From: an uncultured virus (IMG/VR IMGVR_UViG_3300025759_000060)
Taxonomy: Duplodnaviria > Heunggongvirae > Uroviricota > Caudoviricetes
IMG/VR virus record: IMGVR_UViG_3300025759_000060
Direction: 5' to 3' (one strand)
Length of the DNA: 20,000 nt
Below are positions 1 to 20,000 of the stretch, one piece after another (the first letter of the stretch is position 1; each line of letters starts with the position of its first letter). A model generated the notes under the pieces. The model worked only from the letters and a program-made list of their open reading frames with translations. It did no database searches and was not told the origin of the DNA. A program made the translations under genes and the position numbers.

Positions 1-23
1 AATTTAACATACACAAAAACCAT
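1..23 (-). CDS. 5' end of next gene (partial, MVFVYVK...), product unknown
   Basis: On the minus strand the nrdJ stop overlaps an AGGAG RBS (tAGGAGttaact ATG); ATG at 23 and the frame is open to the window edge. Confidence 0.55.
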
Positions 24-32
24 AGTTAACTC

Positions 33-2249
33 CTAGATTATATCACACTTCCCGCCAGCACAAGCTACCTCTTGTACTGGATTTACATTATTCTGTTCTT
101 CAATTACGTTGGTGTAATGTACTTCCTTGTACTCACGGTTGATATCTAACCATTCATGCCAATTGTAAACATCCTTCATACAATATGTTAATTGTTTTAA
201 ATCTCCATTCATGTATTTATCAGCAAATTTTTGACATCTATCTTTATAAGATTTTTTTTCTGTACCTTTAGCCTTTTGACCAACACCTAATAAACTATCA
301 CACGCTGCCCAAAGATTATCTTCATATAGTTGTAGTCCAATTTCTATCAGACCGCTAACAAACATTGCAGCATCTCCATAGTGTTGTATCTGTTCACTGG
401 GTAAATACACCGTTGTGAACGGAGCTTGAGCATAATCTTTATCCCCAGCTATGGGAAGAAGAGAAACGCCACAAAAATATTTACGATATTTATATATAAA
501 ATCTGTAACAGAATCCCATTCATCTGGCTTTACATTAATAGTATTAGAAACATTATGCGTCAACCAAGGTTGAGTACATTGCTTTGGGTTTGTACCGCTT
601 ACAACCCAGTTTCTTTGCGTACTTTTTACATACTCAAGAAGGTCGATTGCACCAACTTGATTTTTGATCTTTGCGCCGTCTGGAACTTCTACGCAAAATG
701 CTACTACGTCATCTGAGTCATTATTTGACCACACAGACTCTTCACAAGCTCTAGGATTAATTGTTTTAAAATACTGGTATATTGGCTCCAGCTTATTAGC
801 TTGGACTCTACGGATGTATCTCTTGGCGTGGTGGGGGTGAATACCAGACGATGTTCCAAGAATGCAACTTGATGTTCCTTCTGGTTTAACACAGGTTGTA
901 CGAGCCGCTTGATTAACACCAATTAGTGCAGCTAATTTCTTGTTGGTTTCTTTTACTATTTCTGCGCCTCTTTTTTGCACTTCTGGGTCAAGACAAATTT
1001 CATGTTGCTCCATAACACCCGTCATTGAAACACCCAGTAAAGCTTCGCGGCTAATAATTCTTTCTGAGACCTCTCCAAGATATGGAAAACTAGCAAATCC
1101 AGCCTGTAGTGTGCCAATAATTGCAGCGGAAGCACACGCTTCATAAAACTCTTTCTTTGTAGTTACCTTAGCGCAGTTAATTGTAGATAGATTACACGCC
1201 TGCCATCCAGTTTTACCTGTCTGCTCATCGACGGGCCACATGCCAATTTCCACACATGGATTGACAATCAATTCTGTAGAATCAGACCATACAAATCCGG
1301 GTTCTCCAAACTCTTTAACAGATTGCATGAGTTCTGTAAACTGTTCTTTTGTTGTTTCGTTGCGAAGCAATAAGGCAGAATTGTTTGATCGTCCTCTCTG
1401 TGGATTATCAATAAACCATGATCCAGTTTTAGCTTTTGCCATTTCTTCGTCGTCGGCAGAAAAGACGCAGATAGTAGCGCTACGACGAACACCGCCACTG
1501 ATTACAGCATCAGCGCCATACATAACAATGTCATACGCTTCAATTGGCTTGAGTTTCTTCTGACCATTTTTAATAGCATTGTCAAGTGTTTTCTTGATGC
1601 TAGTCAAAGCATTCTTTAATGGTTCTGGACCCGGAGCTTTACCTCCACTTGATTTTAGATAAGCTCCTGCTGGACGTATAGCAGAATAATCAAATACAAC
1701 TGTTTTACCATTATATTCAGGAAAAAGATCATCTCCCTTGAAATAACTAGAAATAAGAACACCTACAGCGTCTGACCAACCTTCTATAGAATCTTCAATA
1801 ACAAATTTCTTTTGACCGTTTTTTCCTCTGATTAAGTTAGGTAGTTTAGCAATGTGGTGTTTCTGCACAGAGAATCCAGTTCCACAACCACAAAGTAATA
1901 GATACATGCATTCTTGGAAAAATCTTGTTCTGTCAATATATGAAGCAATACAGTTATATATTCTAGCATTATGTTTAAACACTGGAGATCCACCAAATTG
2001 TAAAGCTCTTTGTGAACCAAGAATCTTTTTTTTCTTCATGTCATCGTATGCTTGATCAATATACTTTGCGATCTCTGCCACTGGAGGAGGAGTCGTCTCC
2101 TTGTGTATACTATCATCCACATACTTGTCAATCATCATTTGTCTTACTCTATCAACTGATTCACCCCACGTTTCTCTTCTTTTCTTTTGTGGACACCACC
2201 TTGCATATTTAGATACGAACGTATAACTCATTAATGATTTGAGCGACAT
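33..2249 (-). CDS. nrdJ: Class II (adenosylcobalamin-dependent) ribonucleotide reductase, monomeric RTPR type
   Basis: 738 aa; YNC, GGVRRSA, NPCVE (thiyl-radical Cys), CNL, TCVKPEGTSS..GTSSGIH, GVSLLP where class I has the YY dyad, C-terminal CAGGKC redox pair; no ATP cone. Confidence 0.92.
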   Translation of the reverse strand: MSLKSLMSYTFVSKYARWCPQKKRRETWGESVDRVRQMMIDKYVDDSIHKETTPPPVAEIAKYIDQAYDDMKKKKILGSQRALQFGGSPVFKHNARIYNCIASYIDRTRFFQECMYLLLCGCGTGFSVQKHHIAKLPNLIRGKNGQKKFVIEDSIEGWSDAVGVLISSYFKGDDLFPEYNGKTVVFDYSAIRPAGAYLKSSGGKAPGPEPLKNALTSIKKTLDNAIKNGQKKLKPIEAYDIVMYGADAVISGGVRRSATICVFSADDEEMAKAKTGSWFIDNPQRGRSNNSALLLRNETTKEQFTELMQSVKEFGEPGFVWSDSTELIVNPCVEIGMWPVDEQTGKTGWQACNLSTINCAKVTTKKEFYEACASAAIIGTLQAGFASFPYLGEVSERIISREALLGVSMTGVMEQHEICLDPEVQKRGAEIVKETNKKLAALIGVNQAARTTCVKPEGTSSCILGTSSGIHPHHAKRYIRRVQANKLEPIYQYFKTINPRACEESVWSNNDSDDVVAFCVEVPDGAKIKNQVGAIDLLEYVKSTQRNWVVSGTNPKQCTQPWLTHNVSNTINVKPDEWDSVTDFIYKYRKYFCGVSLLPIAGDKDYAQAPFTTVYLPSEQIQHYGDAAMFVSGLIEIGLQLYEDNLWAACDSLLGVGQKAKGTEKKSYKDRCQKFADKYMNGDLKQLTYCMKDVYNWHEWLDINREYKEVHYTNVIEEQNNVNPVQEVACAGGKCDII

Positions 2250-2269
2250 GTACTGACTCCGTGTTTTGT

Positions 2270-2896
2270 TTAAGTATCAAATAATTTATCTAAGAATCTA
2301 TTTATAATCCATCTAATGATAACAGGTAAGATAACATAAAGAAAAATCCAAGTCAATAAAACTGACCCATATTTTTTCTCAGCGTCTTCTACAACGTTGT
2401 CGTATACAAAATTATAACATTGATCCTTTAGGGTATATCTATCAAAATAATCAGCATTATCAAAAGTAACACCTTTACCCATACACATTGTAGCCCATTG
2501 CTCTGAATATTGCAAGCATTTTTTGGCAATATCTTTGTAGGATTTTTTAGAATATTTTGCTTCTATTTCAGCATAAATATCAGCATTATTGAAATTGCAA
2601 AACTTGACGGTATCAGAAGAATCACCATAGCCAAAACTAAAGTCTGGAAAATTTCTTAACTTTATAGATCCACCTTCTTCTCCAAAAATTATTTGTTCAA
2701 TGTAAGCATAGAACGTAATAAGTTTTGTTATCTCTGCTCTAGGTTGATTTTCGCCAAACTTTATAATTGTTACATTGTCACCATGACTTATGTTTGCAAC
2801 GCAAGGGCTTTCTGCTTTAATCTTAAATCCTTTAACTTCTATTCCATTTCCATTAAAAATATTCCTAAGACTTATATTTATTTCTTTTGGTGACAT
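2270..2896 (-). CDS. Hypothetical protein with C-terminal transmembrane anchor
   Basis: ORF track 2270..2923; ATG at 2896 (MSPKEI) directly follows the upstream stop; hydrophobic VLLTWIFLYVILPVIIRWII near C-terminus. Confidence 0.75.
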   Translation of the reverse strand: MSPKEINISLRNIFNGNGIEVKGFKIKAESPCVANISHGDNVTIIKFGENQPRAEITKLITFYAYIEQIIFGEEGGSIKLRNFPDFSFGYGDSSDTVKFCNFNNADIYAEIEAKYSKKSYKDIAKKCLQYSEQWATMCMGKGVTFDNADYFDRYTLKDQCYNFVYDNVVEDAEKKYGSVLLTWIFLYVILPVIIRWIINRFLDKLFDT

Positions 2897-2898
2897 AT

Positions 2899-3366
2899 TT
2901 ATCCCCCATGTATTAATACCCACGCTACAGCCATAAAATACTCATTTAGTTCTGCTTTCTCAGATTCTTTTAAAGAATGATTGTCATCTCCCATAATTTC
3001 TTTTAACAGTTTTACTATCTCTTCTGCTAGCCCGTCATATTTATCAACTAATGTGTCTTTAAAAAATATTTTTCCAGCAAGAGTATAAACATCATTTACT
3101 TGTTGCGAAGTGGCATTATAGTCTAAAACTCTTTTTGCAAACTCATAGTTAAAAATAGCCAACTTAGCTTTGTCGCTTGGGTCTGTAACAAGTTCAGAAA
3201 ATATTTCAACCCTATTTATAACATCTTCGTGAGGTTTATCTATGCTCAAAATTTTTACTGGTGGCGGTTCTGGATTTGGTTTAGGAGTTTGATCAAGCAA
3301 ATCTAATAAGCCTCCACCGAAAAAACTATATAGCAACAAACCTACTGCTAGTATATTTTTATACAT
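2899..3366 (-). CDS. Membrane-anchored/exported protein with Pro-rich linker and helical domain
   Basis: Likely ATG at 3366 (MYKNILAVGLLLYSFFGGG) just after upstream stop at 3368; linker TPKPNPEPPP. Confidence 0.75.
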   Translation of the reverse strand: MYKNILAVGLLLYSFFGGGLLDLLDQTPKPNPEPPPVKILSIDKPHEDVINRVEIFSELVTDPSDKAKLAIFNYEFAKRVLDYNATSQQVNDVYTLAGKIFFKDTLVDKYDGLAEEIVKLLKEIMGDDNHSLKESEKAELNEYFMAVAWVLIHGG

Positions 3367-3367
3367 T

Positions 3368-3655
3368 TTATTTCTCCGCATTAAATAGTGGAAAAACTTC
3401 ATCTAGCTTTTCCACTGCTTGGTCTAATCCTTCTTCTGTACATTTCTCTTTTAGGGAGTACCATAGGTCTACGATTTCCAAAAAAGGCTTATCAGCAACC
3501 TCGTCTTCCTCGATGATCACCTTGTTCTTTTTTAGAAAATTAAAGCTAAACATACTTTTAACCTTTCCGAATACATAAGACCAACTAATATTTGAAAATA
3601 GTAACACAGACGCTATTGCAATCGCTGCTACTCTTAAAATCATTTCTGTTTCCAT
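3368..3655 (-). CDS. Small N-terminally anchored membrane protein
   Basis: 95 aa; hydrophobic ILRVAAIAIASVLLFSNISW then charged helical tail; GGAG RBS upstream. Confidence 0.75.
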   Translation of the reverse strand: METEMILRVAAIAIASVLLFSNISWSYVFGKVKSMFSFNFLKKNKVIIEEDEVADKPFLEIVDLWYSLKEKCTEEGLDQAVEKLDEVFPLFNAEK

Positions 3656-3668
3656 AATGTCTCCAATC

Positions 3669-4052
3669 CTAATGTTTATAAATTAATAATCCTTCTTTTA
3701 GTATTTTAGCCGTTCCCTCTCCGTGGTATGGGCATTTTGTTTTGTGACCGTCCCCTTGTTTTATCCAGCCTGATCCACCACAAGGGCATTTATCTGGATC
3801 TGGGTTTGGCCCAATAATGTCTGGAGTCGGATTATCTTCTTTAAATATTTCTGAACCCGCTTTGTCGAAAGCAACTTTAACGTCTGCCTTCCATGTTTCT
3901 ATGTAATCTTCATACATGTTTGTAATATCTTCAGTGCTACATCCACAATCTACAGGTCCACCGTCAATAACAGACTGCCTGTTATCCATTATCATAACCG
4001 TTGCAGCTATACTGATTACAGAGATAAAAACAAGCTCAAGATGTTTTTTCAT
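3669..4052 (-). CDS. Exported/anchored protein with Cys/His-rich putative Zn-binding motif
   Basis: Signal-like MKKHLELVFISVISIAATVM; DCGC and CPCGGSGWIKQGDGHKTKCPYH, resembling a DnaJ CxxCxGxG knuckle. Confidence 0.7.
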   Translation of the reverse strand: MKKHLELVFISVISIAATVMIMDNRQSVIDGGPVDCGCSTEDITNMYEDYIETWKADVKVAFDKAGSEIFKEDNPTPDIIGPNPDPDKCPCGGSGWIKQGDGHKTKCPYHGEGTAKILKEGLLIYKH

Positions 4053-4270
4053 GGATCGCCTCCGTCCACGGCATTATAATAAGCAATATCATCAAATCGC
4101 CCTGTCAATCCAGCTTGAATGGCTGTATAACTAGGACTAGTATCTAGAGTTGCATCAATTGTATTAAACTCGCCAGTTGCTAGGCAGGTTACAACAACAG
4201 TGCCATTTTTTGTTGCTTCTACAGAAGTGTTTGGATTTGTTACTACGTCAGTTGTTGAGACTACGCCCAT
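4049..4270 (-). CDS. Small Thr/Val-rich putative virion protein
   Basis: 73 aa, GGAG RBS, beta-rich composition, terminal VDGGDP. Confidence 0.65.
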   Translation of the reverse strand: MGVVSTTDVVTNPNTSVEATKNGTVVVTCLATGEFNTIDATLDTSPSYTAIQAGLTGRFDDIAYYNAVDGGDP

Positions 4271-4281
4271 TGTAAATTCTC

Positions 4282-4389
4282 CTATGGTTTAGTATAAATT
4301 AATTTTGAACCTTTGTATATTTTTTCTATAATTTTACCTTCTACGTATGCAGAAGGAATGTTGTTTGAACCCTTTTTTACGTTAGCCAC
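4282..4389 (-). CDS. Unannotated 35-aa ORF (MANVKKGSNNIPSAYVEGKIIEKIYKGSKLIYTKP), tail-protein-like motif
   Basis: Translated by hand: GGAG RBS + GTG at 4389, TAG at 4282; fills the gap between neighbours; KIYKGSKLIY resembles the k-i-Y-x-G-x-x-l-v-W/Y motif of phage tail proteins. Confidence 0.7.
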   Translation of the reverse strand: MANVKKGSNNIPSAYVEGKIIEKIYKGSKLIYTKP

Positions 4390-4398
4390 AGAACACTC

Positions 4399-4701
4399 CT
4401 AAACAACAAAGTAAACTGTGTTTTCATCCTTAGTTAGTGTTGCGTATGACGCAGCATCTGTAAAAACTAAGTTTTGAACACCGCTAACGTTAACACCCTC
4501 TTCTGCACCAGCCTGTACTATGTCTGACTTTATTGCTATTCCAGAAAGGTTTGAAAAAGTTGTAACTCCATCACCGATTTTTAGAGTATTGTCATTTATA
4601 GAGAATCCGGGTTCTCCCTCTCCTAAAACTGTATTAGCAGAAGCCCACTCAGAAGCAGAGCCTCTACGTAATTGCACCCTTGTGTTTGAATAATCTGGCA
4701 T
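4399..4701 (-). CDS. Miniature tail-fibre-related protein with Mtd_N (major tropism determinant N-terminal)-like domain
   Basis: RVQLRRGSASEWASANTVLGEGEPG...LKIGDGVTTFSNL is the Mtd_N signature; C-terminal YATLTKDENTVYFV resembles a common phage tail C-terminal motif. Confidence 0.85.
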   Translation of the reverse strand: MPDYSNTRVQLRRGSASEWASANTVLGEGEPGFSINDNTLKIGDGVTTFSNLSGIAIKSDIVQAGAEEGVNVSGVQNLVFTDAASYATLTKDENTVYFVV

Positions 4702-5621
4702 TAAAACACCTCATCTATCGTAAAGTCTACTTTTCGTGGTGGGAATCCATCCACATCGCTGAACGCCCAAGCTCCATTTTGATTTAGCATACCTCTAGCA
4801 TCTTTTTCTCTAATCCAAAATGATCCGTCTGGTTGATCAAATCGTTTAGGACCACCGTTAAATGCCCCCCAACTATTTTGAATTAAGAATAATGTTTCTT
4901 TATATATTTCATGCGAATCGTCCATGGAAATCCAAGCCATTGCGTGGTTCCATGACCCTGATCTACGAGCTATACCATTAGAGTCTCTACGTGAGGAAAA
5001 TCCGTAATTACTACACACGCTTAAAGCATACCCGTTAGCTATAGCATCTCTAGCTTCTTCGACAGATTTTACTAAACTAATTGTTTTTACTTGGTGCTTC
5101 TTGCCCTCTTCTATTACGTCTCTAGGAACGCCAGATCTTCCCCAACTTGTTCCTATTCTACTATTATATTTAGAAAAGTCAACGAATCCATAATCTTTTC
5201 TAACTAGGATGCCCCCGTTCTGAGCAACAAATCTTGCAGCAACAGAACAGGACATCCCTTGACCGCCATGACCGCGAGATCCATATATTGCTTCGGTTGC
5301 TCCTCTCGCCACAAATTCTTCTGCTTGACCACCAACAATTTCATGACATCTTGTAACATCTACGGCATTACGTGTCGAATGCGAGACGCAATCGCCTGTA
5401 GTTTGTCTTTCGTGAGGTCCAAAACTTGGATCATGTTTTATAGCAGACTTATGCAGTAAAGCAACTTTACCCTTGCCACTACTATATAAATCAGAGGCAG
5501 CAACTCCAAAGAGGGGGTGTGGCAACTCTCCTAAAAGTTTATCAGTATCTTCTGGATCGCACCACGAACCTACAAGTCCGTCCTTATAGGCTTTTAATAT
5601 TTCTTGCGGTGTATTAAACAT
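4701..5621 (-). CDS. Papain-like (C1-type) cysteine peptidase without signal peptide
   Basis: QTTGDCVSH (oxyanion Gln, catalytic Cys), WNHAM (His), IQNSWG (Asn), followed by GSFWI. Confidence 0.85.
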   Translation of the reverse strand: MFNTPQEILKAYKDGLVGSWCDPEDTDKLLGELPHPLFGVAASDLYSSGKGKVALLHKSAIKHDPSFGPHERQTTGDCVSHSTRNAVDVTRCHEIVGGQAEEFVARGATEAIYGSRGHGGQGMSCSVAARFVAQNGGILVRKDYGFVDFSKYNSRIGTSWGRSGVPRDVIEEGKKHQVKTISLVKSVEEARDAIANGYALSVCSNYGFSSRRDSNGIARRSGSWNHAMAWISMDDSHEIYKETLFLIQNSWGAFNGGPKRFDQPDGSFWIREKDARGMLNQNGAWAFSDVDGFPPRKVDFTIDEVF

Positions 5622-5624
5622 TTT

Positions 5625-5846
5625 TTACTCCGACGCATTGTTTTTTGCCCACTTAACTACAGTATTAATTACAACTGCTGCAATTGGTACAAGCATTACG
5701 CCCATATTTCCAAGATCTAGATTACCAAGATTTTCACCTAGATAAGTAAGACCAGCAGCTAAAGCTACAAGTGCTGTATTTTTTGCAATATCTACAACGT
5801 CGGCTACATTAAGAGTGAACGCTGGCGAATTATTTTTATCTGACAT
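5625..5846 (-). CDS. Holin-like two-TM small membrane protein
   Basis: 73 aa; TM1 TALVALAAGLTYLG, TM2 MGVMLVPIAAVVINTVV, basic tail KWAK; immediately upstream of the peptidase. Confidence 0.6.
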   Translation of the reverse strand: MSDKNNSPAFTLNVADVVDIAKNTALVALAAGLTYLGENLGNLDLGNMGVMLVPIAAVVINTVVKWAKNNASE

Positions 5847-5848
5847 TT

Positions 5849-6439
5849 TTATACCTCTTCAGTTTTTGAAACACTTACTAAAAATCCTCCGTGCTTATCC
5901 TCATCTATGCGATACGGATAACCTAAAAATCTTATTTCTTCTCCATCGAAATTTTTTGTTGGTCTTGAGAATCTTCTGTTCATTGTTAGGCAAGACATAA
6001 ATTCTTTTAAGACTTCTTCTCTTTCGTCTTCATGGATAATATTTAACCAATCAAAACCCTCAAGACTTGCTCCACCTATTGGCAAGAACTTAAAAAAATT
6101 TGCATTGCTCCATGTCATTCTTCCGTCTTCGTCTGTTTCAAACAGTGCAGCACCGCTGTAATGTAAAGCAGCCTTAGTTCTTTGGATGATAACTTTTTGT
6201 CGTTTTTCTATTCTTTCGCAGCTTTTGCCCATAGATATTATAGCATCTTTTAAGCTACTACCACCATTAGTTGTAAGTTCTTTTTTTATTTCGTTTACAG
6301 ATTCTATAAAGAAATCTTGATTTTTGCATAGTTTTACAATTGGTTTAAGAAATTTTTTCCATAATATGGTTATAAGACCAATCGCTCCACTCAAACCTCC
6401 AAATATAATTGTAATTACTTCTGGATTTAATTCTGTCAC
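5849..6439 (-). CDS. TM + NGGSS coiled-coil (holin-associated) protein fused to a C-terminal PAS domain
   Basis: GTG start after GAGGGG RBS; TM VITIIFGGLSGAIGLITILW; ELTTNGGSSLKDAI; PAS signature ALFETDEDGRMTWSN...EGFDWLNIIHEDERE. Confidence 0.8.
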   Translation of the reverse strand: MTELNPEVITIIFGGLSGAIGLITILWKKFLKPIVKLCKNQDFFIESVNEIKKELTTNGGSSLKDAIISMGKSCERIEKRQKVIIQRTKAALHYSGAALFETDEDGRMTWSNANFFKFLPIGGASLEGFDWLNIIHEDEREEVLKEFMSCLTMNRRFSRPTKNFDGEEIRFLGYPYRIDEDKHGGFLVSVSKTEEV

Positions 6440-6456
6440 AGTTTTGCCCCTCGTAT

Positions 6457-6492
6457 GAAAATAAAAGACACGCCCCCCTTGGAGGGCGTATC
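6457..6492 (-). terminator. Intrinsic terminator after the 222-aa gene
   Basis: Minus strand GATACGCCCTC-CAAG-GGGGGCGTGTC followed by TTTTATTTT. Confidence 0.85.
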
Positions 6493-6511
6493 CCTTTGCT
6501 AAAACAAAATA

Positions 6512-7180
6512 TTAAGAAGACGTATCTGTTGCGTCTTCAAATGCATCTCTAGCTTTGTACTCGTCCGTAGTTGCCTTGCCAAGACCACCAAAGTGGTAGG
6601 TAAGTTCACCCGGAACTCCTCTAGTTGGACTAGCTGCTTGATCTGTAGCAGCCGTGCTGCCATCCTTCTGTACAAAATTCTGAGCATCGCCAGCATTTGA
6701 TCCCTTGGTCCTGCCCGGAACAACACCGCTACTAGGAACAGCAAGGACATCAAAAGCTACATCGGCAGCACTTCCAAGTCTGCGAGTAGACGATATTCTG
6801 TGGATACTATCTTGACCAACGCTATCATACTGAGCGCCGGGGATGGTTAGTAAGGTTGAGGCATCGTTATTAATTTTGCCAGCACCTTCTGATCCAGCAG
6901 CCTTAATAATGAAATTCCTCTCTCCCCTTGCTGGACTATACGCCAGCCCCCCAGTGCCACCAGCCTTGGCTGTTGTAACACCTTGAGGATCTTCAAATAA
7001 ACCTCCATCACCACCGTCATTAGCTTTGACTTTTGATCCATACTCAGAGCCTGTTGCAAGCTCATTTGGATTAAGTGTGTCAGTAATAGGACTATCTGAT
7101 GCTGGTGTGCCTGCGTTGGTGACTGTGCCGCCATCAACTTTTTCAACACCGCCAGCTTGTTTTGCAGCTGTAGTAGACAT
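6512..7180 (-). CDS. Gly/Ala/Thr/Asp-rich putative virion structural (decoration-like) protein
   Basis: 222 aa, no Cys or Trp, small-residue-rich; GGAG RBS, own leader and terminator suggest high expression; function inferred only. Confidence 0.55.
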   Translation of the reverse strand: MSTTAAKQAGGVEKVDGGTVTNAGTPASDSPITDTLNPNELATGSEYGSKVKANDGGDGGLFEDPQGVTTAKAGGTGGLAYSPARGERNFIIKAAGSEGAGKINNDASTLLTIPGAQYDSVGQDSIHRISSTRRLGSAADVAFDVLAVPSSGVVPGRTKGSNAGDAQNFVQKDGSTAATDQAASPTRGVPGELTYHFGGLGKATTDEYKARDAFEDATDTSS

Positions 7181-7267
7181 ATATTATCTCCGTATATGTT
7201 GTAATTTTGTTAAAAAGTAATGTCCACTCGTCCTTTATAAGTCCTATTCCTAATAACATATACACTT

Positions 7268-7744
7268 TTATACAAACTTGTGCTGAAAATTTTTAGTCAT
7301 TTTTTTGACCTTTTTCCTAACAGTTTCCTTGCCAATGTCGTATTTATTTGATAGTTCTTCATTAGTCATTTTTGATATTTTATCTTTTAAAAGACTTTTT
7401 TCAAAGTCATTTTCAGCCTCGTCCAAAATGTCAATTATCATTTCTTCAGTATTATTAACGCTTTGGATGGAAGGGTTTAATTTTCCACAAAATTTGCTTT
7501 TATTTACAAATTTAACAGCTTTTAAACATTCAATATAAACACCCTTATACAGATAGGTAGTAAATTTACATTTCTTCTCTGGTTTAAAATTTAAGAAACA
7601 TTTCCACAAAGCATTAAGTTTGCAAGTGTAAATATCTTCTTGTTCTAACTGATTGACAAACTTCTTACAAGCATGATTCATGATATTAACAATATCTTTG
7701 TCATTAAGAGCGTTTTCAATTTTTTTATCAATGCATTCTAACAT
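7268..7744 (-). CDS. Small sigma70-family (ECF-sized) RNA polymerase sigma factor
   Basis: Region 2-like EDIY...ALWKCFLNFKPEKKCKFTTYLY; region 4 HTH MTNEELSNKYDIGKETVRKK; AGGAG RBS. Confidence 0.75.
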   Translation of the reverse strand: MLECIDKKIENALNDKDIVNIMNHACKKFVNQLEQEDIYTCKLNALWKCFLNFKPEKKCKFTTYLYKGVYIECLKAVKFVNKSKFCGKLNPSIQSVNNTEEMIIDILDEAENDFEKSLLKDKISKMTNEELSNKYDIGKETVRKKVKKMTKNFQHKFV

Positions 7745-7753
7745 ATAAACTCC

Positions 7754-8173
7754 TTAAATTATAATATTCTTTTCAATATTTTTACGAACCTCTTTAAAAT
7801 CAAACATTTTACCTATACCAACAAAAAATCTATACCTACTTAAAACCTTTAATAACTCAACACCTTCTGTTTTATTTAGTTTAGATTTTATTTCTTTAGT
7901 AATGTCAAAATTGGCATGACCAATCCAGCAATCAAAGTTGGAAAGCATAGCCATATCATCCATTAATTCTTTTGATATGGGAAGTATTGGCATGTTGCTC
8001 GTAGCGTTTGCTTGTTTGTACGCTTCCATCTCTTCATATTCGTCTTCTTCATCTTCTTCTTCTGAATAAACTATCATCTGCTGTATAATAGTTTTAAGCA
8101 AAGGGGAAGACATTTGTTTTTCAATTAGGTCTTCATATTTTTGCCAACCAATTTTTTTCTTTGTTTGTTTCAT
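7754..8173 (-). CDS. Hypothetical protein with acidic tract
   Basis: 139-aa ORF abutting neighbours; EEEDEEDEYEE tract; compact C-terminal domain WIGHANFDIT...SRYRFFVGIGKMF. Confidence 0.75.
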   Translation of the reverse strand: MKQTKKKIGWQKYEDLIEKQMSSPLLKTIIQQMIVYSEEEDEEDEYEEMEAYKQANATSNMPILPISKELMDDMAMLSNFDCWIGHANFDITKEIKSKLNKTEGVELLKVLSRYRFFVGIGKMFDFKEVRKNIEKNIII

Positions 8174-8174
8174 A

Positions 8175-8507
8175 TTACATCATATCTGTAGGAGAAATAC
8201 ATGGTTTTTCTTCATCGCCACCGTCTAGTTTTTTACCTTGTTCTACAATAATTTTACCAATTTTTGACAATATATCAATGAATAATTCTTCATGTCCACT
8301 AGATAGCAATCCATCTCTTACTAAATTGATTGTATGAACTATTGAAGAATCTTTAGAGAGAATTTCAATAATTTCCACCATAGCATTGCCACACTCTTGA
8401 TTATATTCTCCCATTGTTGCGTCAATCAAAACGTCTGGGTCATTTCTATATTTTGTGTAACTTACAGATGCTAAAATTTCATCTTCTTCATTTTCGTTTT
8501 CATTCAT
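8175..8507 (-). CDS. Hypothetical acidic protein
   Basis: 110-aa ORF overlapping the GT4 stop. Confidence 0.7.
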   Translation of the reverse strand: MNENENEEDEILASVSYTKYRNDPDVLIDATMGEYNQECGNAMVEIIEILSKDSSIVHTINLVRDGLLSSGHEELFIDILSKIGKIIVEQGKKLDGGDEEKPCISPTDMM

Positions 8508-9570
8508 ATAAAACTTCTTTAACTTTAAGGGCAGAGTTCTGCCATGAAAATTTATTTGCGGTATCTACGCCAGCTTGATTTATACTTAAAGAATTATCTT
8601 TTTTGCACTTATGAATTTTTCTCATATGGGATACAAAGCAGTCTATTTGGTCGTCAGATATCTTTGCCCAATTCCCACACTTTCCTTGAAACCACTTGCC
8701 ATCATAAGCTAATTCTGTGTCTTTTATTTCTACTAGATCTGAGTTTGTATCATTGCAAAACTCAGTGTGCGCTGAATAATTTGTTGTAATAACGCTTTTT
8801 CCACAGGCTAGCATCTCTAACAATTCTAAATTCCAACCTTCTGCTCTAGATGGAAAGATGCCACAATCAGTCTGCGCCATAATATTATACACTTCTTCGT
8901 GAGTATTTACCCTGTCAATAAACTTAATTTTGTCACTTAGTTTGCTATTTAAGTACAGGTTTTTCCACGTATTACCCTCCGTTTCTGAAAAAAATGGATT
9001 ATCTGTCATCATCCATAATTCTACATTATCTTCTTTCTCAAAAGCTTTATTAAATATATTAACTAAGATATCGTGACCTTTTCTGATTTCCCATTTTCCA
9101 CAATTAAAGAATATAGTTTTCTCTGAATTTGATTGTTTAGGTTTGAATATATTAGTATCCACGCCTAAAGGAATTACCTGAACTTCGCTAGAGGGTCTGT
9201 AAACATTCATTAACATTACATTTTTAGCCCAGTGAGAACATACAAAAATTTTATCTAAAGTATTTAAGTGATGTTTTTCTACGTCGTTAAACTTATCTAG
9301 CTCAAAGATTGGAAATCCTATTCGTTTTCCAGATCCTACAAACTGAGCCATATCGTGTTGATGCCATATCTTTAGGCATGGGGCTTTACTTTCAAATAAT
9401 TGAGTATTGGCTATAACTTTTTGTAAAATGTCTGCATCTTCTTGAGATGTAGCGTGAATATTTCCGATGGGCCATAAAGCAATGTCAGTTATCTTGGAAA
9501 GTTCTTTTGTTATATTCCATCCAGCCACTCCATACCCCAAAGGATTAATCGGCGCAATAATATTTATCAT
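8500..9570 (-). CDS. GT-B fold glycosyltransferase, GT4 family
   Basis: GYG N-terminal loop, IPLGVD, RKGHDIL, PSRAEGWNLELLEMLACGKSVITT (E-x7-E), FSW. Confidence 0.9.
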   Translation of the reverse strand: MINIIAPINPLGYGVAGWNITKELSKITDIALWPIGNIHATSQEDADILQKVIANTQLFESKAPCLKIWHQHDMAQFVGSGKRIGFPIFELDKFNDVEKHHLNTLDKIFVCSHWAKNVMLMNVYRPSSEVQVIPLGVDTNIFKPKQSNSEKTIFFNCGKWEIRKGHDILVNIFNKAFEKEDNVELWMMTDNPFFSETEGNTWKNLYLNSKLSDKIKFIDRVNTHEEVYNIMAQTDCGIFPSRAEGWNLELLEMLACGKSVITTNYSAHTEFCNDTNSDLVEIKDTELAYDGKWFQGKCGNWAKISDDQIDCFVSHMRKIHKCKKDNSLSINQAGVDTANKFSWQNSALKVKEVLYE

Positions 9571-10103
9571 GTTGACTCCCTAAAGAAAAACCATCTTTTT
9601 AGTTGCGATGTGTCTTTACATTTTGACACATCGTATAAGTACGCTAGTAATCTATCCATAGAACTAAATATATGTTGGTGCGGCAACATGAAGAATAACC
9701 AGTTGGGTGCTAACATCTTTCCTTGTTCGCACCATACTAGTATCGGTTTCTTTTGCCTGTTGGCTGTAGCAATCTCTTCGTAAGACCCACACATGTGTAC
9801 ATTCATGTCTATGTGAGCAATCAAAAAATCTGACACATCAACACACCTTAGATCAGCATTTCTAATATGACCATATTCTTCTCTAATTTTATCAAACTGT
9901 CCAGTTTGTTTATAATAGTTAATTGTTTCTCTAGTGGTTGGAGTTTCTTTTGCAGATTCAATCGGTTTGTCGCAAGGATTAATTACGCTTACACTCAGTT
10001 CTTGCAACATTGGGGTGATTGCATTTCTCCATCCGACACCTCCATCTGGTACTCTGTCCATAGCGCCAACTAAGTATGTTCTCATATTTTTTAAATTATT
10101 CAT
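9567..10103 (-). CDS. Nucleoside 2-deoxyribosyltransferase / nucleotide N-hydrolase (NDT)-like protein
   Basis: TYLVGAM, INP, DLRCVDVSDFLIA, CGSYEE (catalytic Glu), KPIL; ATG at 10103 in TAATG overlap. Confidence 0.8.
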   Translation of the reverse strand: MNNLKNMRTYLVGAMDRVPDGGVGWRNAITPMLQELSVSVINPCDKPIESAKETPTTRETINYYKQTGQFDKIREEYGHIRNADLRCVDVSDFLIAHIDMNVHMCGSYEEIATANRQKKPILVWCEQGKMLAPNWLFFMLPHQHIFSSMDRLLAYLYDVSKCKDTSQLKRWFFFREST

Positions 10104-10570
10104 TAACAACTCCTACTTAGTGCAACTTTGAGAAAATCTTGAACAGTGCTTGGATCGTGTTCATTAAAAACAGTGCTAACAATAAACTTTCTTTCTCTAA
10201 CCGCCTTGATACCTAAAGATTTTAGAGCATCAAAACAATCTTGTTGTAATGAAGTGTAACCATTCTGATTGCGCTCAACCGCGGGTTTTGTAGGCGTAGC
10301 AGATGGTTTTCTAGCAGCTTGCATATTTGCTTTTTTGCTAGAAGATTTAGGTTTTGTGCTAGGCTTTTTCTTACGCTTTTTAGCTTTAGGAACTGGTGGT
10401 GGTGATACTTGATTGTTCATCTGTTGTTGCATAGAAGAGTCTTCGTACTCTGCTAGCACTATCTTGTCACTAATGTTCCAGTGATTGTTTCGATTAAACA
10501 AATGACAAACAAACATAGCCAAGAAAAAAAATGTTGCTACATCTACTGAAAAATTGCTAACTGTGTCCAT
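10103..10570 (-). CDS. Membrane-anchored protein with basic linker and RuvA-C-terminal/UBA-like domain
   Basis: ATG at 10570 after AAAGGAG RBS; TM VATFFFLAMFVCHLF; Pro/Lys-rich linker; LQQDCFDALKSLGIK...TVQDFLKVAL. Confidence 0.6.
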   Translation of the reverse strand: MDTVSNFSVDVATFFFLAMFVCHLFNRNNHWNISDKIVLAEYEDSSMQQQMNNQVSPPPVPKAKKRKKKPSTKPKSSSKKANMQAARKPSATPTKPAVERNQNGYTSLQQDCFDALKSLGIKAVRERKFIVSTVFNEHDPSTVQDFLKVALSRSC

Positions 10571-10589
10571 AATTTGCTCCTTTGTCCTA

Positions 10590-10617
10590 ATTATATCTTT
10601 AATATCGTCCAAGTCAA
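10590..10617 (-). promoter_or_regulatory. Sigma70-type promoter
   Basis: Minus strand TTGACT-N16-TATAAT just downstream of a terminator and upstream of an AAAGGAG RBS. Confidence 0.75.
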
Positions 10618-10628
10618 GTCAAAACTTT

Positions 10629-10666
10629 AAAAAAATAGCCCGACAGGGAGAACCATATCGGGCTAT
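10629..10666 (-). terminator. Intrinsic terminator downstream of ssb
   Basis: Minus strand ATAGCCCGATA..loop..TGTCGGGCTAT followed by a T run. Confidence 0.85.
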
Positions 10667-10690
10667 CTTGATTAGCATGATTGATTGAGT

Positions 10691-11026
10691 CTAACTTTCT
10701 TGCTTCTCTTGTGTTGAAGCTCCAGAAGGTCCGAGTGAAATTTCATCTGCCATTACGCAGACTGACATCTTATCTTTCCCTTCCTTATCTTTATAATCAT
10801 CAATCTTGATCTTTCCTTGGACTCCCACCAATCTACCTCTCTTAAGATGATCCTTTAGAGCTTCTGCCATCTTACCAAAACACAGAACATTTAGGTACAA
10901 GGTATCATCATTTCTTCTATCATTTACAGCCATGCGAAACTTCGACATGGATGTTCCTTTTTGAGTAACAGAAAAGTCTGCATCTCTTGTCAATCGACCG
11001 CATCCCAACCAAGTATTAATATTCAT
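10691..11026 (-). CDS. ssb: Single-stranded DNA-binding protein (short OB-fold)
   Basis: GRLTRDA, FRMAVN, FGKMAE...LKRGRLVGVQGKI, typical of bacterial-type SSB. Confidence 0.9.
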   Translation of the reverse strand: MNINTWLGCGRLTRDADFSVTQKGTSMSKFRMAVNDRRNDDTLYLNVLCFGKMAEALKDHLKRGRLVGVQGKIKIDDYKDKEGKDKMSVCVMADEISLGPSGASTQEKQES

Positions 11027-11344
11027 CTATACCTCCAGTGCTGAACGAATTTTACCACGCAAAACTTGAGTATTACCGCGATTATGAGTACCCAACGTCG
11101 CACTGTAGATCGCTCTAGCAGTATTACGAGGAATACCTAGCAAACTTGCCGCATACTCTGTACCATCCCTAGTGTTATCAAAAACACCAAGGCCAGCCTT
11201 GTGAGCCAAAGCCGTTACAGGATTTAGAGTACGACCACGATGAGTCCCACTCTTAAGAGTTGCAACAACACGCTTGTTGTCAACGTCCCAACGATAAGAG
11301 TGAGCAACACCATTCAATCTATCAATTACACTACTAACATTCAT
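11027..11344 (-). CDS. Hypothetical basic protein
   Basis: 105 aa, GGAG RBS, stop abuts ssb start. Confidence 0.75.
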   Translation of the reverse strand: MNVSSVIDRLNGVAHSYRWDVDNKRVVATLKSGTHRGRTLNPVTALAHKAGLGVFDNTRDGTEYAASLLGIPRNTARAIYSATLGTHNRGNTQVLRGKIRSALEV

Positions 11345-11353
11345 ATCAATCTC

Positions 11354-11548
11354 CTATTTTAAACTAGAATCACTAACAGTTGCTGTACTTGTAGAGTTGA
11401 TACGTTCATTGATCAACGCATGTCCCTGTTCCAAGTAATCAGTAAGCCTTAAAATTTCATTTTCAATAGTTTGCTTTTGATTATTTAGCTCATCTATTGC
11501 TGTTTTTATTGTTGTTAAGTGCGCTTTCGCCATTTCTTCTACTGACAT
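11354..11548 (-). CDS. Small coiled-coil protein
   Basis: ATG at 11548 after GGAGG; heptads IKTAIDELNNQKQTIENEILRLTDYL. Confidence 0.7.
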   Translation of the reverse strand: MSVEEMAKAHLTTIKTAIDELNNQKQTIENEILRLTDYLEQGHALINERINSTSTATVSDSSLK

Positions 11549-11589
11549 ATTTGCCTCCAATTTATTTTACTCAAATTATACAAAAAAAA

Positions 11590-11805
11590 CTACATGTTGT
11601 AAGTAATGTAATTCAAAACATCTTGATGAGACCAACTAGCCTTATACTCTCCCAGTGTTGACAATTCACTTACTTCTACATACTCTTTTTCTAATCTGTA
11701 TATTAACTCTACTAATATTAATTCATTATGAGTTAGTATACATTCTTCAACAAGGTCTCTAATATCGTCTCTGGAAGATTCTATTTTGTTTTTTTTCTTA
11801 GCCAT
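11590..11805 (-). CDS. Hypothetical protein
   Basis: 71-aa ORF overlapping the dCMP deaminase stop. Confidence 0.65.
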   Translation of the reverse strand: MAKKKNKIESSRDDIRDLVEECILTHNELILVELIYRLEKEYVEVSELSTLGEYKASWSHQDVLNYITYNM

Positions 11806-12232
11806 TTAGTAACTCTAATATGATACCAGACTCAGTAAATAATTTCTGTGAAATTTCAAAGTTTTTTTTCCACCTGTCATCGTTGTGTATTACCGAAACC
11901 ACCCGCTTAATGCCAGATTGTATTATTAATCCTGCACACCTAGAACAAGGCTGAAAAGGCCAAGTATACAATGTGCATCCTTCAACAGACCTATTGGCAA
12001 ACATTAAAGCGTTAGCCTCTGCATGTACTATTATAGCATATTTTTCGTCTCTGTCAACCAATCTTTTTTGAGAATCTTTGACACCTTTGGGAAAACCGTT
12101 AAAACCAATAGATACAATTCTTTTGTCGTCATCTACTATAACAGCGCCTACTTGAGTTGACGGGTCTTTCGACCACGATCCGACTAGTTTGGCTAGTTCA
12201 ATGAATCGCTCATCCCATTTTGTTAAACTCAT
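11798..12232 (-). CDS. dCMP deaminase (ComEB/deoxycytidylate deaminase family)
   Basis: SKDPSTQVGAVIV, GFNG, HAEANA and PCSRC zinc motifs. Confidence 0.93.
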   Translation of the reverse strand: MSLTKWDERFIELAKLVGSWSKDPSTQVGAVIVDDDKRIVSIGFNGFPKGVKDSQKRLVDRDEKYAIIVHAEANALMFANRSVEGCTLYTWPFQPCSRCAGLIIQSGIKRVVSVIHNDDRWKKNFEISQKLFTESGIILELLNG

Positions 12233-12365
12233 ACCACAATAATCCTAAGTTTGCTAAAGCGTATGCGAACCACATTAAAGCGTGTGGGTAGTCTCTGCCG
12301 ATAATGCAACAAGTACATGTCCACACATAACAAAGTGTCGAAATTATAATTGCTGGTAATGCCAT
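12210..12365 (-). CDS. Unannotated 51-aa two-TM phage membrane protein (MALPAIIISTLCYVWTCTCCIIGRDYPHALMWFAYALANLGLLWYEFNKMG)
   Basis: Translated by hand; ATG abuts the upstream stop at 12366, fills the gap; YALANLGL resembles a small phage membrane protein motif. Confidence 0.75.
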   Translation of the reverse strand: MALPAIIISTLCYVWTCTCCIIGRDYPHALMWFAYALANLGLLWYEFNKMG

Positions 12366-12782
12366 TTAATTATCCATGCGTTGTTTAATATATGATGAAC
12401 TAATATACTCAGTATAAGGAATATACAAAAGCACAATACCGTTTTGTTCTAACCAATCTTCAGTAAAGCCCATCTGTTTATAGTAGTTTTTACCAACCCA
12501 ATCAGTTCCAACAGCTATGATATCTGGATTTTCGTTCAGTATAGCGGGTTTGCTGTCTGAACCGCCAATATTTTCTACAACTTTATCTACGTATTTACAA
12601 TTATATAAAGCTGTTTCTCGTTCTCCGTATGTCATTCTAGGATATTCTAGTTTATAGTCAAATACAAATTCGTTAGTATTGAGACTGACTATAACTTCAT
12701 CGGATATTGCGTTGCATTTCTTGAGAAAATTTTCATGGCCCCAATGAAATAAATCAAACGTCCCTCCAGTATATAGTTTCAT
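12366..12782 (-). CDS. Cytidylyltransferase-family nucleotidyltransferase (TagD/RfaE-like)
   Basis: GTFDLFHWGH (HxGH), ER...CKYVDKV, PDIIAVGTDW, PYTEYISSS. Confidence 0.88.
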   Translation of the reverse strand: MKLYTGGTFDLFHWGHENFLKKCNAISDEVIVSLNTNEFVFDYKLEYPRMTYGERETALYNCKYVDKVVENIGGSDSKPAILNENPDIIAVGTDWVGKNYYKQMGFTEDWLEQNGIVLLYIPYTEYISSSYIKQRMDN

Positions 12783-13702
12783 ATAGCAAAAATCCTCATC
12801 ATAACGGATAAAGTCTTATCTGTGTGTTTTTCTCTTAGGGTGTGATGAAATATGGGGTCTTTATCAATAAAGTATTGTATAGTATAATCTTCAAAATCTA
12901 CCATATCATAATTTATATCATGGCAATCGCAGTCAATACCACTATTCGTGCATATGATTCTCTTTTGATTATCTTGTTTTATGCTGGGGTCTTTTAATTT
13001 GCTGATTATCTTTGGGTCAGATCGAAGATAACAATCAAACAAAAACTCATCATTGCAAACAATGTTCTTGCTGTATTTTACATTAGGGAAATTTTTATAA
13101 TATGATAGTATATCTTCTCTTTTGTTGAAATTTAAATTATTCTCATCTAGGAAATTAATGAAGCCCGTACAGAACTCTCTATTAAACAATGAGAATCCTG
13201 TATTGCTAATTAAGTGCTGATGCGTAGCATTAGGAAATCTGCTATTTGCGAAATCCATTTTAGATATAATATAATTGTATGAACTTTGTCTTTTGTCTTT
13301 ATTTTTCGCATGTGCTAATCTTCTCTGCCATAAATCTTCCCGTGTCCCTAGATAGCAACACTTAATATAATTCTCACGTAAATTAAAGCAATCCCTTATG
13401 TCAGTATCTCTGTTGAGTATAAGCGTGTCGAGATCTATAAATATTCCATAATCATTATCAGAATTTAAGAAATCGTACATCCTGTACATCTTTCTCATGG
13501 CGGGATTTTGTTTCCAAGTATTTTTTCCGCTTTCTATCGTGGCAGATAAAGCCATCTGTACTCTTGGGTCGTTAAACCTTATAACTTCTAAAGGTATATC
13601 GTATTTTGAAAAATAATTCTTTATATTACTTTCTGAAAGTGACTGCCAGCAATCGCTGGTTAAATTTTCAAAAGTATTACAAAGATATGCAGATATTTTC
13701 AT
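12779..13702 (-). CDS. GT-A fold glycosyltransferase-like protein (GT34/GT8-like)
   Basis: K...FLNSDNDYGIFIDLD (DxD), NTGFSLF, NDE motifs. Confidence 0.65.
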   Translation of the reverse strand: MKISAYLCNTFENLTSDCWQSLSESNIKNYFSKYDIPLEVIRFNDPRVQMALSATIESGKNTWKQNPAMRKMYRMYDFLNSDNDYGIFIDLDTLILNRDTDIRDCFNLRENYIKCCYLGTREDLWQRRLAHAKNKDKRQSSYNYIISKMDFANSRFPNATHQHLISNTGFSLFNREFCTGFINFLDENNLNFNKREDILSYYKNFPNVKYSKNIVCNDEFLFDCYLRSDPKIISKLKDPSIKQDNQKRIICTNSGIDCDCHDINYDMVDFEDYTIQYFIDKDPIFHHTLREKHTDKTLSVMMRIFAI

Positions 13703-13703
13703 A

Positions 13704-14345
13704 TTAGTAAGTATATTTAAATTCAGTAATTAAGTCAAGACATCTTTGTTGCACTAGGTTTTTTGTTTCTTCATTATAGTATGCTGTATAGTGTTCGTGG
13801 TCAGTGTTATTTATAACTATCGGTTCAGCCTCCTGAATTTTAATTCCTGACATTCTATTTTCTATACATTTACCAATTTCATCAAGATCATTCTTCATGT
13901 TTTCCATTTTCCCAATATAATTTATTTGATCATATAAATAGTCCTGTTGTTTATGAAAAGCAGTTTTGATCCAAGTTTCAAAATCATTGTCGGCGCATGG
14001 TTTAGCCCAATCTAATTTGTCTTGTTTATATCTTAACTTTCCAAACTCATAAGAAGAAACATACCAATCCCAAGGATTTCTTACAAACGTAAAAACAAAA
14101 TAGTCATTTACATCTATATTCAAATCTTCTAGATAGCGTTTTAAATCGCCATAATTAGAATGCTGTGGCATGTCCGTTGAGTTTCCCCACTTCGCAAGGT
14201 CTTTAAATAAAGTAAACTCTTCTGCTGGAATATGATTAATGTTTGGTACATATCCACACATCTTCATCATTTCGTGAGCGATGGAACTGCCACCCGTTTT
14301 TGGTATATGTAAAAAAACAAATTTATATTTGTGAGAAATTATCAC
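13704..14345 (-). CDS. PAPS-dependent sulfotransferase (Sulfotransfer_2 family)
   Basis: FLHIPKTGGSSI (5'-PSB) and FVRNPWDWYVSSY (3'-PB). Confidence 0.9.
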   Translation of the reverse strand: MIISHKYKFVFLHIPKTGGSSIAHEMMKMCGYVPNINHIPAEEFTLFKDLAKWGNSTDMPQHSNYGDLKRYLEDLNIDVNDYFVFTFVRNPWDWYVSSYEFGKLRYKQDKLDWAKPCADNDFETWIKTAFHKQQDYLYDQINYIGKMENMKNDLDEIGKCIENRMSGIKIQEAEPIVINNTDHEHYTAYYNEETKNLVQQRCLDLITEFKYTY

Positions 14346-15178
14346 GACGTTACCTCTTCAATATTAAATTCGGTCTCAATGTGTGGTAAATCTTTTAGGA
14401 AATCTTCCTTGTTTTTAAAATTATCTTCTTGATTTTTCCTTGGTCGAGTTTGTTTAACTATTGGTGAAACCTGAATTGGATAATTTTCATCTATATTTTT
14501 TAAAAAACTAGATGCATCATTTTTTGTTATCTGTGAATATTCTAATAAGTGATAATTTCTATTTTTAGTTTTTAGCAAAGAAAAGTAATCTCTGTATATA
14601 TTTTTGCAAGCATTGACTCTAGCTTCATAATCTTTAAGATTCCATTCTACCGGAGCATCGTGCTTTGGGTCGTATACTTCTCCTCCAACCCATTGTCCCG
14701 ATATCATAGATCGTTCAAAACTAATATGTATATCAATTAATGACTTTCTGTATAAGACTATTATGGTATCGCAACTATCAATTATATCTGGAAAAAATTC
14801 AGCAATTGTATACGGCCTATGATAAGTTGGTACAATCTTACAGAAAAAATATTTATAATTAAGATTAAACAAGGTTTTTACTATACTGTCAAACATGTCC
14901 ATTGCGTATGGCTGATAATCAAACCAAGGTTTTTCTTGCATATGACGTTTTGTACTACCTTGCACGGATTCTGCCAATCTCCACAAGAATTCACGATGAG
15001 ACTTGGGGAGAGGTAAACCGTTGTCTGAAAAGACTCTGTGCATTACTTTAAAATGATAGGGGATATAGTAATTGAATATTTCACCACAAGAATAACTATA
15101 TTTATCTATAGATTTGAAATGATTAATCAAAAAACTAGAACCAGTTCTACCATTAGCTAATATGCAAGTTTTTTTCAT
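14342..15178 (-). CDS. Sulfotransferase, Stf0-like
   Basis: ATG at 15178 in ATGA overlap; ILANGRTGSSFL, GEIFN, LYRKSLIDIHIS, KQT motifs. Confidence 0.75.
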   Translation of the reverse strand: MKKTCILANGRTGSSFLINHFKSIDKYSYSCGEIFNYYIPYHFKVMHRVFSDNGLPLPKSHREFLWRLAESVQGSTKRHMQEKPWFDYQPYAMDMFDSIVKTLFNLNYKYFFCKIVPTYHRPYTIAEFFPDIIDSCDTIIVLYRKSLIDIHISFERSMISGQWVGGEVYDPKHDAPVEWNLKDYEARVNACKNIYRDYFSLLKTKNRNYHLLEYSQITKNDASSFLKNIDENYPIQVSPIVKQTRPRKNQEDNFKNKEDFLKDLPHIETEFNIEEVTS

Positions 15179-16047
15179 TTCTTTGTTGTGTTGCTCCTGT
15201 CTTGGAAGTAACATTTTATTTCTTCTTGTAAATCTTTATACAGGTTAGGCAGTTTGTATAGTCCGTTTTGTTCGTCAATCTCTAAAAGTTTTGGATTAAA
15301 TTTGTAGTTATCTAAAATTATTTCTCTCTCTATGTAACCCCTATCAAGTTTATCTCCATGATAAAAATGCTCTAGATCGCCTTCGCAGTAACCAATACTG
15401 TAAGTATCCTTAATAGGTTGTCTTTCAGAATAGTCTAGAAAATCAAGCACAATATTTGGAGTGCAACAACCAACTAGTTGACTATTTAAAAAATCACCCA
15501 TAGCACCAACTATTTGCATAGCATCATTAGATCCCAATATATGTCTATCATAAAAACCTTCGGGTATATAACTGCGATTTATACCCCACACAAGACCTAA
15601 AGCAAAATGTTCGTCAATAAGTTTAGTACTTCGTTCAAAGTCGTATATATTTTTACCATAACCACGACAATTTAAGACATTGTTAGATCCTTCAGTCTCG
15701 AAAACATTTTCAAATCCCTGCACCATTAAATGTTCATCTAATTTTTTATCCATCTCGTCTAGCCAATCAGCATTATTAAATTTTAAATCTGTATCTAGCC
15801 AAACAATTTTATCATATTCGGGTGGTAAAGTTTCTAGAATGATATTGAAAGTTCTTTCTTTCTGCCACAGTATATTGTTTTGATTAGCTAGAATTTTGTG
15901 ACTATCACTAATGCAAAAATCACCTTCTCTTAATGCAACCTCCGCAGTAATTATGGGGTGATTAAAATTTTCTCTAAACTTTTCGTAAAGTTCTCGTCTT
16001 AATTTATTACCATTGTAGTTAAAGTAAGAACATATACAAGCTATCAT
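15175..16047 (-). CDS. Glycosyltransferase-like protein (DxD)
   Basis: ATG at 16047 in ATGA overlap; YFN, LWQKER..N, VWLDTD, HFYHG. Confidence 0.65.
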   Translation of the reverse strand: MIACICSYFNYNGNKLRRELYEKFRENFNHPIITAEVALREGDFCISDSHKILANQNNILWQKERTFNIILETLPPEYDKIVWLDTDLKFNNADWLDEMDKKLDEHLMVQGFENVFETEGSNNVLNCRGYGKNIYDFERSTKLIDEHFALGLVWGINRSYIPEGFYDRHILGSNDAMQIVGAMGDFLNSQLVGCCTPNIVLDFLDYSERQPIKDTYSIGYCEGDLEHFYHGDKLDRGYIEREIILDNYKFNPKLLEIDEQNGLYKLPNLYKDLQEEIKCYFQDRSNTTKK

Positions 16048-16496
16048 TTTTGCCCCTCTTCCCATTTCTGCCTTATTCTTAACATACTAACGAATGGAAG
16101 TGCTTTCCTGCATCTTTTTATCGCTTCCATTCTCTGAGGGTAACTTTCTATGATATTAGGATTTATAGGTGAAGAAAATATTAGATGTACATAATGTGAT
16201 ATAATTCTAGATAATTCTACGTCATTGTTTAATGGAGATTTATATCTTTTTTCGTTTTCCTTCATAAGTTCTAGCATAAGATCCGTTAATATAGACAGTT
16301 GAATAATATAGTTATTTTTATATTTTGTATAGTGAACTATGTTATGATAGTAAAGCCTTTCCTTGTCAGAAAAACCTTTTTCTTTACAATATGGTTGGTA
16401 AAAATCTTTCACCTCTGGATTTTTCAACAGATATTCTTCTTCATCAAAATTTTTCTTGACTTTATTAGTTCTGTAAAAATCTTCTATAGATATCAT
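16044..16496 (-). CDS. Hypothetical protein with FDxxxYLxxNPxV motif
   Basis: FDEEEYLLKNPEV...H motif recalled from accessory repeats of glycosyltransferases. Confidence 0.6.
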   Translation of the reverse strand: MISIEDFYRTNKVKKNFDEEEYLLKNPEVKDFYQPYCKEKGFSDKERLYYHNIVHYTKYKNNYIIQLSILTDLMLELMKENEKRYKSPLNNDVELSRIISHYVHLIFSSPINPNIIESYPQRMEAIKRCRKALPFVSMLRIRQKWEEGQK

Positions 16497-17560
16497 TATA
16501 CGCTCTGATCAAAATGAGTTCTGTTAACCAAGTTAAATTCTGCACACTTATTCATATCTTTGAGCTTTGTCGCTCCGATATACGCACAGGCACTACGTAG
16601 ACCACCAAGTACATCTAATATAATGTCTTTCACTCGACCCTTGTATGGTATTTCTTTTACACGGCCTTCACTTGCTCTGTAATTTTTTACTCCACCATAT
16701 TTTGTTTGTGCTTCACTTGAAGACATGCCATAAAACTTTAGAGACTTTCTAACCATTTTACTACCGTCTGGTAGCCACTCGTATTGCCAATCACCTTCGC
16801 ATTCATATGTTCCAGCTAACATACCGCCCAGCATAACAAAATCTGCACCAGCAGCAAACGCTTTGCATACATCGGCAGGATTTCTACAACCACCATCAGC
16901 ACACACTAGTCCTAGTCTCCCATCTCCGTTACGTAAACCATGCGCTGCATGACTACACTCAATTATAGCTGATAACTGAGGGAATCCAACACCAGTTTTT
17001 AATCTTGTTGTGCAAGCAGATCCGGGTCCAATACCTATCTTAACAATATCTACTCCACCATGCAAGATTAATTCTTGTACCATCTCTGGAGTGCAAACAT
17101 TACCAGCCATTATAATAGTATGTTTGCTTACATGTCTTCTCACCCTGTGGCAAAAGTCAACAAAGTCATCTGTATAACCATTGGCTACATCTATACATAT
17201 ATTAGGCTTCATGCCTGATTTTTCTTTAAACTCATTGTACTTAAAAATATCTGCGTCTTTAATACCTATACTATACCACTGAGTTTCAGGGTAATATAAT
17301 TCACGTACTAGATCATCTACCTCATAGTGCTTATGCAGGCACGTTGGCATAGCATATTCAGCTAATGTTTTAGACATGGCGAAACTACCAGTTGTGTCCA
17401 TGTTCGCCGCGAAGATGGGTACACCTTCCCATACGTTATCAGAATGATAGAAAGAGAAATTGCGTACCAGTTTAATATCAGATCGTGAAGCAGTTCTGCT
17501 TCTGTGGGGTGCTAATAATACGTCATCAAAGTCTAGCTTAGGCTCGTAATTAATTTTCAT
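16496..17560 (-). CDS. guaC: GMP reductase
   Basis: LDFDDVLL, AANMDT, LHKHY, IDVANGY, GIGPGSACTTR, ADGG, FYGMSS, YRASEG; no CBS domains. Confidence 0.93.
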   Translation of the reverse strand: MKINYEPKLDFDDVLLAPHRSRTASRSDIKLVRNFSFYHSDNVWEGVPIFAANMDTTGSFAMSKTLAEYAMPTCLHKHYEVDDLVRELYYPETQWYSIGIKDADIFKYNEFKEKSGMKPNICIDVANGYTDDFVDFCHRVRRHVSKHTIIMAGNVCTPEMVQELILHGGVDIVKIGIGPGSACTTRLKTGVGFPQLSAIIECSHAAHGLRNGDGRLGLVCADGGCRNPADVCKAFAAGADFVMLGGMLAGTYECEGDWQYEWLPDGSKMVRKSLKFYGMSSSEAQTKYGGVKNYRASEGRVKEIPYKGRVKDIILDVLGGLRSACAYIGATKLKDMNKCAEFNLVNRTHFDQSV

Positions 17561-17562
17561 GA

Positions 17563-17847
17563 TTAGTATTGTCCGTTTTTAAACCAAAACAGTGCTTTCT
17601 CAGATTCATATTCAGATAGATCATGATTTTCCTGATATGTACGTTGATGTTCTAAATGTTTATTATCTGTTATATTATTATATATGTCAGTCGCTAAACC
17701 TTTAACGCTTGTGGCTAAACCTCCAGCTGATTCATCGTCTTTAGCCCAAGTGTACTCATATGTATATTCATCGGTATTTTCTGCTTTTTCTCTTGAGACA
17801 TTATAACCTTTTGCTTTAGCCCACTTTTTTATTTCTGACCATTTCAT
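17563..17847 (-). CDS. Hypothetical protein
   Basis: 94-aa ORF coupled to neighbours. Confidence 0.7.
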   Translation of the reverse strand: MKWSEIKKWAKAKGYNVSREKAENTDEYTYEYTWAKDDESAGGLATSVKGLATDIYNNITDNKHLEHQRTYQENHDLSEYESEKALFWFKNGQY

Positions 17848-18071
17848 TTATCTATTCCTTGACAATAATTATATATAAATTCTGACAATTGCAATAGTCT
17901 ATATTTATCTACTTCTGTAAATACCTGACAAAACTGAGCGTGGTTATAGCACATTTGAGTTGGCTTGTGCGTCTTGTCTACCATAGAGATAATAGTTTTA
18001 CCAGCATCTGTTTTAATTAACTCTACAGTTATATTATTTACTTCGTCTAATTTACAATAGTGTTTTTTCAT
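17844..18071 (-). CDS. Hypothetical protein
   Basis: 75-aa ORF, ATGA overlap at start. Confidence 0.65.
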   Translation of the reverse strand: MKKHYCKLDEVNNITVELIKTDAGKTIISMVDKTHKPTQMCYNHAQFCQVFTEVDKYRLLQLSEFIYNYCQGIDK

Positions 18072-18346
18072 AATCCAGTATTAATCCATATCAATTGTTG
18101 TACGTACATAACTAAACCAATCATGATTATTGTTAAAACAATAGGTGCAATCCAGTGATGAAGGAGTATGTCAGAACGTATATGAACAGACCAATAATCA
18201 CTGATCGCATTGTCAATTTCATCATCAGAGTAACTTTCATTTTTTAATACCCATCTTAATTGTTCTTCTGTTAATTGATCTTGTTCATCCCAGTATCTTT
18301 TTGCCATTACTAAAAGTCTTTCATCTTCATCTATATTTCTATACAT
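18068..18346 (-). CDS. Small protein with C-terminal TM helix
   Basis: 92 aa; WIAPIVLTIIMIGLVMYV. Confidence 0.7.
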   Translation of the reverse strand: MYRNIDEDERLLVMAKRYWDEQDQLTEEQLRWVLKNESYSDDEIDNAISDYWSVHIRSDILLHHWIAPIVLTIIMIGLVMYVQQLIWINTGL

Positions 18347-19265
18347 TTCCTTTCGTCAATTCTACCGCCTTGGTAGTAATCCAATTGTTTAAATCTACAG
18401 AAGGTTTCCATTTTAAAATGTTCTTAGCTTTAGTTATATCCGCTTTGGTATGCCTTGCTTCTCCTTTTCTTGGAGGTATATGAATGTGATCTGCTGTACC
18501 ACCCCCTACCATTTTAACTAAATCTAATACGCTATAACTATTACCTGTTCCTATGTTAAATAATTCTCCACAAGCTTCTTTAGGTGCGGTTATAGCCTTT
18601 ATATTAGCCTCTACGACATCAGACACATGTGTGTAGTCTCTAGTTTGTAAACCATCTCCAACAACAGTCATAGGTCTTTCCTCTGAGTATTGTTTTTGAA
18701 ATAGTCCAACAACTGGAGCGTATTGACCTTTAGTTGGTTGTCTTTCTCCGTAAACGTTAAAATATCTAAAAGTAATTGTTTCCAATCCATATAGATTGTA
18801 ATACATTCTAGCAAATTCTTCACCAGCAGTTTTTGTTATAGAGTATGGATTTAAACAATCTTTTTTCATATCTTCTCTAGAGGGAGTGGGGTTAGCTAAT
18901 CCATAAGCGGAGGATGTAGAAGAATAAATAACTCTTTTCACATCATTTTGTAGTGAATACTGTAAAACCCTGCACGTTCCGAGAACATTAGTTTTTATTG
19001 CTAATTCTGGATTTTCTAATGCTGGTTGTATTCTTGATTCTGCTGCTAAATGAAAAACGTAATCTACATTTTTAAATAGATTTTCTATATTATTAAATGT
19101 TATAGATACTTTGTGATAATTCGCTTTGTCGTTGTAATAAAAATTATCATTACATGTTGCTGATTCGTCGTCAATAACAACAACTTCATAGCCAAGATCA
19201 ACACATCTATCTACGACGTGAGACCCAATGAAACCACAACCGCCTGTTACTAATATTTTAGTCAT
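18339..19265 (-). CDS. NAD-dependent NDP-sugar epimerase/dehydratase (extended SDR, GalE/WbpP-like)
   Basis: Likely ATG at 19265 (MTKILVTGGCGFIGSH); HLAA, SSTSSAYG, YSITK (YxxxK), RYFNVYG, GDGLQTRDYTHV. Confidence 0.92.
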   Translation of the reverse strand: MTKILVTGGCGFIGSHVVDRCVDLGYEVVVIDDESATCNDNFYYNDKANYHKVSITFNNIENLFKNVDYVFHLAAESRIQPALENPELAIKTNVLGTCRVLQYSLQNDVKRVIYSSTSSAYGLANPTPSREDMKKDCLNPYSITKTAGEEFARMYYNLYGLETITFRYFNVYGERQPTKGQYAPVVGLFQKQYSEERPMTVVGDGLQTRDYTHVSDVVEANIKAITAPKEACGELFNIGTGNSYSVLDLVKMVGGGTADHIHIPPRKGEARHTKADITKAKNILKWKPSVDLNNWITTKAVELTKGNV

Positions 19266-19286
19266 AATTTTTCCTGAATAAAGACC

Positions 19287-19322
19287 GGGGTGGGGCAAGC
19301 CACACACTACTTGCCCCACCCC
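19287..19322 (-). terminator. GC-rich 13-bp perfect hairpin, terminator or RNA-processing element
   Basis: GGGGTGGGGCAAG / CTTGCCCCACCCC with 10-nt loop; followed on the minus strand by GGTCTTTATT (weak U-tract). Confidence 0.6.
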
Positions 19323-19334
19323 TCCCTACAGTCA

Positions 19335-20000
19335 CTAGCTAAGAACAGCTTCACGCTTTTTGAGAACGTTGTTAACACGCTCCAACTTAGCAGTGACCTC
19401 AACCACCCATTCCTGATTACGCTTCTTAAGATTAGAGTAGTCAATATCATCCTTTGTCATGTGGACGACACTCTTTAGTAAGTCTTCAAACTCACTGACA
19501 ACCTCATATTTGCAGCAGCGTAGTTTCTGACAACGGCAGTCGTTTGGTACACTTACAACATCGCGTGGATTTACCTTGCAAATCATAAGCTTGTTGCCAC
19601 CATCACCTTCGTTGTCATCCAAGTCAATCCCGCCATATGACTTGGCATAATCAAATGCTCCAACGTGTAGTCCAGCAGCACAATGATGTTCTCTGTTTCC
19701 ATTTACTTTGCTACGTGGAACCTCACACGTACTTCCAACATTGTTATCAAATGTATTAGAGTACAAATCTTTATAGTTAGAAGATACTGCTTTATATGCT
19801 AAGAAATGTCCATCAGGTGTGATAGGCATGTTCTTATTTTCCATAAACTCAAACAGTTCTGTGATAGCATGGTCAGATGGATTCTGTGACATGTTATCAA
19901 GGAAGTTAAGCATAGGCTCAAAAGGATAACCCTGCTGGATCATATCAAGGATTGTACCACCAAACATCTCTGGCATATCAATCCCATCCCATTTCATCTT
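19335..20000 (-). CDS. rIIB: rIIB-like protein (5' truncated by window)
   Basis: FLDNMSQNPS...ELFEFM...PITPDGHFLAYKAV...DNNVG...CAAGLH...KVNPRDVVSVP...KLRCCKYEV match T4 RIIB family motifs; frame is open to 20000. Confidence 0.85.
   Translation of the reverse strand, partial: KMKWDGIDMPEMFGGTILDMIQQGYPFEPMLNFLDNMSQNPSDHAITELFEFMENKNMPITPDGHFLAYKAVSSNYKDLYSNTFDNNVGSTCEVPRSKVNGNREHHCAAGLHVGAFDYAKSYGGIDLDDNEGDGGNKLMICKVNPRDVVSVPNDCRCQKLRCCKYEVVSEFEDLLKSVVHMTKDDIDYSNLKKRNQEWVVEVTAKLERVNNVLKKREAVLS

Follow-up and report, generated by a model that had tools for sequence, protein, structure and literature searches.

Tailed phages carry lysis genes in holin-endolysin(-spanin) cassettes such as S-R-Rz/Rz1 of lambda and t/e of T4, and in lambda these genes are situated just upstream of terminase. 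Other strategies are found in SAR endolysin and pinholin systems, for example S21-68/R21 of phage 21, and in P1 Lyz, which uses thiol-disulfide activation. Peptidases of several kinds also act on cell walls or host structures: PeiW and PeiP are pseudomurein endoisopeptidases, and baculovirus V-cath, a C1A cathepsin whose proenzyme is secreted via the ER, works with a chitinase and liquefies insect tissue. The papain-superfamily lysis peptidases described in two accounts include the mycobacteriophage LysA N4 (RipA-like) and N5 (C39-like) domains, CHAP, NlpC/P60 and Amidase_5 (PMC3314691, PMC10318531).

Here we describe a lysis-like cassette built around a papain-type protease in an uncultured phage from water, analyzed computationally in a stretch of 20,000 nucleotides (the window). 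Its genes, all on the minus strand, are given below in the order in which they would be read.

6463..6496 (-), intrinsic-terminator-like hairpin of 15 pairs, then a T-run (6496-6463)
5849..6439 (-), 196-aa bitopic membrane protein with a C-terminal PAS domain (N-terminal TM 8-26, PAS 98-192)
5625..5846 (-), 73-aa holin-like protein with a weak Ala/Gly-rich TMD1, a strong TMD2 (46-64) and a charged C-terminal tail
4701..5621 (-), 306-aa signal-less papain-fold (C1-like, xylellain-type) cysteine peptidase (Q73/C78/H226/N249-S250-W251)
4399..4701 (-), 100-aa mini ORF of Mtd_N plus tail-tip type, left over from a variable tail-fibre island
4049..4270 (-), 73-aa soluble protein bordering the fibre island on its far side, conserved (18/80 loci)
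3669..4052 (-), 127-aa signal-anchored Cys-rich protein with an N-terminal TM and a zinc-ribbon-like motif, C.C.GSGWI..GDGH...CP
3368..3655 (-), 95-aa N-terminally anchored protein, conserved (27/80 loci)
2899..3402 (-), signal-anchored helical protein of about 155-167 aa (start at 3402, 3381 or 3366) with an N-terminal TM
2270..2923 (-), tail-anchored protein with a C-terminal TM (189-207), found in 15/80 loci

As in holin-endolysin cassettes, a gene for a small membrane protein directly precedes that of a signal-less enzyme and membrane proteins follow, but the enzyme is a protease instead of a muralytic protein, a lipoprotein spanin is lacking, and a docking protein, a zinc-ribbon/thioredoxin protein and an upstream PAS protein are added. 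Our reading, held at somewhat better than even confidence, is that the cassette serves a phage with a probably planctomycete host as an envelope-directed lysis module.

The tight gene run behind a terminator that a preliminary description of this DNA had pointed out is real. The hairpin closes an upstream Gly-rich gene (6512-7180) and sits ahead of the first cassette ORF, in an interval (2000-8000) where 9 terminator-like sites were seen and 2.8 were expected from shuffled sequences. The PAS ORF stops 2 nt before the start of the 73-aa holin-like ORF, which in turn stops 3 nt before the peptidase start; the peptidase ORF overlaps 4399-4701 by 1 nt, and the 4049-4270 and 3669-4052 ORFs overlap by 4 nt. 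Comparison of synteny in the loci of relatives showed that linkage of the cassette genes is kept across the lineage. A homologue of the 3669 or 2899 gene lies downstream of the peptidase in 54 of 64 loci, and among the 73 loci with room upstream, the two-TM gene adjoins the peptidase in 36 and the PAS gene in 35; adjacency went undetected in 37 and 38 loci, respectively, two of which are intein artefacts. Both the missing adjacency and the setting of the cassette in large phage relatives, where nucleotide-metabolism genes surround it, count against the lysis-module reading.

The product of the central cassette gene is a complete cysteine peptidase of the papain family (C1-like), so that both the fold and the active site assigned to it beforehand were borne out. 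By sequence, this protein has no Pfam, PHROG or PDB match (Pfam Peptidase_C1 gave none at E<=0.1), but by structure it shares the two-lobe fold of xylellain from Xylella fastidiosa (PDB 3OIS) and of C1A papain/cathepsin, with VIA scores of Z 20.7 against xylellain (225 aligned, rmsd 2.9) and Z 17.6 against papain 1ppn (196 aligned, rmsd 2.6) and a Foldseek E of 4.8e-11. The Gln, Cys, His and Asn-Ser-Trp residues of C1A peptidases occupy their expected places, and no variation was seen at Q73, C78, H226, N249, S250 or W251 among 21 sequences; many relatives carry inteins inserted at both catalytic residues. A short stretch near the N-terminus of the phage model, from residues 18-20 onward, aligns with the end of the pro-region in structures of procathepsin, pro-papain and related proenzymes. 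Unlike papain and xylellain, the phage enzyme has neither a signal peptide (its N-terminus is not hydrophobic) nor an I29-type prodomain, and it comes with membrane partners of its own and a predicted docking tail. It belongs with the Cys-His peptidase domains of lysins in the wider papain superfamily, but those domains are minimal alpha+beta units that target wall peptides and mostly occur in multidomain proteins with wall-binding domains, whereas the phage enzyme is a full two-lobe protease of the C1 type and has no wall-binding domain. We know of no C1 peptidase that cleaves peptidoglycan, of which planctomycetes do contain some, and this too weighs against the lysis-module reading.

A conventional lysis enzyme was sought in the window and in relatives, and the claim that the window holds no recognizable muramidase, amidase, M15, M23 or CHAP gene stands: none of its 35 ORFs matched lysozyme, amidase, M15, M23 or CHAP families in Pfam. 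The search for a canonical endolysin elsewhere gave the same outcome, with no Pfam match to canonical peptidoglycan hydrolase families among 217 ORFs of a 166.8-kb relative (G003; complete, CheckV 100%) and no peptidoglycan hydrolase family among the 135 ORFs scanned in a 135.8-kb relative (G001), negatives that cover recognizable families in genomes where many ORFs carry no annotation. When 142 G003 ORFs were compared to PHROGs, no endolysin, holin or spanin was found, only rIIA/rIIB. Both genomes encode a ClpP-type head protease next to terminase, which fills the head-maturation role that might otherwise have been assigned to the cassette peptidase.

Two membrane proteins are encoded ahead of the peptidase. 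The product of 5849-6439 has the predicted TM-NGGSS-PAS architecture: a hydrophobic helix at residues 8-26, long helices interrupted at a conserved NGGSS motif (N58/G59/G60/S62 invariant or nearly so in 20 homologues) and, in the AF2 model (pLDDT 79), a PAS core spanning residues 98-192. Pfam PAS matches were under the gathering score, and Foldseek returned 148 PDB matches at E<=0.001, those listed being PAS/LOV domains and the best of them RsLOV (E 3e-6). By the positive-inside rule, the PAS domain is predicted to lie on the cytoplasmic side. The 73-aa protein has one strong TM (residues 46-64) and, in keeping with the earlier two-TM assignment, a weaker Ala/Gly-rich hydrophobic stretch at ~24-38 that is kept in 23 homologues. 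The nearest Atlas clusters carry the name 'Holin family protein' (0.95, 0.94); no Pfam holin HMM matched any of 23 family members, and the window's protein, the sole member scanned against PHROGs, had no holin match there. With its weak TMD1 and strong TMD2 this protein recalls pinholins, and to our knowledge folded proteins cannot pass pinholins, so this likeness, with a signal-less peptidase, counts against the lysis-module reading.

Downstream, the four membrane-anchored proteins noted earlier are present, three with an N-terminal TM (3669-4052, 3368-3655 and 2899-3402) and one with a C-terminal TM (2270-2923, whose true start, judging from the G001 orthologue, is probably the ATG at 2896). 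Two of them, the 2899-3402 and 3669-4052 products, are dedicated partner modules of the peptidase and in other lineages form a single protein with it. In 13 long peptidase relatives, hhalign aligned the N-terminal portion with the 2899 family (probability 98.6%, E 5.9e-16). The 3669-4052 motif is in relatives either fused to the peptidase C-terminus (P0166, BLASTP E 1e-9) or accompanied by a thioredoxin domain; CxxC thioredoxin-like domains occur in P0186, P0201 and the G003 neighbour, and the G003 orthologue bears a Trx domain that the window's copy lacks. In addition, complex prediction for the peptidase and residues 45-167 of the 2899-3402 product gave an ipSAE of 0.74, versus 0.20 for the best control (116 of 157 solved complexes reached the mark, as did 2 of 215 mismatched pairs), with contact agreement of at least 78% and partner pLDDT of at least 87. 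The predicted interface involves the peptidase C-terminal tail, residues 294-306, which makes the 2899-3402 product the predicted docking partner of this tail.

These results bear on the wiring first proposed for the cassette, in which the PAS protein was the holin and the four downstream proteins were spanins. All of these are membrane proteins from a single tight run, but a holin role for the PAS protein is not supported, as it is bitopic, with a single TM, a 170-residue soluble part and no holin homology, and neither is the spanin role, as inspection of the four sequences found no lipobox and two are peptidase partners; we give this arrangement the slimmest chance of those considered.

The location of the partners speaks to where the peptidase works. 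They have positively charged N-flanks, a Pro-rich linker comes after the TM in members of the 2899 family and in the fused forms, G009 copies have classic signal peptides, and in other lineages the partner-peptidase fusions sit behind an N-terminal membrane anchor. Since the partners are exported, the peptidase most likely acts outside the cytoplasm. A membrane-tethered protease for host takeover or anti-defence, cleaving host proteins inside the cell under regulation by the PAS protein, would suit an enzyme without a signal peptide, a PAS domain predicted to be cytoplasmic and the adjoining phage sigma-factor and replication genes. It is nonetheless very unlikely, as signal-anchor or cleavable-signal N-termini are seen on the docking partner, the redox partner and the fused forms alike, which leaves most of each protein outside, and a signal-peptide-bearing thioredoxin/zinc-ribbon partner is ill-suited to a cytoplasmic enzyme.

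The mini tail ORFs, formerly counted in the cassette core, are instead what is left of a variable island of fibre genes. The 4399-4701 product matches Mtd_N in Pfam above the cut-off (E 1.3e-13) and the 4049-4270 product had no domain match; in many relatives tail-fibre genes directly follow the peptidase, and the island ranges from 0 to about 8 kb. This proximity, together with structural proteins of 1400-4400 aa encoded in relatives' genomes, could point to a virion- or fibre-linked protease that processes giant structural proteins or digests a protein surface layer from the tail at entry. We consider this highly improbable, given that the complete G003 genome lacks the island at this site, the peptidase lacks any domain for attachment to a fibre or baseplate, the fused forms carry membrane anchors and are not virion-like, and a ClpP-type prohead protease is already present.

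The evidence on the host was found in relatives, outside the 20 kb of the window itself, and it backs the earlier guess of Planctomycetota, so that the host is probably a planctomycete. DUF1501 proteins of relatives are 62-77% identical to those of Planctomycetota, and the closest large relative, G001, encodes a PSCyt1/PSCyt2/PSD1 protein as well as DUF1501. Furthermore, a prophage-like element in a Pirellulaceae chromosome contains a trio of a 2899-like gene, the peptidase and a Zn-ribbon/Trx-like gene, with a fibre gene on one side and TerL, portal, capsid and tube genes on the other; none of the 37 ORFs scanned around it, a stretch that includes flanking host genes, matched a known endolysin in Pfam. 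One account describes a planctomycete 'protein sacculus with disulfide bonds' (PMC2754498), and another places the finding of peptidoglycan in 2015, at low abundance (PMC5814848).

An exported or anchored complex might instead remodel the envelope, by destroying a receptor or surface protein (superinfection exclusion) or by preparing the envelope for assembly or exit, and leave lysis to an unrecognized enzyme. Exported partners and membrane-anchored fusions would fit this function; in big phages the genes around the cassette are of early or middle type, G001 encodes further exported enzymes, a trypsin-like protease and a thioredoxin, and the many unannotated ORFs of large relatives leave room for such an enzyme. 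We regard remodelling as unlikely, because the window's signal-less enzyme is directly behind a holin-like gene, the Pirellulaceae trio is just upstream of terminase, as are the lysis genes of lambda, and two large genomes yielded no other lysis enzyme.

If the cassette is a lysis module, the signal-less peptidase would build up in the cytoplasm until the 73-aa two-TM protein encoded just upstream permeabilizes the cytoplasmic membrane. The freed peptidase would then reach the outer side of this membrane, dock there via its C-terminal tail onto the anchored 2899-3402 protein and cleave envelope proteins or peptide cross-links, while the Cys-rich/thioredoxin partner may keep the peptidase thiol reduced or open disulfide cross-links. 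As its weakest step, the scheme casts the TM-PAS protein as a candidate cytoplasmic sensor that would tune the timing. Export by an N-terminal anchor in relatives and a thiol-disulfide element alongside a Cys enzyme are reminiscent of SAR endolysins and P1 Lyz; unlike SAR endolysins, the window's enzyme is anchorless and of a different class. V-cath is likewise a viral C1 protease that degrades host structures as infection ends, a role that is putative for the cassette peptidase, but its context of an insect virus, tissue liquefaction and ER secretion as a proenzyme is not homologous.

New features of this system include the inteins at both catalytic residues, the planctomycete signature genes in relatives, the Pirellulaceae copy of the trio, and the recognition of two downstream membrane proteins as exported partner modules of the peptidase. 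In this way, a phage without a recognizable cell-wall-cutting enzyme would probably open its host by means of a papain-family protease.

The 20-kb window, with a G+C content of 35% and every plausible gene on the minus strand, looks like part of the genome of a large uncultured phage. It codes for a class II ribonucleotide reductase, a dCMP deaminase, SSB and a GMP reductase, as well as for a sigma-factor-like protein and a cluster of sugar-nucleotide and sulfotransferase genes. Within it, the preliminary description had picked out a run of coupled genes behind a terminator, and this arrangement (hairpin, tight packing, TM-PAS protein, 73-aa protein, peptidase, Mtd_N stub and four anchored proteins) was confirmed as follows.

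Features of the cassette, with the evidence for each in brackets
6496-6463, minus strand: hairpin of 15 pairs followed by a T-run, 3' of the Gly-rich gene 6512-7180
5849-6439, minus strand: TM segment, helices broken at NGGSS and a predicted C-terminal PAS fold (TM call, alignment, AF2, Foldseek)
5625-5846, minus strand: 73-aa protein with a weak Ala/Gly-rich segment, a strong TM segment and a charged tail (TM call, alignment)
4701-5621, minus strand: peptidase of 306 aa without a signal sequence (modelled papain fold)
4399-4701, minus strand: Mtd_N stub of 100 aa (Pfam)
4049-4270, minus strand: a second 73-aa protein, without a domain match (Pfam)
3669-4052, 3368-3655, 2899-3402 and 2270-2923, minus strand: four membrane-anchored proteins downstream (TM prediction)

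The ORFs that follow the hairpin are densely packed, with gaps of 2 and 3 nt and overlaps of 1 and 4 nt, and the intergenic spacers of the window showed no obvious common promoter motif. The Gly-rich gene, which is closed by the strongest terminator hairpin of the region, encodes a 222-aa Gly/Ala/Thr-rich product without a family match and is kept in 37 of 80 loci. It is also the part most often found in RNA-library contigs, in 4 of 4 runs, and in three runs from three studies as pieces of at least 99% identity; at that identity the 3669-4052 gene occurs in two of the three (X3, X4), and X3 alone has the peptidase and PAS genes. A 90-95% identical relative spans most of the stretch, and parts that lack coverage carry no information. 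These contigs may reflect DNA carry-over and give neither level nor timing, so they are not counted as evidence of expression.

The AF2 model of the peptidase, built from 21 homologues (pLDDT 78, pTM 0.83), has a full papain fold, and Foldseek returned 247 matches at E<=0.001, among them one to xylellain (E 4.8e-11). VIA comparison with the 50 C1 entries listed gave Z 17.4-20.7 over 195-234 aligned residues, with 20.7 for xylellain and 17.6 for papain, where model residues 50-290 superimpose on papain 1-212. Residues Q73, C78, H226, N249, S250 and W251 are invariant in the 21 sequences, helix 78-91 of the model begins at C78, and by motif we take Q73/C78/H226/N249 to be papain Q19/C25/H159/N175. 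Searches with the sequence found no Pfam family at E<=0.1, Peptidase_C1 included, and no PDB sequence at E<=10; therefore the peptidase, as modelled, is a remote, fold-level member of the C1 family. A PHROG search was also without a match. The protein lies outside the known peptidoglycan hydrolase families as represented in Pfam and PHROGs, and its predicted fold is C1, not that of lysozyme, amidase, M15, M23, CHAP or NlpC/P60. It belongs to a large, unnamed family (1,785 clusters at 90% identity, at least 1,680 representatives at 50% identity), for which tblastn against 50,697 cultured-phage records gave no match.

Intein-sized insertions were observed at two sites in relatives of the peptidase (P0121-P0270; L098:8001-10742; L066/L068), one directly before the catalytic Cys78, which is then the +1 residue, and the other three residues past His226. 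When 150 representatives were binned, site 1 was occupied in 31, site 2 in 19 and both in 6, with 4 further representatives mis-binned near site 1, and Pfam Intein/LAGLIDADG domains were recognized in 11 of the 25 long forms tested. The copy in the window carries no intein. The presence of inteins at both catalytic residues indicates that the peptidase is a strongly conserved phage gene.

The new finding of this analysis is a set of partner modules for the peptidase. Long relatives are fusions in which the peptidase is preceded by an N-terminal TM segment and by a domain with homology to the 2899-3402 product; this homology was significant in a profile-profile comparison with the 2899 family (probability 98.6%, E 5.9e-16, 117 columns) and only there, a BLASTP pairing of the 2899 product with the fused relative P0165 giving E 0.28. 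Some fusions run on into the zinc-ribbon motif that the 3669-4052 product has (BLASTP E 1e-9), as well as into a thioredoxin-like domain with CxxC. The peptidase gene of the complete relative G003 is followed by one for a signal-anchored protein that combines the 3669 motif with a WCGPC thioredoxin domain, and three further loci (L063, L065, L069) have, immediately past the peptidase, an ORF of 315 aa that matches both 2899 and 3669 (L065, L069) or 3669 only (L063). An Atlas search with the 2899 product returned no usable match. Complex prediction for the peptidase and 2899 residues 45-167 gave an ipSAE of 0.74, compared with 0.20 for the best control, with contact agreement of at least 78% and partner pLDDT of at least 87; of 157 solved complexes 116 attained this ipSAE mark, as did 2 of 215 mismatched pairs, counts that are valid only roughly with the authors' own alignments used here. 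This prediction supports binding of the peptidase to the 2899 product. The predicted interface is the C-terminal tail of the peptidase (294-306) and not the active site, and the idea that the 2899 domain acts as a prodomain-like blocker of that site was dropped on this ground.

The partners have positively charged N-flanks, and copies resident in Planctomycetota have classic signal peptides, so the partner domains would probably lie outside the cytoplasm. An N-terminal TM segment, which would be one of two traits of an inner-membrane spanin component (the other being a periplasmic coiled coil), is found in three of the four anchored proteins, two of which are the peptidase partners and the third the 3368-3655 product. 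The N-termini of the four sequences contain no lipobox Cys, the mark of an outer-membrane o-spanin or u-spanin lipoprotein, and the spanin-like role proposed earlier for the downstream proteins is not supported. The N-terminus of the peptidase itself is not hydrophobic, and its residues ~18-20 to ~49 align in VIA with the end of zymogen pro-regions. In a test for SAR character, no N-terminal signal-anchor was found on the window's peptidase; one is present on the fused relatives and on Planctomycetota-resident copies, for which release from the membrane would be putative. A cytoplasmic takeover protease is a less likely, rival reading of the signal-less enzyme, against which stand the anchored fused forms and the signal-anchored partners.

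Upstream of the peptidase, the 73-aa protein (5625-5846) has its second TM segment at residues 46-64, a weak first one and the C-terminal tail KWAKNNASE, and its stop lies 3 nt before the peptidase start; a small TM protein with a charged tail is thus encoded next to the candidate lysis enzyme, as would be expected of a holin. None of the 23 members of its family matched a Pfam holin family, and PHROGs gave no holin match. Atlas placed it near clusters named 'Holin family protein' (0.95, 0.94) and r1t_holin (0.88), which is a lead from feature similarity, not homology. From its sequence features the protein is holin-like, a candidate of the class II or pinholin-like type. Foldseek compared the PAS protein (AF2 pLDDT 79) with the PDB and gave 148 matches at E<=0.001, each of those listed being a PAS/LOV domain; the protein scored under the gathering score of the Pfam profiles (PAS_3, 19.3 vs 25.6 bits; PAS, 17.4 vs 22.6 bits); judged by its model, it carries a PAS fold.

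Comparison of 80 IMG/VR peptidase loci revealed a recurring order in the window's sublineage of glycosyltransferase, sigma factor, Gly-rich gene, PAS, 2TM and peptidase. The synteny that the preliminary description had asked to check was found for the partners, a 3669 or 2899 homologue lying downstream of the peptidase in 54 of 64 loci, and was incomplete for the upstream pair: of 73 loci with room, 36 have the 2TM gene adjoining the peptidase and 35 the PAS gene. In other sublineages no PAS/2TM pair was detectable upstream of the peptidase. In L074, a locus whose sublineage lacks the 73-aa gene, an unrelated ORF of 59 aa with two hydrophobic segments lies three genes after the peptidase (L074:12123-12302). 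Neither this ORF, a possible non-orthologous replacement for the holin, nor other neighbours had a Pfam match. Genes of a variable block at 12366-16065 on the minus strand (cytidylyltransferase, sulfotransferase, unknown genes) and of an NAD-dependent epimerase at 18339-19319 on the same strand are poorly kept (0-3 of 80 loci), which suggests that they direct a strain-specific glycan modification.

A variable tail-fibre island of 0 to ~8 kb separates the peptidase from the membrane block, and the 100-aa ORF at 4399-4701 is what remains of it in the window. With such neighbours the peptidase might, though improbably, be a virion-linked protease. At the peptidase site of G003 the island is absent. 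A ClpP-type head protease adjoins the terminase in both G003 and G001, which makes the peptidase dispensable for head maturation.

The absence of a recognisable conventional lysis enzyme from the window, noted earlier from the sequence alone, was upheld: none of its 35 ORFs matched lysozyme, amidase, M15, M23 or CHAP. The search for a canonical endolysin was extended to the genomes of relatives. In G003 (166,833 bp, CheckV 100%), whose terminase large subunit shares just 24% identity with its counterpart in the nearest cultured phage, none of 217 ORFs, many of them unannotated, matched a known lysin family in Pfam, and PHROGs assigned only rIIA/rIIB to the 'lysis' category among 142 ORFs. The closest large relative, G001, has a peptidase 91% identical to that of the window, and none of the 135 ORFs scanned (162 called, many unannotated) matched a known lysin family. 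PF00959 was found in none of five large relatives. Other features of these genomes include a tmRNA with the tag GVENYAMAA among four tRNA genes in G003 (L085:15084-15400, ARAGORN) and giant FG-GAP-repeat ORFs of 4,411 aa (G003 L081:944-14179) and 3,961 aa (G001 L187:3918-15803), which are presumably structural or adhesin-like and have several ORFs of 1,400-1,800 aa nearby. G001 also encodes a thioredoxin (WCSPC, L183:586-960) and a trypsin-like serine protease (L183:14918-15724) with signal-peptide-like N-termini, which may be further envelope-directed enzymes.

For one DUF1501 gene in G003, species-representative genomes contain at least 597 relatives, and the best 80 of these are 62-77% identical and nearly all labelled Planctomycetota. 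DUF1501 is present in G001 and in another relative, G004, as well. The text of PMC6802176 does not mention DUF1501, and this paper is therefore no precedent for finding planctomycete phages by that gene. Three copies lie within L083:15051-19532 of G003, and in G001 a PSCyt1/PSCyt2/PSD1 protein is encoded beside the DUF1501 gene (L183:964-3282 and L183:3272-4570); these are planctomycete signature genes that are auxiliary in the phages. When Planctomycetota genomes were searched with a profile of the peptidase, 2 of 5 and later 6 of 401 held copies, a search of this phylum alone from which no enrichment is claimed. One copy resides in a ~23-kb prophage-like element of a 7.8-Mb Pirellulaceae chromosome (G009, L199:3750 to L200:13058), which has host genes on both sides. 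The peptidase there forms a trio with a 2899-like gene and a zinc-ribbon/thioredoxin-like gene, flanked by a fibre gene on one side and by TerL/portal/capsid/tube genes on the other. Pfam identified no known endolysin among 37 ORFs across the element and its flanks. A 122-aa TM and coiled-coil ORF (L199:15756-16124) follows the trio.

The cassette is most likely an envelope-directed lysis module. Its fold, partners, linkage and lack of a recognisable alternative enzyme were computed, and for the remaining steps we infer a mechanism in which the 73-aa protein would release the signal-less peptidase, which would dock on the anchored 2899-3402 partner and attack envelope proteins or cross-links, with the zinc-ribbon or thioredoxin partner assisting by thiol-disulfide chemistry and a possible sensing role for the PAS protein. 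The weak points of the lysis reading are that the 73-aa protein has no holin homology, that the PAS/2TM linkage is partial, that a pinholin-like first TM segment stands beside an enzyme without an anchor and that numerous ORFs of the relatives lack an annotation. Less likely, a complex of the peptidase with its partners would serve non-lytic envelope remodelling or exclusion. For the lysis module, a wider proposal is possible, if on balance doubtful: that planctomycete phages lyse without a muralytic endolysin, a papain-family protease, holin-released or, in certain lineages, Sec-anchored, docking on an exported partner and, with a zinc-ribbon/thioredoxin that opens disulfide cross-links, digesting a protein-rich, disulfide-stabilised envelope, while a cytoplasmic PAS sensor gates the holin by energy or redox state. 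If true, phages would here have a way of lysis that relies on a protease and a reductase and suits an unusual bacterial wall.

Phage lysis as taught combines a holin with a peptidoglycan hydrolase. The module in the window would work like a holin-endolysin cassette, yet its enzyme matched no known endolysin family, and none of its four anchored proteins has the lipobox of a spanin lipoprotein. CHAP, NlpC/P60 and LysA N4/N5 are known papain-superfamily domains of lysins (PMC3314691, PMC10318531). Unlike these domains, the window's enzyme is predicted to be an entire C1-type protease that has partners of its own, and the literature searched contained no paper on the module or on a lysis protease of this kind. 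If the proposal is true, this widespread family represents a different enzymatic answer to lysis, a papain-type protease with docking and redox partners. In practical terms, it would offer an enzyme set to open planctomycete cells and marker genes that assign uncultured phages to such hosts. Whether the planctomycete envelope rests on a proteinaceous sacculus or on peptidoglycan has been debated for a long time (PMC2754498, PMC5814848), and the module would bear on what holds this envelope together.

Follow-up and report, generated by a model that had tools for sequence, protein, structure and literature searches.

The window (the whole 20,000-nucleotide stretch of DNA that was analyzed, IMG/VR record IMGVR_UViG_3300025759_000060 from an uncultured virus of the Caudoviricetes) carries on its minus strand a gene for a 196-residue protein in which a single transmembrane domain (TMD) is followed by a helical stalk and a predicted C-terminal PAS domain. 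Closely spaced genes for a small two-helix membrane protein and a papain-fold peptidase follow it, and a terminator-like hairpin separates it from a conserved upstream gene. The features of the locus are:

6512..7180, minus strand: conserved gene for a 222-aa protein, the upstream neighbor in 80 of 80 related loci
6463..6496, minus strand: GC-rich hairpin with a T-run, terminator-like, with a 15-pair stem, between the 222-aa and PAS genes
5849..6439, minus strand: gene for the membrane-anchored PAS protein, 196 aa (from the ORF, 342 homologs, and 80 syntenic viral loci)
6362..6418, minus strand: predicted single N-terminal transmembrane helix, residues 8-26 (hydropathy and flanking charge)
6158..6361, minus strand: predicted cytoplasmic helical stalk that holds the motif, residues 27-94 (AF2 helices)
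6239..6280, minus strand: ELTTNGGSSLKDAI motif, residues 54-67 (sequence and invariant core)
5864..6157, minus strand: predicted C-terminal PAS-fold domain, residues ~95-192 (AF2, Foldseek against PDB and BFVD, and the Pfam scores of relatives)
5625..5846, minus strand: gene for a 73-aa two-helix membrane protein (holin-like), starting 2 nt past the stop of the PAS gene
4701..5621, minus strand: gene for a 306-aa peptidase of predicted papain (C1A) fold, starting 3 nt past the stop of the 73-aa gene

The PAS gene is far beyond a chance ORF. It has a GTG start in the ORF list, that start is preceded, at a distance of 7-8 nt, by a GAGGGG ribosome-binding site, and the start position is the same in the homologs (alignment A1). 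At E ≤ 1e-3 we found 342 homologs among 617 candidate proteins, and 1165 cluster representatives matched the protein at the same threshold; at least 103 of the best 150 representatives have the same architecture. The relatives come from marine, estuarine, and freshwater metagenomes, and a tblastn search of 50,697 records of cultured phages with the PAS protein, two distant PAS-bearing relatives, two short forms of the protein (described below), and the peptidase returned none. Among metatranscriptome contigs, the 222-aa gene was found in all four RNA libraries and parts of the PAS protein in two of them (X15, and X18 for a relative); such contigs cannot rank expression, RNA libraries may contain DNA, and stretches that are not covered carry no meaning. 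An earlier reading of the sequence (the original prediction) had described one N-terminal TMD, an NGGSS motif, and a terminal PAS domain with no output domain, and this architecture was confirmed by the ORF, the hydropathy profile, the structural model, and Pfam: the protein has no match to kinase, GGDEF, or HTH families in Pfam, and the chain stops four residues past its last strand.

Over its 19 residues, the transmembrane helix averages 2.28 on the Kyte-Doolittle scale. It is preceded by no lysine or arginine and followed by five (all lysine), and its C-terminal flank is the more basic one in all 30 close relatives and in 48 of the 50 distant ones. On the basis of charge (the positive-inside rule), the predicted topology is N-out/C-in. 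Behind the helix, what the original prediction had called a coiled coil corresponds only to long predicted helices (residues 6-58 and 60-93 in the AF2 model), which are broken at G59; the pLDDT is 57 around the motif. Residues T57, N58, G59, G60, S62, K64, and D65 are invariant in all 30 aligned relatives, and the consensus across the wider family is ELxPNGGSSLRDAIxRIE. The protein has the combination that characterizes the PNGGSS module, an N-terminal TMD and, no more than ~30 residues behind it, a (P/T)NGG(S/G)S(L/I/M)(K/R)D motif, with the motif at residues 57-65. A literature search on 'NGGSS' returned unrelated papers only.

The AF2 model of the protein has a mean pLDDT of 78, with values of 80-92 across most of the C-terminal domain. 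That domain forms a five-stranded antiparallel sheet (residues 98-102, 108-111, 157-163, 168-177, and 183-192) with flanking helices (113-118, 130-134, and 137-153), as expected of a PAS fold. In a Foldseek search of the PDB, every one of the top matches listed was a PAS or LOV domain, the best of them at E 7.2e-6, and 215 matches reached E ≤ 1e-3, so that the model and the structural search agree with the PAS fold proposed for the C-terminus. An HMM search had been suggested as a check, and here the result was divided: the protein's own Pfam scores fall below the cut-offs (PAS_3, 19.3 versus 25.6 bits, E 0.0014; PAS, 17.4 versus 22.6 bits), whereas relatives exceed the thresholds for PAS_3, PAS_4, or PAS. 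In one set, 12 of 18 proteins of the same architecture (184-385 aa) pass at least one Pfam PAS cut-off, and in another all five of the long forms do; among the distant relatives of the same architecture that pass are P0163 (PAS_3, E 1.2e-15) and L085 (E 1.9e-15). In a phmmer search, residues 75-190 matched multi-PAS histidine kinases (E 1e-15 to 1e-10); a sequence search of the PDB with alignment A1 gave a single marginal PAS match (3EWK, E 0.011). We base the predicted PAS assignment on the AF2 model with Foldseek, the Pfam scores of relatives, and the phmmer matches to multi-PAS kinases. The original prediction had also named DUF2746-like profiles for the HMM search, and these were not borne out: Pfam gave no such match at E ≤ 1 for the PAS protein or at E ≤ 0.1 for nine short and five long relatives.

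Neither the close alignment nor a set of 50 diverse members contains a cofactor-binding or ligand residue that is conserved family-wide, and C150 and H183 are invariant among close relatives only. Light had been among the stimuli originally proposed, and this proposal found no support: the LOV cysteine motif (NCRFL) is absent, and the wide family has no conserved cofactor residue. We rejected assignment as a LOV photoreceptor: GxNCRFLQ is absent, and the nearest string, MNRRF (residues 153-157), lies past helix Fα and has no cysteine.

The N-terminal part of the protein is homologous, by hhalign comparison, to a group of short proteins that consist of a TMD and a PNGGSS motif (A1 against 27 short PNGG proteins, A5: 97.8%, E 7.6e-13). 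The PNGGSS module occurs stand-alone in these proteins, which are 65-150 aa long and are often encoded in lysis cassettes, and they carry a charged helical tail where the PAS domain sits in the long forms. PAS domains commonly dimerize, and the shared position of tail and PAS domain makes it conceivable, if rather unlikely in our estimation, that the protein is a constitutive lysis regulator in which the PAS domain replaces the charged tail as a dimerization module and senses no signal. The lack of a cofactor or ligand residue conserved across the 50 diverse members and the restriction of C150 and H183 to close relatives would fit such a role. However, conservation of the PAS domain is strong in this lineage, where many residues on its surface and in its core are invariant, and the domain is kept across hundreds of clusters, which would be unusual for a spacer, yet fits a dimer interface.

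The short forms connect the protein to cultured phages. Its own match to the PHROG family phrog_9869 is weak (E 0.0063), but its relatives reach 1.1e-9, and of 20 distant relatives 14 have a match to the family at E ≤ 1e-3. Streptomyces phage mu1/6 gp52, which carries HPNSGSSLRDAV, matches phrog_9869 at E 2e-32, and its gene follows those of the endolysin (gp50) and the holin (gp51). Proteins of this family resemble the PAS protein in having a TMD followed by an E-L-x-P-N-(G/S)-G-S-S-L-R-D-A motif and differ from it in their length (~65-150 aa) and in lacking a PAS domain. Variants of the motif are encoded between the endolysin and the holin in Microbacterium phage McGalleon and, in Streptomyces phage Izzy, directly ahead of the endolysin; all three phages were reached via weak matches of the short form at locus L084 in a permissive search (E ≤ 5). 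The association of the NGGSS motif with small membrane proteins of lysis cassettes, as named in the original prediction, is borne out in cultured phages.

The expectation that homologs would be linked to lysis genes held for these cultured short forms and only in part elsewhere. We collected loci beyond the lineage by using degenerate DNA patterns of the motif, and among the non-redundant PAS-bearing forms found there, just 5 of 21 (L091, L094, L096, L205, and L233; at L205 the order is holin, endolysin, PAS protein) have a gene of a lysis-category PHROG no more than two genes away, compared with 7 of 32 short forms. The other 16 PAS-bearing relatives have no recognized lysis gene within two genes; some lie amid DNA-metabolism genes (L101, L105, and L239) and others amid tail and head genes (L085, L092, L097, and L238).

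Two recently described mycobacteriophage proteins offer a genetic precedent. According to the accessible portions of two preprints, LysF1b of phages Girr and NormanBulbieJr (bioRxiv 10.64898/2025.12.04.692442) is a 1-TMD lysis regulator that is paired with the 2-TMD protein LysF1a, and LysA2b (D29 gp30; bioRxiv 10.64898/2026.08.27.747656) is a 1-TMD lysis regulator by genetics that is paired with the 2-TMD protein LysA2a; the two genes of the D29 pair are not adjacent. Deletion of lysF1b or lysA2b causes lysis defects, and suppressors arise in the 2-TMD partner (10.64898/2025.12.04.692442; 10.64898/2026.08.27.747656). Ms6 Gp4/Gp5 is an earlier pair of this kind, as summarized in PMC9671378. 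Profile matches give a weak, transitive link between these regulators and the NGGSS proteins: D29 gp30 matches phrog_404 (E 2.8e-25) and phrog_3534 (E 3e-3), Izzy gp26 matches phrog_3534 (E 1.5e-51) and phrog_404 (E 1.2e-19), the short NGGSS protein of L084 matches phrog_3534 (E 1.4e-10), phrog_9869 (E 1.4e-6), and phrog_404 (E 1.3e-4), and the PAS-bearing relative P0183 matches phrog_404 (E 3e-4). A direct hhalign comparison of the short-form profile (A5) with D29 gp30 was not significant (probability 9%), so the homology to gp30 is transitive only. From these matches, the helix-plus-motif family is probably a distant relative of LysF1b and LysA2b.

Because phrog_404 is annotated 'minor tail protein', the same matches could be taken to mean that the PAS protein is an accessory of tail or virion assembly. 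Relatives adjoin tape-measure, tail-fiber, or structural genes at L084, L085, L088, L097, L104, and L238, and in the window a tail-fiber-like gene lies 3′ of the peptidase gene (Mtd_N, E 1.3e-13). Actinophage lysis cassettes normally lie after tail genes, however, so a position near tail genes is expected. Furthermore, D29 gp30, a phrog_404 member encoded amid minor tail genes, is a lysis regulator by genetics (accessible portion of 10.64898/2026.08.27.747656), and a PAS domain that is cytoplasmic and anchored to the inner membrane is ill-suited to a virion part. We give very little credence to a virion role.

Within the lineage, the gene order is strongly conserved. In 79 of the 80 related viral loci, the 73-aa gene lies directly 3′ of the PAS gene; at L055, a ribonucleotide reductase gene comes next after the PAS gene, and there is no recognizable 73-aa gene. 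The 73-aa protein has two hydrophobic segments, and 'Holin family protein' is the automatic name of its nearest Atlas clusters (scores 0.95 and 0.94), but it has no match to any Pfam or PHROG family, holin families included. The papain-fold peptidase comes next after the 73-aa gene in 65 of the 80 loci. Its invariant residues are Q73, C78, H226, and N249-S-W-G; its AF2 model (pLDDT 76, pTM 0.82) gave xylellain (3OIS) as the best Foldseek match (E 1.1e-10), whereas searches of PDB sequences with the single sequence or with a profile gave no match. The peptidase block is missing at its position in about 12 loci, and the peptidase profile had no match in five sub-lineage records without it there, a result that carries no weight, as these records are only 16%-63% complete and the search had no positive control. 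On the 5′ side, 78 of 80 loci have a strong hairpin (MFE −20 to −39 kcal/mol) in the gap between the 222-aa and PAS genes, and its sequence differs among them. The 222-aa protein matches no Pfam or PHROG family, and its best Atlas score (0.76) gave nothing useful. In five related records, of which four are 90% complete or more, ten Pfam endolysin families were not found, although the controls for the GH19 and GH108 searches were silent and missing Pfam families cannot exclude a muralytic enzyme. Judged by these searches, standard endolysins seem to be missing from this lineage of large, abundant aquatic phages.

The tight coupling of the PAS gene to the gene for a small two-helix membrane protein in 79 of 80 loci also bears on the idea that the PAS protein has no part in lysis and acts instead on host signaling or phage late gene control, for example by pairing with host PAS kinases (the decoy of the original prediction, which found no support) or by sequestering a regulator at the membrane. 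A sigma-factor-like gene lies two genes upstream of the PAS gene (phrog_351, E 5.6e-9) and is kept in 75 of 80 loci, the contexts of PAS-bearing relatives vary among other phages, and the closest cellular PAS matches are sensor kinases, all of which would be consistent with a signaling role. Against this stand the coupling itself and the N-terminal module, which the protein has in common with PAS-less proteins of lysis cassettes; moreover, the protein has no identifiable host partner. On balance, we consider such a role to be quite unlikely.

There is a similarly slim chance that the PAS protein itself forms the hole, as a single-TMD holin of the T4 T or phiKZ type III kind, with the 73-aa protein as its antiholin or co-holin. 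One TMD plus a globular domain in ~200 aa is what class III holins have; Foldseek against BFVD lists Proteus phage holins of 207 and 218 aa, but these matches are not significant (E 0.05-0.06, TM 0.33-0.41), and mu1/6 gp52 has a weak match (E 4.2e-5) to phrog_15431, which is annotated 'holin'. We rejected membership in class III, which requires N-in/C-out topology with a periplasmic globular domain: the protein has no match to the Pfam profile Phage_holin_T at E ≤ 1, and its predicted N-out/C-in topology is opposite to that of T4 T (accessible portion of 10.64898/2025.12.04.692442). Mycobacteriophages that have the 1-TMD protein alone stay lysis-competent, yet hole formation by that protein remains putative in the accessible portions of the two preprints (10.64898/2025.12.04.692442; 10.64898/2026.08.27.747656).

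We favor the interpretation, to which we assign a probability of about 50%, that the PAS protein is a LysF1b-like lysis regulator to which a PAS domain has been added. Gene neighborhood and distant homology suggest the lysis role, and a holin or antiholin function is plausible by analogy, given the gene order and the LysF1b/LysA2b precedent; we infer both the partnership with the 73-aa protein and sensing of any kind. According to this model, the PAS protein would be a single-pass inner-membrane member of a lysis-like cassette, with its short N-terminus facing outward, a cytoplasmic stalk that bears the TNGGSSLKD motif, and, at the end of the chain, a PAS domain that is likewise cytoplasmic. 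The translationally coupled 73-aa two-helix protein would be its cognate partner, and the papain-fold peptidase encoded 3′ of the 73-aa gene would be the effector. Since the PAS domain takes the place of the short forms' charged tail, it would decide when or whether the regulator acts, through binding of a cytoplasmic ligand or protein or through control of oligomerization.

The decision of a phage about when to lyse its host is known in detail for a few models only. To our knowledge, the sole signal-responsive element in those models is the periplasmic RI/T system of T4. Regulators with one TMD and N-out/C-in topology have been defined genetically only in 2026 preprints, and these have a simple charged tail. 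The PAS protein may let the phage time the bursting of its host by an internal signal and, if our interpretation is correct, a PAS-fused regulator would become the first candidate cytoplasmic sensor to be built directly into the lysis clock. A search of the full-text literature, in which subscription journals fell outside coverage, found no description of a PAS domain in a lysis cassette. A more speculative extension, which we think is improbable as a whole, is that widespread PAS regulators read cell energy, redox state, or a metabolite and thereby control firing of the 73-aa protein, which releases or activates a papain-type protease and not a peptidoglycan hydrolase; this would amount to signal-gated lysis in a protease-based lysis system. 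The PAS protein would also provide a handle on this lineage of large aquatic phages seemingly without standard endolysins.

With RsLOV (4HJ4), PpSB1-LOV, and the bacteriophytochrome 4GW9 the PAS protein has the PAS fold in common (Foldseek E 7e-6 to 2e-4) and, like short LOV proteins, it has no enzymatic output domain. In contrast to these PAS/LOV proteins and to sensor kinases, it is phage-encoded and is predicted to be anchored in the membrane by a phage-specific N-terminal module, and it differs from short PAS/LOV proteins in having neither the LOV cysteine motif nor identifiable cofactor residues.

In T4, lysis timing depends on the holin T with the antiholins RI (periplasmic) and RIII (cytoplasmic), according to the accessible portions of PMC11413866 and PMC8385771. 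The proposed action of the PAS protein is like that of T and RI in concept, in that a soluble sensing or binding domain sets holin firing, and T is likewise a single-TMD protein of ~200 aa with a globular domain. However, T is unrelated in sequence (no Phage_holin_T match at E ≤ 1) and has its domain in the periplasm, in the opposite topology, and RI is a periplasmic sensor, whereas the predicted location of the PAS domain is the cytoplasm. In the accessible portion of PMC11413866, the word 'PAS' is absent and T is not described as PAS-like.

A further parallel is with LysF1b and LysA2b. Like them, the PAS protein has just one TMD, at its N-terminal end and of predicted N-out/C-in topology (by the positive-inside rule), basic residues behind the helix, and a cytoplasmic part that is helical, and it has a small putative partner of the 2-TMD, N-in/C-in type, encoded by an adjacent and tightly spaced gene. 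A motif of the same shape lies behind the helix in D29 gp30 (SNSHDENLRDEI) and in the PAS protein (TNGGSSLKDAI). In the PAS-protein locus the 1-TMD gene comes first, the reverse of the order of the known pairs, and the enzyme encoded after the pair has a papain fold and is not a lysin A or lysin B. Finally, the cytoplasmic tail of LysF1b and LysA2b is short, extended, helical, and ~50% charged (KRDE), whereas the PAS protein has a globular PAS domain in its place.

The gene at 5849..6439 on the minus strand, which had been read as encoding a membrane protein fused to a PAS domain, is a genuine ORF: it has a GTG start behind a GAGGGG ribosome-binding site and encodes 196 amino acids. The window comes from a large uncultured phage, and its genes all lie on the minus strand as a single strand-coherent block; among them are genes for SSB, dCMP deaminase, a class II ribonucleotide reductase, and glycosyltransferases, an rIIB-like and a sigma-factor-like gene, and a tail-fibre N-terminal domain. 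Near-identical DNA was found in freshwater, estuarine, and marine metagenomes, and 14 metagenome runs (3 of them possibly the source of this DNA) contained at least half of the sampled words of the window.

Features around the PAS gene (coordinates, strand, description)
2270-3402 and 3368-4052, minus: run of small genes behind the tail-fibre-like gene; no family matched
4399-4701, minus: 100-aa ORF with the Mtd_N tail-fibre N-terminal domain alone, E 1.3e-13
4701-5621, minus: 306-aa papain (C1A)-fold protein; invariant Q73, C78, H226, and N249-S-W-G
5625-5846, minus: 73-aa two-helix protein
5849-6439, minus: PAS protein
6463-6496, minus: GC-rich hairpin with a 15-pair stem and a T-run, between the PAS gene and the 222-aa gene
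6512-7180, minus: 222-aa Gly/Thr/Ala-rich protein; highly conserved C-terminus, GELTYHFGG...DEYKA.DAFEDATDTSS
7268-7744, minus: 158-aa sigma-70 region 2-like protein; phrog_351 E 5.6e-9, Pfam Sigma70_r2 sub-threshold

The PAS protein has a hydrophobic segment at residues 8-26 (mean Kyte-Doolittle 2.28). The 7 residues before this helix include no K or R and 2 acidic residues, and the 15 residues after it include 5 lysines; the same asymmetry was found in 30/30 close relatives and 48/50 distant relatives. Under the positive-inside rule, this charge distribution predicts an N-out/C-in topology in which the remainder of the protein is cytoplasmic. In an AlphaFold2 model built from a 30-sequence alignment (mean pLDDT 78, pTM 0.55), long helices at residues 6-58 and 60-93, with a break at NGG, are followed by a canonical five-strand, four-helix PAS arrangement, which bears out the original prediction for the C-terminus. 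When the model was compared with the PDB using Foldseek, the top matches listed were all PAS/LOV structures (4GW9, 6PPS, 4HJ4, 3LYX, and others; E 7e-6 to 2e-4), and 215 matches had E ≤ 1e-3. The best two matches in BFVD were both named "PAS domain [uncultured Caudovirales phage]" (205 aa, E 6.8e-11; 195 aa, E 1.1e-8). The protein itself fell below threshold in a Pfam PAS search, and distant members with the same architecture scored clearly above it. No cofactor could be deduced for the PAS domain, because the LOV cysteine motif is absent and the residues that are invariant among close relatives (C150, H183, and H93) are lost in the wide family.

A homologue search with the PAS protein gave 342 proteins at E ≤ 1e-3 out of 617 candidates; the 120 matches listed were 189-237 aa long and 57-92% identical to it, and their sources were marine, Tara, and JGI metagenomes, with contigs reaching 173 kb in some cases. 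HMMER searches of 1.84 billion cluster representatives gave 1165 matches at E ≤ 1e-3, 117 at E ≤ 1e-10, and 16 at E ≤ 1e-30. Among the best 150 of these 1165, 118 contained NGG (103 of them with a length of 160-300 aa), and several of the others carried PNSG or PNHG variants. Seven of the best 150 were kinases or multi-PAS proteins of at least 1000 aa in which the match was restricted to the PAS region, and one 385-aa representative (P0143) had the motif followed by two PAS domains. The absence of an output domain, also predicted originally, extends to the motif-bearing proteins among the best 150, in which kinase, GGDEF, and HTH domains were absent as judged by length and by scanning 25 of them. 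Neither the PAS gene nor the neighbouring peptidase gene had a detectable copy in cultured phages (tblastn, 50,697 records).

The best-conserved feature across the wide family is the motif that follows the membrane helix (consensus ELxPNGGSSLRDAIxRIE). The sole library family that covers it is phrog_9869 (98 positions, function unknown), which matched the PAS protein at E 0.0063 and 14/20 distant relatives at E ≤ 1e-3 (best 1.1e-9); Pfam DUF2746, the family suggested at the outset, matched neither the protein nor the 9 short and 5 long relatives scanned. Scanning IMG/VR and a genome collection with degenerate motif patterns yielded 162 loci, 156 of which had a motif ORF: 42 long forms, with a PAS domain, and 114 short forms, without one. 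These collapsed at 70% identity to 24 long and 32 short forms. In the non-redundant short forms, which are mostly 64-170 aa long, a TM helix and the motif precede a helical or charged tail. In a profile-profile comparison, the PAS protein family matched 27 short forms with 97.8% probability (E 7.6e-13, 70 columns), and on the strength of this match the PAS protein is, by sequence, the short-form module plus a PAS domain. In a subgroup of short forms (L186, L189, L210, L219, L226, L231, L117, and gp52 of phage mu1/6, at L120:3830-4105), the stretch from the membrane helix to the PNGG motif contains a further conserved block, DDW.G.P.RPG.P.RPG..ERL.

A permissive tblastn search with one short form led to three annotated cultured phages, and in each of them the protein with the motif or a variant of it lies next to lysis genes, in keeping with the association originally proposed for this motif. 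In Streptomyces phage mu1/6, gp52 comes after endolysin gp50 and holin gp51; it consists of a TM segment and then HPNSGSSLRDAV, and is a full-length phrog_9869 member (E 2e-32). Gp26 of Microbacterium phage McGalleon, with the motif variant TNHGSKNIGDAI (phrog_4153), sits between endolysin and holin, and gp26 of Streptomyces phage Izzy, with the variant NTHSTNLRDD (phrog_3534; phrog_404 match at 1.2e-19), immediately precedes the endolysin.

We examined synteny within the lineage of the window in 80 related IMG/VR loci (43-94% identity). The stable order is glycosyltransferase, two small genes, sigma-like gene, 222-aa gene, PAS gene, 73-aa gene, and 306-aa gene. The 222-aa gene, which has no family in Pfam, PHROGs, or Atlas, is upstream of the PAS gene in 80/80 loci; the 73-aa gene is immediately downstream in 79/80, and the 306-aa gene comes next in 65/80. 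Stop-to-start gaps in the window are 2 nt between the PAS and 73-aa genes and 3 nt between the 73-aa and 306-aa genes. The 73-aa protein, with its two hydrophobic segments and basic C-terminus, had no family match in Pfam or PHROGs; the Atlas clusters nearest to it carry the automatic name "Holin family protein" (scores 0.95 and 0.94), a label we take as a lead only. The sigma-like gene, two genes upstream of the PAS gene, is kept in 75/80 loci, and its product may by sequence be a late sigma factor.

Some loci of the lineage depart from this order. L055 has a class II ribonucleotide reductase gene after the PAS gene and no recognisable 73-aa gene. In a sub-lineage of about a dozen loci (L046, L057, L064-L071, and L075), the 73-aa gene directly abuts genes for class I ribonucleotide reductase (nrdA/nrdB), dUTPase, and PhoH, and that position lacks both the peptidase and the small genes that come after it; the peptidase was not found elsewhere in 5 such records, which are only 16-63% complete. 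L055 and this sub-lineage speak against a strict link.

The model of the 306-aa protein (AlphaFold2; pLDDT 76, pTM 0.82) resembles papain-family peptidases, best xylellain (3OIS, E 1.1e-10); Pfam and PDB sequence searches with it found no match. Its gene occupies the place where an endolysin would be expected. We searched 5 related records, 4 of them at least 90% complete, for ten endolysin Pfam families (Phage_lysozyme, Amidase_2, SLT, Peptidase_M15_4, GH19, GH108, M23, Amidase_3, NLPC_P60, and GH25), and all were absent or below cut-off, in a survey in which the GH19 and GH108 controls gave no signal; the single match was to Amidase_3 (13.3 bits, sub-threshold). The cassette therefore resembles a lysis cassette with a protease as its putative enzyme. 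At the position of the Mtd_N ORF, related loci have tail-fibre genes of 700-1400 aa, so the fibre gene of the window phage may be truncated or modular. Within the small-gene run, a 127-aa product combines a hydrophobic helix at its N-terminus with a cysteine cluster (CxC...CPCGG...CPYHG), and a 95-aa product has an N-terminal helix; the 127-, 95-, 167-, and 217-aa genes recur in about 24-35/80 loci, and their products are possible further envelope or lysis parts.

To assess linkage in other lineages, we annotated the neighbours of motif genes with PHROGs and counted lysis-category families within two genes. Three of the 24 long forms (L211, L222, and L237) belong to the window's own lineage and were set aside. 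Linkage of the relatives to lysis genes held in part: 5 of the remaining 21 long forms had such a neighbour, and 16 lay among structural, DNA-metabolism, or unannotated genes. One linked locus has the order holin, endolysin, PAS protein (L205), another has an endolysin-like gene two genes upstream (L233), and three mutually related loci (L091, L096, and L094) have an amidase-type endolysin adjoining or near the PAS gene, which makes three independent lineages. An endolysin or holin was found within two genes of 7/32 short forms (L099, L144, L157, L219, L231, L210, and L189). Compared with a rough, unmatched expectation of 5-10% (for a phage with 50-200 genes, of which one to three are recognised as lysis genes), these fractions indicate an association that is real but moderate. 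In L212, from an unrelated lineage, the gene after a PAS-bearing relative encodes a 106-aa protein (3250-3570, minus strand) with an N-terminal TM and a long charged helix; its matches to Rz-like spanins are weak (E 1.3e-3 to 2.5e-3).

In 78/80 related loci, the 56-107 nt gap that separates the 222-aa and PAS genes contains a strong hairpin, with its structure kept and its sequence differing. Its probable role is that of a terminator or an mRNA-stabilising element by which expression of the downstream cassette is lowered. Because the PAS start codon lies only about 24 nt past the hairpin, read-through may account for expression of the cassette, at a level below that of the upstream gene. The 222-aa gene was represented by contigs in 4/4 RNA libraries and the PAS gene, in part, in 2/4, counts that prove neither level nor transcript structure.

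Two 2026 preprints report, from deletion, complementation, and suppressor genetics, that proteins with one TM domain (1-TMD) and N-out/C-in topology are required for efficient, well-timed lysis: LysF1b in mycobacteriophages Girr and NormanBulbieJr and LysA2b (gp30) in D29, with the cognate 2-TMD partners LysF1a and LysA2a, respectively (10.64898/2025.12.04.692442; 10.64898/2026.08.27.747656). Proteins of this topology have been described independently in Gordonia phage lysis cassettes (PMC9671378), which also summarises Ms6 Gp4 (2 TM) and Gp5 (1 TM) as an interacting pair that sets lysis timing. Past its helix, D29 gp30 reads SNSHDENLRDEI; it is a phrog_404 member (2.8e-25) that also touches phrog_3534 (3e-3). 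A short NGGSS protein from L084 matches phrog_3534 (1.4e-10), phrog_9869 (1.4e-6), and phrog_404 (1.3e-4), and the NGGSS family is linked to gp30 transitively through the cross-matches among these three families. Direct comparison of the short-form profile with D29 gp30 alone was not significant (probability 9%). We regard homology of the NGGSS module with LysF1b/LysA2b as likely but unproven, and functional analogy as the stronger statement.

Starting from the observed anatomy, fold, module homology, and gene order, we infer how the cassette might act. The PAS protein would be anchored in the inner membrane, its PAS domain facing the cytoplasm, and its helix and motif-bearing stalk would act on the cognate two-helix protein, by analogy with LysF1b on LysF1a and LysA2b on LysA2a. 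The PAS domain would gate this action through binding of a ligand or partner or through oligomerisation, and once the two-helix protein fired, the protease would reach or act on an envelope target. The 1-TMD lysis-regulator class is already known, from the accounts in the two preprints and earlier from Ms6 Gp5; we found no description of a PAS-bearing member in full-text searches of the literature outside subscription journals. Where LysF1b and LysA2b have a charged tail, the PAS protein has a PAS domain.
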